From IMG/VR virus record IMGVR_UViG_2671181134_000003: a stretch of 19,496 nucleotides of DNA. One strand, 5' to 3'. Shown here one piece after another: positions 1 through 19,496 of this stretch. The stretch comes from a virus. Taxonomy: Duplodnaviria > Heunggongvirae > Uroviricota > Caudoviricetes. The position numbers were made by a program, and so were the translations under genes. Below the pieces are notes generated by a model that saw nothing but the letters and a program-made list of their open reading frames with translations, was not told the origin of the DNA and did not search any database. Positions within the stretch are counted from its first letter, which is position 1; every line of letters starts with the position of its first letter.

Positions 1-779
1 ACGAACTGGTTGTTAAAGGGATAAATATTTACCCGGATAAGATTACTGTTACTGTGGCGCTGGAAACTGGTGGGTATACGTCACTGTTGTTGCCAAATGT
101 GGTGATTGATCTTGATCGTGTTGAAGGTGCCCCGCTGGAGTTTTACGAAGCTGAGGCGAAAAAGAAGGCGAAGCAGTTTTTCATGGATATTGCTGCCGGG
201 TTATGTGAAGGGAACGAACCGTTGCCGGAAAAGCGCCTTTGTTCAGAAGAGCGGTATACCATACAAATTAACAATGCATATAACACGATACAGTCAGAAA
301 AAGATGATATCGAATCACGCATTGAAAAACTGGAGAACAGCGTCGTTGAACTGAATAAAAAACTGTCGGTGCAGATCCCTTCCGAAGGTGAAAAAAAACG
401 CCGTGATGAGCAGTTCGCGGCGTTTTACGATTATTGCCGGAAAGTGATGAGCAGAAATCTCGCAGAGTGTTTCCGTATTCAAAAAAACAGAGAGCGCTCT
501 GCAAATAGTGAAATTCTGGATAATTTTTTAAAGGGGACGCATCTCGCCAGTGATTGTTTCATTGCTCATTCTTTTGGTGGCTTTCATGAGGCCATCAAAC
601 ATGATGTTGAGAGAAGTCCAGGTATCCTCTGTTCCATTCCCGTAAGCATCGAAATAGACACAAATACGATAACCGGTGAACTCGTTACTGCCGGAGTCGG
701 TATATTCCGTCATGAGGGGAACGATGCCAAAGGTTCCTTTACAAAAATCGGGCCGTTCTTTCTGAAGGTAGAGCGATAG
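1..779 (+). CDS. hypothetical protein, C-terminal part (reading frame open from window start; 5' end outside window)
   Basis: Frame 3 has no stop from nt 3 to TAG 777-779 (about 258 codons). Codon usage looks genuine (CTG/GAA/AAA preferred). No Shine-Dalgarno before the first GTG at 54, consistent with the start lying upstream of the window. Overlaps the 3' end of the convergent - strand ORF by about 250 nt, so one of the two may be a shadow ORF. No family recognised. Confidence 0.45.
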   Translation, partial: ELVVKGINIYPDKITVTVALETGGYTSLLLPNVVIDLDRVEGAPLEFYEAEAKKKAKQFFMDIAAGLCEGNEPLPEKRLCSEERYTIQINNAYNTIQSEKDDIESRIEKLENSVVELNKKLSVQIPSEGEKKRRDEQFAAFYDYCRKVMSRNLAECFRIQKNRERSANSEILDNFLKGTHLASDCFIAHSFGGFHEAIKHDVERSPGILCSIPVSIEIDTNTITGELVTAGVGIFRHEGNDAKGSFTKIGPFFLKVER

Positions 780-1160
780 TTTGTTAAGTACCCATCCGAC
801 AGCTCGCTCATTTTGGTTTATTTTCGTATCGCGAAACAAAAATTCGAAGCGGCCAGATGACGCATGGGTGCAACCAAATACCGGGGCGTATTCATCAACC
901 TTTGGTGTTCCTGAAAACATGCAGTCCGTGCTCTCGAATGCAGATGAATTGCTGTTGATCCACTTAACAAAAGAAAAAAAGGTCTGAATCGCTTGTCTGT
1001 CTGAATATTCAACAAAATCCTCAAGGTGTGTCTCGATCAGTTCCGGGTGTTTACGAAAGTCATAATATTGACCGGGACGATATTTATGAGTGGTTGTTTT
1101 ATCCCATGGTTGTGCTCTGCGTCCCTGTAAACGGAGGTCTGCCGCTGGATAGATAAGCAT
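528..1160 (-). CDS. hypothetical protein (about 210 aa), opposite strand to the phage late genes
   Basis: ATG at 1160-1158 is preceded by AGGAG (complement of 1168-1172) with a 7-nt spacer; stop TAA is the complement of 528-530. It is a long ORF in AT-rich DNA. The ORF-track start at 1229 is rejected in favour of the SD-supported ATG. No family recognised. Confidence 0.5.
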   Translation of the reverse strand: MLIYPAADLRLQGRRAQPWDKTTTHKYRPGQYYDFRKHPELIETHLEDFVEYSDRQAIQTFFSFVKWINSNSSAFESTDCMFSGTPKVDEYAPVFGCTHASSGRFEFLFRDTKINQNERAVGWVLNKLSLYLQKERPDFCKGTFGIVPLMTEYTDSGSNEFTGYRICVYFDAYGNGTEDTWTSLNIMFDGLMKATKRMSNETITGEMRPL

Positions 1161-1290
1161 AAGTAATCTCCTGGTGGAATGTAATCCACGATCATCCGGG
1201 GAAATTAAGAACCCGCCAGTGCCCACCACTGGTGGGGTGAAGGCTTAACATATCCAGGGATTCGGAACCGATAAATCCTGATAAATATCC

Positions 1291-1824
1291 ATGAACACCA
1301 AAATCAAATACGGCCTGTCGGCTGCCGTTCTGGCGCTGATTGCCGCAGGGGCGCCTGCGCCTGATATTCTCGACCAGTTTCTGGATGAAAAAGAAGGTAA
1401 CCACACCACGGCATACCGTGATGGTGCGGGGATCTGGACCATTTGTCGTGGTGCCACCAGGGTGGATGGCAAACCTGTCGTCCCGGGCATGAAGTTGTCG
1501 AAGAAAAAATGCGACCAGGTTAACGCCATTGAGCGTGATAAGGCGCTGGCATGGGTGGAGAAAAACATCCGGGTGCCACTGACTGAACCCCAGAAAGCGG
1601 GGATCGCGTCATTCTGCCCGTATAACATTGGCCCCGGTAAGTGTTTCCCGTCGACGTTTTATAAACGAATTAATGCAGGCGATCGCAGGGGAGCGTGTGA
1701 AGCGATTCGCTGGTGGATTAAGGACGGTGGCAGAGACTGCCGTATCCGCTCAAACAACTGTTACGGCCAGATATCCCGTCGTGACCAGGAGAGCGCGCTG
1801 GCGTGCTGGGGAATCGACAGATAA
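1291..1824 (+). CDS. R: phage endolysin, lysozyme-like (GH24) with SAR-type signal-anchor N-terminus
   Basis: 177-aa ORF. N-terminal weakly hydrophobic Gly/Ala-rich segment (GLSAAVLALIAAGAPAP) is typical of a SAR domain. E-x8-D-x5-T catalytic spacing (EGNHTTAYRDGAGIWT) matches T4/P21-type lysozymes. Position is immediately upstream of the spanins. Confidence 0.9.
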   Translation: MNTKIKYGLSAAVLALIAAGAPAPDILDQFLDEKEGNHTTAYRDGAGIWTICRGATRVDGKPVVPGMKLSKKKCDQVNAIERDKALAWVEKNIRVPLTEPQKAGIASFCPYNIGPGKCFPSTFYKRINAGDRRGACEAIRWWIKDGGRDCRIRSNNCYGQISRRDQESALACWGIDR

Positions 1825-1913
1825 GCAGAATATTTTGCTGAAAAATGACGTTGGCCAACGCGGACGGATAACACGAAATCCTGCGAACTGGCAAAACCTA
1901 AGTGAATAAAAGT

Positions 1914-1955
1914 AAAAACCCCGTTTGTTGGCAGCAAGCGGGGTTTTGTGTTTCT
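1914..1955. terminator. bidirectional intrinsic terminator-like hairpin downstream of the endolysin
   Basis: CCCCG (1919-1923) pairs with CGGGG (1939-1943) around a 15-nt loop. It is flanked by an A-run (1914-1918) and a T-run (1944-1947, then GTGTTTCT), so either strand gives a hairpin followed by U-rich sequence. Confidence 0.45.
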
Positions 1956-1980
1956 GACCTTGGATAAGGCAAGGGAGAAC

Positions 1981-2163
1981 ATGGAAAAGTATAAACGAAT
2001 TCTGTTGAGGTTGACTATGAAAAACGGCCTTGAACTGAAAGCGCCTGTAACTGATGACATCAGCAGAGCGCTGGCTTTTGCTATTAAGTGGGTGGCGGTC
2101 GGTGTTGCTGTGTCCCCGATGCTGTATGGGCTGGCAAAACTGGTCATTGCGTTGAAATCGTGA
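1981..2163 (+). CDS. small membrane protein (60 aa from ATG 1981; in-frame GTG at 1948 is an alternative), one C-terminal TM helix
   Basis: AAGGGAG at 1971-1977 precedes ATG 1981. Basic N-terminus followed by a hydrophobic stretch ([28 protein letters not shown]). Stop TGA at 2161-2163. Confidence 0.4.
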
Positions 2164-2177
2164 AGGGAGGATTAAGC

Positions 2178-2309
2178 ATGTCAGACAAACTCATAACGCT
2201 GGCGAAGATCCTCTGTGTAATTGTCGGCATTTCATTTTCACTAATGCTGGTTGCTCTTTTTCTTTCCATGGCCTGGATGATGTTGTCTTCGTCGGGGCTG
2301 CTGGGGTGA
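2178..2309 (+). CDS. small membrane peptide (43 aa), single TM helix
   Basis: Strong SD GAAGGGAGG (2162-2170), 7-nt spacer, ATG 2178. Sequence [36 protein letters not shown] is almost entirely one TM segment. Stop TGA 2307-2309 overlaps the GTG at 2306 of the next gene (GTGA). Confidence 0.5.
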
Positions 2310-2779
2310 ACATAAACCGAATGCTTTCCGCGTTTATCGTTATTCTGCTGGTGGCCTGTGGAGCGATGTGGATGGCAACAGACCATTACCGTGATAACGC
2401 GATTACCTACAAAGCGCAGCGCGATAACAAAGCCAGTGAACTGAAGCTGGCGAACGCAACCATTACTGATATGCAGGTGCGCCAGCGCGATGTTGCTGCG
2501 CTCGATGCAAAATACTCGAGGGAATTAGCCGATGCGAGAGCTGAAAATGAAACTCTTCGCGCTGACGTTGCCGCTGGTCGTAAGCGCCTGCGGATCAACG
2601 CCACCTGTCCAGGCTCCGTGCGTGAAGCCCCCACCACCTCCGGCGTGGATAATGCAACCGGCCCCAGACTGGCAGACGCCGCTGAACGGGATTATTTCAT
2701 CCTCAGAGAACGGTTGATGACAATGCAGAAGCAGCTGGAAGGGGCACAGCTATACATTCGTGAGCAATGCCTCAGATAA
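2306..2779 (+). CDS. Rz: i-spanin (Rz), inner-membrane spanin subunit
   Basis: N-terminal TM segment followed by [14 protein letters not shown]...[11 protein letters not shown]...QKQLEG, closely matching lambda Rz as I recall it. Start is either GTG 2306 (coupled to the preceding stop) or ATG 2321. Stop TAA 2777-2779. Confidence 0.88.
2532..2717 (+). CDS. Rz1: o-spanin (Rz1), outer-membrane lipoprotein, nested in the +1 frame inside Rz
   Basis: 61-aa ORF entirely inside Rz in a different frame. Lipobox-like LVVSAC followed by a proline-rich stretch ([27 protein letters not shown]) that is near-identical to lambda Rz1. SD GAGGGA sits 8 nt upstream of ATG 2532. Confidence 0.85.
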
Positions 2780-3139
2780 AAACCGGCCAAGGATAATCCG
2801 CTGAAGATTTGCCGGTGGCTAAAGGGGCCAAGCCACCAATTTACGTAATTAGCCACAGAGATACAATATTTTAGTTTACTTATGTATTTCTGAAGCATGT
2901 CTTTGCGCAGTATCGTCGCCGTATTCCCACATGAACAGAGACCGCAGCCCTACCGGGAGACTCCTCTGCGCGAGTGTGCGGGGATAATCAAAAACGATAC
3001 ACACCGGGGTTTACCGCGTTAACGGAGCGCGGCGTTGTCCCCTCATAGTCGCCTGTCCGGTGCGATGGTGGAAGAAACCGGACTACATTGAAAATGATAA
3101 CCATTATCATTTTTGCGGGTCCTCCTGGTGGGGTGGGCC

Positions 3140-3345
3140 TGAACACGGGGCGGGCGGCGCGGAAAAAGGCGCATTTTTGTGATTTTATCGTCATCATCAT
3201 CATAATGGTAACTTATTGTTTTTAATGTGTTTAGCATTAAAAAGATGATGATTGTGGTTGATTTTTGTTCGACATCTTTATATGGCGGCATTTCTTTACA
3301 AAAAAAGAGCCACTTTTGTTCAGCGGTTTATGTGGAGGGATGTAA
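3140..3345 (+). other. candidate cos region (cosN-like GC-rich core about 3145-3162 plus AT-rich cosB-like segment with inverted repeats)
   Basis: ACGGGGCGGGCGGCGCGG at 3145-3162 resembles the lambda cosN region (ACG|GGGCGGCGACCTCGCGGG) and lies about 200 nt upstream of the terS ATG; lambda cosN is about 190 nt upstream of Nu1. The AT-rich stretch that follows has inverted TCATCATC (3191-3198) / GATGATGA (3244-3251) repeats, which could be terS binding sites. The exact nick positions cannot be set from sequence alone. Confidence 0.4.
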
Positions 3346-3822
3346 ATGGACGGCGAGCTGAAAAATATGAAGTTAAATATTAATCAACTGGCAGCCCTTT
3401 CAGGTCTGCACCGGCAGACTGTTGCCGCCAGAATGGCGGATGTTCCTCTTGCACCAGGCAGTAATGAAAAGAAAAAACTGTATCTCCTGACGGATTTGAT
3501 TATTTCGTTGCTGGAAAAACCACCGACTTCCGAAGATGAAGAGATGAACCCACATGATCGGAAGGCATGGTATCAGTCCGAGCGCGAGCGTCTTAAATTT
3601 CAGCATGAAACTGTTCAGCTTGTGCCTGTCAGTGATGTCAGGCGGTCCTTTTCTGTCGTGGTGAAAGCGATAGTTCAGGTACTGGAAACCTGGCCTGACC
3701 GGCTGGAAAGGGACAGAGGGTGGACCGCATCACAACTGAATGAAGTACAGATTGTGGTTGATGAGATCCGCGACACACTGGAAAAGGCAGTCATTGACTG
3801 TTGTGATGAGGCCGATATGTGA
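3346..3822 (+). CDS. Nu1: terminase small subunit (Nu1-like, N-terminal HTH)
   Basis: SD GGAGGG (3334-3339) with a 6-nt spacer before ATG 3346. N-terminus (KLNINQLAALSGLHRQTVAARMADVPL) resembles lambda Nu1 (MEVNKKQLADIFGASIRTIQNWQ...). Sits immediately upstream of terL with a start/stop overlap. Confidence 0.8.
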   Translation: MDGELKNMKLNINQLAALSGLHRQTVAARMADVPLAPGSNEKKKLYLLTDLIISLLEKPPTSEDEEMNPHDRKAWYQSERERLKFQHETVQLVPVSDVRRSFSVVVKAIVQVLETWPDRLERDRGWTASQLNEVQIVVDEIRDTLEKAVIDCCDEADM

Positions 3823-5942
3823 ATCAGGTGAACGAGAGCCATAGCCGCGCATCCGATATCTGGCGCGAAGTGGCCTCGCTGTTTCGCCCACCTGGCCGGT
3901 TACCAGTAGCGGAAGCCATCAGGCGTTATATGCGGGTACCACGGGGAGCCAATACTTCCGGTCCGTGGGAGTCATCGCTGACGCCCTATATGATTGACCC
4001 CATTAATACATTATCAGCCCGTGAATATGACGCGGTGGTGTTTGTGGGACCTGCGCGAACCGGGAAAACCGAAGGGCTGATTGACGGCTGGATTGTGTAC
4101 GGCATCATCTGTGATCCGGCGGATATGCTGGTGGTGCAAATGACCGAGACGAAGGCGCGGGAACACTCCAGAACGCGTCTTTCCAGAACGTTTCGTCACA
4201 GCCCGGAGGTCAGTAAGCGTCTCAGTCCTTCCCGTAATGACAACAACGTCCACGATAAAATGTTTCTTGACGGCTCCTTCCTGAAGATTGGCTGGCCGTC
4301 GATCACTGTATTTTCTTCTTCGGATTACCGTCGTGTGGCGCTGACGGATTATGACCGTTTCCCTGAAAACGTGGACGGGGAAGGGGATGCCTTCACCCTG
4401 GCATCAAAGCGTACCACCACCTTTATGTCCTCGGGGATGACCCTGGTCGAGAGTTCGCCGGGGCGGGATATCACTGACACCAAATGGCGCTGTGGCGGCG
4501 CACATGAGGCACCGCCAACAACGGGGATCCTGTCACTGTATAACCGGGGAGACCGCCGCCGGTGGTACTGGCCGTGTCCGCACTGCGGGGAATATTTTCA
4601 GCCGGTGATGGATAACATGACCGGATACCGGAATAACCCGGATTTTGTGGCTGCCGGTCAGGCTGCCCGTCTGATGTGTCCGCATTGTCGCGGGCTGATT
4701 GCCCCTGAGCAGAAACGCGAACTGAATAACAAAGGGATCTGGCTTCGTGAAGGTGAACGGGCGGTGGCGGACGGCAGTATCACCGGAACGCCACGAAATT
4801 CCCGGATTGCGTCATTCTGGATGGAGGGGCCGGCCGCGGCGTTTCAGACCTGGGAACAACTGATTTTTAAACTGCTGGCGGCAGAAGAAGAGTATGAGCG
4901 AACCGGCAGTGAAGAGACCCTGAAAGCGGTGGTGAACACCGATATCGGACGCCCCTATCTGCCCCGTTCAGCCACGGAACAGCGTAAAAGTGAACTGCTT
5001 GAACAGCGTGCCGAGCCGTTTCCCCGGCGATCTGTGCCGGATGGTGTGCGTTTTATTGAGGCAACGGTTGACGTACAGGGCGGTAAAAATCGCCGTTTTG
5101 TTGTGCAGATCACCGGATACGGAGAGCAGGGGGAACGCTGGATTGTTGATCGCTATAACATCCGGCATTCACTGCGCTGCAGTCCCAACGGTGAAAGTCT
5201 GCCGGTTGATCCGGCGGCATATCCGGAGGACTGGGATTTGTTGCTGACGGATGTGTTCCATAAAACATGGCCGCTGGCTTCTGATCCGGATGTGCGCATG
5301 CGTCTGATGGCCATGGCGGTGGATACGGGAGGGGAAGCCGGGGTGACAGATAACGCCTATCGTTTCTGGCGTCGTTGCCGGAGTGACGGACTGGGCAACA
5401 GGGTGTTTCTGTTCAAGGGGGATGGTCTTCGCCGTGACAGGCTGATTAACCGTACCTTCCCGGATAATACCGGCAGAAGTGCCCGCCGTGCCAGAGCCAG
5501 TGGCGATGTCGCGCTGTGGCTGGTTCAGACGGATGCGTTTAAGGACCGTGTAAATAATGCCCTGTGGCGTGACACACCAGGGCCGAACTATATCCACTTT
5601 CCCGACTGGCTGGGGCGGTGGTTTTACGATGAGCTGACCTATGAAGAGCGCGGCAGTGACGGAAAATGGCGAAAACCGGGCAGGGGCGCTAACGAGGCGT
5701 TTGACCTGCTGGTTTATGCGGATGCGCTTGCCGTTCTGCATGGTTACGAAAAGATCCGCTGGCCCTCCGCACCGGACTGGGCACAGCGGGAAACGTGGCT
5801 CGTCTTCCCGCAGGAGCGTTCTGGTGAAACGGTATCCCCGGAACTGACGGCCGGGGCAGAAAAACGCCGTCGCCGGAAGAAAAAACTGCGGACGGAGCGT
5901 GCGGAAGATAATCCATGGATAACATCAGGAGGCTGGTTGTGA
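3819..5942 (+). CDS. A: terminase large subunit (lambda gpA family)
   Basis: 707-aa ORF with a Walker A-like GPARTGKT motif, a conserved SLFRP N-terminal motif and a CPHCGEYF zinc-finger-like motif as in lambda gpA (CPHCGEE). GTG start at 3819 overlaps the terS stop. Stop TGA 5940-5942. Confidence 0.95.
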   Translation: MNQVNESHSRASDIWREVASLFRPPGRLPVAEAIRRYMRVPRGANTSGPWESSLTPYMIDPINTLSAREYDAVVFVGPARTGKTEGLIDGWIVYGIICDPADMLVVQMTETKAREHSRTRLSRTFRHSPEVSKRLSPSRNDNNVHDKMFLDGSFLKIGWPSITVFSSSDYRRVALTDYDRFPENVDGEGDAFTLASKRTTTFMSSGMTLVESSPGRDITDTKWRCGGAHEAPPTTGILSLYNRGDRRRWYWPCPHCGEYFQPVMDNMTGYRNNPDFVAAGQAARLMCPHCRGLIAPEQKRELNNKGIWLREGERAVADGSITGTPRNSRIASFWMEGPAAAFQTWEQLIFKLLAAEEEYERTGSEETLKAVVNTDIGRPYLPRSATEQRKSELLEQRAEPFPRRSVPDGVRFIEATVDVQGGKNRRFVVQITGYGEQGERWIVDRYNIRHSLRCSPNGESLPVDPAAYPEDWDLLLTDVFHKTWPLASDPDVRMRLMAMAVDTGGEAGVTDNAYRFWRRCRSDGLGNRVFLFKGDGLRRDRLINRTFPDNTGRSARRARASGDVALWLVQTDAFKDRVNNALWRDTPGPNYIHFPDWLGRWFYDELTYEERGSDGKWRKPGRGANEAFDLLVYADALAVLHGYEKIRWPSAPDWAQRETWLVFPQERSGETVSPELTAGAEKRRRRKKKLRTERAEDNPWITSGGWL

Positions 5943-6151
5943 GCACAGAAGAAGCCAGAGAAATGATACAGCGGTACCGTGAAGCGGAAATGGCCGTACT
6001 GGAGGGGAAGTCTGTCACCTTCAACGGGCAGCAACTGACGCTGGAAAGCCTTTCTCAGATCCGCGCCGGACGTCAGGAGTGGGAACGCAGGCTTGCCGCG
6101 ATGGTGAGCCGCAGGCGGGGAAAACCAGGATTTAAACTGGCGAGGTTTTAA
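5939..6151 (+). CDS. W: head-tail joining / head completion protein W-like
   Basis: About 70 aa, placed between terL and portal as lambda W is, with a basic RRRGKPGF C-terminus like lambda W (RRRGPAGF). Preferred start is GTG 5939, with AGGAGG at 5927-5932 and a 6-nt spacer, overlapping the terL stop (GTGA). The in-frame ATG at 5915 is an alternative. Confidence 0.7.
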   Translation: MSTEEAREMIQRYREAEMAVLEGKSVTFNGQQLTLESLSQIRAGRQEWERRLAAMVSRRRGKPGFKLARF

Positions 6152-7653
6152 TGGCAATTATTGATGATGTGATAGGCGTGTTTTCCCCCGGGTGGAAAGC
6201 AGCCAGACTGCGTTCAAGGGCGTTAATCATGGCCTATGAGGCGGTGAAACCGACCCGGACACATAAAGCCCGGCGGGAAAATCGCTCTGCCGATCAGCTC
6301 AGTAAATACGGTGCGGTTTCCCTGCGGGAGCAGGCCCGTTTTCTTGATATCAATCATGACCTGGTGATTGGTGTGTTTGACAAGCTGGAAGAGCGGGTGA
6401 TTGGTGCCAGGGGAATTATTGTGGAGCCTCAGCCATTACGAAAAAACGGGGAAATGGCGGCTGAGCTGGCTGCGGATATCCGCCGGTTGTGGGCTGAATG
6501 GTCCGTGAGTCCGGATGTGACAGGGCAGTATACCCGTCCCGTGCTTGAACGTTTACTGCTGCGGACCTGGCTGCGGGATGGTGAAGTGTTTGCGCAGATG
6601 GTCAGTGGTGCGGGAAACGGTCTGGAACGGACGGCGGGAGTGCCATTCTGGCTTGAGGCGATGGAGCCGGATTTTGTTCCCATGCGCACTGATGAATCCG
6701 CCGGGCTGAATCAGGGGGTTTTTCTTGATGAGTGGGGAAGACCGAAAAAATATCTGGTTTATAAAAATTATCCGGTCAGCGGTCGGCAGAGTGATACGAA
6801 AGAAATCGCTGCCGGAAAAATGATCCACCTGAAGTTCATACGCCGTCTGCATCAGACGCGAGGCTCATCCATGTTATCGGGGGTGCTGATGCGGATCAGT
6901 GCCCTTAAGGAATATGAGGATGCGGAACTGACGGCTGCGCGTATTGCCGCGGCGCTGGGACTGTATATCCGTAAAGGGGACGGACAGGACTATGAAGATC
7001 CGGGGATCAAAGATACCAACCGGGAAGTCCATATCACCCCGGGTATTATTTATGACGATTTGCGCAAGGGCGAGGATATCGGCATGGTCAAATCTGACCG
7101 TCCCAATCCCAACCTTGAAACTTTCCGCAACGGCCAGTTGCGTGCAGTGGCAGCAGGCAGTCGTCTGAGTTTTTCCAGTGCGGCGCGTAACTATAACGGC
7201 ACCTACAGCGCCCAGCGGCAGGAGCTGGTCGAGTCCACGGATGGTTACCTGATCCTGCAGGACTGTTTTATTGGCGCGGTAACCCGCCCGGTGTACCGGA
7301 CATGGCTGAATATGGTGGTTGCGGCAGGTCTGCTGAAAATTCCGGCGGATGTGGAGATGAAAACGCTATATAACGCGACGTATTCCGGTCCGGTGATGCC
7401 GTGGATCGACCCGGTTAAGGAAGCTGAAGCCTGGAGAATTCAGATCCGGGGTGGTGCAGCGACAGAATCTGACTGGGTGCGTGCCGGTGGGCGCAATCCG
7501 GATGAGGTCAAACGTCGCCGCAAGGCTGAAATTGATGAAAACAGCAGACTGGGGCTGGTCTTTGATACTGACCCCGTCAACGACAAAGGAGGCAACAGTG
7601 CCGGAACTGAACGACAGTATCAGCGCGACACCGAAAGCCAGCATGAAGAATAA
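6151..7653 (+). CDS. B: portal protein (lambda gpB-like)
   Basis: 500-aa ORF directly after W, with a TAATG stop/start overlap at 6149-6153. Size and position match the lambda portal gpB (533 aa). Assigned by synteny and size; no specific motif was checked. Confidence 0.9.
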   Translation: MAIIDDVIGVFSPGWKAARLRSRALIMAYEAVKPTRTHKARRENRSADQLSKYGAVSLREQARFLDINHDLVIGVFDKLEERVIGARGIIVEPQPLRKNGEMAAELAADIRRLWAEWSVSPDVTGQYTRPVLERLLLRTWLRDGEVFAQMVSGAGNGLERTAGVPFWLEAMEPDFVPMRTDESAGLNQGVFLDEWGRPKKYLVYKNYPVSGRQSDTKEIAAGKMIHLKFIRRLHQTRGSSMLSGVLMRISALKEYEDAELTAARIAAALGLYIRKGDGQDYEDPGIKDTNREVHITPGIIYDDLRKGEDIGMVKSDRPNPNLETFRNGQLRAVAAGSRLSFSSAARNYNGTYSAQRQELVESTDGYLILQDCFIGAVTRPVYRTWLNMVVAAGLLKIPADVEMKTLYNATYSGPVMPWIDPVKEAEAWRIQIRGGAATESDWVRAGGRNPDEVKRRRKAEIDENSRLGLVFDTDPVNDKGGNSAGTERQYQRDTESQHEE

Positions 7654-9622
7654 ATCCTGGTTCAGGATGCAGGCTGGGGGGCCGGGTGACGCGGATATTT
7701 ATATTTATGACGAGATTGGTTTCTGGGGAGTTACCGCGAAGCAGTTTGTCAGCGAACTGAATGCACTGGGTGATATCACCCACATTAATCTCCATATCAA
7801 TTCACCGGGTGGCGATGTCTTTGAAGGCATCGCCATTTTTAATGCCCTGAAAAATCAGGGGGCGACCATTACCGTGTATGTGGATGGCGTTGCCGCCTCG
7901 ATGGCATCTGTGATTGCGATGGCCGGTGATACGGTCATTATGCCGGAAAATGCCTTCATGATGATCCATAAGCCATGGGGATTCAGTGGCGGGGATGCTG
8001 AGGATATGCGCAGTTATGCCGATTTGCTGGATAAAGTCGAATCGGTACTGTTGCCAGCCTATGCGCAGAAAACCGGAAAAACCACCGATGAAATTGCCGC
8101 CATGCTGGCGGATGAAACCTGGATGTCCGGTGCCGAATGTCTGGCACACGGATTTGCTGACCAGGTGACACCCGCTGTTGAGGCAATGGCATGTATTCAG
8201 TCAAAACGTACAGAGGAATTTAAAAAGATGCCGGAATCCATCCGAAACATGATTACTCCGCCACGCAACAGTGCCCCGCGTGATACCACAGTGATAATCC
8301 CTGCACCGGCGGTAACAGAACCATCACCGGTACCGGCAGTGTCTGATGAGGCGACCATTCGCGCCCGCGTTATGGCAGAACAGAAAGCCCGCATGTCAGG
8401 CATTAACGATCTGTTTGCCATGTTCGGCGGTCGCTATCAGACGCTTCAGGCACAGTGCGTGGCTGATCCTGACTGTTCGCTGGAAATGGCCCGTGAACGT
8501 CTGCTGAATGAAATGGGCAAGGAGTCCTCGCCGACCAACAAAAACACACCGGCTCATATTTATGCCGGAAACGGCAATTTTGTGGGAGACGGGATCCGCC
8601 AGGCGATGCTGGCCCGTGCCGGATTTGAAAATGTCGAGAAGGATAACGCCTATAACGGGATGACCCTGCGTGAATGGGCTCGTATGTCACTGACGGAGCG
8701 CGGTATTGGGGTGGCCAGTTATAACCCCATGCAGATGGTCGGGCTGGCGCTGACGCACAGCACCTCTGATTTTGGCAATATCCTGCTGGATGTGTCGAAC
8801 AAGGGGCTGATCCAGGGCTGGGAGGAATCAGAAGAAACCTTCCAGAAGTGGACCCGTAAGGGACGCCTGTCAGACTTCAAAACAGCGTATCGCGTGGGGA
8901 TGGGCGGTTTTGGTTCTCTGCGCCAGGTTCGTGAGGGGGCGGAGTATAAATACATCACCACCTCAGATCGCAAGGAGACCATTGCTCTGGCCACCTACGG
9001 GGAGATTTTCTCCATCACCCGCCAGGCCATTATCAATGATGATCTGAATATGCTGGTGGACGTGCCGATGAAGATGGGGCGTGCGGCGAAGGCAACGATT
9101 GGTGACCTGGTTTACAAGGTGCTGACGGATAACCCGAAACTGTCCGACGGTAAGGCGCTGTTCCATGCCGATCACAAAAATATTGCCACCGGGGGGATCT
9201 CCGTTTCCGGACTGGATGCGGCCCGTCAGATGATGCGCCTGCAGAAAGAAGGCGATCGCGCCCTGAATATCCGTCCGGCCTTTATGCTGGTACCGGTGGC
9301 ACTGGAGACGGTGGCGAACCAGACCATCAAATCGGCCAGTGTGAAAGGGGCGGATGCAAACGCCGGTGTCATTAACCCTATCCAGAACTTTGCTGAGGTG
9401 ATTGCGGAAGCGCGTCTTGATGCGGCAGATCCGAAAACCTGGTATCTGGCGGCGGCACAGGGCACTGACACCATTGAAGTGGCCTGGCTGGATGGTGTGG
9501 ACACGCCATACATTGATCAGCAGGAAGGTTTCACCACTGACGGCATTGCCACAAAAATTCGTATTGATGCCGGTGTGGCACCACTTGACTGGCGCGGTCT
9601 GGTGCGTTCGTCGGTGGCCTGA
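7598..9622 (+). CDS. fused prohead protease (ClpP/S14-like) and major capsid protein
   Basis: N-terminal part has ClpP-like motifs (GVAASMASVIAMAGD with a candidate catalytic Ser; MMIHKPWG with a candidate His). C-terminal about 330 aa occupies the major-capsid position. Start set at GTG 7598 (AAGGAGG at 7586-7592, 5-nt spacer) rather than the ORF-track start 7451, which lies inside the portal gene; ATG 7643 is an alternative. Confidence 0.8.
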   Translation: MPELNDSISATPKASMKNKSWFRMQAGGPGDADIYIYDEIGFWGVTAKQFVSELNALGDITHINLHINSPGGDVFEGIAIFNALKNQGATITVYVDGVAASMASVIAMAGDTVIMPENAFMMIHKPWGFSGGDAEDMRSYADLLDKVESVLLPAYAQKTGKTTDEIAAMLADETWMSGAECLAHGFADQVTPAVEAMACIQSKRTEEFKKMPESIRNMITPPRNSAPRDTTVIIPAPAVTEPSPVPAVSDEATIRARVMAEQKARMSGINDLFAMFGGRYQTLQAQCVADPDCSLEMARERLLNEMGKESSPTNKNTPAHIYAGNGNFVGDGIRQAMLARAGFENVEKDNAYNGMTLREWARMSLTERGIGVASYNPMQMVGLALTHSTSDFGNILLDVSNKGLIQGWEESEETFQKWTRKGRLSDFKTAYRVGMGGFGSLRQVREGAEYKYITTSDRKETIALATYGEIFSITRQAIINDDLNMLVDVPMKMGRAAKATIGDLVYKVLTDNPKLSDGKALFHADHKNIATGGISVSGLDAARQMMRLQKEGDRALNIRPAFMLVPVALETVANQTIKSASVKGADANAGVINPIQNFAEVIAEARLDAADPKTWYLAAAQGTDTIEVAWLDGVDTPYIDQQEGFTTDGIATKIRIDAGVAPLDWRGLVRSSVA

Positions 9623-9644
9623 TAACCGCGTTATCACAATCACT

Positions 9645-9663
9645 GCCCGAAAGGGCTTTTTTT
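9645..9663 (+). terminator. weak intrinsic terminator/attenuator after the capsid gene
   Basis: GCCC-GAAA-GGGC (4-bp stem, GNRA-type loop) at 9645-9656 followed by seven T (9657-9663), 23 nt after the capsid stop. The short stem suggests partial termination. Confidence 0.35.
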
Positions 9664-9709
9664 ATGCCTGAAAAACAGCCCCACAGGGGCTGTCCGGAGA
9701 AACAGCATT

Positions 9710-10036
9710 ATGGCGAAAAATTTTGTACAGGACGGCACCACCATTGAACTGGTGAATGCCGGAGATCAGACCATCCTGAGCGGTGCTGCGGTGGTGGTCG
9801 GCAGTATGGTGGCAGTGGCCATTACCGATATTCCTGCCGGTGATGCCGGTGACGGTTTTGCCGAAGGCGTGTTCCTGCTGCCCAAACAGTCTGCTGACGA
9901 TATTCAGTCCGGCGCGGTGGTTTATCTGAAGGACGGGGTTGTGCAGCTGGCTGCAGACGGTGCGGTGGCTGCGGGGGTAGCCTGGGAAAATGCCCCTGCA
10001 AACAGCGCCACTGTGGCGGTAAAAATCAATGTCTGA
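9710..10036 (+). CDS. small head protein (possible decoration/cement protein, DUF2190-like), Gly/Ala/Val-rich
   Basis: 108-aa ORF directly downstream of the capsid gene with GGAGA upstream of ATG 9710. Gly/Ala/Val-rich composition. Function assigned by position only. Confidence 0.6.
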   Translation: MAKNFVQDGTTIELVNAGDQTILSGAAVVVGSMVAVAITDIPAGDAGDGFAEGVFLLPKQSADDIQSGAVVYLKDGVVQLAADGAVAAGVAWENAPANSATVAVKINV

Positions 10037-10310
10037 TCTGTTTACGCGAATGTGTTGCCGGATGGACGGGGCGACCGTTCGTGTGATGGGCAAACAGGCG
10101 GAGATTAACGGCGTAGTGTATGACGTGATGCCGGAGGAAGAGTCCGCGGATATGGGGGCGCTTTCGGGCAGCCAGTTGTCACTGGTGGTGTTTTCAGCCC
10201 GGTACCGTCCGGCCCGTCATGATGTTGTTGTGTTTGCGGGGCGCACACTGACGGTGACCCGTTATGACACGTACAACGGTAAACCCCGGATTTTTGTTGA
10301 ACAGGAATGA
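10029..10310 (+). CDS. putative head completion / head-tail connector protein (FII-like position)
   Basis: 93-aa ORF whose ATG 10029 overlaps the preceding stop (10034-10036). Lies between the head genes and the Z homolog. Function inferred from synteny only. Confidence 0.55.
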   Translation: MSDLFTRMCCRMDGATVRVMGKQAEINGVVYDVMPEEESADMGALSGSQLSLVVFSARYRPARHDVVVFAGRTLTVTRYDTYNGKPRIFVEQE

Positions 10311-10936
10311 GTATGGCAATAAAAGGTCTGGCGCAGGCCATGAAAAATCTGGATGCAATTGACAGCCGTGCCGTTCCCCGGGCTGCCGCCACGACACTTA
10401 ACCGTGTGGCGGAGTCCATCATCGCGAAAACGGCCTCTTCGGTTGCCAGGGAGTTGGCGGTTCCGCGCCGTCTCATCCGTGAGCGTATCCGCCTGCAACG
10501 GGCCAGCGCAGACAGGGTTTATGCGAAGGTCATCATCAACACCGGTAATCTGCCCGCCATAAAACTGGGGACGGCCAGCGTGCGGCTTTCCCGCAGAAAG
10601 CGACGAAAGAAAGGCGAGCGTTCGGTCACGAAAGGCGGTGGCAGTGTGCTGATTGTGGGGAAAAGACGGATCCCGGATGCCTTTATCACCCGGCTGGCTA
10701 ACGGACGCTGGCATGTGATGCAGCGTATGCCGTGGGCATCATCGTCCACCGGCGCTGACAGCAAAGGGAGGCCGAAACGCCACCGTCTGCCGATCGAAGT
10801 GGTGAAGATTCCGACTGCCGGACCGCTGGCAGAAACCTTTGAACGTGAACGGGACCGGATGTACCGGGAAAAATTACCGGCGCAGATGATGAAAGCCATG
10901 ACGCATCAGTTACGTCTGGTGCTGAAAAGAAAATGA
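10307..10936 (+). CDS. Z: tail completion protein Z (lambda gpZ-like)
   Basis: MAIKGLAQAMKNLD...VPRAAATTLNRVA...GGGSVLIVGKRRIPDAFITRLANGRWHVMQR aligns along its length to lambda gpZ (MAIKGLEQAVENL...GGGSVLVVGNRRIPGAFIQQLKNGRWHVMQR). ATG 10307 overlaps the upstream stop (ATGA); ATG 10313 is the lambda-like start. Confidence 0.92.
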   Translation: MSMAIKGLAQAMKNLDAIDSRAVPRAAATTLNRVAESIIAKTASSVARELAVPRRLIRERIRLQRASADRVYAKVIINTGNLPAIKLGTASVRLSRRKRRKKGERSVTKGGGSVLIVGKRRIPDAFITRLANGRWHVMQRMPWASSSTGADSKGRPKRHRLPIEVVKIPTAGPLAETFERERDRMYREKLPAQMMKAMTHQLRLVLKRK

Positions 10937-10948
10937 CCGGGAGGGTGT

Positions 10949-11347
10949 ATGAAACACCGTGAAATACGGGCGGCAGTTCTGTCTGCCCTGAAAGAAAATA
11001 TTTCTGAGAGGGTGAGCTGGTTTGACGGTCGCCCGGTTTTTATTGATGAACAGGAACTGCCTGCTGTTGCTGTTTACCTGACAGATGCGTCTGCTGCTGA
11101 CGAGTTCGTTGATGAGGGAACCTGGGAGGCGACACTGCATATTGAAGTTTTTCTCAGGGCAAAAGAACCGGACTCGGTACTGGATATGTGGATGGAAGAG
11201 AAAATTCTTCCTGCGCTGGAGGCGGTTCCCGGCCTCAGTGCGTTACTGCTGAAGATGAATCTTCAGGGGTATGACTACCGCCGGGATGATGAGTTTATGA
11301 TGTGGGGATCGGCAGATCTCCTGTGGAAAATTACCTACGAGATGTGA
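10949..11347 (+). CDS. U: tail terminator protein U (lambda gpU-like)
   Basis: N-terminus [17 protein letters not shown] and C-terminus [10 protein letters not shown]...ITYEM match lambda gpU (MKHTELRAAVLDALEKH...YDYRRDD...ITYEM). SD GGGAGGG upstream of ATG 10949. Confidence 0.92.
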
Positions 11348-11354
11348 GGACGAT

Positions 11355-12104
11355 ATGGCAACACCAAATCCTCTTGAGCCGGTGAAAGGTTCCGGTACCA
11401 CACTGTGGGTGTACACCGGCACTGGTGATGCTTATGCAAACCCGTTGTCAGACGATGACTGGCAGCGACTGGCGAAGGTGAAGGATCTGACCCCCGGCGA
11501 GATGACGGCGGAATCCTACGATGATAACTATCTGGATGATGAGGATGCTGACTGGGTATCCACCGGTCAGGGGCAGAAATCTGCCGGTGACACCAGTTTT
11601 ACGCTGGCCTGGAAGCCGGGCGAGAAAGGGCAGCGCGATTTGATTGCCTGGTTTGACAGCAGTGAGACCCGGGCCTACAAAATCCGCTTCCCGAACGGTA
11701 CGGTGGATGTGTTCCGTGGCTGGGTGAGCGCCATTGGTAAAGCGGTGACCGCCAAAGAGGTGATCACCCGTACGGTAAAAATCACCAATATCGGTCGTCC
11801 GTCGCTGGCGGAAGATCAGGGGGACATCACACCGGTCACCGGTATTACCGTGACGCCACCAACGGGCAATGTGGCAAAAGGTCAGAATATCACCCTGACC
11901 GTGGCTGTTCAGCCGGAAGGGGCGACGGATAAAACCTTCCGTGCCACGTCGGCAAATCAGAATTTTGCGACCATTACCGTGAAAGGGAACACGATCACCG
12001 TGAAAGGTGTTGCGGCAGGTAAAGCGCAGATCCCTGTTGTCACCGGCAATGGTGAGTTTGCGGCGGTGGCGGAGATCAACGTCACGGATGGCGCTGCGGG
12101 CTGA
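11355..12104 (+). CDS. V: major tail protein V (lambda gpV-like) with C-terminal Ig-like domain
   Basis: Long conserved blocks match lambda gpV ([51 protein letters not shown]...[34 protein letters not shown]). C-terminal region has a Big_2-like repeat pattern. Confidence 0.95.
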
Positions 12105-12119
12105 GGGGGGAGATAAAGC

Positions 12120-12551
12120 ATGTTTCTGAAAACAGAACAATTTGAATATAACGGTGTGTCCGTCACGCTTTCTGAGCTGTCTGCGCTGCAGCGTATTGAG
12201 CATCTTGCCCTCCTGAAACGGCGGGCAGAAGAGGCTGAAGTCAGCGGTAACCTGCAGGTGAGCGTGGAGGACCTTGTCAGAACCGGGGCGTTTCTGGTGG
12301 CGATGTCCCTGTGGCATAACCATCCACAGAAAACGGCGTCACCGTCAATGAATGAGGCCGTGATGAAGATAGAGCAGGAAGTGCTCACCACCTGGCCTGC
12401 CGATGCCATTGCCCGGGCGGAAGACGTTGTGTTGTGCCTGTCCGGGATGATCGAAGCAGTTCGTCCGGATACTGATATTACTGAAGTGGCGAAAAATAAC
12501 GCGCTGACTGATGATGATTTTTCTGCGGGAAAGTCTTCGACGGCGAGCTGA
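12120..12551 (+). CDS. G: tail assembly chaperone G (lambda gpG-like)
   Basis: MFLKTEQFEYNGVSVTLSELSALQRIEHLALLKR...GAFLVAMSLWHNHPQKT is near-identical to lambda gpG. Ends at TGA 12549-12551. Contains the slippery heptamer near its 3' end. Confidence 0.92.
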   Translation: MFLKTEQFEYNGVSVTLSELSALQRIEHLALLKRRAEEAEVSGNLQVSVEDLVRTGAFLVAMSLWHNHPQKTASPSMNEAVMKIEQEVLTTWPADAIARAEDVVLCLSGMIEAVRPDTDITEVAKNNALTDDDFSAGKSSTAS

Positions 12552-12982
12552 ACTTTGCCCTCAGACTGGCGCGTGAGATGGGGAGACCCGACTGGCGCGC
12601 CATGCTTGCCGGGATGACATCCACCGAATATGCCGACTGGCACCGTTTTTACCGCACGCATTATTTTCACGATACCCAGCTGGATATGCATTTTTCCGGG
12701 CTGACGTACGCCGTACTCAGCCTTTTTTTTTGCGATCCGGATATGCATCCCTCGGATTTCAGTCTGCTTGTCCCCCGGCGTGAGGAAGCGCAGACGGAGA
12801 GGCCGGATGAGGACGATATGCTGATGCGGAAAGCGGCAGGACTTTCTGGTGGTGTCCGCTTTGGGGCTGACGGGAAGGAAATCGTTACGGTCAGTGATGA
12901 CATGCGGAGCAGCACAGAGGATGAAGCCATGCTGATGATGGTGTCTGAGGGAATTGCAGGAGGTGTACGCTATGGCGGGTAA
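12120..12982 (+). CDS. T: tail assembly protein G-T fusion produced by -1 frameshift at 12527-12533 (T-frame part ends at TAA 12980-12982)
   Basis: The -1 frame ORF (track 12578..12982, open upstream to the slippery site) encodes a lambda gpT-like sequence (MGRPDWRAMLAGMTSTEYADWHRFYRTHYFHD...SEGIAGGVRYG). It has no independent SD or start, as expected for a frameshift product. Confidence 0.8.
12527..12533 (+). other. programmed -1 ribosomal frameshift slippery site G GGA AAG (G to G-T)
   Basis: GGGAAAG at 12527-12533 sits in the X XXY YYZ register of the G frame (codons GGA 12528-12530, AAG 12531-12533). The -1 frame is open from there and encodes ...LNFALRLAREMGRPDWRAMLAGM..., matching lambda gpT. 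Confidence 0.8.
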
Positions 12983-15581
12983 TTTTGCCGATCTGACAGC
13001 TGTTCTTACACTGGATTCAACCCGTTTTTCTGAAGAGGCTGCACGGGTAAAGAAAGAACTGGGTGAAACCAGTGACCTTGCGGATTTGATGGCCGGGCGT
13101 GTCAGCCAGTCTTTTAAGAAACAGGCCGCTGCCGTTGAACAGGGGCTGAGCCGTCAGGCGCTGGCTGCACAAAAAGCCGGGATTTCCGTCGGGCAGTATA
13201 AAGCGGCCATGCGAACCCTGCCCGCACAGTTTACGGATATCGCCACGCAGCTTGCCGGTGGTCAGAATCCCTGGCTCATCCTGCTGCAACAGGGCGGTCA
13301 GGTGAAGGACTCATTCGGCGGGATGCTCCCCATGTTCCGGGGGCTTGCCGGTGCGATCAGCCTGCCGATGGTCGGGGTCACCTCGCTGGCGGTGGCGACC
13401 GGTGCGCTGGCGTACGCCTGGTACCAGGGGGATTCCACGCTTTCAGCGTTTAATAAAACCCTGGTTCTTTCCGGTAATCAGTCAGGACTGACGGCAGAGC
13501 GCATGCTGACGCTCTCCAGAGCCGGGCAGGCGGCAGGGCTGACGTTTAACCAGGCGGGAGAGTCACTGGCAGCCCTGGTCAGTGCCGGTGTGCGTGGTGG
13601 TGAACAGTTTGATGCCATTAACCAGAGTGTGGCGCGTTTTGCGTCTGCCTCCGGTGTGGAGGTGGACAAGGTTGCAGAGGCTTTCGGAAAACTGACCACC
13701 GACCCGACGTCGGGGCTGACTGCGATGGCACGCCAGTTCCGCAACGTGACGGCAGAGCAGATTGCGTATGTTGCTCAGCTGCAGCGTTCCGGAGACGAGG
13801 CCGGTGCCTTACAGGCGGCGAACGATGCTGCCACGAAAGGCTTTGATGAGCAGACCCGTCGCCTGAAAGAGAACATGGGGACGCTGGAAACCTGGGCGGA
13901 TAAAACAGGGAAGGCGTTCAAATCGATGTGGGATGCCATTCTGGATATCGGTCGTCCGGAATCTTCTGCGGACATGCTCGCCAGTGCGCAGAAGGCATTT
14001 GATGAAGCGGATAAGAAATGGCAGTGGTACCAGAGCCGGAGCCAGCGCCGCGGTAAAACCTCCTCTTTCCGGGCCAACCTTCAGGGTGCATGGGATGACC
14101 GGGAAAATGCCCGTCTGGGGCTGGCGGCGGCAACGCTGCAGTCGGATATGGAAAAAGCCGGTGAACTGGCGGCAAGGGACAGGGCTGAGCGTGAGGCGTC
14201 ACAGCTGAAGTATACCGGAGAGGCGCAGAAAGCGTATGAACGCCTGCTGTCGCCGCTGGAGAAATATACCGCCCGTCAGGAAGAACTGAACAGGGCTCTG
14301 AGAGACGGGAAAATCCTGCAGGCGGATTACAACACGCTGATGGCGTCGGCGAAAAAGGATTATGAATCGACGCTGAAAAAGCCGTCCGGTGTGAAGGTGT
14401 CTGCCGGTGAGCGTCAGGAAGACCGGGCGCATGCAGCCCTGCTGGCGCTTGAAACCGAGCTCCGGACGCTGGAGAAGCACAGCGGTGCGAATGAGAAAAT
14501 CAGCCAGCAGCGCCGTGATTTATGGAAGGCGGAAAGTCAGTATGCGGTCCTGAAAGAGGCCGCTACGAAACGACAGTTATCCGGGCAGGAAAAATCCCTG
14601 CTGGCCCATGAGAAAGAGACGCTGGAGTACAAACGCCAGCTGGCTGAGCTGGGTGACAAGGTTGAATACCAGAAACGGCTGAATGAGCTGGCACAGCAGG
14701 CGGTGCGGTTTGAAGAGCAACAGAGCGCGAAGCAGGCCGCCATCAGCGCAAAAGCCCGTGGTCTCACTGACCGTCAGGCGCAGAGGGAGTCTGAAGCGCA
14801 GCGTCTTCGTGACGTGTATGGCGATAATCCGCAGGCGCTGGCCCGGGTCACCGGGGCACTGAAACAGACATGGGCGGATGAAGACATGCTGCGCGGTGAC
14901 TGGCTGGCCGGGCTGAAGTCCGGCTGGGGCGAGTGGGCGGAAAGTGCGACGGACAGTTTTTCGCAGGTGAAAAGTGCTGCCACGCAGACCTTTGATGGTA
15001 TTGCACAGAATATGGCGGCGATGCTGACCGGTGCAGAGGCAGACTGGCTGGGGTTCACCCGTTCGGTGCTGTCCATGATGACAGAAATCCTGCTTAAACA
15101 GGCCATGGTGGGCATTGTCGGGCGTATCGGCAGCGCCATCGGGGGAGCCATTGGTGGTGCTGGCGCATCCGCTTCCACGGGGACAGCCATTCAGGCTGCG
15201 GCAGCGAACTTTCATTTTGCGACCGGCGGATTTACGGGCACGGGCGGCAAATATGAGCCTGCGGGGATAGTTCACCGCGGGGAGTTTGTCTTCACGAAGG
15301 AGGCAACCAGCCGGATAGGTGTGGGGAATCTTTACCGCCTGATGCGCGGCTATGCGGAAGGGGGTTATGTGGGGGGGGCCGGAAGTCCGGCGCAGATGCG
15401 GCGGGCGGAAGGTATTAATTTTAATCAGAACAATCACGTGGTGATTCAGAACGACGGTATCAACGGACAGGCGGGGCCGCAGCTGATGAAGGCGGTGTAT
15501 GACATGGCCCGCAAGGGGGCGCAGGATGAGCTCCGGCTGCAGTTGCGTGATGGCGGTATGTTATCAGGGAGCGGGCGATGA
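12972..15581 (+). CDS. H: tail tape measure protein H (lambda gpH-like)
   Basis: About 870 aa with extensive identity to lambda gpH (QALAAQKAGISVGQYKAAMRTLPAQFTDIATQLAGGQNPWLILLQQGGQVKDSFGGM... and C-terminal FHFATGGFTGTGGKYEPAGIVHRGEFVFTKEATSRIGVGNLYRLMRGYA). Start ATG 12972 with GGAGG at 12959-12963, not the track's 12954. Confidence 0.95.
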   Translation: MAGNFADLTAVLTLDSTRFSEEAARVKKELGETSDLADLMAGRVSQSFKKQAAAVEQGLSRQALAAQKAGISVGQYKAAMRTLPAQFTDIATQLAGGQNPWLILLQQGGQVKDSFGGMLPMFRGLAGAISLPMVGVTSLAVATGALAYAWYQGDSTLSAFNKTLVLSGNQSGLTAERMLTLSRAGQAAGLTFNQAGESLAALVSAGVRGGEQFDAINQSVARFASASGVEVDKVAEAFGKLTTDPTSGLTAMARQFRNVTAEQIAYVAQLQRSGDEAGALQAANDAATKGFDEQTRRLKENMGTLETWADKTGKAFKSMWDAILDIGRPESSADMLASAQKAFDEADKKWQWYQSRSQRRGKTSSFRANLQGAWDDRENARLGLAAATLQSDMEKAGELAARDRAEREASQLKYTGEAQKAYERLLSPLEKYTARQEELNRALRDGKILQADYNTLMASAKKDYESTLKKPSGVKVSAGERQEDRAHAALLALETELRTLEKHSGANEKISQQRRDLWKAESQYAVLKEAATKRQLSGQEKSLLAHEKETLEYKRQLAELGDKVEYQKRLNELAQQAVRFEEQQSAKQAAISAKARGLTDRQAQRESEAQRLRDVYGDNPQALARVTGALKQTWADEDMLRGDWLAGLKSGWGEWAESATDSFSQVKSAATQTFDGIAQNMAAMLTGAEADWLGFTRSVLSMMTEILLKQAMVGIVGRIGSAIGGAIGGAGASASTGTAIQAAAANFHFATGGFTGTGGKYEPAGIVHRGEFVFTKEATSRIGVGNLYRLMRGYAEGGYVGGAGSPAQMRRAEGINFNQNNHVVIQNDGINGQAGPQLMKAVYDMARKGAQDELRLQLRDGGMLSGSGR

Positions 15582-15907
15582 AAACCTTTCGCTGGAAAGT
15601 GAAGCCGGATATGGAGGTGAACTCGCAGCCATCGGTGCGTGAAGTGCGTTTTGGTGACGGGTACTCACAGCGTATGGCGGCAGGGCTGAATGCTGACCTG
15701 AAAACATACCGGGTGATGCTTTCCGTGACCCGGGAGGAGGCCCGTCATCTGGAAGCGTTCCTGGCAGAGCACGGTGGCTGGAAGGCATTTTTGTGGAAGC
15801 CACCCTATGCATACCGGCAGATAAAGGTGACCTGTGCCGGGTGGTCTGCGCGGGTCGGGATGTTGCGCGTTGAGTTCAGCGCGGAGTTTAAGCAGGTGGT
15901 GAACTGA
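15578..15907 (+). CDS. M: minor tail protein M (lambda gpM-like)
   Basis: MKTFRWKVKPDMEVNSQPSVREVRFGDGYSQR...EFSAEFKQVVN is near-identical to lambda gpM. ATG overlaps the H stop (ATGA at 15578-15581). Confidence 0.93.
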   Translation: MKTFRWKVKPDMEVNSQPSVREVRFGDGYSQRMAAGLNADLKTYRVMLSVTREEARHLEAFLAEHGGWKAFLWKPPYAYRQIKVTCAGWSARVGMLRVEFSAEFKQVVN

Positions 15908-16605
15908 TGCAGGATATTCACGAAGAAAGCCTGAACGAGTCGGTTAAGTCAGAGCAGTCACCGCGGGTGGTGCTCTGGGAAATCGACCTGACGGCGCAGG
16001 GCGGTGAGCGGTATTTTTTCTGCAATGAGCTGAATGAAAAAGGGGAGCCGGTGACCTGGCAGGGGCGTGAATATCAGGCGTACCCGATTGAGGGCAGCGG
16101 CTTTGAGATGAACGGAAAGGGCAGCAGTGCCCGCCCGTCGCTGACGGTGTCCAATCTGTTTGGCCTTGTCACCGGGATGGCGGAGGATTTGCAGAGTCTG
16201 GTGGGTGCCACGGTGGTCCGTCGCCGGGTGTATGCGCGTTTTCTGGATGCGGTGAACTTTGTGGCAGGCAATCCTGAGGCAGACCCGGAGCAGGAGCTGA
16301 CGGACCGGTGGGTGGTGGAGCAGATGTCAGCGCTGACGTCCATGACGGCCTCGTTTGTGCTGGCGACACCGACGGAGACGGACGGTGCGCTGTTTCCCGG
16401 TCGCATCATGCTGGCGAACACCTGTATGTGGGATTACCGCTCTGATGAGTGTGGTTACACGGGCGGGGCAGTGGCGGATGAGTTCGACAACCCCACCACG
16501 GATATCCGGAAGGACAGATGCAGTAAATGCATGCGCGGGTGTGAGATGCGCGGCATGGCGGTCAATTTTGGCGGTTTCCTTTCCATTAATAAACTTTCGC
16601 AGTAA
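15907..16605 (+). CDS. L: minor tail protein L (lambda gpL-like)
   Basis: MQDIHEESLNE...VVLWEIDLTAQGGERYFFCNELNEKGEPVTWQGREYQAYPIEGSGFEMNGKG...NFGGFLSINKLSQ matches lambda gpL. Start overlaps the M stop (TGATG). Confidence 0.93.
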   Translation: MQDIHEESLNESVKSEQSPRVVLWEIDLTAQGGERYFFCNELNEKGEPVTWQGREYQAYPIEGSGFEMNGKGSSARPSLTVSNLFGLVTGMAEDLQSLVGATVVRRRVYARFLDAVNFVAGNPEADPEQELTDRWVVEQMSALTSMTASFVLATPTETDGALFPGRIMLANTCMWDYRSDECGYTGGAVADEFDNPTTDIRKDRCSKCMRGCEMRGMAVNFGGFLSINKLSQ

Positions 16606-16615
16606 ATCCTGTTTT

Positions 16616-17359
16616 ATGACACAGACTGAATCAGCGATTCTGGCGCATGCCCGGCGGTGTGCGCCTGAGGAGTCGTGCGGCTTCGTGATAAGCACGCCGG
16701 AGGGCAACATGTACCAGCCGTGCGTGAATATCTCTGCAGAGCCTGAGGCATATTTTCGTATTGCCCCGGAAGACTGGCTGCGGGCAGAGATGCAGGGGGA
16801 GATTGTGGCACTGGTCCACAGTCATCCCGGTGGTCTGCCCTGGCTGAGCGAGGCTGACCGGCGGCTGCAGATAAAAAGCGCACTGCCCTGGTGGCTGGTC
16901 AGCCGGGGTGACATTCACAAATTCCGCTGTGTGCCGCACCTGACCGGGCGACGTTTTGCGCACGGGGTGACGGACTGTTACACCCTGTTCCGGGATGCTT
17001 ACCATCTGGCGGGGATAACGCTGCCGGATTTTGTGCGTGAGGATGACTGGTGGCGCAACGGTCAGAACCTGTACCTGGACAACCTGGCGGAAAACGGCTT
17101 TTACCGGGTGTCTCCGTCCCGTGCACAGGCAGGCGATATTCTGCTGTGCTGCTTTGGCGCATCGGTGCCGAATCATGCCGCCATTTACTGTGGCAACGGT
17201 GAACTGCTTCACCATATACCTGAACAACTGAGTAAACGGGAGAGGTATTCAGAGAAATGGCAACGACGAACGCATTCTGTCTGGCGTCACCGCCACTGGT
17301 CCGCATCTGCCTTCACGGGGATTTACAACGATTTGGTCGCCGCATCAGCCTGTATGTGA
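16616..17359 (+). CDS. K: tail tip assembly protein K (lambda gpK-like; MPN/JAB plus NlpC/P60-type domains)
   Basis: Starts MTQTESAILAHARRCAPEESCGFV with ...VALVHSHPGG (JAB-like) and a C-terminal GVTDCYTLFRDAYHLAG (NlpC/P60-like), as in lambda gpK. The track ORF 16355..17359 is an in-frame upstream extension inside L and is rejected. Confidence 0.88.
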   Translation: MTQTESAILAHARRCAPEESCGFVISTPEGNMYQPCVNISAEPEAYFRIAPEDWLRAEMQGEIVALVHSHPGGLPWLSEADRRLQIKSALPWWLVSRGDIHKFRCVPHLTGRRFAHGVTDCYTLFRDAYHLAGITLPDFVREDDWWRNGQNLYLDNLAENGFYRVSPSRAQAGDILLCCFGASVPNHAAIYCGNGELLHHIPEQLSKRERYSEKWQRRTHSVWRHRHWSASAFTGIYNDLVAASACM

Positions 17360-17940
17360 ACACGGCAGCGGAGGCCATCCGTGCCCTGTCGCTGCAGGTG
17401 CCGGGATTCCGCTGTCAGATGAACGAAGGCTGGTATCAGATACGTATTGCCGGTGAGGATACCGCGCCGGAGGCGGTGTATGCCCGTCTTCATGAGCCAC
17501 TGAGCGGGAGGGCCGTGATTCATATTGTACCGCGGCTGGCAGGGGCCGGGGGAAATGGTGTTTTTCAGGTTGTGCTGGGGGTTGCAGCGATTGTCGGGTC
17601 ATTTTTCACTGGTGGTGCAACACTGGCGGCATGGGGCGCAGCCCTGAGTGCCGGAGGGCTGACTGCCACCACGATGCTGTTCTCACTGGGGGCCAGCATG
17701 ATTCTGGGTGGTGTGGCCCAGATGCTGGCCCCGAAGGCAAAAACACCGGATTACCGCGCAACGGATAACGGCAGACAGAACACGTACTTTTCCTCGCTGG
17801 ATAACATGATTGCCCAGGGTAACCCGATGCCGGTGCCTTACGGGGAAATGCTGGTTGGCTCCCGCCGTATATCCCAGGACATCAGTACCCGTGATGAAGG
17901 CGGGGGCGGAAAGGTCGTGGTTATCGGGCGGCAGGGGTAA
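17257..17940 (+). CDS. I: tail assembly protein I (lambda gpI-like)
   Basis: MATTNAFCLASPPLVRICLHGDLQRFGRRISLYV...GEMLVGSRRISQDISTRDEGGGGKVVVIGR matches lambda gpI. Start overlaps the 3' end of K by 103 nt in another frame. Stop TAA 17938-17940. Confidence 0.9.
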   Translation: MATTNAFCLASPPLVRICLHGDLQRFGRRISLYVNTAAEAIRALSLQVPGFRCQMNEGWYQIRIAGEDTAPEAVYARLHEPLSGRAVIHIVPRLAGAGGNGVFQVVLGVAAIVGSFFTGGATLAAWGAALSAGGLTATTMLFSLGASMILGGVAQMLAPKAKTPDYRATDNGRQNTYFSSLDNMIAQGNPMPVPYGEMLVGSRRISQDISTRDEGGGGKVVVIGRQG

Positions 17941-17944
17941 AAAG

Positions 17945-17981
17945 AATAAAAAAAATCCCGCAGAGTTGCGGAGCTGCGGGA
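17945..17981 (-). terminator. intrinsic terminator on the - strand
   Basis: 8-bp GC-rich stem TCCCGCAG (17956-17963) / CTGCGGGA (17974-17981) with a 10-nt loop. On the - strand it is followed by eight U (complement of the A-run at 17948-17955). It is not a terminator on the + strand. Confidence 0.65.
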
Positions 17982-18049
17982 GATTCAGACAAATGAAGAT
18001 TAGTGTTAAGGAGTTGTTTTTTTATGTCACGGCAAAAAAACACTAACGC
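17948..18049 (-). ncRNA. candidate small RNA (about 100 nt), antisense to the SD and start of the 31-codon ORF
   Basis: Bounded by the predicted - strand promoter (TSS about 18049) and the - strand intrinsic terminator (3' end about 17948). It covers the SD and start codon (18007-18026) of the + strand small ORF in antisense. No homology to a named sRNA recognised. Confidence 0.35.
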
Positions 18050-18119
18050 AGCGAAATTATACGCGCCACAGTCAGTTTGTGAAAATGTGAAGATATTCAG
18101 AATTTTTATTCAGTCATGA
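18024..18119 (+). CDS. small ORF (31 aa) between tail genes I and J
   Basis: TAAGGAG at 18007-18013, 10 nt upstream of ATG 18024. Stop TGA 18117-18119 lies immediately before the + strand terminator. Peptide MSRQKNTNAAKLYAPQSVCENVKIFRIFIQS is not hydrophobic. Very short, so protein-coding status is uncertain. Confidence 0.25.
   Translation: MSRQKNTNAAKLYAPQSVCENVKIFRIFIQS
18056..18083 (-). promoter_or_regulatory. sigma70-like promoter on the - strand (-35 TTCACA, 16-bp spacer, -10 TATAAT)
   Basis: Complement of 18078-18083 is TTCACA (5/6 match to TTGACA); complement of 18056-18061 is TATAAT (6/6); spacer is 16 nt. Transcription would run leftwards into the - strand terminator. Confidence 0.45.
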
Positions 18120-18120
18120 T

Positions 18121-18152
18121 ACAGGCATCCTCCGGGGTGCCTGTTGTTTTTT
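18121..18152 (+). terminator. intrinsic terminator on the + strand between I and J
   Basis: Stem ACAGGCA (18121-18127) / TGCCTGT (18138-18144), extendable to about 10 bp with a 4-nt loop, followed by TGTTTTTT (18145-18152). Confidence 0.6.
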
Positions 18153-18195
18153 GGGCATAAACAGATTCAGACATCAGACAGGAGAGGGGGACAGA

Positions 18196-19496
18196 GTGGG
18201 TAAAGGGGGCGGCAAGGGGCACACACCGCGTGAGGCGAAGGATAATCTCAAATCCACGCAGATGATGAGTGTGATTGATGCCATTGGTGAGGGACCGGTG
18301 GAAGGTCCGGTGAAGGGACTGCAGAGTATTCTGGTGAACAAAACCCCGCTTACGGACACGGACGGTAATCCCGTGATACACGGTGTGACCGCCGTCTGGC
18401 GTGCCGGGGAGCAGGAGCAGACACCGCCGGAAGGCTTTGAGTCCTCCGGGGCGGAAACCGCACTGGGCGTGGAGGTGACGAAGGCAAAGCCGGTGACGCG
18501 CACCATCACGTCAGCGAACATTGACCGTCTGCGGGTGACCTTCGGGGTGCAGTCACTGGTGGAGACCACCTCAAAGGGTGACCGTAACCCGACGTCTGTC
18601 CGCCTGCTGATTCAGCTTGAGCGTGGTGGTAAATGGATGACGGAAAAGGATGTCACCATTAACGGCAAGACCACCTCGCAGTTCCTGGCGTCGGTGATTC
18701 TGGATAATCTCCCTGAGCGCCCCTTTAACATCCGGATGGTCAGGGAGACGGCGGACAGCACCACGGACCAGCTGCAGAACAGAACGCTGTGGTCGTCATA
18801 CACCGAAATCATCGATGTGAAACAGTGCTACCCGAACACGGCGATTGTGGGGCTGCAGGTGGATGCGGAGCAGTTCGGTGGCCAGCAGCTGACGGTGAAC
18901 TACCATATCCGTGGTCGCATCATCCAGGTGCCGTCAAACTATGACCCGGAAAAACGCACCTACAGCGGTATCTGGGACGGGAGTCTGAAACCGGCATACA
19001 GCAATAACCCGGCCTGGTGTCTGTGGGACATGCTGACTCACCCGCGCTACGGCATGGGAAAACGTCTGGGGGCGGCGGATGTGGACAAGTGGGCGCTGTA
19101 TGCCATCGGGCAGTACTGCGACCAGACGGTCCCGGATGGTTTCGGGGGCACAGAGCCGCGGATGACCTTTAATGCGTACCTGGCACAACAGCGTAAGGCG
19201 TGGGACGTTCTCAGTGATTTCTGCTCGGCGATGCGCTGTATGCCGGTATGGAACGGCCAGACGCTGACGTTCGTTCAGGACCGCCCGTCTGATGTGGTGT
19301 GGCCGTACACCAACAGCGATGTGGTGGTGGATGATAACGGCGTGGGGTTCCGCTACAGCTTCAGTGCCCTGAAGGACCGGCACACGGCGGTGGAGGTGAA
19401 TTACACCGACCCGCAGAACGGCTGGCAGACCTCCACGGAACTGGTGGAAGACCCGGAAGCCATACTGCGCTACGGACGCAACCTGCTGAAGATGGA
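18196..19496 (+). CDS. J: tail tip / host-specificity protein J (lambda gpJ-like), 5' part; continues beyond window end
   Basis: GTG 18196 preceded by GGAGAGGGGG (18181-18190). Translation GKGGGKGHTPREAKDNLKSTQMMSVIDAIGEGPVEGPVKGLQSIL...CYPNTAIVGLQVDAEQFG...IWDGSLKPAYSNNPAWCLWDMLTHPRYGMGKRLGAADVDKWALY matches the lambda gpJ N-terminal region. No stop before the window end (about 433 codons present). Confidence 0.95.
   Translation, partial: MGKGGGKGHTPREAKDNLKSTQMMSVIDAIGEGPVEGPVKGLQSILVNKTPLTDTDGNPVIHGVTAVWRAGEQEQTPPEGFESSGAETALGVEVTKAKPVTRTITSANIDRLRVTFGVQSLVETTSKGDRNPTSVRLLIQLERGGKWMTEKDVTINGKTTSQFLASVILDNLPERPFNIRMVRETADSTTDQLQNRTLWSSYTEIIDVKQCYPNTAIVGLQVDAEQFGGQQLTVNYHIRGRIIQVPSNYDPEKRTYSGIWDGSLKPAYSNNPAWCLWDMLTHPRYGMGKRLGAADVDKWALYAIGQYCDQTVPDGFGGTEPRMTFNAYLAQQRKAWDVLSDFCSAMRCMPVWNGQTLTFVQDRPSDVVWPYTNSDVVVDDNGVGFRYSFSALKDRHTAVEVNYTDPQNGWQTSTELVEDPEAILRYGRNLLKM

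What the first reader, a model, noticed from the sequence alone, without database searches (positions are those of the whole stretch)
1161..1824. SAR-type endolysin with no adjacent holin and no Shine-Dalgarno, divergent from the - strand gene
The endolysin has a SAR-like N-terminus (GLSAAVLALIAAGAPAP) and E-x8-D-x5-T lysozyme spacing. SAR endolysins normally partner with a pinholin encoded directly upstream, but here the upstream neighbour is a divergent - strand gene, and the 20 nt before ATG 1291 (GATAAATCCTGATAAATATCC) contain no GGAG/AGGA/GAGG. The 130-bp divergent intergenic region contains a near-palindrome, CCCACCA-C-TGGTGGG (1222-1236), that could be an operator or hairpin. The lysis cassette appears rearranged: the holin is either further upstream outside the window, or its role is taken by the small membrane peptides downstream of R.
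Basis: partly seen in the sequence, partly recalled or inferred. Interest (0 to 1): 0.4.

Follow-up and report, generated by a model that had tools for sequence, protein, structure and literature searches.

The report
Endolysin whose holin lies just off-window
This is the ordinary lysis cassette of a Shiga-toxin-phage-like E. coli prophage; its holin appears missing only because the window starts 16 bases after that gene ends, and two cargo genes sit between holin and endolysin.

Summary
The sequence features are real. ORF 1291-1824 is a 177-aa GH24 lysozyme with E35-x8-D44-x5-T50 and a weakly hydrophobic N-terminus. It is 93% identical to the phage 933W endolysin R that the Young laboratory uses as a SAR endolysin. 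It has no Shine-Dalgarno, and a minus-strand gene starts at 1160.

The "missing holin" is a window-edge effect. The window begins 13 nt inside a DUF1327/YdfR-family gene. In all 19 relatives inspected, that gene directly follows a phage-21-type class II holin S. These include 8 of 8 contigs encoding the identical R protein, where S ends about 1.3 kb upstream of R. E. coli K-12 Qin has the same order, essQ-ydfR-rrrQ.

Positions 438-1214 are a 777-bp minus-strand cargo cassette inserted between ydfR and R. The SD-less leader is the native ydfR-R spacer and is the least structured, most AU-rich start region in the window.

The small membrane ORFs downstream of R also occur in PhiR12_4, where S directly abuts R, so they do not replace the holin.

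The palindrome belongs to a conserved 10-bp hairpin (1212-1236) at the cassette junction. Its function is unknown.

Verdict: already known and ordinary. The only fresh item is the uncharacterised 210-aa cargo protein family.

The parts
1..779 (+). DUF1327/YdfR-family gene, cut by the window edge; its ATG lies 13 nt upstream of position 1. The part homologous to the family ends near 492. The rest, up to the stop at 777-779, is read-through into the inserted cassette.
   Evidence: PF07041 at E 8e-31; phrog_2091 matches residues 1-163 only. PGAP marks it as a pseudogene lacking its C-terminus. The plus-frame extension is not conserved; it carries stops in the Salmonella homologue.
438..1214 (-). 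777-bp minus-strand cargo (moron-like) cassette inserted between the ydfR-like gene and the R leader.
   Evidence: Boundaries come from blastn against PhiR12_1, which has a different 303-bp segment here. Present nearly full-length in 132 of 5,426 complete E. coli genomes. GC is 43-46% against 54-55% in R.
528..1160 (-). 210-aa protein of unknown function. It is the real gene in the region of overlap with the plus-strand ORF.
   Evidence: AGGAG lies 7 nt before the ATG, with an anti-SD duplex of -7.4 kcal/mol. Full-length homologues at 53-65% identity occur in Salmonella and a metagenome, in other prophage positions. Differences by codon position are 58/34/119 and 87/43/117. The family has 252 clusters at 50% identity. 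No Pfam, PHROG, PADLOC or NCBIfam hit.
487..502 (-). Terminator-like hairpin followed by a run of seven T, just downstream of the minus-strand ORF.
   Evidence: It is a consensus match only; its folding z-score is not significant.
1212..1236 (+). Conserved hairpin (10-bp stem, loop CCCAC) at the right-hand junction of the cassette.
   Evidence: -18.9 kcal/mol, z = -2.7. Present next to three different minus-strand cassettes. Single copy in the window. No Rfam match.
1238..1290 (+). SD-less leader of R, equal to the native ydfR-R spacer. TGA 1238-1240 aligns with the ydfR stop codon of strain S1-IVC-02-A.
   Evidence: Anti-SD duplex +0.6 kcal/mol, AU content 0.68, MFE of -30..+30 is -1.9 kcal/mol against -8 to -16 for the other genes.
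1291..1824 (+). Endolysin R (GH24 lysozyme, SAR type), 177 aa.
   Evidence: PF00959. 93% identical to 933W R and 89% to K-12 RrrQ. Homologous to the R21 structures 3hde/3hdf and to RrrD 4zpu.
1312..1362 (+). Coding region for the putative SAR domain, residues 8-24 (GLSAAVLALIAAGAPAP).
   Evidence: Read directly from the sequence. The segment is conserved in 933W R and RrrQ.
1915..1947 (+). Terminator-like hairpin between R and the small ORFs.
   Evidence: -21.1 kcal/mol, z = -3.6.
1981..2163 (+). 60-aa ORF with a hydrophobic C-terminal segment; function unknown.
   Evidence: Anti-SD duplex -8.4 kcal/mol; phrog_1115. Homologues only in Escherichia and Salmonella, all unnamed. Also present in PhiR12_4, where S abuts R.
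2178..2309 (+). 43-aa hydrophobic ORF; function unknown.
   Evidence: Anti-SD duplex -11.3 kcal/mol; phrog_4906. Also present in PhiR12_4.
2321..2779 (+). Rz, the inner-membrane spanin subunit (i-spanin).
   Evidence: PF03245 at E 1e-48; phrog_13.
2532..2717 (+). Rz1, the outer-membrane lipoprotein spanin subunit (o-spanin), embedded in Rz in the +1 frame. Lipobox VSAC.
   Evidence: PF06085 at E 1e-21; lipobox read from the translation.

Best explanation
The window opens in the middle of a standard pinholin / SAR-endolysin / spanin lysis cassette of an Stx-phage-like (Qin/933W-type) lambdoid prophage of E. coli.

Gene order, inferred from relatives:
- S, a 71-aa class II holin of the P21 family, ends 16 nt before window position 1.
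- A DUF1327/YdfR-family gene follows S.
- A 777-bp minus-strand cargo cassette (438-1214) sits at the 3' end of that gene.
- Then come the native ydfR-R spacer, R, two small ORFs, and Rz/Rz1.

How it most likely works (inferred, not shown here):
- The Q-antiterminated late transcript from pR' runs through S, ydfR and the antisense of the cassette into R.
- R is translated without a Shine-Dalgarno, from an unusually unstructured, AU-rich start region.
- R is exported by Sec and held inactive in the inner membrane by its N-terminal SAR domain.
- When the pinholin depolarises the membrane, R is released and activated.
- Rz/Rz1 then disrupt the outer membrane.

The hairpin at 1212-1236 marks the cassette junction. 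Its role is unknown.
For: Holin upstream in relatives:
- The nearest genomes (99.2% and 98.5% identical over 1-3400) carry a class II holin ending 16 nt before the position equivalent to window 1. It matches PF04971 at E 7e-33.
- Six of six loci with the same cassette have S.
- Eight of eight contigs encoding the identical R protein have S at the same distance of about 1.3 kb.
- In the loci translated (L003, L018), S is identical to 933W S and has the M1/M4 dual start.

The same order is widespread:
- essQ-ydfR-rrrQ-rzpQ/rzoQ in K-12 Qin.
- S contiguous with a ydfR-like gene in 1,407 of 5,426 genomes.

Module boundaries and the origin of the leader.

Transcription: no plus-strand terminator-like or promoter-like site between position 1 and R.

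Identity of R. 933W R is used as a SAR endolysin in PMC9239132. Pinto et al. (PMC8136144) predict a SAR endolysin plus pinholin in 99% of Stx phages.

Translation start: anti-SD duplex +0.6 kcal/mol, MFE -1.9 kcal/mol, AU 0.68, the extreme values in the window. The same leader (at least 80% covered) occurs in 751 genomes and in the deposited phage genome PhiR12_1. SD-independent initiation from unstructured, AU-rich leaders is established (review PMC4611024, which cites Scharff 2011 and Komarova 2005).

Spanins.
Against: - The DNA upstream of this particular window cannot be read, so the presence of S here is inferred from relatives. The best full-window match is about 97% identical.
- SAR behaviour (no signal-peptidase cleavage, release on depolarisation) has not been shown for this protein. 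The uncharged N-terminal stretch is short at 18 residues, and an AAG/A cleavage site cannot be excluded from sequence alone.
- The efficiency of SD-less translation of R is untested.
- No double compensatory change supports the hairpin, and one natural variant (T1220A, RM7190) weakens it.
Confidence: 0.87

Rival explanations
1. Holin-less or re-wired lysis. The small membrane ORFs downstream of R (1981-2163, 2178-2309) would supply the holin- or releasin-like function, as gp25 does for the Mu SAR endolysin.
For: - Both ORFs have strong Shine-Dalgarno sites and hydrophobic segments.
- They lie inside the lysis cassette.
- Mu shows that a SAR endolysin can work with a non-holin membrane partner (PMC9239132).
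Against: - S is present in all 19 related loci inspected.
- The two ORFs co-occur with an S gene that directly abuts R in PhiR12_4.
- They are absent from 933W and K-12 Qin, where related R alleles (89-93% identical) are found.
- They have no similarity to any holin or releasin family.
Confidence: 0.03
2. The N-terminus of R is an ordinary cleavable Sec signal peptide, making R a secreted endolysin rather than a membrane-tethered SAR enzyme.
For: - The uncharged stretch is only 18 residues (Y7-P24).
- Small residues at A18-A19-G20 could form a cleavage site.
- No experiment on this exact protein is available.
Against: - 10 of 17 residues in the stretch are Gly/Ala/Ser, which is typical of SAR domains.
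- The catalytic Glu lies 11 residues after the stretch, with the same E35/D44/T50 numbering as R21, whose SAR mechanism has been solved structurally.
- The 93%-identical 933W R is handled as a SAR endolysin, and its action is enhanced by the Mu releasin (PMC9239132).
- The P22 of this allele places Pro at +1 of the AGA site seen in 933W R. From general knowledge, Pro at +1 blocks signal peptidase I.
- Its partner is a pinholin-family S, whose small holes would not let a cytoplasmic endolysin through.
Confidence: 0.07
3. A decaying lysis module. The cassette insertion disrupted ydfR and uncoupled R from upstream translation, so R is poorly expressed and the prophage is defective in lysis.
For: - PGAP flags the DUF1327 gene as a pseudogene.
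- R has neither a Shine-Dalgarno nor an upstream ORF ending at its start. In K-12, by contrast, ydfR overlaps rrrQ by ATGA.
Against: - R is intact, and the identical protein is indexed in 1,352 blocks of the assembly collection.
- The same SD-less spacer is native in the uninterrupted S-ydfR-R arrangement of strain S1-IVC-02-A.
- It is also present in the deposited phage genome PhiR12_1 and in Stx1a-converting phages.
- The start region is exceptionally open.
- Rz/Rz1, terminase and the head genes downstream are intact.
Confidence: 0.06

Closest known systems
Phage 933W and other Stx-phage lysis cassettes (S pinholin, R SAR endolysin, Rz/Rz1)
   Same: R is 93% identical. The S of the nearest relatives is identical to 933W S. 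Rz/Rz1 are embedded in the same way. The cassette sits after nanS-p, DUF1378 and DUF826 and before the terminase genes.
   Different: In 933W, S abuts R with a 4-nt gap, and a GGAG Shine-Dalgarno for R lies inside the end of S. Here about 1.3 kb (a ydfR-like gene plus a minus-strand cassette) intervenes and R has no Shine-Dalgarno. 933W has ant between R and Rz; this window has two small ORFs instead.
E. coli K-12 cryptic prophage Qin: essQ-ydfR-rrrQ-rzpQ/rzoQ
   Same: The gene order holin, DUF1327 (YdfR), lysozyme, spanins is the same. RrrQ is 89% identical and shares the MNTKI N-terminus. The 15 nt before the ATG are homologous and also lack a Shine-Dalgarno.
   Different: In K-12, ydfR is short (312 nt) and its stop overlaps the rrrQ start (ATGA), which allows translational coupling. 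Here the ydfR-like gene is a long form interrupted by a minus-strand cassette, and no ORF ends at the R start.
Phage 21 S21 pinholin / R21 SAR endolysin (the mechanistic paradigm)
   Same: The holin of the relatives belongs to the same Pfam family, PF04971. The lysozyme is of the same GH24 type with E35/D44/T50 and an N-terminal weakly hydrophobic domain without Cys.
   Different: R is only distantly related to R21 in sequence (phmmer E 3e-16). The mechanism is inferred by homology and was not tested for this protein.
Phage Mu gp22 SAR endolysin with gp25 releasin (a truly holin-less system)
   Same: A SAR endolysin with basic residues ahead of its SAR domain, and small membrane proteins encoded downstream.
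   Different: Mu lacks a holin (PMC9239132), whereas relatives of this locus all carry S. No DUF2730 or releasin-like protein was detected here.

Membership tests
SAR endolysin (GH24, R21/933W-R type) | T4-lysozyme-like (GH24) domain with the catalytic triad E-x8-D/C-x5-T | tested here: met
   PF00959 at E 1.5e-24. E35, D44 and T50 were read from the sequence. The alignment to R21 (3hde) runs residue 30 to residue 30.
SAR endolysin (GH24, R21/933W-R type) | N-terminal uncharged, weakly hydrophobic (Gly/Ala/Ser-rich) transmembrane segment preceded by basic residues | tested here: met
   K4 and K6, then Y7-P24 uncharged. 10 of 17 residues in 8-24 are G/A/S. The segment is conserved in 933W R and RrrQ.
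SAR endolysin (GH24, R21/933W-R type) | Sec export without signal-peptidase cleavage; membrane-tethered and inactive until depolarisation releases it | not testable with these tools
   This needs fractionation, Western blots and energy-poison experiments. The only indirect support is 93% identity to 933W R, which is used as a SAR endolysin (PMC9239132).
Pinholin-SAR endolysin lysis cassette | A class II (P21 S family) holin gene in the same late transcription unit, upstream of R | tested here: met
   Met in relatives. PF04971 at E 7e-33 in L003. S is present in all 19 related loci inspected, including 8 of 8 with the identical R protein.
Pinholin-SAR endolysin lysis cassette | The holin gene is present in this very genome | not testable with these tools
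   The window starts 16 nt downstream of where S ends in relatives. The upstream DNA of the source is not available.
Two-component embedded spanin (Rz/Rz1) | An i-spanin with an N-terminal transmembrane segment, plus an o-spanin lipoprotein ORF embedded in the +1 frame | tested here: met
   PF03245 at E 1e-48 and PF06085 at E 1e-21. Rz1 (2532-2717) lies inside Rz (2321-2779). The lipobox VSAC is visible in the translation.
Moron (autonomous cargo cassette in a prophage late operon) | A gene absent from otherwise collinear relatives, with deviating base composition and found in other prophage positions | tested here: met
   The segment 438-1214 is replaced or absent in PhiR12_1, Stx2_12E129, S1-IVC-02-A, K-12 and 933W. 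GC is 43-46% against 54-55% in R. Homologues lie beside tail genes or sodC elsewhere.
Moron (autonomous cargo cassette in a prophage late operon) | Its own promoter and terminator | tested here: inconclusive
   A terminator-like hairpin with seven T is found at 502->487 on the minus strand. No sigma-70-like promoter was found in 1161-1290 at the scan threshold.
Holin-less releasin system (Mu type) | No holin, and a DUF2730 membrane-tethered releasin near the endolysin | tested here: not met
   The holin is present in relatives. There is no DUF2730 hit for any ORF scanned between positions 1 and 3822.

The most novel reading that the evidence does not exclude
The S-R interval may be a regulated cargo slot rather than a passive insertion site.

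- The 210-aa minus-strand gene belongs to a broad uncharacterised family with no Pfam model. The family has 252 clusters at 50% identity. D48, E76, D79, R104, R110, N115 and G174 are invariant in an alignment of 29 members.
- It could be expressed in the lysogen, antisense to the late transcript.
- The conserved junction hairpin and the SD-less, structure-free leader could then uncouple endolysin dosage from holin translation, and shield it from that antisense transcription.

If so, the arrangement would be a previously undescribed post-transcriptional control of SAR-endolysin level and lysis timing.
Probability: 0.12. Interest if true: 0.4.

Novelty: already known. Interest (0 to 1): 0.12.

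Why it matters
It matters little for lysis biology. The locus is a standard Stx/Qin-type pinholin, SAR endolysin and spanin cassette, and the apparent anomaly comes from where the window was cut.

Three practical points follow:
- Lysis genes in these prophages are often separated by cargo, so "no adjacent holin" is not evidence of holin-independent lysis.
- The SD-less R leader is a lineage trait of ydfR-linked R alleles. It is a tidy natural example of initiation from an unstructured, AU-rich start region.
- A conserved 210-aa cargo gene is systematically missed by PGAP, or masked by an overlapping spurious plus-strand ORF call.

Tried and rejected
Function of the 210-aa minus-strand protein:
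- Pfam, PHROGs, PADLOC and NCBIfam gave no hit.
- A Pfam scan of 29 family members gave only one stray DUF2934 hit.
- A profile search against PDB sequences found nothing.
- The AlphaFold2 model has mean pLDDT 67.7; residues 53-210 are confident and 1-52 are not.
- Foldseek against PDB found nothing significant.
- BFVD returned only uncharacterised jumbo-phage proteins at E about 1e-4.
- The afdb50 library was unavailable.

RNA and regulatory signals:
- Rfam on 1-3400 gave only a sub-threshold rimP-leader hit at 1905-1979, minus strand, E 0.36, which I judge to be chance.
- The promoter scan found no site in 1161-1290, so the "divergent promoter/operator" idea has no support from consensus matching.

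An idea I dropped:
- I considered that the R leader is a coding remnant of the 3' end of ydfR. Only the last roughly 15 nt are shared with K-12 ydfR. In strain S1-IVC-02-A the 50-nt leader is the genuine ydfR-R intergenic spacer.

Literature:
- Searches for DUF1327 together with holin or endolysin, for ydfR/essQ/rrrQ, and for the PhiR12 phages gave nothing useful.

Full report
**What is in the window.**
- The first 6 kb read as the late region of a lambdoid prophage.
- In order, it holds:
  - a 5'-truncated DUF1327 gene (1-779, plus strand);
  - a 210-aa minus-strand ORF (1160->528);
  - a 177-aa lysozyme R (1291-1824, PF00959);
  - two small ORFs (1981-2163, 2178-2309);
  - Rz (2321-2779, PF03245) with embedded Rz1 (2532-2717, PF06085);
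  - a DUF1441 small terminase (3346-3822) and a GpA-type large terminase (3819-5942).
- Megablast places it among Stx-converting and related E. coli phages and prophages.
- The best matches are E. coli LZSFT34 (99.2% over 1-3400) and S19-651 (98.5%).

**Checking the observation.**
- All the sequence statements hold.
- R starts at the first possible start codon in its frame, ATG 1291.
- Residues 8-24 are GLSAAVLALIAAGAPAP, preceded by K4 and K6.
- E35, D44 and T50 give E-x8-D-x5-T.
- The 21 nt upstream of the ATG carry no Shine-Dalgarno core.
- The best duplex between the last 20 nt and the 16S 3' end is +0.6 kcal/mol, against -5.6 to -11.7 kcal/mol for most other genes in the window. The one other gene with no detectable Shine-Dalgarno is the protease-capsid gene at the ATG I took as its start (-0.1).
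- The minus-strand gene begins at ATG 1160 behind an AGGAG. All its homologues begin at that Met, so the intergenic gap is 130 bp.
- The palindrome CCCACCA-C-TGGTGGG is at 1222-1236.

**Where the holin is.**
- The window starts 13 nt inside the DUF1327 ORF.
- In LZSFT34 and S19-651, a 71-aa "class II holin family protein" ends 16 nt before the position equivalent to window 1, and the DUF1327 ATG follows 3 nt after it.
- That protein matches PF04971, "Bacteriophage P21 holin S", at E 7e-33.
- It is identical to 933W S and has the M1/M4 dual start.
- The same holds in three further genomes carrying the identical 438-1214 cassette and in Stx1a phage Stx1_14040.
- An exact-sequence look-up of the window's R protein found it in 1,352 blocks of the assembly collection. 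In 8 of 8 places read, a PF04971 gene ends about 1.3 kb upstream of the R ATG, and 7 of the 8 are collinear with window 1-2648 or further.
- Other variants of the interval also start with S: PhiR12_1, Stx2_12E129, LAM_HS, S1-IVC-02-A and K-12 Qin.
- S contiguous with a ydfR-like 5' region is found in 1,407 of 5,426 complete E. coli genomes. That exceeds the 1,297 genomes with any match to window 1-300.

**Anatomy of the S-R interval.** Pairwise blastn and alignments resolve three arrangements:
- S abuts R with a 4-nt gap (933W, PhiR12_4). R then begins MSRKL, and a GGAG inside the 3' end of S serves as its Shine-Dalgarno (-8.5 kcal/mol).
- S-ydfR-R. In K-12 Qin the two genes overlap by ATGA. 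In S1-IVC-02-A a 50-nt spacer separates them. R begins MNTKI and has no Shine-Dalgarno.
- S, a ydfR-like gene, a minus-strand cassette, then R, with at least three different cassettes:
  - the 210-aa ORF, here and in Stx1_14040;
  - a 261-nt ORF in PhiR12_1 and LAM_HS;
  - a 315-nt ORF in Stx2_12E129.

In the window:
- Positions 1-437 are shared with PhiR12_1.
- Positions 438-1214 are the cassette.
- Positions 1215-1290 are shared again.
- TGA 1238-1240 aligns with the ydfR stop codon of S1-IVC-02-A, so 1241-1290 is the native ydfR-R spacer.
- The missing Shine-Dalgarno is therefore an inherited trait of ydfR-linked R alleles, not a consequence of rearrangement. The leader (at least 80% covered) occurs in 751 genomes.

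**How R can be translated.**
- No upstream ORF ends at the R start in this window, so K-12-style translational coupling is not available.
- The R start region is the most open in the window. The MFE of -30..+30 is -1.9 kcal/mol against -8 to -16 for the 17 other genes. Mean unpaired probability is 0.77 and AU content is 0.68.
- These are the recognised requirements for SD-independent initiation: local absence of structure and AU-rich S1-binding leaders (review PMC4611024, which cites Scharff 2011 and Komarova 2005).
- That this mechanism operates here is an inference.
- There is no plus-strand terminator-like or sigma-70-like site between position 1 and R. This fits R being read from the Q-antiterminated late transcript, which is established lambdoid biology but untested here.

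**SAR or signal peptide.**
- R is 93% identical to 933W R and 89% to K-12 RrrQ.
- It is homologous to the solved R21 (3hde/3hdf) and RrrD (4zpu) structures, with the same residue numbering.
- 933W R is handled as a SAR endolysin by the Young laboratory, and its action is enhanced by the Mu releasin (PMC9239132).
- Pinto et al. predict a SAR endolysin plus pinholin in 99% of Stx phages (PMC8136144).
- The SAR domain has no Cys, so regulation would be of the R21 type rather than P1-type disulfide caging. This is an inference.
- Cleavage by signal peptidase cannot be excluded in silico.
- This allele has P22 where 933W R has S22. That places Pro at +1 of the AGA motif, which from general knowledge disfavours cleavage.

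**The palindrome.**
- Folding gives a 10-bp stem (1212-1221 paired with 1227-1236), loop CCCAC, -18.9 kcal/mol, z = -2.7.
- The hairpin sits exactly at the right-hand junction of all three cassette types.
- Its right arm overlaps the last codons of ydfR in the uninterrupted arrangement.
- Variant T1220A (RM7190) weakens the stem.
- There is no double compensatory change, no Rfam match and no second copy in the window.
- It is real and conserved, but its function is unknown. Junction scar, RNA stabiliser and insulator are all possible.

**The minus-strand gene.**
- It is a genuine gene.
- Full-length homologues at 53-65% identity occur in Salmonella, next to sodC and a tail-gene remnant, and in a metagenomic prophage contig after the tail genes.
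- Substitutions concentrate at third codon positions of the minus frame (58/34/119 and 87/43/117). The overlapping plus frame carries stops in the Salmonella homologue.
- A profile search finds 252 clusters at 50% identity.
- D48, E76, D79, R104, R110, N115 and G174 are invariant in an alignment of 29 members.
- No family library, solved structure or fold search assigns a function.
- It has an AGGAG, and a hairpin with seven T follows it. The region has lower GC than R. It behaves as a mobile cargo gene.
- PGAP leaves it unannotated in most genomes. Other gene callers instead call the overlapping 263-aa plus-strand fusion ORF.

**The small ORFs.**
- Both have strong Shine-Dalgarno sites and hydrophobic segments.
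- They are confined to Escherichia and Salmonella prophages and are unnamed.
- They occur in PhiR12_4 together with an S gene that abuts R.
- They are absent from 933W and Qin.
- They therefore do not substitute for the holin. An accessory role in lysis is not excluded.

**Verdict.**
- The finding is a correct description of real sequence features.
- The anomaly, a SAR endolysin without a holin, is an artefact of the window boundary combined with a common, already-documented gene order (essQ-ydfR-rrrQ).
- Novelty: already known. Interest: low.

Noticed in passing
window 528-1160 (-): A conserved 210-aa protein family with no Pfam, PHROG, PADLOC or NCBIfam model. It has 252 clusters at 50% identity, and D48, E76, D79, R104, R110, N115 and G174 are invariant in an alignment of 29 members. 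PGAP leaves it unannotated in most E. coli genomes. It occurs at different prophage positions in Salmonella and in a metagenome contig, which fits a mobile cargo gene.
   Followed up: yes
window 1-779 (+) versus 528-1160 (-): The DUF1327 ORF reads through into the cassette for about 95 extra codons and overlaps the minus-strand gene by 252 nt. Some annotations call this 263-aa fusion as a protein, while PGAP calls a truncated pseudogene. Codon-position statistics and stops in the Salmonella homologue show that the plus-strand extension is not conserved coding sequence.
   Followed up: yes
window 1291-1308 and relatives L006, L008: The first six residues of R track the upstream neighbour: MN(T/A)KI(K/R) when a ydfR-type leader precedes it, and MSRKL(R/H) when S abuts R. 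The recombination boundary therefore lies about 27 nt inside R.
   Followed up: partly
window 1354-1356 (residue P22): This allele has Pro where 933W R and RrrQ have Ser, directly after the A-G-A motif of the SAR domain. Pro at +1 would be expected to block signal peptidase I at that site.
   Followed up: no
window 1915-1947 (+): A strong terminator-like hairpin (15 pairs, -21.1 kcal/mol, z = -3.6) followed by a T-rich tail sits between R and the small ORFs, inside the late operon. Reading through it would require Q antitermination.
   Followed up: partly
window 1981-2163 and 2178-2309 (+): Two small hydrophobic ORFs (60 and 43 aa) with strong Shine-Dalgarno sites lie between R and Rz. They are restricted to Escherichia and Salmonella prophages and have no named function. 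They occupy the slot that holds ant in 933W.
   Followed up: partly
window 2780-3345: A 566-bp stretch between Rz and the small terminase has no annotated gene in the closest genomes and is AT-rich near 3150-3450 (GC 0.41). This is where a cos site would be expected for a GpA-type terminase.
   Followed up: no
L015 (E. coli RM7190) and L022: A sub-variant lacks the segment equivalent to window 1-346 and has a shorter, 161-aa upstream ORF with no DUF1327 hit on record (L022). RM7190 also carries T1220A in the left arm of the junction hairpin.
   Followed up: no

Follow-up and report, generated by a model that had tools for sequence, protein, structure and literature searches.

Organisation of the lysis locus

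The window, i.e. the whole analysed stretch of 19,496 nucleotides of Caudoviricetes DNA, represents a prophage of the E. coli Stx type. In lambda the endolysin gene R adjoins the spanin gene Rz. In the window the two genes are separated by 481 bp, since R ends at position 1824 and the Rz reading frame can begin at a GTG codon at 2306. This gap contains a hairpin of 33 nt and two small genes of 60 and 43 codons, referred to as ORF1 and ORF2. The following features were assigned to the locus:

1291..1824, plus strand: R, phage lysozyme with a SAR-like, weakly hydrophobic N-terminus (PF00959, E 1.5e-24)
1915..1957, both strands: G+C-rich hairpin (stem-loop 1915-1947) with an A-run on its 5' side and a T-run on its 3' side, the shape of an intrinsic terminator
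1948..1980, plus strand: ORF1 leader with the Shine-Dalgarno sequence AAGGGAG (1971-1977), 3 nt before the ATG
1981-2163, plus strand: ORF1, 60 aa, net charge +6 (PHROG matches, dN/dS, open frames)
1988..2017, minus strand: promoter-like site TAGTCA - 18 nt - TATACT, 9 of 12 consensus positions matched
2007..2019, plus strand: GAGG - 6 nt - ATG (Met13), putative second start of ORF1 that would give a 48-aa form
2178..2309, plus strand: ORF2, 43 aa, single strong transmembrane helix with predicted N-in topology, Shine-Dalgarno sequence AGGGAGG at 2164-2170 (phrog_4906)
2306..2779, plus strand: Rz, i-spanin (PF03245, E 1.3e-48)
2532..2717, plus strand: Rz1, o-spanin lipoprotein, inside Rz in another reading frame (PF06085, E 1e-21)

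A preliminary description of the locus had reported an insert of about 480 bp between R and Rz, a terminator-like hairpin usable on both strands, two genes of about 60 and 43 aa with good Shine-Dalgarno sequences, and a stop/start coupling of the second gene to Rz. These observations were confirmed: the insert measures 481 bp, the genes encode exactly 60 and 43 aa behind AAGGGAG and AGGGAGG, and the hairpin has the A- and T-runs and the predicted folds on both strands. The TGA of ORF2 (2307-2309), whose Shine-Dalgarno sequence lies 7 nt from its ATG, overlaps the GTG (2306-2308) of the Rz frame in the sequence GTGA. Rz starts either at this GTG or at the ATG at 2321 called by PGAP; read from the GTG the protein begins MNINR..., which is comparable with the MNR... 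of the BP-4795 Rz.

The N-terminal segment of R has a Kyte-Doolittle 19-residue mean of 1.74 and consists to 47% of Gly, Ala, Ser and Thr, and the homologues of R in related prophages carry a lysozyme annotation. No holin gene was detected upstream of R within the window. In the colinear, 99.2% identical genome NZ_CP132728 the position matching window base 1 is preceded, at a distance of 17 bp, by the end of a class II holin gene; in that genome the holin thus lies just outside the region covered by the window. The order holin - YdfR - R was also found in BP-4795, O157:H7, JJ1886 and PhiR12_1, and a class II holin is present in all relatives examined.

Conservation and coding capacity of ORF1 and ORF2

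ORF1 and ORF2 are genuine, conserved genes under purifying selection. Of 5426 complete E. coli genomes, 1037 contain both genes and 1788 at least some part of the pair; PGAP annotates both as hypothetical proteins in every E. coli match among the matches listed. ORF1 matches phrog_1115, phrog_4493 and phrog_3246, with best PHROG E-values of 1e-42 for ORF1 and 2e-23 for ORF2, and the function of these families is not assigned. Neither gene matched a known protein family in Pfam, NCBIfam or PADLOC, neither showed similarity to characterised lysis proteins, and a search of the main texts of the literature by accession numbers and sequence strings found no mention of them. A profile search of 1.84 billion representative proteins recovered only 21 clusters for ORF1, all of short proteins, and tied it to no larger family; a scan of the GTDB species representatives with the ORF1 alignment returned no locus.

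Among 44 distinct full-length DNA versions of ORF1, 43 have an open frame, one of the open ones having ACG in place of ATG, and the ORF2 frame is open in all 19 distinct versions. The dN/dS of ORF1 against its Salmonella homologues amounts to 0.17-0.25 at a dS of 0.7-0.9. For ORF2 it is 0.23 at a dS of 1.1 within a range of 0.23-0.95, the values among close relatives reaching 0.5-0.95; for Rz, comparable pairs yielded 0.21-0.36. In O157:H7 Sakai grown in LB, XECs191, a homologue of ORF2, passed the published RIBOseq thresholds (footprint RPKM 12.6, RCV 0.43, coverage 0.55; PMC5597208), the footprint signal being marginal and coming from uninduced cultures under one condition only. ORF1 was not found in the O157:H7 Sakai RIBOseq supplements.

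It appears exceedingly improbable that one or both ORFs are untranslated and that RNA or DNA elements, or an ORF on the opposite strand (1761-2147), are conserved instead. The minus-strand ORF has wobble positions in common with ORF1 and is open in a lineage (L005) in which ORF1 has a stop, and ORF2 shows a modest third-position bias, its variable sites numbering 22, 17 and 27 at the first, second and third codon positions. However, the minus-strand ORF runs through the hairpin into R and lacks a Shine-Dalgarno sequence, while ORF1 and ORF2 have Shine-Dalgarno sequences and start codons, dN/dS values well below 1 at high dS and, for the ORF2 homologue, a ribosome footprint. Moreover, the N-terminal pattern and the MKNG..AP motif of ORF1 are kept at the protein level in distant homologues. 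Taking the XECs191 footprint, the conservation, the dN/dS values and the open frames together, we conclude that the genes are real. The preliminary description had named as outcomes that would speak against its two small membrane genes with their Shine-Dalgarno sequences and Rz coupling either a lack of translation together with a lack of conservation among related prophages, or a clear match to an unrelated known family; the genes were instead found to be conserved in related prophages, the ORF2 homologue had passed the profiling thresholds, and the family searches were negative.

Predicted properties of the two proteins

ORF2 has a Kyte-Doolittle 19-residue mean of 2.89 and its AF2 model consists of one helix (residues 2-38, pLDDT 88). 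The charged residues D3, K4 and K10 lie near the N-terminus (net charge +1), and about 8 residues are left beyond the transmembrane helix. In ORF1 a basic amphipathic helix (2-15) is followed by a conserved turn, MKNGLE.xAP, and by a long C-terminal helix of weak hydrophobicity (22-59); the AF2 model likewise has two helices (mean pLDDT 76.5). The Kyte-Doolittle 19-residue mean of the C-terminal helix, 1.88, is close to that of the SAR domain of R. The view that each protein is essentially one transmembrane helix therefore applies to ORF2 and fails for ORF1, half of which is basic and hydrophilic and whose helix is weak. The soluble part of ORF1 is predicted to be cytoplasmic because it is basic. 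ORF1 has no lipobox, and neither protein has the periplasm-spanning domain or lipobox of a spanin. An origin of ORF2 by duplication of the N-terminal transmembrane domain of Rz, considered because of a shared 'LCV' motif, was rejected as most pairs score within the shuffled controls, and the resemblance does not go beyond composition.

A dual start of ORF1 at Met1 and Met13 is possible judging from the GAGG motif ahead of the second start codon. Met13 is kept in nearly all ORF1 homologues including most of the distant ones; P0107 and P0247 have unrelated N-termini. Many database entries of the family are called from Met13 with 48 aa. One lineage (L094) keeps GGAGG despite different encoded residues; in a common one (L105) the motif is weakened to GAGA.

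The hairpin, the ORF1 leader and a putative antisense RNA

The stem-loop at 1915-1947 has 15 pairs and a 3-nt loop, and is preceded by AAAAA and followed by TTTTGTGTTT. On the plus strand it folds with -21.1 kcal/mol (z -2.8; 3 of 200 shuffles fold equally well), on the minus strand with -14.3 kcal/mol (z -1.9). All 12 hairpin variants upstream of ORF1 homologues fold on both strands (plus -19 to -23, minus -14 to -24 kcal/mol). These per-sequence folds replaced a covariation test on a MAFFT alignment, which gave a weak signal with compensatory changes in 2 of 10 pairs, the inner stem being misaligned. The ORF1 module usually brings its own terminator hairpin directly upstream, and the left arm of the hairpin marks the exact point at which the homology breaks off in BP-4795 (R-ant). 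A strict association of the hairpin with ORF1 proved only partly true, as JJ1886 has this hairpin ahead of another gene, for a 31-aa peptide.

The hairpin lies 33 nt ahead of the ORF1 ATG. A scan for plus-strand sigma-70 promoters between the two found none, the space being too short. Because no promoter fits here, ORF1 and ORF2 would be read only by Q-antiterminated late transcription, and they are not expected in the lysogen because the hairpin would block read-in. In the leader, which is kept across contexts, GUGUUUCU is predicted to pair with GGGAGAAC; a second small hairpin on the ORF1 Shine-Dalgarno sequence (CCUUG...CAAGG) is missing from some variants.

The promoter-like site on the minus strand led us to consider that ORF1 may encode a membrane toxin whose leaky translation is silenced by an antisense RNA, as in type I toxin-antitoxin systems or P22 sar/ant. 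A transcript from this site would be an antisense RNA of about 70 nt that covers the Shine-Dalgarno sequence and start of ORF1 and ends at the hairpin; this RNA is predicted to fold with -20.3 kcal/mol (z -3.15). In 12 of 12 variants the minus strand of the hairpin carries a good U-tail. No variant has lost the -10 hexamer; in four it reads TATAAT, to which a K3N change in ORF1 converts it, and an ACT>ACA change gives TTGTCA at -35. Codons 3-18 of ORF1 show 3.6-fold less synonymous variation than codons 19-60 (0.39 vs 1.41 per synonymous site, binomial p 0.003), and 48 nt are identical between the E. coli and Salmonella copies although the dS of the gene is 0.71. Both proteins are small hydrophobic peptides (60 and 43 aa) with transmembrane helices, as is typical of type I toxins, and phages provide precedents with sar and c4 (PMC12197685) and with hokW-sokW in Sp5 (PMC8621323).

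However, the promoter matches 9 of 12 positions with an 18-nt spacer, such sites are found at near-chance frequency in the region (4 vs 2.2 expected), and A, G and T alternate freely at the second position of the -35 hexamer. The low synonymous variation could also be explained by the internal start, by a predicted mRNA hairpin in codons 9-18 or by recombination. An Rfam search over positions 1-3600 gave as best match an unrelated leader (E 0.38), and the search of the literature by sequence strings was empty. Unlike classical type I toxins ORF1 lacks its own promoter and a long 5' UTR, and no known toxin family was matched in Pfam. Control of a toxic ORF1 by an antisense RNA appears rather unlikely. 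The likeness to P22 sar/ant and hokW-sokW would consist in a short cis-antisense RNA on the ribosome binding site and in a small membrane-active peptide of a Stx prophage affecting phage release (PMC12197685, PMC8621323). The antisense RNA of the present locus, however, is a prediction, neither Rfam nor the Hok family (PF01848) was matched, and ORF1 has no promoter of its own.

Distribution of the two families among lysis cassettes

ORF2 is a long-standing companion of the spanin gene, staying just ahead of Rz and coupled to it, whatever fills the rest of the gap. A tblastn search retrieved 276 phage records, nearly all of Stx phages, in which the matched region is often unannotated. ORF2 directly precedes Rz in the BP-4795, O157 and O111 loci, and occurs without ORF1 in Stx phages. 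ORF1 is a mobile cassette found behind at least four kinds of endolysin genes, and occurs without ORF2 in Salmonella prophages. One of its lineages (L094) follows a tail-fibre assembly gene, has its own downstream terminator and is far from recognisable lysis genes.

The R-Rz gap is a variable slot in related prophages, holding ant, IS elements (IS1203) or up to four different peptide genes. The link to lysis by synteny may thus reflect merely a permissive insertion site.

In a census of loci, fetched with ORF1-family queries and with counts biased by that retrieval, the gene order was endolysin, ORF1, ORF2 or a 28-aa ORF1 paralogue, and Rz/Rz1 or a small lipoprotein. The three commonest orders of SAR lysozyme cassettes accounted for 92, 11 and 6 loci, those with GH108 for 32 and 4 loci; an M15 endolysin cassette and a Salmonella holin_2_3/SAR cassette were also found. 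Both families occur behind soluble GH108 endolysins together with Phage_holin_8 and Phage_holin_3_7 holins, and ORF1-like genes also behind the M15 endolysin. The GH108 and M15 cassettes carry ORF1, with or without ORF2, and a 51-60-aa lipoprotein (phrog_7528) in the usual position of the spanins, and no Rz/Rz1 was detected in them within about 2 kb.

These contexts bear on the suggestion of the preliminary description that the two genes form a holin/antiholin pair for the SAR endolysin. Small transmembrane proteins encoded beside a SAR endolysin gene, with no holin gene upstream of R inside the window, would fit such a pair. Yet the 99%-identical genome and all relatives examined have a class II holin gene just beyond the edge of the window, and neither holin nor type I toxin families of Pfam were matched by ORF1 or ORF2 at E <= 1. 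Class II holins have two transmembrane domains and ORF1 and ORF2 one hydrophobic helix each. Furthermore, the two genes are not an obligate pair, each standing alone elsewhere, and both occur with other holins and soluble endolysins. The suggestion is not supported and is largely refuted by these findings: a working holin/antiholin pair is highly improbable, and because of the upstream class II holin and the separate occurrence of each gene an accessory role is preferred to that of a holin.

The cassettes lacking detectable Rz/Rz1 raise another possibility, namely that ORF1 is a disruptin-like cationic peptide acting on the outer membrane, which would perform the last lysis step together with ORF2 and the lipoprotein in these cassettes and be redundant with the spanins in the present prophage. 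With 60 aa, a charge of +6 and two helices ORF1 passes a coarse screen for disruptin candidates (<80 aa, >= +4), which ORF2 (+1) does not. The disruptin gp28 of phiKT, encoded next to the endolysin gene, has 56 aa and a charge of +7 (bioRxiv 10.1101/515445) and is thus likewise a small cationic helical peptide. However, gp28 is hydrophilic, has no membrane segment and replaces the spanins, while ORF1 has a 38-residue hydrophobic helix and lies beside intact Rz/Rz1 genes here and in Salmonella. The GH108 and M15 genomes may also encode spanins elsewhere. A disruptin-like role seems very unlikely.

Alternatively, the two ORFs could be morons, i.e. cargo that benefits the lysogen or confers superinfection exclusion or immunity and has no role in lysis. 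The content of the gap (ant, IS1203, up to four peptide genes), the variable presence and clear mobility of the genes, the narrowness of the family and the second location of the ORF1 module at the end of a tail-fibre operon with flanking terminators would be in accordance with this. On the other hand, a terminator lies upstream and no promoter follows the hairpin, only the tail-fibre lineage has a downstream terminator as well, and PADLOC gave no match. In addition, ORF2 is linked to Rz by translation across the 276 phage records, and the position downstream of the endolysin gene recurs in four unrelated cassette types. Such cargo therefore appears unlikely.

Predicted role in host lysis

We tentatively propose that ORF1 and ORF2 are late-expressed accessory inner-membrane proteins that modulate lysis, and assign to this reading a probability of roughly 0.45. 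They would be accessories to the holin - SAR endolysin - Rz/Rz1 machinery of a lambdoid lysis cassette of the Stx-phage type and no replacement for it. In the lysogen the hairpin would keep stray transcription out of both genes. At lysis both proteins would enter the cytoplasmic membrane and tune either the triggering of the holin or pinholin or a later envelope step, which would make them modulators of lysis timing. Lysis-timing regulators, one of the roles named in the preliminary description, stays the best guess for the predicted proteins; small membrane toxins, a further role named there, are a possible alternative.

Antiholins are also membrane proteins of lysis cassettes that set the timing. 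In lambda (S107/S105) and phage 21 (S21 71/68) holins have dual starts, and in P2 the gene for LysA, a protein with four transmembrane helices, lies between K and lysB and thus likewise between endolysin and spanin genes. The putative second start of ORF1 at Met13 with its own Shine-Dalgarno sequence resembles the dual-start motif. However, ORF1 and ORF2 have no sequence relation to the antiholins and possess one hydrophobic helix each compared to four in LysA.

Small proteins of other phages were compared as well. Gp25 of Mu, a releasin (DUF2730/PF10805), modulates endolysin release (PMC9239132); it, too, is small and tethered to the membrane, and its gene follows that of a SAR endolysin within a few genes. 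It differs in having 99 aa, an N-out/C-in topology and an anionic cytoplasmic domain of 73 aa, and in standing in for a missing holin. ORF1 in contrast is cationic with a C-terminal anchor, ORF2 is nearly without a soluble part, and a holin is present; DUF2730/PF10805 was not found in either protein by a Pfam search at E <= 1.

Lcc6 of LambdaSo (65 aa) is a small transmembrane protein required for lysis in addition to holin, endolysin and spanin (bioRxiv 10.1101/2024.01.23.576932). According to its description it resembles the proteins studied here in being a protein of about 60 aa with one transmembrane helix, from a phage whose lysis system comprises a pinholin, a SAR endolysin and Rz/Rz1. 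It differs in its N-terminal transmembrane helix with a 43-aa cytoplasmic tail and in the location of its gene near xis, far from the lysis genes. Moreover, lysis requires Lcc6, whereas many related cassettes do without ORF1 and many without ORF2. The Mu releasin, LambdaSo Lcc6 and the phiKT disruptin illustrate that small proteins can be essential lysis factors.

A more far-reaching proposal, that the ORF1 and ORF2 families and the phrog_7528 lipoprotein are new classes of lysis proteins, with ORF1 being under a sar-like antisense RNA and having a dual start for antagonist and effector, seems quite unlikely. If true, these classes would add a fourth or fifth functional component to the lysis machinery of phages of Gram-negative bacteria and would occur in most Stx phages. 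If ORF1 and ORF2 prove to be inert cargo the finding would be an ordinary one. A gene that times the lysis of Stx phages would bear on the toxin output, because this lysis frees both phage and Shiga toxin. The usual view of Stx-phage lysis cassettes comprises pinholin, SAR endolysin and Rz/Rz1 (PMC8136144) and omits ORF2, which precedes Rz in 276 phage records.

Organisation of the lysis region

The window corresponds to the late part of an E. coli prophage of the lambdoid, Stx-phage-like type, and its features are as follows (SD, Shine-Dalgarno sequence):

54-779: DUF1327/YdfR-like gene, disrupted (fused or truncated)
528-1160, minus strand: unannotated 210-aa ORF between the YdfR-like gene and R, SD AGGAGA
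1291-1824, plus strand: R, phage lysozyme (PF00959) with a weakly hydrophobic N-terminal segment
1915-1947, both strands: hairpin of 15 pairs with a 3-nt loop, AAAAA on its 5' side and TTTTGTGTTT on its 3' side
1981-2163, plus strand: ORF1, 60 aa, AAGGGAG with the ATG 3 nt further on
2178-2309, plus strand: ORF2, 43 aa, AGGGAGG with the ATG 7 nt further on
2306 or 2321 to 2779, plus strand: Rz (PF03245)
2532-2717, plus strand: Rz1 (PF06085), embedded in Rz
Downstream of Rz/Rz1: terminase and structural genes

The gap between the endolysin gene R and the spanin gene Rz comprises 481 bp and contains exactly what the preliminary description had listed, namely the hairpin, two small ORFs with SD sequences and the overlap of the ORF2 stop with the Rz start. 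The start of Rz is ambiguous: the GTG at 2306, which is overlapped by the TGA of ORF2, gives a protein beginning with MNINR, comparable to the MNR of the BP-4795 Rz, with a basic residue ahead of the transmembrane domain (TMD), while the ATG at 2321 assigned by PGAP gives MLSAF without N-terminal charge.

The 210-aa ORF had no match in Pfam, PHROGs, NCBIfam or PADLOC and only six homologue clusters from E. coli and Salmonella (53-65% identity over the full length). It is unannotated in the 99%-identical RefSeq genome and takes the place of a 303-bp DUF1823(-) segment of PhiR12_1, whereby the DUF1327 gene (54-779) is left fused or truncated. Between Rz and a DUF1441 small-terminase-like gene, 560 bp (2780-3345) lack a convincing ORF; this stretch contains the G-rich runs ggtggggtgggcc and ggggcgggcggcgcgg and a catcatcatcat run and presumably corresponds to the cos site or packaging region.

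Conservation of ORF1 and ORF2

ORF1 and ORF2 can be regarded with high confidence as real genes. Both are already present in databases: ORF1 matches phrog_1115, phrog_4493 and phrog_3246 and ORF2 matches phrog_4906, all families of unknown function, and in every listed E. coli match both were annotated by PGAP as hypothetical proteins. No match to either was found in Pfam, NCBIfam or PADLOC. Of 5426 complete E. coli genomes, 1037 carry the pair and 1788 at least part of it, ATCC 25922, O157:H7 and ST131 strains included. Homologues of ORF1 were detected in E. coli, E. marmotae and Salmonella, and the ORF2 matches carrying a name were E. coli in all cases.

Among the fetched loci the open frame is kept in 43 of 44 distinct versions of ORF1 and in all 19 of ORF2. 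The dN/dS of ORF1 against the Salmonella copies is 0.17-0.25 (dS 0.7-0.9); that of ORF2 is 0.23 at a dS of 1.1, yet 0.5-0.95 among close relatives. Comparable pairs gave 0.21-0.36 for Rz and 0.09-0.31 for R. A minus-strand ORF (1761-2147) sharing wobble positions with ORF1 was treated as a shadow ORF since it has no SD and runs through the hairpin into R.

The two ORFs, taken for genes in the preliminary description, are conserved in related prophages, and for one relative evidence of translation has been published. XECs191, a BP-4795-type ORF2 homologue classed as an inner membrane protein with one transmembrane (TM) segment, appears in the list of novel O157:H7 Sakai genes with RIBOseq support; its footprint RPKM was 12.6, its RCV 0.43 and its coverage 0.55 in LB (thresholds 1 RPKM, 0.25 and 0.5, respectively; PMC5597208). 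This signal, obtained from uninduced cultures, is marginal.

Relation to the holin and distribution in phages

The preliminary description had considered an unconventional holin/antiholin pair for the SAR endolysin, lysis-timing regulators or small membrane toxins. The genomic context largely rules out the pair, since a near-identical genome carries a class II holin gene upstream and each ORF occurs alone. Window positions 1-3400 are colinear with and 99.2% identical to the RefSeq genome NZ_CP132728, in which this holin gene ends 17 bp upstream of the position matching window base 1. The order holin - YdfR - R was also found in BP-4795, O157:H7, JJ1886 and PhiR12_1, and with Rz/Rz1 it is the standard lysis cassette of Stx phages, which consists of pinholin, SAR endolysin and Rz-Rz1 (PMC8136144). 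BP-4795-like Stx phages have the order R - ant - ORF2 homologue - Rz, and Salmonella prophages the order holin_2_3 - SAR lysozyme - ORF1 homologue - Rz without ORF2; ORF1 and ORF2 are independent modules. Neither could be assigned to holin, releasin, spanin or known toxin families.

What stands is that the lysis cassette includes two genuine and conserved genes for small membrane proteins, both uncharacterised. We infer that they most likely act as late-expressed accessory lysis modulators; nothing observed at the locus shows an unusual mechanism.

Stx phages very often carry these genes. According to tblastn searches ORF2 is present in 276 phage records, nearly all of them Stx phages and often with the match unannotated, and ORF1 in 14, including the plaque-forming PhiR12 and PhiR5 phages. 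The ORF2 homologue ahead of Rz is unannotated in many Stx-phage GenBank records (e.g. matches H96-H105, H119-H126 and H129-H130; the Min27, YYZ-2008, PA2, PA18, PA27 and PA44 phages), and therefore a widespread gene has been systematically missed.

Synteny with endolysin genes

In a census of loci retrieved by ORF1-family queries, and biased by that retrieval, an endolysin gene is followed by ORF1, then by ORF2 or a 28-aa peptide, and finally by Rz/Rz1 or a lipoprotein of 51-60 aa. The 28-aa peptide corresponds to a truncated paralogue of the ORF1 hydrophobic domain (phrog_4493, E 4e-6). SAR-lysozyme cassettes accounted for 92, 11 and 6 loci in their three commonest orders, and GH108 cassettes, whose holins are Phage_holin_8 and Phage_holin_3_7, for 32 and 4 loci. 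In phiSTEC1575-Stx2k the same block follows an M15 endolysin. ORF1-family genes are thus located behind four kinds of endolysin gene, and ORF2 behind at least two. This may be read as evidence that they are linked to lysis; insertion at a permissive site would be expected to produce a similar pattern. In one Salmonella lineage, ORF1 is instead preceded by a tail-fibre assembly gene and followed by a terminator of its own. In E. coli JJ1886 (L006 2290-2850) the R-Rz gap contains four small peptide genes after the hairpin, encoding a 31-aa TM peptide (phrog_6632), an ORF2 homologue, an ORF1 C-terminal fragment and the 28-aa peptide (MSAELIRAMAFAIRIVAIAVLVWAIRWW).

P27-like and 'cluster C' cassettes (L005 585-3043, L009 852-2857, L183 2013-3831) consist of Phage_holin_8, Phage_holin_3_7, a GH108 or M15 endolysin and a 93-aa protein (phrog_33497), followed by an ORF1-like gene, in some cases ORF2 or the 28-aa peptide, and the 51-60-aa lipoprotein (phrog_7528, with an LVGC lipobox). 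Rz/Rz1 were not detected within approximately 2 kb, and these cassettes may be spanin-less, because small proteins take the usual place of the spanins.

Predicted proteins

The preliminary view of each ORF as essentially one TM helix holds for ORF2 but not for ORF1. ORF2 forms a single, strongly hydrophobic helix (Kyte-Doolittle 2.89; AF2 helix 2-38, pLDDT 88) with about 8 residues past the membrane, and is predicted to be N-in due to the charged residues D3, K4 and K10 near its N-terminus. Its origin as a copy of the Rz TMD was rejected by sequence comparison. According to hydropathy and AF2, ORF1 (net charge +6) also comprises a basic amphipathic helix (2-15) and a conserved MKNGLE.xAP turn ahead of a 38-residue helix; its best 19-residue hydrophobic stretch scores 1.88, near the 1.74 of the SAR segment of R. 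The ORF1 family is narrow, with 21 representative clusters among 1.84 billion proteins.

The nearest functional precedent is Lcc6 of LambdaSo, a 65-aa protein with a single TM segment; in this phage, which has a pinholin/SAR/Rz-Rz1 system, it is needed for the holin step (bioRxiv 10.1101/2024.01.23.576932). The Mu gp25 releasin (DUF2730) differs from ORF1 and ORF2 in topology and charge (PMC9239132), and a Pfam scan gave no DUF2730 match for either. The phiKT disruptin resembles ORF1 in size and charge (bioRxiv 10.1101/515445), but unlike ORF1 it is hydrophilic and replaces spanins.

Hairpin and expression

The hairpin folds with -21.1 kcal/mol on the plus strand (z -2.8) and -14.3 on the minus strand. 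At least 12 sequence versions precede ORF1 homologues (e.g. CCCCGTTTG/CAAGCGGGG, CCCCGGCTG/CAGTCCGGGG, CCCCGAACG/CGATCGGGG and ACGCCCGCACTG/CAGTCGGGCGT), all with -19 to -23 kcal/mol on the plus strand, -14 to -24 on the minus strand and A-/T-runs on both sides; covariation was weak in a formal test on a MAFFT alignment. The sequence 5' of the A-run varies between contexts, and homology between BP-4795 and the window stops exactly at the left arm. The hairpin is not always associated with ORF1, since in JJ1886 it is followed by a different peptide gene. Because the hairpin and the ORF1 ATG are only 33 nt apart and no plus-strand promoter-like site was found between them, ORF1, ORF2 and Rz would be read only by Q-modified polymerase, and the hairpin would insulate them in the lysogen.

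Constraint in the 5' portion of ORF1

Extra synonymous codon variants per synonymous site amount to 0.39 in codons 3-18 of ORF1 versus 1.41 in codons 19-60 (binomial p 0.003), and the copies of E. coli and Salmonella share an identical stretch of 48 nt despite a whole-gene dS of 0.71. This constraint may be caused by a candidate minus-strand promoter (TAGTCA-18-TATACT, 2017..1988), from which a cis-antisense RNA of about 70 nt would extend over the start codon and SD as far as the hairpin, in a layout similar to that of P22 sar/ant or of type I toxin-antitoxin systems. It may also result from a predicted mRNA hairpin over codons 9-18, or from a candidate internal start at Met13. Nearly all homologues retain this Met, ahead of which GAGG is located at a distance of 6 nt (2007-2019), and L094, a locus encoding different residues there, retains GGAGG; however, one common lineage has GAGA instead. 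The motif suggests a possible dual-start gene with 60-aa and 48-aa products, like holin/antiholin pairs. Many database entries of ORF1 are called from Met13, and the SD of Met1 is located just 3 nt from its ATG.

In the Salmonella locus L090 (3968-4003) the conserved leader is separated from the ORF1 homologue by a mini-ORF of 8 codons (ATGTGTAGGGAGGTGTATTCCCTGTGA). This mini-ORF contains the SD of the ORF1 homologue and its stop overlaps the GTG start (GTGA), which looks like leader-peptide coupling.

Follow-up and report, generated by a model that had tools for sequence, protein, structure and literature searches.

The window, the whole 19,496-nucleotide stretch of DNA analysed here, is part of a lambdoid E. 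coli prophage (S19-651 is identical to it at 100 % over the stretch tested) and is close kin to Stx-converting phages such as VT1-Sakai. Upstream lies Rz (2306-2779; PF03245), which is separated by 566 bp, unannotated in the identical genome, from the gene for a 158-residue small terminase of the DUF1441 family (terS; 3346-3822, plus strand; PF07278, E 6.5e-49). The Sakai counterpart of this terS, ECs_2964, is annotated as phage terminase small subunit. A 707-residue large terminase of the lambda gpA family follows (terL; 3819-5942, plus strand; GpA_ATPase, GpA_nuclease). An earlier note, made from the sequence of the window, had described a palindrome like the box bound by Fur (ferric uptake regulator), an iron-sensing repressor of the host, in non-coding DNA between Rz and terS, and the site does lie in this unannotated DNA. 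Two minus-strand open reading frames running across it (2988-3203 and 3043-3291) were rejected as spurious; neither belongs to a protein family, and one of the two is annotated, in a single genome, as 'hypothetical' only.

The palindrome, hereafter the dyad (3090-3113; no strand), contains GAAAATGATAACCATTATC (3090-3108), which agrees with the E. coli Fur consensus GATAATGATAATCATTATC at 17 of 19 positions, with two mismatches, as the earlier note had read it; when the 19.5-kb window was shuffled 200 times with its dinucleotides preserved, no match to GATAATGATAATCATTATC at three or fewer mismatches arose. The symmetry is likewise real, although the arms are longer than the 8 bp first described: an inverted-repeat search gave perfect 10-bp arms, AAAATGATAA (3091-3100) and TTATCATTTT (3104-3113), on either side of a 3-nt spacer. 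The core TGATAAC-C-ATTATCA (TGATAACCATTATCA; 3095-3109, centred on 3102) differs from the 7-1-7 Fur dyad TGATAATnATTATCA at one of 14 positions (13/14 matched). Fur scoring here means matching to the consensus and to the 7-1-7 dyad, together with the published bit scores of Chen et al.

Rightwards, the dyad runs into a cos module. A linker, TTTTTGC (3110-3116, plus strand; a T-run followed by GC), the first four bases of which (from 3110) double as the end of the right arm of the dyad, leads to the packaging-termination signal cosQ, GGGTCCT (3117-3123, plus strand), on which position counts were aligned. The same 7-mer is annotated as cosQ in phage 434 (OL657226.1), is identical to lambda cosQ (48473-48479) with lambda-like spacing to cosN, and corresponds to what has been described as a highly conserved 7-bp site (PMC4669245). 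A 24-nt spacer of the type CCTGGTGGGGTGGGCCTGAACACG (3124-3147, plus strand) follows, its counterpart in lambda being 23 nt long and unrelated in sequence. When aligned with the joined ends of lambda, the candidate cosN is predicted to be a real one, with a nick at 3147/3148 and a 12-nt cohesive end, GGGCGGGCGGCG (3148-3159, plus strand); the dyad centre accordingly lies 45 bp upstream of the predicted nick, close to the 40 bp estimated earlier. The cohesive end's left half, GGGCGG, is the same as in lambda, CG stands on both flanks, and the window agrees with the published rule that bases 7-12 of the cohesive end alone vary (PMC4669245). The region between the cohesive end and terS (3160-3345, plus strand) is cosB-like, an assignment made by position only; it holds inverted repeats (3191-3211 and 3231-3251) rich in ATC/GAT triplets and, between them, the one IHF-consensus-like site near cos, on the minus strand (3209-3221), in a position like that of I1 in lambda.

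Several other identities for the dyad were considered and set aside. The TTGAAA at 3088-3093, which the earlier note took for a -35-like element, reads TTACAA, TTGCAA or TTGAAA among 44 dyad-bearing close relatives and has no matching -10, so that a promoter built on it was rejected, and neither strand shows a sigma-70-like promoter that overlaps the dyad. The dyad does not qualify as an IHF site, there being no match to the IHF consensus WATCAANNNNTTR at one mismatch or fewer over 3088-3113 (the nearest is that at 3209-3221). Nor is it cosQ, which is the separate 7-mer at 3117-3123, some 23 bp 5' of the cosN nick. An Rfam search downstream of the Fur box gave no significant family, and a small RNA reading was rejected; the sub-threshold match to PrrF, a Fur-repressed Pseudomonas sRNA, at 3083-3223 on the plus strand (19.7 bits against a gathering threshold of 90; E = 0.82) was judged to be due to chance.

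Fur binding at homologous copies of the dyad

In lambda, the dyad GATGATAATCATTATC (48450-48465) is followed by six bases, GGGTCCT (48473-48479), 23 bases and the cohesive end GGGCGGCGACCT; Qin is the same as lambda across this dyad-cos stretch and DLP12 is slightly different. A dyad lies 6-7 bp upstream of cosQ in lambda, 434, phi80, N15 and the K-12 cryptic prophages Qin and DLP12. That of phi80 has a perfect core and stands behind a rightward gene, and that of N15 is degenerate yet symmetric and falls within the 3' end of gene 59. In a six-way alignment of the window, lambda, Qin, DLP12, CFT073 and Sakai Sp15, the dyad, cosQ and cosN form three conserved islands in otherwise diverged DNA, GGGTCCT being invariant.

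The K-12 copies are known Fur sites. Those at nohB (25.3 bits) and nohA (22.3 bits) are among the strongest, top-ten Fur clusters of E. coli (Chen et al. 2007, PMC2189734), and at both loci the cosQ-adjacent dyad is the sole sequence within three mismatches of the Fur consensus. An oligonucleotide carrying the nohA copy, which is identical to that of lambda, was gel-shifted by 150 nM Fur (PMC2189734), and Myers et al. 2013 (PMC3688515) give a ChIP-seq summit at the nohA coordinate in their table of Fur-repressed operons. A nohA fragment was also recovered by in vivo selection of Fur sites (Vassinova & Kozyrev 2000, as cited in PMC2189734). The nohA (Qin) and nohB/nohD (DLP12) loci share with the window the order dyad, cosQ, cosN, small-terminase gene and the same 7-1-7 Fur core. 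The window differs in having C for T at the innermost left position of the core (TGATAAC), in its spacer, cohesive end and small terminase, which are of another type (DUF1441 as opposed to Nu1), and in lacking the divergent ylcI/ynfO gene.

Occupancy in vivo is documented for two further homologues. In CFT073, the Fur ChIP-exo peak P53 (1424699-1424711), seen in iron-replete cells only, lies beside the 'nohD' operon (PMC10164565 Dataset 2); on the fetched CFT073 sequence it corresponds to ATTATTCTCGTTT, the right half of the dyad, directly 5' of GGGTCCT, and is at -1 bp from the dyad centre and 1 bp from the best consensus match. In Sakai, peak P90, again iron-replete only, is assigned to the operon ECs2960-2964, the Sp15 terminase operon (PMC10164565 Dataset 2). 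P90 is about 125 bp off the Sp15 dyad in current coordinates and falls on the dyad after correction for an offset of +123 to +135 bp, which we calibrated on the stx1, cirA and ftnA peaks against their best Fur matches; the CFT073 peaks show no coordinate offset. The current Sakai record is a revision, 128 bp longer than the original. The displacement of the Sakai peak coordinates (PMC10164565 Dataset 2) relative to NC_002695.2 extends at least over 2.59-2.98 Mb, and as a result several peaks listed as 'Intergenic' fall inside genes on the current record. Other Sakai prophage peaks (P28, P34, P36 and P50) were considered, and none is at a cos site. For MG1655, no ChIP-exo peak is listed for the nohD/nohQ dyads (PMC10164565), which may be because reads of 31 nt map to Qin as well as to DLP12.

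Sp15, which holds the closest relative of the window dyad, has the same cos type, the same terminase genes and the same 15-bp dyad core, TGATAACCATTATCA, as the window, and its P90 operon figures in the Fur regulon given for Sakai. The two differ in the flanks of the dyad, TTGCAAATG in Sp15 and TTGAAAATG in the window, and Sp15 has one T fewer before cosQ. The cohesive-end region of Sp15 (about 1113-1125 of its locus, minus strand) also has one extra G relative to GGGCGGGCGGCG, reading GGGCGGGCGGGCG; a cohesive end of another length or in another register would result there. Stx1 prophages, which are of this kind, have a further Fur operator in their late region, at the stx1 promoter; ChIP-exo shows it bound as well (peak P91 of that dataset), at a distance of 7 kb from the dyad in Sp15. 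The stx1 box overlaps the defined promoter of the toxin operon, whereas neither a promoter nor a dedicated target gene was identified at the cos-proximal dyad.

Being homologous to copies that bind Fur, and identical in its core to one of them, the window dyad would be expected, with high confidence, to bind iron-loaded Fur. The earlier note had allowed that the palindrome might be a packaging or host-factor site (cosQ/IHF-like) resembling a Fur box by chance; with cosQ a separate element and IHF unmatched, that proposal finds no support, and the binding of Fur to homologous copies means that the likeness to a Fur box is not accidental. In the literature searched there was no paper linking Fur with cosQ, cos or terminase; the main text of the Fur pan-regulon paper makes no mention of phage, and the P90 site is never discussed in that paper (PMC10164565).

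Distribution and conservation of the dyad beside cosQ

We scanned viral contigs for cosQ and cosN only (GGGTCCT, 18-24 nt, ACGGGGCGG), a pattern that picks sites irrespective of the dyad. A Fur-consensus match at up to 5 mismatches in 19 was present within the 45 nt before cosQ in 59 of 115 distinct sites, against 0.3 % of random 45-nt windows from the same contigs at the same threshold. Over 63 distinct sequences, cosQ has its first base 11-16 bp, mostly 13-15 bp, from the centre of the 7-1-7 core. The conserved positions are chiefly those of the Fur 7-1-7 motif, in a profile which is somewhat inflated by the picking of sites at up to four core mismatches.

Among the 58 loci with intact terS and terL, 44 carry the dyad and 14 do not. 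Both main terminase lineages are represented on each side: 21 loci with and six without the dyad have a DUF1441 terS and a window-type TerL, and 20 with and eight without have Nu1 and gpA, the remaining three, all with the dyad, combining another terS with gpA. The loci that carry the dyad include two families of small terminase and spacers of three types. Close relatives, defined by the window's own spacer, carry it in 44 of 62 contigs, the other 18 being of the terminator type described below; the core is identical in 42 of these 44, while the bases of the left flank vary. Conservation of the palindrome in related prophages was a check that the earlier note had proposed. The note's sense of a link with cos proved sound, the dyad being tightly and widely tied to cosQ, a tie for which neither of its two readings accounts.

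To the left of the dyad there are minus-strand genes of the YlcI/YnfO type, a minus-strand gene for a small secreted protein of the CFT073 type, or rightward genes such as Rz. Lambda, 434, DLP12 and Qin each have a DUF3950 gene, ylcI/ynfO, which lies some 150 bp from the dyad and runs divergently to the left. An operator for that divergent gene was tried as a general explanation and rejected, because left neighbours are mixed and often rightward and the window has no such gene. Judged from these neighbourhoods, the dyad is tied to no particular neighbouring gene. Mosaic joints occur on both sides of the block formed by dyad and cosQ: at 3089/3090, where homology with ylcI-bearing prophages ends (at 3089), and at 3123/3124, where PhiR5_1-type phages, L028 and H10-H15 match through cosQ and continue with a lambda-type spacer and cosN. 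With an invariant core, varying flanks and unrelated contexts, the dyad is apparently under purifying selection in phages. It is not required for packaging, given that intact members lacking it occur in both terminase lineages and that satellite-like cos sites have none.

The latter sites form a class of their own. A canonical intrinsic terminator ends 2 nt before cosQ in 16 distinct dyad-less sites, all of which lack an intact terS/terL downstream, and the dyad is present in none of the nine distinct cos sites with a 93-residue open reading frame downstream. These nine, L085 (1035-3463) and eight further sites (for example L029, L094, L119, L266, L297 and L314), combine a window-type or related cosQ-cosN and a strong intrinsic terminator upstream with a conserved 93-residue open reading frame, without a Pfam family, in place of terS/terL; L085 also has a ClpP-protease/capsid fusion upstream of cos. 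They look like satellite elements (capsid-forming, PICI-like) that borrow the window's cos type. An earlier idea of ours, that dyad-less phages use a terminator at the same spot and that both devices insulate the terminase genes, was withdrawn because the terminator sites are satellite-like. Dyad-bearing and dyad-less cos sites (L015-L134) share T-T-T-R-C directly 5' of cosQ, which hints that the functional context of cosQ may extend leftwards past the 7-mer by a few bases. A scan of species-representative genomes for the taxonomic span of the dyad was dominated by chance matches in high-GC genomes.

Proposed function of the dyad at the lysis-cos-terminase junction

Expression data for fur mutants are available for the strains in which the dyad is occupied. 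In PMC10164565 a gene enters the regulon of a strain if, besides a peak, it shows |log2FC| >=1 at P <=0.05 when wild type and fur mutant are compared; the sign of log2FC follows known Fur-repressed genes (fepE, +3.3). By this measure, genes adjacent to the dyad rise 2- to 8-fold in the fur mutants of Sakai and CFT073: ECs2961 (+1.12) and ECs2963, which is terL (+1.05), in Sakai; and, in CFT073, the rightward C_RS07370 (+2.13) and the leftward C_RS07340 (+2.33) and C_RS26755 (+2.95) (all PMC10164565). On our reading these changes would be a direct local effect. However, the Sakai values are small, and ECs2976, elsewhere in Sp15 and far from the dyad, is likewise at +1.05, so that a general rise in prophage induction, more of it being spontaneous in the fur mutant, could account for the Sakai increases instead of local derepression. 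In the MG1655 fur mutant, nohD/nohQ are unchanged, with counts near zero (PMC10164565). In the W3110 fur mutant (Dataset 3), ybcV, ybcW, ylcI, nohD, ynfO and ydfO are 4- to 40-fold lower, a change that affects genes to the left and to the right of the DLP12 and Qin dyads and goes in the opposite direction from that in Sakai and CFT073.

The left side of the CFT073 locus holds a leftward small open reading frame by the dyad and cos (about 1100-1400 of the locus, minus strand) with a signal-peptide-like N-terminus, MKIRNILAISLATSSFSCLA, and, some 0.7 kb beyond it on that side, a gene for a 'TonB family protein' (455-781, plus strand). With its rise of +2.3 to +2.9 log2 in the fur mutant, the leftward unit may be Fur-controlled accessory cargo.

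Taken with the occupancy of homologous copies, these data lead us to regard the dyad as a genuine host Fur operator that damps transcription at the lysis-cos-terminase junction, a reading to which we assign a probability of roughly 0.6. The dyad would have come down with the lambda-like cos module, which comprises dyad, short T-run, cosQ, about 23 nt and cosN. Iron-loaded Fur dimers would sit on the core in iron-replete cells and leave it when iron is scarce. In the lysogen, Fur would then modestly damp, in an iron-dependent manner, transcription starting at or crossing the junction, affecting the terminase/head operon rightwards and, where they are present (there are none in the window), accessory genes leftwards. 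This modest, iron-dependent repression in the lysogen is the consequence of binding that has most support, though on this part of the reading we are evenly divided. The metal-responsive operator envisaged in the earlier note is strongly supported as regards Fur binding, through the nohA gel shift and the iron-replete CFT073 and Sp15 peaks, but not as regards its TTGAAA promoter or small transcript. The operator model gives no account of the constant place of the dyad beside cosQ, whatever lies to its left, and this leaves room for readings in which the dyad is linked to packaging, serves as a decoy or is retained by linkage.

Position is the principal argument for a role in packaging, in which a protein bound at the dyad, Fur or another, would help terminase at the downstream cos and the dyad would belong to cos as a working element, not to transcription as an operator; such a protein might halt the motor for a while in its translocation, just ahead of cosQ, or put a bend in the DNA, or shield its right end. 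The spacing to cosQ, never outside 11-16 bp in the 63 sequences, is kept over both small-terminase families, the three spacer types and unrelated DNA and genes of either orientation on the left, and mosaic joints flank the dyad-cosQ block on either side (3089; after cosQ in L028). The cos fragment of one packaging study (lambda 48446-182) contains the dyad, so that construct does not part it from cosQ. The cosQ mutants, for their part, are suppressed by mutations that slow packaging. Set against this are the 14 intact loci, from both terminase lineages, and the satellite-like cos sites that do without the dyad, although the latter still need cosQ and cosN. The 5-bp variation in spacing implies no helical phasing, the motor would be expected to strip proteins bound to the DNA, and mutagenesis by Wieczorek and Feiss in 2001 reportedly delimited cosQ to 7 bp. 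We consider a packaging role unlikely, though the least unlikely of the alternatives, and its specific form, in which Fur near cosQ modulates packaging termination or guards the right genome end and so couples DNA maturation to iron, a little less likely still.

We are equally doubtful that the dyad is a hitch-hiking relic, an ancestral operator of a leftward accessory gene of the ylcI/ynfO type which persists as a functionless orphan through linkage to cosQ. The divergent DUF3950 gene in lambda, 434, DLP12 and Qin fits such an origin, as do the CFT073 leftward small open reading frame, the most derepressed of the neighbours, and the window itself, which lacks such a gene and loses homology with ylcI-bearing relatives at 3089. 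However, the core invariant in 42 of 44 close relatives despite varying flanks, the many loci that keep the dyad behind a rightward neighbour such as Rz, and the continued presence of Fur on the ylcI-less Sp15 copy indicate continued selection. A decoy seems rather less probable: hundreds of strong sites on replicating phage DNA would titrate Fur and derepress host iron uptake, for instance so that the iron-dependent ribonucleotide reductase is supplied in lytic growth. The rank of the site among the strongest in the genome, the recovery of the nohA copy by in vivo selection on cloned fragments, in the cited account, and conservation in phages but not in satellite-like elements would suit a decoy, which could nevertheless lie anywhere in the genome and gives no reason for a position beside cosQ; moreover, each genome brings one site to a Fur pool of thousands of molecules per cell.

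Least plausible of all, and by some way, is a weak intrinsic terminator, an AT-rich hairpin and U-run stopping Q-unmodified RNA polymerase before cos and the terminase genes. As RNA the dyad can indeed fold into an 11-bp hairpin with U-rich sequence behind it (-7.3 kcal/mol alone; -14.1 kcal/mol, z = -3.6, with flanks), and in satellite-like relatives the canonical terminator stands at this very place, its end 2 nt short of cosQ. Yet those terminators (-14 to -17 kcal/mol) belong to another kind of element, the A-U-rich stem of the dyad has one G-C pair, pairing with the A-run uses up the U-run, and a terminator scan did not call the dyad as an intrinsic terminator. Conservation, too, tracks the Fur motif rather than pairing, the symmetric positions 1, 2, 4 and 7 being complementary in about 73 % of cases.

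The preferred reading, a host Fur operator, makes the dyad a site of a known kind, like those at nohA and nohB, to which the window copy adds a member from another terminase module. Regarded simply as a Fur site it contributes little, nohA and nohB having been in the literature since 2000-2007 and the core-identical Sp15 peak in a supplementary table since 2023. Its setting is more unusual: a Fur box that ranks with the strongest of E. coli stands 6-7 bp from cosQ in the genome of lambda itself, and among intact lambda-like cos phages about three quarters, over different terminase families, carry such a dyad beside a cosQ from which it is distinct, the remaining quarter having cosQ without it. 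The wide conservation of a top-ranking Fur box in this place seems to have gone unremarked so far. A dyad that does no more than damp stray transcription into the terminase genes of the lysogen would be a minor point of regulation. Were the dyad to sway packaging or lytic physiology according to iron supply, a host input would be added to a textbook system, and a coupling of Fur to virion DNA maturation, if real, would be an unrecognised host-factor input to a well-studied packaging signal. There may also be a bearing on Stx phages, in which the toxin gene is itself under Fur control.

Follow-up and report, generated by a model that had tools for sequence, protein, structure and literature searches.

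We analysed a window of 19,496 nucleotides, that is, the whole stretch of phage DNA presented above at its full length, which holds the late region of a lambdoid prophage. A gap of 566 bp lies between Rz and terS; in RefSeq the gap carries no annotation and terS is labelled just 'DUF1441 family protein'. The genes on the two sides of the gap are as follows.

1291-1824: lysozyme
2306-2779: Rz
3346-3822, plus strand: terS, small terminase subunit of the DUF1441 type, 158 aa, ATG at 3346 (Pfam DUF1441, E = 6.5e-49)
3819-5942, plus strand: terL, large terminase subunit of the lambda gpA type, 707 aa (Pfam GpA_ATPase 2.3e-81, GpA_nuclease 6.2e-84)
6151-7653: portal, lambda family
7451-9622: fused ClpP-protease/capsid protein

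The searches returned no Rfam family within 2600-3500 and no Pfam family for the small ORFs in 2790-3225. Within the gap, 2904-3123 is a module common to more than 100 records of Stx1a, Stx2 and other lambdoid phages at 90-95% identity, including phages with differing terS genes, and the records of vB_EcoS-569R3 and vB_EcoS-705R7 annotate a DUF3950 protein over the part that corresponds to window 2904-3089. Further downstream, 7451-9622 forms one ORF of 723 aa with a ClpP-type prohead protease domain (residues 95-240) and a major capsid protein domain (residues 429-720). A protease/capsid fusion of the same kind is found in Gifsy-2 (PMC12315714).

To judge from its sequence, TerL is unambiguously of the gpA type. 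TerS matched PHROG 141, 'terminase small subunit', at E = 5.6e-65 with a cross-match to PHROG 57 at 5.1e-10, and lambda Nu1 matched 57 at 1.3e-76 and 141 at 5.6e-08. The TerS and Nu1 families were co-linear over 140 columns in hhalign (E = 0.028), and TerS gave no match to Pfam Phage_Nu1 and no significant match in the PDB. The AlphaFold model of TerS (mean pLDDT 79) showed an N-terminal strand-helix-helix-wing-helix followed by long helices. Its best Foldseek matches, all of them non-significant, were winged-HTH proteins, namely PadR-family and MerR-family members (BmrR, MtaN, BrlR) and chains of 6HN7 and 6HLK, which by entry title concern E. coli pathogenicity islands redirecting helper-phage packaging. 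On these comparisons TerS is better called a remote homologue of Nu1 than a member of the Nu1 family.

Upstream of terS we found the following candidate sub-sites, with slashes marking nick positions (those of the window are predicted).

3117-3123, plus strand: cosQ, packaging-termination element, GGGTCCT, an exact match to lambda 48473-48479 (J02459)
3146-3161, plus strand: cosN core, CG/GGGCGGGCGGCG/CG, aligned with lambda, cdtI and LLS
3163-3189, plus strand: I2-like spacer with phased A/T tracts, AAAAAGGCGCATTTTTGTGATTTTATC, at the position of lambda I2 (bp ~18-50)
3190-3203, plus strand: R3-like putative TerS-binding repeat, GTCATCATCATCAT, +43 to +56 from the nick, fitting TCRWCAYC
3209-3224, minus strand: predicted I1-like IHF site, TAACTTATTGTTTTTA, 15/16 bases identical to lambda TAACTTAATGTTTTTA at +74
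3243-3253, minus strand: R2-like repeat, inverted, AGATGATGATT (reverse complement AATCATCATCT), with a 9-nt perfect complement of R3
3262-3276, plus strand: conserved T-tract and R1-like repeat, TTTTTGTTCGACATC, with the R1 core TTCGACATC at 3268-3276 and GTTC..CA invariant in nine lineages

GGGTCCT is the cosQ of lambda, and in the window it begins 31 bp ahead of the predicted nick, compared with 30 bp in lambda. The 7-bp cosQ is highly conserved (PMC4669245). The lambda junction, read across the right and left ends of J02459, is ...GATGATAATCATTATCACTTTAC GGGTCCT TTCCGGTGATCCGACAGGTTACG/GGGCGGCGACCT/CGCGGGTTTTCGC..., and set beside it the window reads ...GAAAATGATAACCATTATCATTTTTGC GGGTCCT CCTGGTGGGGTGGGCCTGAACACG/GGGCGGGCGGCG/CGGAAAAAGGCGC.... 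At cosN, the alignment placed the window with lambda ACG/GGGCGGCGACCT/CGCGGG, cdtI CACG/GGGCGGGAGCGT/CGCGG and LLS CACG/GGGCGGCGCGCT/CGCGGG. We infer a top-strand nick between 3147 and 3148, and the bottom-strand nick most likely falls opposite 3159/3160, which would leave the 12-nt 5' end GGGCGGGCGGCG (3148-3159). Two-fold symmetry across this core was 10/16 (CG/GGGCGG GCGGCG/CG at 3146-3161), with the CG flanks and the symmetry as in lambda. The GC content was 0.72 at cosN and dropped to 0.22-0.36 in cosB. The composite pattern GGGTCCT-N(18-28)-CGGGGCGG had a single occurrence in the window, at 3117-3153, and none in 200 dinucleotide shuffles.

An earlier note on this DNA had described a GC-rich element resembling lambda cosN without being identical to it, lying at the lambda spacing from terS, and had proposed an alignment with the lambda cos region. 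The element ACGGGGCGGGCGGCGCGG is indeed at 3145-3162, its left half equal to lambda and its right half different at 5/6 positions; terS starts 198 nt past the predicted nick versus 190 in lambda; and the alignment gave co-linear homology over cosQ, cosN and I1. The note was right to place a cos here, but its start at 3140 has to be moved, as cosQ (3117-3123) sits further upstream.

Downstream of cosN, the A/T tracts of the I2-like spacer were located at 3163-3167, 3173-3177 and 3183-3186, with a spacing of ~10 bp. In lambda, I2 is an essential static bend (PMC4856287). The region beyond the spacer appears to hold the complex cosB layout R3-I1-R2-R1, with R2 inverted, the orientation of R1 equal to that of R3 and the predicted IHF site between R3 and the inverted R2, all as in lambda. 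On the minus strand, AAACAATAAGTTA (3209-3221) fits the IHF consensus WATCAANNNNTTR with one mismatch. A repeat search showed a perfect 9-nt inverted repeat, 3193-3201 with 3244-3252, within 21-nt arms that are 81% complementary; the inverted pair seen earlier, TCATCATC at 3191-3198 and GATGATGA at 3244-3251, is present in both members. A perfect inverted repeat of 9 nt was reached in 67 of 1000 dinucleotide shuffles of the AT-rich 183-bp stretch, a borderline result, so that its significance rests on conservation in other phages. The consensus of R1-R3, TCRWCAYC, had 5 of its 14 matches in the whole 19.5-kb window within 3188-3276, a count that is descriptive because the pattern was partly derived from the same region. 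The TTTTGT motifs that the earlier note put forward as plausible R sites do occur, at 3174-3179, 3263-3268 and 3314-3319, but we rejected them in that role: two are conserved T-tracts (in the I2 spacer and in the run before R1) and the copy at 3314-3319 is lineage-specific. The real third repeat would instead be TTCGACATC at 3268-3276.

We gathered ~200 related cos loci from IMG/VR scans and phage records. One cosQ-cosN module was found ahead of several terS types (DUF1441 variants, cdtI-type, Nu1/21-type and N15-like), and the downstream sequence was type-specific. Nine diverged lineages of the DUF1441 type were then aligned: the window, VT1-Sakai, Fels-1, CP-1639, mEp460, PhiR40_1, Gifsy-2, LLS and L115. 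The conserved blocks in these nine lineages were cosQ, CACGGGGCGG...CGCGG, GGC...TTTTT, CATCAYCA, TTGWT, TG..GA and TTTTTTGTTC..CA. The GGC...TTTTT block of the I2-like spacer and the TG..GA core of R2 were invariant throughout, and the CATCAYCA block stood at the equivalent place in Fels-1, CP-1639, mEp460, PhiR40_1, LLS and L115. Identity to the window, given as the mean of seven other lineages, was 0.92 for cosQ, 0.69 for the I2-like spacer, 0.74 for R3, 0.62 for I1, 0.60 for R2 and 0.80 for the T-tract with R1. For the R3-I1 gap it was 0.29, for the I1-R2 spacer 0.34, for the R2-R1 spacer 0.50 and for the stretch from R1 to terS 0.23. The sub-site blocks are conserved in diverged lineages and the spacers between them are not.

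The R2 and R1 words themselves were lineage-specific: PhiR40_1 has ATGTCGAA and TTCGACAT, whereas the window has AGATGATGA and TTCGACATC. Within a lineage, the R2 of PhiR40_1 (ATGTCGAA) is the exact complement of its own R1 (TTCGACAT), and the R2 of Gifsy-2 (AGTGTCGAA) is likewise the exact complement of its R1 (TTCGACACT). Fels-1 is arranged as the window is, with CATCATCATCAT, then AGATGATGATT, then GTTCATCATCTT, and carries three CATCATC-type repeats like it. Compared with the DUF1441-terS lambdoid phages cdtI (AB285204), mEp213/LLS (PQ299149), mEp460, Fels-1, Gifsy-2 and VT1-Sakai, the window shares the terS family (37-97% identity), cosQ, the left half-site, the GGC...TTTTT block of I2, the CATCAYCA of R3, the TTGWT core of I1, the TG..GA of R2 and the TTTTTTGTTC..CA of R1. 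The spacer between CACG and CGCGG differs among them, being 10 nt in the window, 11 in VT1-Sakai, 12 in cdtI, mEp460, LLS and Fels-1, and 14 in Gifsy-2.

The ends of database records gave further information on the nick. The records of cdtI (AB285204) and LLS (PQ299149), whose terS products are 37-49% identical to that of the window, open exactly at the homologous G. The cdtI record, which is circular, opens with GGGCGGGAGCGT and closes with the ...CCACG that directly precedes it. In the LLS record, positions 1-12 carry the feature '5' extended single-strand cohesive site GGGCGGCGCGCT', which is an annotated 12-nt 5' cohesive end; according to its authors, this end was deduced by homology with the mEp213 site, on an analysis by M. 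Feiss, and not by mapping (PMC12315714). For mEp460, mEp213 and Ayreon the authors chose terS as the starting point of the record, and these records are uninformative on ends. Among phage records, IMG/VR and metagenome contigs, none ended at the predicted nick of the window, and one, IMGVR_UViG_2703719349_000003 (L080), fell one base short. Literature searches for end sequences and end-mapping of Stx-type cos phages returned nothing for the cosN of the window.

We also observed three irregular record ends or gaps near cosN. L080 is a draft contig from an isolate assembly that ends ...GGGCCTGAACAC (...GAACAC), one base before the predicted top-strand nick; reads from the ends of phage DNA could account for this, as could a break of the assembly at the border of a repeat. 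The linear record of mEp460_4F5 (LR595868.1; L005/L006) begins 5 nt to the left of the predicted nick, with CCACGGGGCGGGAGCGCGG, and its cosN is 3 nt shorter than that of mEp460 (JQ182728), which may be an assembly artefact at cos. ASU11 (ON416862.2; L013), recovered after mitomycin C induction, is without the 44 bp GAACACGGGGCGGGCGGCGCGGAAAAAGGCGCATTTTTTGATTT when set against CP-1639, which shares its terS type; measured from the predicted nick, the gap extends 7 bp to the left and 37 bp to the right. An assembly of virion DNA would lose sequence at its physical ends, which is the probable origin of the ASU11 gap, although we treat it only as a hint.

Taken together, the homology to the lambda cos junction, the records of relatives that start at the homologous nick and the conservation of sub-sites in nine lineages point to a cos site with a diverged cosN and a repeat-bearing cosB. 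It is very likely, on sequence grounds, that window 3117-3276 is the lambda-type cohesive-end site of a lambdoid prophage. In the definition of Feiss and colleagues, a lambda-like cos has a conserved cosQ and conserved cohesive-end bp 1-6 with bp 7-12 freely variable, CG at both nick flanks, an essential bent I2 and a cosB of the form R3-I1-R2-R1 with R2 inverted (PMC4669245, PMC4856287, PMC9026076). Also part of it are a cosQ ~30 bp upstream of the left nick, virion DNA with 12-nt 5'-protruding cohesive ends, and neighbouring terminase genes with a gpA-family large subunit. The layout found here agrees with that definition (PMC4669245, PMC9026076, PMC4856287). The sub-site set appears complete (cosQ, cosN, the I2-like spacer and R3-I1-R2-R1) and lies upstream of an intact gpA/DUF1441 terminase. 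At sequence level the window cos shows the features of the lambda-like class, its phased A/T tracts being a candidate for the bent I2, and by analogy it would work as the lambda cos does. The site is an ordinary, previously unannotated representative of a well-studied type, and mechanistically it adds nothing beyond what is known from lambda.

In its predicted construction, the cos of this prophage is built as that of lambda, with different recognition repeats. The two share the order and orientation of sub-sites, GGGTCCT, the left nick context CG/GGGCGG, the CG flanks, the 10/16 symmetry, an I1 identical at 15/16 positions, an R2 inverted against R3 and R1, a terS ~190-200 nt past the nick and a gpA-family TerL. 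They differ in the R word, which is CGTTTCC(G/T)TTCT in lambda and TCRWCAYC-like in the window, and in the small subunit, which is Pfam DUF1441 in the window and Phage_Nu1 in lambda. The sub-sites of the window are also more compact, with R3 at +43, R2 at +96 and R1 at +121, versus +53, +109 and +155 in lambda; a published position of lambda R3 is +50 to +65 (PMC9026076). The 'simple' cos of N15 shares the lambda-like cosQ and cosN and the gpA-type TerL with the window, but in N15 there is just one R3 and the IHF site is absent (PMC9026076), whereas the window has a complex three-repeat cosB with I1. Bp 7-12 of cosN vary freely, and neither the lambda terminase nor that of N15 shows specificity for cosN (PMC4669245). 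A packaging specificity different from that of lambda, which the earlier note had ascribed to a diverged cosN/cosB, is to be expected from the R words and the DUF1441-type TerS, but not from the divergence of the right half of cosN by itself.

The homologous sequence and conserved architecture described above are what the window shows; how proteins bind and bend the DNA, where the nicks fall and how long the overhang is can be carried over from lambda by analogy, and the site would then act as follows. The late transcript and the concatemeric DNA would traverse cos from left to right. TerS dimers would bind R3 (3190-3203), the inverted R2 (3243-3253) and R1 (3268-3276) through the N-terminal winged helix-turn-helix, IHF would bend the DNA at I1, between R3 and R2, and the phased A/T tracts of the I2 spacer would contribute a static bend. 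This assembly of TerS, IHF and bent DNA would anchor the gpA-type TerL on cosN, where TerL would nick the two strands in a staggered way, the top one after 3147 and the bottom one most likely opposite 3159/3160, giving 12-nt 5' cohesive ends GGGCGGGCGGCG. From there packaging would run to the right, into terS and then the genes for head and tail, and it would end at the next cos, where the final cut would require cosQ (3117-3123).

The length of the overhang was considered across 185 loci by measuring the cosN spacer, by which we mean the nucleotides enclosed by the conserved CACG and CGCGG. The spacer was 10 nt in 53 loci (GGGCGGGCGG in 46 of them, including the window), 11 nt in 47 (VT1-Sakai, GGGCGGGCGGG), 12 nt in 83 (cdtI, mEp460, LLS), 7 nt in one and 14 nt in one (Gifsy-2). 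The exact cosN variant of the window, with its 46 of 185 loci, is the second commonest, and the cosN of VT1-Sakai differs from it by one extra G. This length polymorphism is the sole mildly surprising aspect of the window cos. As the window spacer is 10 nt, a 12-nt overhang puts the right nick 2 nt inside the conserved CGCGG block. The CGCG repeat permits a register slip by two, so that the 12-nt reading retains both CG flanks and the 10/16 symmetry, compared with 8/14 for a 10-nt reading.

We consider it unlikely that the site is a functional cos with cohesive ends other than 12 nt, in which CACG/ would fix the left nick and /CGCGG the right one, each flank acting on its own, giving 10-nt ends (GGGCGGGCGG) in the window phage and 11-nt ends in VT1-Sakai-type relatives. 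Such ends are suggested by the three spacer classes themselves and by the distance from CGCGG to R3, which is 33-34 nt in both the 10-nt and 11-nt classes and so shows no compensation. The bottom-strand nick of lambda is thought to be positioned by a TerL anchored at R3 (PMC9026076), a model under which the nick-to-R3 distance, not the stagger, would be constant, and no 12-nt reading of the 11-nt variants keeps the CG flank. On the other side, lambda, 434, 21, phi80, N15 and Gifsy-1 are described with 12-nt ends (PMC4856287, PMC4669245), a fixed stagger is expected from a symmetric TerL pair, changes in the right half are known to be tolerated (PMC4669245), and the 12-nt reading of the window has the better symmetry with both CG flanks. 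A 12-nt overhang is therefore the reading that we prefer for the window, as judged from its sequence. The length polymorphism combined with nicks set by the flanks or by R3 might in turn yield near-identical phages whose cohesive ends differ in length and cannot anneal mutually, a possible but on balance improbable outcome. If true, differing end lengths would cheaply make phages incompatible in packaging or recombination, and would provide a natural experiment on the way a lambda-type terminase measures its stagger. In either case the window cos offers a test case of how strictly lambda-type terminases fix the 12-nt stagger.

The same polymorphism bears on whether the site is still functional. 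Many lambdoid prophages of E. coli are defective, the window site is 2 nt shorter than those of cdtI, mEp460 and LLS, and the locus with just 7 nt indicates that deletions do occur, which would fit a decayed, non-functional cos in a defective prophage, disabled by the 2-nt shortening of cosN relative to the cdtI type. Against this, the 10-nt form is not private to the window, as it occurs in 53 of 185 loci and in two terS/cosB types (those of the window and CP-1639); no damage is seen in cosQ, the left half-site, I2 or the R sites; and terminase, portal and capsid are encoded at full length. ASU11, of the CP-1639 terS type, was moreover recovered after mitomycin C, and the 44 bp missing around cosN in its record are as expected for virion ends there. 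Decay of the site is thus very unlikely, and we retain the reading of a lambda-type cos.

Two weak sigma-70-like matches, 3177-3206 on the plus strand and 3211-3182 on the minus strand, and a Fur-box-like palindrome just upstream are what could be said for the region being no packaging site at all, that is, a GC-rich patch and an AT-rich promoter or regulatory region of terS with a chance resemblance to lambda cos, but the promoter-like matches do not exceed the shuffle expectation (3 versus 1.3 ± 1.2), the composite cosQ-cosN pattern appeared in none of 200 shuffles, the cosQ-cosN module precedes several terS families at ~200 loci, and the lambda homology, which spans cosQ, cosN and I1, effectively refutes a promoter-only reading and leaves it next to no probability.

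The nearest phage records were Stx2- and Stx1-converting phages including VT1-Sakai, with 95-97% identity over 2904-3900, and E. coli LZSFT34 and SW070917 were 100% identical over 2780-3400. A 621-bp query (2780-3400) gave at least a partial match in 2147 of 5426 complete E. coli genomes and a match over at least 80% of the query in 381. A tblastn search with TerS found 58 phage records, of which two, cdtI and LLS, start at the homologous position. The predicted cos would mark where the genome of this prophage type ends and where its packaging begins; the type is found in ~40% of complete E. coli genomes and includes Stx1 and Stx2 converting phages. A known cos allows phage genomes to be oriented correctly and allows prediction of which terminase packages which prophages or islands.

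Two minor observations concern the borders of the site. The Fur-box-like palindrome GAAAATGATAACCATTATC lies at 3090-3108, 8 bp upstream of cosQ, with 2 mismatches to GATAATGATAATCATTATC (0.00 expected by chance), and its lambda homologue at the same place, GTAGATGATAATCATTATC, has 3 mismatches. Literature searches linking a Fur box to a cos site or to lambda returned nothing. The palindrome was present with at most 6 mismatches in 104 of 224 related cos loci; the others carry unrelated sequence there, such as a hairpin followed by a T-run, which indicates that it is dispensable for cos. We also found a direct repeat whose copies, AAAAAGGCGCATTTTTGT (3163-3180, in the I2 spacer) and AAAAAGAGCCACTTTTGT (3302-3319, immediately ahead of terS), lie 139 nt apart and share 78% identity. 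The second of them is confined to the window/VT1-Sakai lineage and coincides in part with a terminator-like hairpin of the minus strand (3326-3310).

What the first reader, a model, noticed from the sequence alone, without database searches (positions are those of the whole stretch)
7598..9622. Single gene fusing a ClpP-like prohead protease to the major capsid protein
One 674-codon ORF spans the positions that lambda fills with C (protease), Nu3 (scaffold), D and E (capsid). Its N-terminal about 200 aa carry ClpP/S14-like Ser and His motifs (GVAASMASVIAMAGD, MMIHKPWG) and its C-terminal half is the capsid domain. The head module therefore departs from lambda even though terminase and tail genes track lambda closely, indicating mosaic module exchange. 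The protease must presumably cleave itself away from the capsid domain during maturation. The likely start is an SD-supported GTG (7598) that overlaps the portal gene end by 56 nt.
Basis: partly seen in the sequence, partly recalled or inferred. Interest (0 to 1): 0.4.

Follow-up and report, generated by a model that had tools for sequence, protein, structure and literature searches.

The report
Known protease–scaffold–capsid fusion gene
This is the already-described 'tripartite' head gene of Gifsy-2-type prophages, which encodes protease, scaffold and capsid protein in one reading frame and is common in E. coli; the one possibly new point is sequence evidence for a conserved second start site inside the gene.

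Summary
Window 7598-9622 is one uninterrupted 674-codon ORF. It has an N-terminal ClpP-fold protease (Ser101, His124) and a C-terminal Mu gpT-like capsid domain.

It is not new. It scores 1002 bits against NCBIfam NF045540 'ClpP-like prohead protease/major capsid protein fusion protein' (cutoff 475). It is 100% identical to Escherichia phage 1720a-02, occurs in 2070 of 5426 complete E. coli genomes, and is 62% identical to the published Gifsy-2 tripartite capsid gene.

- A separate decoration gene (9710-10036) fills the role of lambda D.
- Terminase (24%) and portal (21%) do not track lambda. They belong to the Gifsy-2-type head module. Only the tail is lambda-like.

One lead goes beyond the finding. 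An in-frame ATG at 8228 (Met211), just after the protease domain, is kept in 83 of 84 relatives. It always follows an AGGA/GGAG motif that persists while the encoded amino acids change. It lies in the least-folded and most synonymously constrained part of the gene. This suggests a nested 50.5-kDa scaffold-capsid product, as Nu3 is nested in lambda C. This is inferred, not shown.

The parts
6151..7653 (+). Portal gene (lambda-family portal fold, Gifsy-2-like). Its last 56 nt overlap the fusion gene.
   Evidence: Pfam Phage_portal_2, E 6.9e-80. 64% identical to the Gifsy-2 portal and 21% to lambda B.
7585..7592 (+). Shine-Dalgarno AAAGGAGG, 5 nt upstream of GTG 7598.
   Evidence: Read directly from the sequence. 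The same SD plus start is kept in mEp460, and an SD-like motif plus start codon occurs at the homologous position in Gifsy-2, Fels-1, PSTCR8lys and F10.
7598..9622 (+). Tripartite head gene: ClpP-like prohead protease, scaffold-like region and major capsid protein. 674 aa, 73.1 kDa.
   Evidence: RefSeq names it 'ClpP-like prohead protease/major capsid protein fusion protein'.
7643..7645 (+). ATG used as the start by GenBank (KF030445) and RefSeq (WP_122995503, 659 aa). Probably not the true start.
   Evidence: There is no SD upstream, and the codon is not conserved (Pro in mEp460).
7655..8188 (+). ClpP-fold (S14-like) protease domain, residues 20-197. Ser101 is at 7898-7900, His124 at 7967-7969, Glu173 at 8114-8116.
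8213..8217 (+). Internal Shine-Dalgarno-like GAGGA, 10 nt before ATG 8228.
   Evidence: It is the only aligned SD-like site in the gene kept in 98% of 40 representatives; the next best site reaches 50%. Codons -5/-4 are xAG GAx in 37 of 40 representatives although the amino acids vary (EE, ED, QE, KD, KE).
8228..9622 (+). Proposed nested product from in-frame ATG 8228 (Met211): scaffold-like region plus capsid protein, 464 aa, 50.5 kDa. Inferred, not shown.
   Evidence: ATG in 83 of 84 homologs. The two lowest synonymous-diversity windows of the gene flank it. The mRNA around it is among the least folded in the gene, median percentile 3.5% in 39 representatives. The same arrangement occurs in a distant clade and in a second fusion family.
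8189..8344 (+). Pro/Ala/Gln-rich linker of variable length, residues 198-249. It includes the conserved MPxxhKN start of the proposed nested product.
   Evidence: pLDDT below 50. Indel-rich in the alignment.
8345..8524 (+). Conserved three-helix central domain, residues 250-309. Presumed scaffold or delta-domain analogue.
   Evidence: Helices at 251-274, 281-289 and 295-308, pLDDT 70-85. Conserved R, I, F, F, C, D, A, L and P positions. The profile finds no solved homolog.
8525..8572 (+). Disordered, indel-prone segment, residues 310-325. This is the most likely region of the maturation cleavage that frees the capsid protein. Inferred.
   Evidence: pLDDT below 50. Variable length between the conserved TPS/TPT motif and HIYAGNGN.
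8573..9619 (+). Major capsid protein domain, residues 326-674, of the Mu gpT / Phage_capsid_4 type.
   Evidence: Pfam PF25209, E 9.3e-56, and Mu-like_gpT, E 6.8e-10. A profile of 40 relatives hits solved capsid chains 8rkx/8rkc ('Mu GpT domain-containing protein', E 6.5e-10) and 9jod ('Major capsid protein', E 4e-8). In the model, pLDDT is about 80-90, with a long helix at 488-511 and a low-confidence loop at 426-458. BFVD matches predicted 'Major capsid protein' models at E 3e-16, TM 0.72.
9710..10036 (+). Separate head decoration (cement) gene, the functional counterpart of lambda D.
   Evidence: Pfam Phage_cement_2, E 7.8e-19. 52% identical to the Gifsy-2 gene at the same position. Annotated 'head decoration' in mEp460 and F10.

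Best explanation
The ORF is a member of the known Gifsy-2-type 'tripartite' head gene family (NCBIfam NF045540).

Anatomy (shown):
- Residues 20-197: a ClpP-fold serine protease.
- Residues 198-249: a flexible proline-rich linker.
- Residues 250-309: a small conserved helical domain.
- Residues 310-325: a second disordered segment.
- Residues 326-674: a Mu gpT-type capsid domain.

Mechanism (inferred from the family precedent and from HK97 and lambda). The polypeptide assembles on the portal into a procapsid, with the capsid domains forming the shell and the N-terminal parts pointing inward. The helical domain acts as a built-in scaffold, like the HK97 delta domain. Once enclosed, the protease cuts in the disordered segments and degrades itself and the scaffold part. 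This leaves a capsid protein of about 38 kDa. The shell then expands during DNA packaging, and the product of the next gene (9710-10036) binds as a cement protein.

The gene is read from two starts. GTG 7598 gives the 73-kDa protease-bearing form. The conserved internal ATG 8228, with its own GAGGA ribosome-binding motif, gives a 50.5-kDa scaffold-capsid form without protease. That would let the phage set the protease dose below one per shell subunit, as lambda does with Nu3 nested in C.
For: Identity:
- NF045540, 1002 bits against a cutoff of 475. PHROG 133 over the full length.
- 100% DNA identity to phage 1720a-02 and 99% to VT1-Sakai and other Stx phages.
- The RefSeq product name, and presence in 2070 of 5426 complete E. 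coli genomes.
- 60-62% identity over the full length to Gifsy-2 STM1034.3n. Papers held here cite Effantin 2010 for its fused protease and coat genes and for a trimeric decoration protein at the capsid 3-fold axes.
- The same three-domain reading was published for Pseudomonas phage MD8.

Folds:
- ClpP by sequence and structure, with invariant Ser101 and His124.
- The capsid-domain profile hits solved Mu GpT-type capsid chains and predicted viral major capsid protein models.
- Domain limits come from the AlphaFold2 model, mean pLDDT 72.5.

The fusion is conserved in 78 of 80 species-level loci.

Internal start:
- ATG in 83 of 84 sequences. The one sequence lacking the ATG also lacks the motif.
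- xAG GAx codons in 37 of 40 representatives against background G-ending frequencies of 0.17-0.84. The naive product is 1e-14.
- It is the unique SD-like peak in the gene.
- It has the lowest synonymous diversity in the gene and weak mRNA folding.
- Distant clades keep an SD plus ATG at the same junction with different amino acids: AAGGAGG-cttt-ATG in L091, GAGGAAATTAGT-ATG in L092.
- The second fusion family, NF045541, has a different protease and shares homology only from about residue 217. It has an SD plus in-frame ATG at this junction in 4 of 5 phages examined.
Against: - No experiment was available here. Cleavage, the mature N-terminus and the scaffold role are inferred.
- The primary Gifsy-2 paper is not in the held library. 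I could not check its cleavage site or whether it already discusses an internal start.
- The position of the ClpP catalytic Asp holds an invariant Glu173, not Asp, so the triad is not canonical.
- The AGGA-to-ATG spacing of 10 nt is on the long side.
- The 1e-14 figure assumes that lineages are independent.
- Met-Pro and the acidic residues before it could be conserved for a protein-level reason.
- Fold searches of the whole model against solved structures listed only ClpP and crotonase hits. The capsid fold therefore rests on the profile hits, the BFVD matches and the secondary-structure pattern.
Confidence: 0.9

Rival explanations
1. Only the full-length 73-kDa chain is made, so every shell subunit carries its own protease. 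The conserved ATG and AGGA at 8213-8230 would then reflect something other than initiation. Candidates are a protein-level motif (acidic-acidic-aromatic..Met-Pro), a translational pause that lets the protease domain fold, or an RNA element.
For: The amino-acid context is fairly conserved (E/Q/K-E/D-F/Y..MP). The spacing of 10 nt is long. Nothing here shows a 50-kDa product. A rough volume estimate of my own suggests that 415 copies of a 37-kDa internal part (about 15 MDa) would fit inside a T=7 procapsid.
Against: The nucleotide motif survives changes of the encoded residues, and the third codon position is G in 37 of 37 E/K/Q codons, even in AT-rich hosts with 18-30% background. It is the only conserved SD-like site in the gene. 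The region is the least folded and most synonymously constrained. A family with an unrelated protease has the same feature at the same junction.
Confidence: 0.3
2. The fusion is an artefact or a pseudogene. A frameshift or a lost stop codon would have merged separate protease and capsid genes in this sequence.
For: None found. Single-base indels do occur nearby: a 1-nt deletion fuses portal to this gene in some E. coli prophages.
Against: The same single frame occurs in 78 of 80 loci from different species at 47-78% identity, in 74 phage genomes including isolated, plaque-forming phages, and in 2005 E. coli genomes at full length. A curated family model exists for the fusion.
Confidence: 0.01
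3. The N-terminal domain is a catalytically dead ClpP relic that serves only as scaffold, and maturation is done by a host protease or another phage protease.
For: Glu173 replaces the canonical ClpP Asp. The protein scores far below the cutoff for true ClpP: TIGR00493 gives 61.6 bits against 308.6.
Against: Ser101 and His124 and their motifs are invariant in 84 sequences down to 47% identity. NCBIfam NF045542 'head maturation protease, ClpP-related' matches at 224 bits against a cutoff of 120. No other protease gene lies in the head module.
Confidence: 0.05

Closest known systems
Gifsy-2 tripartite capsid gene (STM1034.3n; Effantin et al. 2010, Virology 402:355)
   Same: Same three-part architecture in one ORF, 60-62% identity over the full length. 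Same neighbours: portal upstream with an overlapping start, and a Phage_cement_2 decoration gene and a Gifsy-2-family head-tail gene downstream. A start codon occupies the homologous position, as does the internal ATG plus GAGGAG.
   Different: The tail module differs. Here it is close to lambda (V 76%, H 74%), whereas these window proteins are only 55% and 28% identical to the Gifsy-2 V and H homologs. The central linker differs in length and sequence.
NCBIfam NF045540 / RefSeq WP_122995503 'ClpP-like prohead protease/major capsid protein fusion protein' (E. coli prophages; phages 1720a-02, VT1-Sakai, mEp460, cdtI, F10)
   Same: The window sequence is this protein: 100% DNA identity to several records.
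   Different: Only the annotated start differs. Databases use ATG 7643 (659 aa), whereas comparison favours GTG 7598 (674 aa).
Lambda C / Nu3 / E (S49 protease with the scaffold Nu3 nested in frame, plus a separate capsid gene)
   Different: blastp finds no similarity to C, Nu3, D or E. Here the capsid protein is also on the same chain. The decoration gene follows the capsid gene rather than preceding it.
HK97 gp4 / gp5 (separate protease; delta domain fused to the capsid protein)
   Same: The proposed 464-aa nested product would have the HK97 gp5 layout: a scaffold part of about 110 residues in front of the capsid domain, removed by the prohead protease. This is from general knowledge of HK97.
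   Different: The protease family differs and is unfused in HK97. From general knowledge, HK97 stabilises its shell by covalent crosslinks, whereas this module carries a cement-protein gene. No sequence match was seen.
NCBIfam NF045541 'prohead protease/major capsid protein fusion protein' (Rhodobacter RcC-cluster phages, Ralstonia prophages, Pseudomonas LPPA33)
   Same: Homologous scaffold and capsid part from about residue 217 onward (417 bits; reciprocal match). An SD plus in-frame ATG at the protease/scaffold junction in 4 of 5 examined. A DUF2190/cement gene lies downstream.
   Different: The N-terminal protease domain is unrelated in sequence; no CLP_protease hit was found. The window protein scores below that family's cutoff (417 against 525).
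Mu gpT-type major capsid proteins with solved capsid structures (PDB 8rkx/8rkc, 9jod)
   Same: The capsid domain is homologous at profile level (E 6.5e-10 and 4e-8). Pfam Mu-like_gpT also hits.
   Different: Those solved chains are 302-305 residues long, about the length of a capsid domain alone. Sequence identity is low.

Membership tests
NF045540 ClpP-like prohead protease / major capsid protein fusion (Gifsy-2 type) | Whole-protein HMM score above the curated cutoff | tested here: met
   1002 bits against a cutoff of 475; residues 32-672 cover model positions 2-651 of 652.
NF045540 ClpP-like prohead protease / major capsid protein fusion (Gifsy-2 type) | N-terminal ClpP-fold domain with nucleophile Ser and general-base His | tested here: met
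NF045540 ClpP-like prohead protease / major capsid protein fusion (Gifsy-2 type) | C-terminal major capsid protein domain (HK97 fold, Mu gpT type) | tested here: met
NF045540 ClpP-like prohead protease / major capsid protein fusion (Gifsy-2 type) | Both domains in one uninterrupted reading frame, conserved among relatives | tested here: met
   78 of 80 loci show a single HSP in a single frame.
NF045540 ClpP-like prohead protease / major capsid protein fusion (Gifsy-2 type) | Position in the head module: after the portal gene, before a cement/decoration gene | tested here: met
   Portal at 6151-7653 and Phage_cement_2 at 9710-10036. The same order occurs in Gifsy-2, mEp460, F10, Fels-1 and PSTCR8lys.
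NF045540 ClpP-like prohead protease / major capsid protein fusion (Gifsy-2 type) | Proteolytic release of the mature capsid protein from the precursor | not testable with these tools
   This needs virion protein analysis. The primary Gifsy-2 paper is not held.
Bona fide ClpP (ATP-dependent Clp protease proteolytic subunit, TIGR00493) | Score above the equivalog cutoff, and a Ser-His-Asp triad | tested here: not met
   61.6 bits against a cutoff of 308.6. The position aligned with the Asp of the ClpP ERD-x-[FW]-[LM]-S motif is Glu173, while the neighbouring Asp172 is variable. It has the ClpP fold but is not a ClpP.
Lambda C/Nu3 type (S49 prohead protease with nested scaffold) | Sequence membership in Peptidase_S49 or similarity to lambda C | tested here: not met
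   No blastp hit to lambda C or Nu3 at E 1e-3. There was no Pfam Peptidase_S49 hit, and only weak sub-cutoff SppA matches in NCBIfam.
Lambda C/Nu3 type (S49 prohead protease with nested scaffold) | In-frame internal initiation giving a protease-less C-terminal product | tested here: inconclusive
   The comparative sequence signals are strong, but there is no expression data.
NF045541 prohead protease / major capsid protein fusion (second family) | Whole-protein HMM score above the cutoff | tested here: not met
   416.8 bits against a cutoff of 525. Only residues 217-671 align.

The most novel reading that the evidence does not exclude
The 'single fused gene' may really be a nested gene pair. 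A conserved internal ribosome-binding site (GAGGA, 8213-8217) and ATG 8228 would produce a 50.5-kDa scaffold-capsid protein alongside the 73-kDa protease-bearing chain. The ratio of the two starts would then set how many proteases are built into each procapsid. The same design appears in a second fusion family with an unrelated protease, which would make it a general rule for protease-scaffold-capsid fusion genes. I found no mention of this in the papers I could read, but I could not read the primary Gifsy-2 paper.
Probability: 0.55. Interest if true: 0.5.

Novelty: already known. Interest (0 to 1): 0.25.

Why it matters
As stated, the finding adds nothing new. The fusion has a curated family model and a standard RefSeq product name, a 2010 structural paper covers a 62%-identical homolog, and the gene sits in about 38% of complete E. 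coli genomes.

Two practical points do follow:

1. The database start (ATG 7643) is probably 15 codons short. This affects thousands of identical annotations.

2. If the conserved internal start is real, it answers an obvious puzzle of this architecture: how a phage avoids packing one protease per shell subunit. It would also tie these genes to the nested designs of lambda C/Nu3. That is of moderate interest to phage-assembly specialists and is easy to test.

Tried and rejected
- **First AlphaFold2 run.** A 39-sequence alignment at 75-95% identity gave mean pLDDT 35 and was discarded. A more diverse 58-sequence alignment gave 72.5.
- **Central domain.** Its profile has no meaningful solved homolog; the best E-value was 0.23.
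- **Primary Gifsy-2 paper.** It could not be read by PubMed id or DOI. Literature searches for a reported internal start or cleavage site found nothing relevant.
- **Short proteins starting at the Met211 homolog.** P0153 (458 aa) and P0131 turned out to be cut by contig ends, so they are not natural split genes. The context of the 443-480-aa representatives starting with 'MP' could not be checked. A viral-contig scan with P0247 returned only relatives at 54% identity or less, and I did not examine their upstream regions.
- **Frameshift idea.** The run T-AAA-AAG just before ATG 8228 resembles a slippery site with an SD-like stimulator. It occurs only in the window/mEp460 group, whereas the SD and ATG are universal, so I rejected a conserved frameshift.
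- **cos-like site.** A search found nothing above chance.


Full report
**Observation.** The window has an open frame at 7451..9622 on the + strand. Read from GTG 7598 it gives 674 codons and a stop. AAAGGAGG lies 5 nt before the GTG. The portal ORF (6151-7653) overlaps the start by 56 nt. The description is accurate.

**What it is.** Pfam finds CLP_protease at residues 46-191 (E 1.7e-36) and Phage_capsid_4 at 384-671 (E 9.3e-56), plus a weaker Mu-like_gpT match. NCBIfam gives 1002 bits against NF045540 'ClpP-like prohead protease/major capsid protein fusion protein', whose cutoff is 475. It also gives 224 bits against the domain model 'head maturation protease, ClpP-related'. PHROG 133 matches end to end.

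The DNA is 100% identical to Escherichia phage 1720a-02. It is 96.5-99% identical to VT1-Sakai, CP-1639 and a series of Stx2 phages. Related copies occur in 2070 of 5426 complete E. coli genomes, where RefSeq uses exactly the family name above. At protein level, 74 phage genomes carry a full-length match. These include mEp460, cdtI, mEp213, LLS, Fels-1, Gifsy-2 (60%) and about 30 Pseudomonas phages (58%).

Papers held here cite Effantin et al. [quoted passage not shown] They also cite it for a trimeric decoration protein at the capsid 3-fold axes. The same three-domain reading was published for Pseudomonas phage MD8. The fusion is therefore an established, named family.

**Not an artefact.** A scan of one genome per species returned 80 loci from Enterobacterales, Pseudomonas, Shewanella, Pasteurellaceae, Psychromonas and others, at 47-78% identity. 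In 78 of them a single tblastn HSP covers both domains inside one open frame. The other two are an N-terminally truncated copy and a contig end. An exhaustive search with residues 211-674 found 3264 clusters (at 50% identity) with E up to 1e-30. Most of the best 150 are 640-700 residues long, with the match starting near residue 190-260, which means they are fused.

**Anatomy.** The first AlphaFold2 run used a shallow alignment and failed, with mean pLDDT 35. A second run with a more diverse alignment gave mean pLDDT 72.5 and clear limits:
- Residues 20-197: protease, pLDDT 80-90.
- Residues 198-249: disordered.
- Residues 250-309: three helices, pLDDT 70-85.
- Residues 310-325: disordered.
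- Residues 326-674: capsid domain, pLDDT 80-90. It has a long helix at 488-511 and a low-confidence loop at 426-458, which fits an HK97-type fold.

For the capsid domain, a profile of 40 diverse relatives hits solved capsid chains named 'Bacteriophage Mu GpT domain-containing protein' (8rkx/8rkc, E 6.5e-10) and 'Major capsid protein' (9jod, E 4e-8). The model also matches predicted viral 'Major capsid protein' structures at E 3e-16, TM 0.72. The central helical domain has no solved relative.

**Start codon.** GenBank and RefSeq start the gene at ATG 7643. I compared six homologs at 58-77% identity. A start codon at the position of 7598 is present in all six. In mEp460 it keeps the same AAAGGAGG and 5-nt spacer, and in F10 it has GGAGG. 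ATG 7643 has no Shine-Dalgarno motif and is a proline codon in mEp460.

1. A cement/decoration gene lies immediately downstream at 9710-10036 (Phage_cement_2, E 7.8e-19). It is 52% identical to its Gifsy-2 counterpart. The fusion therefore stands in for lambda C, Nu3 and E, not D.
2. Large terminase is 24% and portal 21% identical to lambda, against 69% and 64% to Gifsy-2. Z, U, V, G, T, H, M, L, K and I are 54-85% identical to lambda. The packaging and head module as a whole is Gifsy-2-like and the tail is lambda-like. The joint lies near 10307.

**A lead beyond the finding: a conserved internal start.** An in-frame ATG at 8228 (Met211) lies just after the protease domain. Six lines of sequence evidence point to initiation there.

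- **Conserved ATG.** It is ATG in 83 of 84 aligned homologs.
- **Motif kept at nucleotide level.** It is always preceded, 9-10 nt upstream, by AGGA or GGAG. The encoded residues change (EE, ED, QE, KD, KE, GD, ME), yet the nucleotides keep the motif: GAG GAA, GAG GAC, CAG GAG, AAG GAT, AAG GAG, GGA GAC or ATG GAG. The one sequence without the ATG (Pleionea) also lacks the motif.
- **Codon choice.** Among 40 representatives less than 80% identical to each other, 37 have xAG at codon -5, although G-ending E/K/Q codons make up only 17-84% of such codons in the same genes. The naive product of these frequencies is 1e-14, which overstates significance because lineages are related.
- **Unique peak.** A scan of the whole gene for aligned SD-like 4-mers finds this site in 98% of representatives. 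The next best site reaches 50%.
- **Synonymous constraint and folding.** The two 7-codon windows with the lowest synonymous diversity in the entire gene are residues 208-214 and 197-203. The -30..+20 mRNA window at this ATG is among the least folded in the gene, at a median percentile of 3.5% in 39 representatives.
- **Other clades and a second family.** A distant environmental clade has different residues but again an SD plus in-frame ATG after the protease domain: AAGGAGG-cttt-ATG, GAGGAAATTAGT-ATG and GAGGAAATTACC-ATG. A second fusion family, NF045541, has an unrelated N-terminal protease and is homologous only from about residue 217. It shows one SD-preceded in-frame ATG at the same junction in 4 of 5 phages examined: Ralstonia YO135_4, Pseudomonas LPPA33, Rhodobacter RcOceanus and Synechococcus MinM1.

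**Reading of that lead.** The simplest interpretation is a nested product of 464 residues (50.5 kDa). It would consist of the linker, the helical domain and the capsid protein. That is the layout of HK97 gp5 (delta domain plus capsid), and it would be made the way lambda makes Nu3 inside C (annotated overlap). It would let the phage build shells mostly from protease-free subunits, with a minority of protease-bearing chains targeted to the interior by their own capsid domain.

This is inference from sequence only, and I put it at about 0.55-0.6. I found no mention of it in the papers I could read. I could not read the primary Gifsy-2 paper.

**Mechanism.** The domain order, the folds, the invariant Ser and His, the conservation of the fusion and the gene context are shown. 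The rest is inferred from the Gifsy-2 precedent and from HK97 and lambda: co-assembly with the portal, an inward-facing protease and scaffold, cleavage within the disordered segments (most likely residues 310-325 for the mature N-terminus), loss of the fragments, expansion, and binding of the cement protein.

**Verdict.** Interest in the finding as stated is low. The start-site correction and the candidate nested start are the only parts that add anything.

Noticed in passing
L089 1501-4980 (E. coli GCA_012637905); corresponds to window about 7600-7606: Several database proteins of 1158-1159 aa (P0071-P0086) join portal, protease and capsid in one ORF. In L089 this comes from a 1-nt deletion (GTGCCGCAA to GTGCC-CAA) just after the GTG start, which carries the portal frame into the fusion frame. 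It may mark a defective prophage lineage, or a lineage that relies on downstream starts.
   Followed up: partly
window 7643 versus 7598: GenBank (KF030445) and RefSeq (WP_122995503) start the gene at ATG 7643. Comparison favours GTG 7598 with AAAGGAGG. The ATG is a Pro codon in mEp460.
   Followed up: yes
window 8114-8116 (Glu173): The residue aligned with the catalytic Asp of ClpP is an invariant Glu in all 84 relatives, and the adjacent Asp172 is variable. The protease may use a Ser-His-Glu triad or a Ser-His dyad.
   Followed up: partly
window 9645-9663: A short hairpin, GCCCGAAAGGGC followed by seven T, sits between the capsid gene and the decoration gene. The mEp460 record annotates a rho-independent terminator at the same place. 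The consensus scan missed it because the stem has only 4 pairs.
   Followed up: no
window 12527-12533: The lambda-type slippery heptamer G GGA AAG lies in frame near the end of the G homolog (12120-12551), ahead of the T ORF (12578-12982). This fits the conserved G/GT -1 frameshift of tail assembly chaperones.
   Followed up: partly
window about 10029-10936: The mosaic joint lies here. Genes up to 10029-10310 (Pfam 'Gifsy-2' family) resemble Gifsy-2. From Z (10307) onward the tail genes are 54-85% identical to lambda.
   Followed up: yes
L094 1844-3937; L163-L166: A second fusion family (NF045541: Ralstonia, Pseudomonas LPPA33, Rhodobacter RcC cluster, Bordetella, Synechococcus MinM1) joins an unrelated protease to a homologous scaffold-capsid module. 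The homology starts within a few residues of the window's Met211, so that point is a module boundary.
   Followed up: partly
window 54-2779: Upstream of the packaging genes lie a DUF1327 ORF (54-779), a phage lysozyme (1291-1824) and an Rz homolog (2306-2779). The spacing between lysozyme and Rz is about 440 nt shorter than in the 1720a-02 record, which carries a chloramphenicol acetyltransferase gene there.
   Followed up: no

What the first reader, a model, noticed from the sequence alone, without database searches (positions are those of the whole stretch)
17941..18195. Compact module between tail genes I and J: candidate antisense sRNA with its own promoter and terminator, opposite a 31-codon ORF
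Lambda has no sizeable gap between I and J; here there are 255 bp of AT-rich non-coding-looking DNA with three strong signals. First, a - strand promoter with a perfect -10 (TATAAT, complement of 18056-18061) and a 5/6 -35 (TTCACA, complement of 18078-18083) at 16-bp spacing. Second, about 100 nt downstream on the same strand, a textbook intrinsic terminator (8-bp GC stem at 17956-17981 followed by U8). Third, on the + strand, a 31-codon ORF (18024-18119) with a TAAGGAG SD, immediately followed by a strong + strand terminator (18121-18152). The predicted - strand RNA (about 18049->17948) is antisense to the SD and first 8 codons of the small ORF. This is the architecture of a cis-antisense regulatory pair or type I toxin-antitoxin-like module, or alternatively a free-standing prophage sRNA moron, embedded in the tail operon where it could be expressed from the lysogen. 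The + strand terminator just upstream of J is also unexpected inside a late operon.
Basis: partly seen in the sequence, partly recalled or inferred. Interest (0 to 1): 0.75.

Follow-up and report, generated by a model that had tools for sequence, protein, structure and literature searches.

The report
Known prophage small RNA gene (PasB/EcOnc22)
The gap between tail genes I and J of this E. coli prophage holds a self-contained gene for a small Hfq-binding regulatory RNA that was already detected experimentally in EHEC (EcOnc22/23/24) and EPEC (PasB), while the 31-codon reading frame opposite it is not a real gene.

Summary

The minus-strand RNA (about 18049 to 17948) is real and already published. 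Homologues in the same I-J spacer, antisense to the tail genes, are:
- EcOnc22/23/24 in E. coli O157 Sakai: Hfq-CRAC peaks, an ~85-nt northern band, destabilised without Hfq.
- PasB in EPEC E2348/69: 83 nt, Hfq-dependent, 37 RIL-seq partners.

The window copy is 74/83 identical to PasB. A covariance model built without window-type sequences scores it at 74.7 bits. Targets and function are unpublished, and Rfam has no family for it.

The 31-codon ORF is a frameshift fragment. The frame is broken or lacks a start codon in many relatives, and where intact it shows no coding constraint. The type I toxin-antitoxin reading is therefore not supported.

A hairpin with a U-rich tail upstream of J also occurs in lambda's own 60-bp I-J gap.

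Observations I did not find in the papers read:
- The unit occurs as 1-4 tandem copies.
- Each unit carries an invariant CRP-like box at a fixed distance from its -10 element.
- sodC occupies the same site in other prophages.

The parts
17948..18049 (-). sRNA gene, a PasB / EcOnc22-family member. The predicted primary transcript is about 101 nt. The abundant species in homologues is 83-85 nt, with a 5' end after the U-run.
   Evidence: Model R1, built without window-type sequences, hits 17949-18048 (-) at 74.7 bits, E=8e-16, full length. 74/83 identical to PasB. 77/102 identical to EcOnc22.
18056..18083 (-). Sigma-70 promoter of the sRNA: -35 TTCACA (18083-18078), 16-nt spacer, -10 TATAAT (18061-18056).
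   Evidence: A -10-like hexamer lies at the same position in 44 units. The -35 is good only in the window/PasB type; the Sakai type has TTCCGG.
18083..18104 (.). CRP-like palindromic box, AAATGTGAAGATATTCAGAATT, upstream of the sRNA promoter.
   Evidence: 14 of 16 consensus positions; the only such match in the window against 0.06 expected. Half-sites are invariant and the 6-bp spacer varies across units. There are always 24 nt between TCACA and the -10 hexamer, so the centre lies at about -44.5.
17948..17981 (-). Intrinsic terminator of the sRNA (UCCCGCAG ... CUGCGGGA, then U8), also the presumed Hfq proximal-face site.
   Evidence: The stem is nearly invariant in 32 aligned units and is the only consensus structure found.
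17993..18015 (-). Conserved, unstructured body of the sRNA: AACUCC (complement of 18010-15), then a variable 7 nt, then UAAUCUUCAU (complement of 17993-18002). Candidate base-pairing region. The A-rich ARN-like run lies just 5' of it.
   Evidence: Invariant or near-invariant columns in alignment A1. No consensus pairing there. The CLASH chimeras of EcOnc22/23 use this region.
18024..18119 (+). The 31-codon ORF, judged non-coding. It is a frameshift fragment of a 39-41-codon frame that starts at ATG 17993 in some relatives.
18121..18152 (+). Plus-strand intrinsic terminator just upstream of the J ribosome-binding site. It is the right-hand boundary of the inserted module, not part of the repeated unit.
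   Evidence: Conserved in single-unit and array spacers but present only once per spacer. An analogous hairpin exists in lambda.
17257..17940 (+). Tail assembly gene I (context). RefSeq starts the homologue at the position equivalent to 17359.
18196..19496 (+). 5' part of host-specificity / tail-tip gene J (context); GTG start.

Best explanation
The 255-bp I-J spacer is a moron insertion carrying one copy of a prophage sRNA gene of the PasB / EcOnc22-24 family.

The gene is transcribed antisense to the late tail operon from its own sigma-70 promoter, with a start near G18049. It ends at the intrinsic terminator that abuts the I stop codon, with a 3' end near 17948. It can therefore be made in the lysogen, when the late operon is silent.

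The RNA has three parts:
- a U-rich 5' end;
- an A-rich (ARN-like) stretch followed by an unstructured, conserved region, AACUCC-N7-UAAUCUUCAU;
- a terminator hairpin with a U8 tail.
This is the layout of an Hfq-dependent base-pairing sRNA.

Most likely it binds Hfq and acts in trans on host and prophage RNAs through the unstructured region. The CUCCUUA core of that region resembles the anti-Shine-Dalgarno end of 16S rRNA, so blocking ribosome-binding sites is the simplest mode of action.

An invariant CRP-like box upstream suggests regulated expression, possibly tied to carbon source or stationary phase.

Shown here: homology, locus, architecture and their conservation.
Shown in the literature, for homologues only: expression, size, Hfq binding and Hfq dependence, and chimeras with other RNAs.
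Inferred: action in trans, the base-pairing region, the role of the CRP-like box, and any phenotype.
For: - Locus identity. The EcOnc22/23/24 Hfq-CRAC peaks (plus strand, ~85-nt northern band, destabilised without hfq; Tree 2014 Table S2) fall in the I-J spacers of Sakai prophages Sp15, Sp14 and Sp11, where the tail genes are on the minus strand.
- Northern probe. The EcOnc22/23/24 probe, GGGAGAGAACGATGAAGATTAAC..., is the complement of that spacer strand.
- CLASH reads. Reads labelled EcOnc22/23/24 read GCCTGAAAAATAACTCCATAACGTTAATCTTCA..., which is exactly that spacer sequence. The coordinate offset between NC_002695.1 and .2 is +135 to +137.
- PasB. It is 83 nt, northern-verified, with a delta-hfq log2 fold change of -6.8, and 37 RIL-seq partners. 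It maps to the 240-bp I-J spacer of EPEC prophage PP6, antisense to the tail genes.
- The window copy. It is 74/83 identical to PasB, 77/102 identical to EcOnc22, and scores 74.7 bits (E=8e-16) against a model built without window-type sequences.
- Family-wide position. The model gives 93 hits in 83 of 85 related loci, all on the minus strand directly after the I stop or further along arrays.
- Structure. Only the terminator stem is conserved; the body is unpaired.
- Promoter and terminator are confirmed.
- CRP-like box: with fixed spacing in 44 units. PasB is higher in overnight static LB than in exponential DMEM, while Spot 42, which CRP represses, shows the opposite pattern. This fits cAMP-CRP control but does not prove it.
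Against: - No expression data exist for this particular copy.
- Published targets for the family are 'unknown' (2021 review).
- The CLASH partners I could read have only 1-2 reads (yjbJ coding region, ECs4701, ECs5349).
- The CRP-like box is centred about 3 bp further upstream (-44.5) than a canonical class II site (-41.5), so CRP activation is doubtful on geometry.
- The reported 5' ends of PasB and of the CLASH reads lie about 15 nt downstream of the start predicted from the -10 element. The true start, or 5' processing, is unresolved.
- The RNA is also perfectly complementary to the late I-J mRNA, so a cis role is not excluded.
Confidence: 0.75

Rival explanations
1. A cis-acting antisense element of the tail operon. 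The minus-strand RNA, or the act of transcribing it, pairs with or collides with late I-J mRNA. It would trigger processing or dampen read-through into J and the downstream cargo genes, helped by the plus-strand terminator.
For: - The RNA is perfectly complementary to about 100 nt of late mRNA (read from the sequence).
- All 93 copies in 83 loci have the antisense orientation and abut the I stop.
- A plus-strand terminator or hairpin before J is kept in three unrelated sequence forms.
Against: - The region it covers encodes nothing conserved.
- It ends about 145 nt before the J start codon, so it cannot mask the J ribosome-binding site.
- Homologues bind Hfq, need Hfq for stability and form chimeras with unlinked RNAs.
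- Arrays of 2-4 diverged units are hard to explain by cis action alone.
- An antisense orientation is also what a lysogen-expressed moron needs to escape late-operon read-through; sodC at this site is antisense too.
Confidence: 0.15
2. An sRNA sponge (anti-sRNA), like AgvB and AsxR from the same prophages. It would titrate a core-genome sRNA rather than repress mRNAs directly.
For: - It is prophage-encoded, short and Hfq-bound, with an A-rich ARN-like stretch of the kind proposed to bind the distal face of Hfq in AgvB.
- In one CLASH table the feature at the EcOnc22 coordinates carries the label 'asxR2'.
- RIL-seq reports a PasB chimera with an RNA from the PasA locus.
Against: - There is no sequence similarity to the conserved 42-nt 3' module of AgvB, AsxR or EcOnc03 (sequences).
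- The locus is different: I-J rather than downstream of PR'.
- No core sRNA partner was seen in the data I could read.
Confidence: 0.15
3. A type I toxin-antitoxin or cis-antisense pair. The plus-strand small ORF (31 codons here, 39-41 in relatives) would encode a peptide whose translation is held down by the antisense sRNA.
For: - The architecture resembles one. The sRNA overlaps the TAAGGAG and the first 8-9 codons.
- In Sakai-type spacers a 39-codon frame starts at the invariant ATGAAGATTA, with its GGGAG buried in the terminator hairpin.
- A few phage records annotate a hypothetical protein there.
Against: - The frame is broken in the window (17 + 31 codons) and in the L061 type (8 distinct sequences), L033/34, L043 and L021/22. 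The start codon is missing (ACG) in other units.
- Variable sites fall 8/11/5 across codon positions 1/2/3. Synonymous to nonsynonymous changes are 4:20, against a 20% synonymous share expected at random.
- The peptide has no hydrophobic stretch and no Pfam family.
Confidence: 0.03

Closest known systems
PasB (pathogenicity-associated small RNA B) of EPEC E2348/69 prophage PP6; Pearl Mizrahi et al. 2021, PMC8550237
   Same: - Same locus (I-J spacer), same antisense orientation and same terminator next to the I stop.
- Same TTCACA-16-TATAAT promoter and same upstream box.
- 74/83 identical over the mapped RNA.
   Different: The window copy has a 3-nt difference in the stretch between CUCC and UAAUCUUCAU (UUAACACUAAUC against UUCACAUUGAUC). 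It also has an extra GAAUCU before the terminator and a different terminator loop, so its target range may differ. There are no expression data for this copy.
EcOnc22 / EcOnc23 / EcOnc24 of E. coli O157:H7 Sakai prophages Sp15, Sp14 and Sp11; Tree et al. 2014, PMC4104026
   Same: Same locus, orientation, unit architecture and conserved motifs (CGUUAC 5' end, U-run, A-run, AACUCC, UAAUCUUCAU, terminator). 77/102 identical.
   Different: - The Sakai type has a weaker promoter (AATAAT with a TTCCGG -35).
- It has a shorter 5' part and a different variable stretch (CCAUAACGUUAAUC).
- Its spacer keeps an intact 39-codon frame that is broken in the window.
AgvB / AsxR anti-sRNAs of EHEC prophages
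   Same: Short Hfq-binding sRNAs encoded by lambdoid prophages at a moron site, built as a conserved scaffold plus a variable pairing region.
   Different: Unrelated sequence. They lie downstream of PR' rather than between I and J, and are 51-60 nt. Sponge activity was shown for them and not for this family.
CyaR (RyeE), a CRP-activated Hfq sRNA with an anti-SD-like seed
   Same: A CUCCUUA-type motif, an A-rich 5' part (GCUGAAAAACAUAACCCAUAA in CyaR against GCCUGAAAAAUAACUCCAUAA in EcOnc22), and a CRP-type box upstream of the promoter.
   Different: - No Rfam CyaR match, even at E<=10.
- In CyaR the CCUCCUUA lies in a hairpin loop.
- The cyaR CRP site is centred at -41.5 (21 nt between TCACA and the -10 hexamer), whereas here the spacing is 24 nt.
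- The resemblance may come only from shared function or base composition.
sodC (Cu,Zn superoxide dismutase) moron at the same I-J site in other lambdoid prophages
   Same: Same insertion point, also antisense to the tail operon, and next to an sRNA-like segment abutting I.
   Different: It is a protein-coding cargo gene. In those spacers the sRNA segment has lost its promoter and upstream box.

Membership tests
PasB / EcOnc22-24 prophage sRNA family | Encoded in the spacer between tail genes I and J, antisense to them, with the 3' end abutting the I stop codon. | tested here: met
   Window. Sakai Sp15, Sp14 and Sp11. EPEC PP6.
PasB / EcOnc22-24 prophage sRNA family | Sequence and structure homology to the published RNAs. 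| tested here: met
   74/83 identical to PasB. 77/102 identical to EcOnc22. A model built without window-type sequences gives 74.7 bits, E=8e-16, full length.
PasB / EcOnc22-24 prophage sRNA family | Own promoter and Rho-independent terminator with a U-tail. | tested here: met
   Conserved geometry in 44 units.
PasB / EcOnc22-24 prophage sRNA family | Expressed as an ~83-85-nt RNA that binds Hfq and is destabilised without it. | not testable with these tools
   Shown only for homologues: Tree 2014 Table S2 and Pearl Mizrahi 2021 Tables S2 and S6.
Type I toxin-antitoxin system | A conserved small ORF, usually hydrophobic, under coding constraint. | tested here: not met
   Frameshifts and lost start codons in many relatives. 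Variable sites by codon position 8/11/5; synonymous to nonsynonymous 4:20 against 20% expected. No hydrophobic segment and no Pfam match.
Type I toxin-antitoxin system | An antisense RNA overlapping the toxin mRNA's translation start. | tested here: met
   The overlap of 18024-18049 follows from the coordinates. This holds for any ORF on the opposite strand, so it carries little weight.
Type I toxin-antitoxin system | The peptide is toxic when expressed and is neutralised by the RNA. | not testable with these tools
   Needs an experiment.
AgvB / AsxR anti-sRNA family | A conserved ~42-nt 3' module (GUAUCUCAUGCNAUUGCCCGAACCCAYUCGGGC) and a location downstream of PR'. | tested here: not met
   Compared by eye with the sequences. 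No shared module was seen, and the locus is different.
Any Rfam 15 family, including CyaR RF00112 | A match at the family's gathering score. | tested here: not met
   No match at gathering threshold in the whole window. Only chance-level matches (E>=0.49) in 17850-18300, and none to CyaR.
Class II CRP-dependent promoter | A TGTGA-N6-TCACA site. | tested here: met
   AAATGTGAAGATATTCAGAATT, 2 mismatches in 16 positions; the only match in the window against 0.06 expected. Half-sites are invariant across units.
Class II CRP-dependent promoter | Site centred at -41.5 relative to the transcription start. | tested here: not met
   There are 24 nt between TCACA and the -10 hexamer in all units, which puts the centre at about -44.5. 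cyaR has 21 nt. The transcription start is inferred, not mapped.
Class II CRP-dependent promoter | Transcription depends on cAMP-CRP. | not testable with these tools
   Circumstantial only: PasB is higher in static overnight LB than in exponential DMEM.

The most novel reading that the evidence does not exclude
The I-J junction of lambdoid prophages may be an expandable cassette site for a modular sRNA family.

Each ~230-bp unit carries the same regulator box, promoter geometry, 5' leader, CUCC...UAAUCUUCAU core and terminator. Units differ in short stretches around the core. Prophages hold one to four units in tandem.

If every unit is expressed, a single prophage would deliver a co-regulated set of diversified Hfq sRNAs. 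These could retune host translation through anti-SD-like pairing, or interfere with the late mRNAs of related phages.

None of the papers I could read describes the arrays, the shared box, or the equivalence of PasB and EcOnc22-24.
Probability: 0.35. Interest if true: 0.55.

Novelty: already known. Interest (0 to 1): 0.3.

Why it matters
The sRNA is not a discovery. It was found by Hfq-CRAC in EHEC in 2014 and by RIL-seq in EPEC in 2021.

The check still has practical value:
- It links two published names (EcOnc22-24 and PasB) to one family at one fixed phage locus.
- It shows the family is widespread: about a third of complete E. coli genomes, often in several copies.
- It shows the family is absent from Rfam and from genome annotation.
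- It removes a tempting but wrong toxin-antitoxin reading.

The tandem arrays and the invariant upstream box give concrete handles for working out what this still uncharacterised family does in pathogenic E. coli.

Tried and rejected
- Rfam, at gathering threshold and at E<=10: nothing meaningful.
- AgvB, my first guess because of CA-rich stretches: wrong locus and wrong sequence.
- HnrS (EcOnc10-12), a 2026 paper: a different sRNA, lying between Rz and terminase. Only its flank is homologous to window 2904-3082.
[quoted passage not shown] The hha region offers only GAAG. The whole-molecule duplex energies from RNAduplex ignore intramolecular structure and were not interpretable.
- Full-text searches for spacer sequence strings, and for 'tail assembly / host specificity / sRNA': no relevant paper.
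- A conserved 5' hairpin (GUUAGUGUU pairing with AACACUAAU): specific to the window-type sequence and not kept in the family consensus.
- A plus-strand promoter that would drive the ORF or a plus-strand sRNA ending at the plus-strand terminator: none found by the scan.
- The terminator scan did not flag lambda's I-J hairpin. Its existence rests on the fold alone.
- Genome-wide target prediction was not possible, because no host genome is available in the sandbox.

Full report
**Observation**

The window is the late region of a lambdoid E. coli prophage. Gene I ends at 17940 and J starts with GTG at 18196, which leaves a 255-bp gap. Lambda's I-J gap is 60 bp.

- a minus-strand promoter, TTCACA-16-TATAAT (18083 to 18056), with 11 of 12 matches;
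- a minus-strand terminator ending in a U-run at 17948-17955;
- a plus-strand terminator at 18121-18144 followed by a T-run.

The 31-codon ORF (ATG 18024 to TGA 18119) is also there, preceded by TAAGGAG.

**Identity of the minus-strand RNA**

The spacer is common. It matches 5168 places in 1768 of 5426 complete E. coli genomes and carries no annotation in the records listed. It is also present in long-tailed Stx phages such as VT1-Sakai, BP-4795 and CP-1639. Rfam 15 has no family for it.

The literature does cover it, under two names.

EHEC O157:H7 Sakai (Tree et al. 2014, PMC4104026):
- Table S2 lists Hfq-CRAC peaks EcOnc22 (Sp15), EcOnc23 (Sp14) and EcOnc24 (Sp11). They are homologues of one another, lie on the plus strand, give an ~85-nt northern band and are destabilised in delta-hfq.
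- In NC_002695.2 the I-J spacers of these three prophages are 2902691-2902930, 2676622-2676861 and 2166672-2166911, with the tail genes on the minus strand.
- The paper used NC_002695.1. The offset to version 2 is +135 to +137 at these loci, which places the peaks inside the spacers.
- The EcOnc22/23/24 northern probe is the complement of the Sakai spacer just 5' of the terminator.
- RNase E-CLASH reads labelled EcOnc22/23/24 read GCCTGAAAAATAACTCCATAACGTTAATCTTCATCGTTCTCTCCCGCAGC, which is exactly that spacer strand.
- A 2021 review lists EcOnc22/23/24 as confirmed by northern blot and CRAC, with targets unknown.

EPEC E2348/69 (Pearl Mizrahi et al. 2021, PMC8550237):
- PasB is 83 nt, on the minus strand at 1466343 to 1466261 in prophage PP6.
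- It is northern-verified and strongly Hfq-dependent (log2 fold change -6.8).
- It is more abundant in overnight static LB than in exponential DMEM.
- It has 37 RIL-seq partners, and its function was left for future work.
- I fetched that region. PasB lies in the 240-bp I-J spacer of PP6, antisense to the tail genes, and its probe sequence sits in the terminator next to I.
- The PasB row of Table S6 lists no EHEC homologue, unlike the PasA and PasD rows.

The window RNA is 74/83 identical to PasB and 77/102 identical to EcOnc22. A covariance model built from 18 family members, excluding the window-type sequences, finds a single full-length hit in the window. That hit is at 17949-18048 on the minus strand, with 74.7 bits and E=8e-16.

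**Anatomy across relatives**

I extracted 82 I-J junctions, 49 of them distinct, from IMG/VR and genome contigs. Spacer lengths fall into classes:
- 60 bp: lambda-like, with no module;
- 235-260 bp: one unit;
- 336-344 bp: one unit plus a different right-hand end with a different terminator;
- 421-489 bp: two units;
- 715 bp: three units;
- 915-920 bp: four units;
- 851 bp: an antisense sodC gene plus an sRNA segment.

The four-unit array is present at 80% coverage or more in 67 complete genomes, so it is not an assembly artefact.

Read on the minus strand, each unit has the following parts:
- AAAAWTTCTGAA-NNN-TTCACATTT;
- 24 nt;
- a TATAAT-like hexamer;
- 7 nt;
- CGTTAC and a U-run;
- a short GC stretch;
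- an A-rich run;
- AACUCC, then about 7 variable nt, then UAAUCUUCAU;
- a short variable stretch;
- the terminator UCCCGCAG...CUGCGGGA and U7-8.

RNAalifold keeps only the terminator stem, so the body is predicted to be single-stranded. The model gives 93 hits in 83 of 85 loci. All are on the minus strand, starting right after the I stop or further along arrays.

**The ORF**

A 41-codon version exists in two close relatives of the window.

The window has one more T in a T-run. This splits the frame into a 17-codon piece (ATG 17993) and the piece containing the 31-codon ORF. The frame is also broken in the L061 type (8 distinct sequences), L033/34, L043 and L021/22. Several units have ACG in place of ATG.

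Among nine distinct intact 39-codon sequences:
- variable sites fall 8, 11 and 5 on codon positions 1, 2 and 3;
- distinct substitutions are 4 synonymous and 20 nonsynonymous, where 20% synonymous is expected at random.

The peptides have no Pfam match and no hydrophobic segment. Nucleotide conservation in the 3' part of the frame coincides with the upstream box of the sRNA promoter. The conserved GGAG is the complement of the sRNA's CUCC, and in Sakai no start codon follows it.

I conclude the ORF is not a gene, and that the type I toxin-antitoxin reading fails on its defining feature.

**The plus-strand terminator**

It occurs once per spacer, at the J-proximal end, and is not part of the repeated unit. 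The 336-344-bp spacers carry an unrelated strong hairpin with a T-run at the equivalent place.

Lambda's own 60-bp gap folds into a GC hairpin followed by UUUUGUCAUUU. The simple terminator scan did not flag it.

Q-modified polymerase reads through terminators in lambdoid late operons; this is established knowledge. Such a signal is therefore ordinary here. It would act only on transcription that has not been antiterminated.

**The upstream box**

AAATGTGAAGATATTCAGAATT (18083-18104) matches the 22-bp CRP consensus at 14 of 16 specified positions. It is the only such match in the window, against 0.06 expected.

Across units the half-sites are invariant, the 6-bp spacer varies, and the distance to the -10 hexamer is fixed. 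That pattern is what a dimeric regulator site looks like.

The inferred centre is about -44.5, not -41.5 as in cyaR, so CRP activation is a lead rather than a finding. The expression pattern of PasB (static overnight LB above exponential DMEM) is compatible with it, but growth phase is a confounder.

**Mechanism**

The best-supported reading is a lysogen-expressed, Hfq-dependent, trans-acting sRNA. Its unstructured region, AACUCC-N7-UAAUCUUCAU, would pair with targets. The CUCCUUA core resembles the anti-Shine-Dalgarno end of 16S rRNA, so masking of ribosome-binding sites is the simplest mode.

- Shown here: homology, locus and conserved architecture.
- Shown elsewhere, for homologues: expression, size, Hfq binding and chimeras.
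- Inferred: the mode of action, the regulator and any phenotype.

A cis role on late I-J mRNA and a sponge role are not excluded, and are listed as rivals.

**Verdict**

The gene family is already known under two names, although its function remains unknown.

Three points are modest additions that I did not find in the papers I could read: the equivalence of PasB and EcOnc22-24, the one-to-four-unit arrays, and the invariant box.

Noticed in passing
L020 2077-2996 (also L026, L029, L024, L028, L013): In some prophages the I-J spacer holds 2, 3 or 4 tandem sRNA units. Each has its own box, -10 element and terminator, but the body sequence differs. One unit type reads ACCUCCUUAAGGUGA and has a different terminator. 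The 4-unit array is present in 67 complete E. coli genomes.
   Followed up: partly
L066, L085, L083 and 9 other loci: 851-bp I-J spacers: An antisense sodC gene (periplasmic Cu,Zn superoxide dismutase, PF00080, E=4e-32) occupies the same I-J site. The sRNA body and terminator remain next to I (58-60 bits), but the promoter and upstream box are replaced. The sRNA segment therefore lies downstream of sodC on the same strand.
   Followed up: partly
window 3090-3108: A Fur-box-like site, GAAAATGATAACCATTATC, lies in the ~560-bp non-coding stretch between the lysis genes and terminase. It has 2 mismatches in 19 positions against 0.00 matches expected by chance. The adjacent 2904-3082 is 93% identical to the flank of HnrS (EcOnc11) in Sakai Sp10, but HnrS itself was not found in the window.
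   Followed up: partly
window 18167-18180: The heptamer TCAGACA is repeated in tandem just upstream of the J ribosome-binding site. The copy number differs among relatives, from 2 to 4 copies in the alignment.
   Followed up: no
L097 746-805 (lambda 15445-15504): Lambda's own 60-bp I-J gap folds into a 10-bp GC-rich hairpin followed by UUUUGUCAUUU (-21 kcal/mol, z=-2.8). It looks like a terminator, but the simple scan did not flag it.
   Followed up: partly
L007, L008, L010: Contigs filed under Streptomyces flavalbus, Parendozoicomonas haliclonae and a Clostridiales MAG carry E. coli-type lambdoid I-J DNA, with 88-98% protein identity to gene I. These are most likely contamination in those assemblies.
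   Followed up: no
Waters et al. 2017 supplement, file 4: One CLASH table labels the feature at the EcOnc22 coordinates (2902729-2902766) as 'asxR2'. This hints that the authors once grouped it with the anti-sRNA AsxR. No explanation was found in the text I read.
   Followed up: no
L091 215-240 (K-12 cyaR) compared with the Sakai EcOnc22 5' part: The CyaR 5' end (GCUGAAAAACAUAACCCAUAA) resembles EcOnc22 (GCCUGAAAAAUAACUCCAUAA). Both genes have a CRP-type box upstream and a CUCCUUA-type motif. Rfam's CyaR model does not match, so this may be convergence or base composition.
   Followed up: partly
window 18016-18023, compared with L068 and L057: The window differs from its closest 253-bp relatives by one T in a T-run. 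That single base decides whether the 41-codon frame is open or split.
   Followed up: yes
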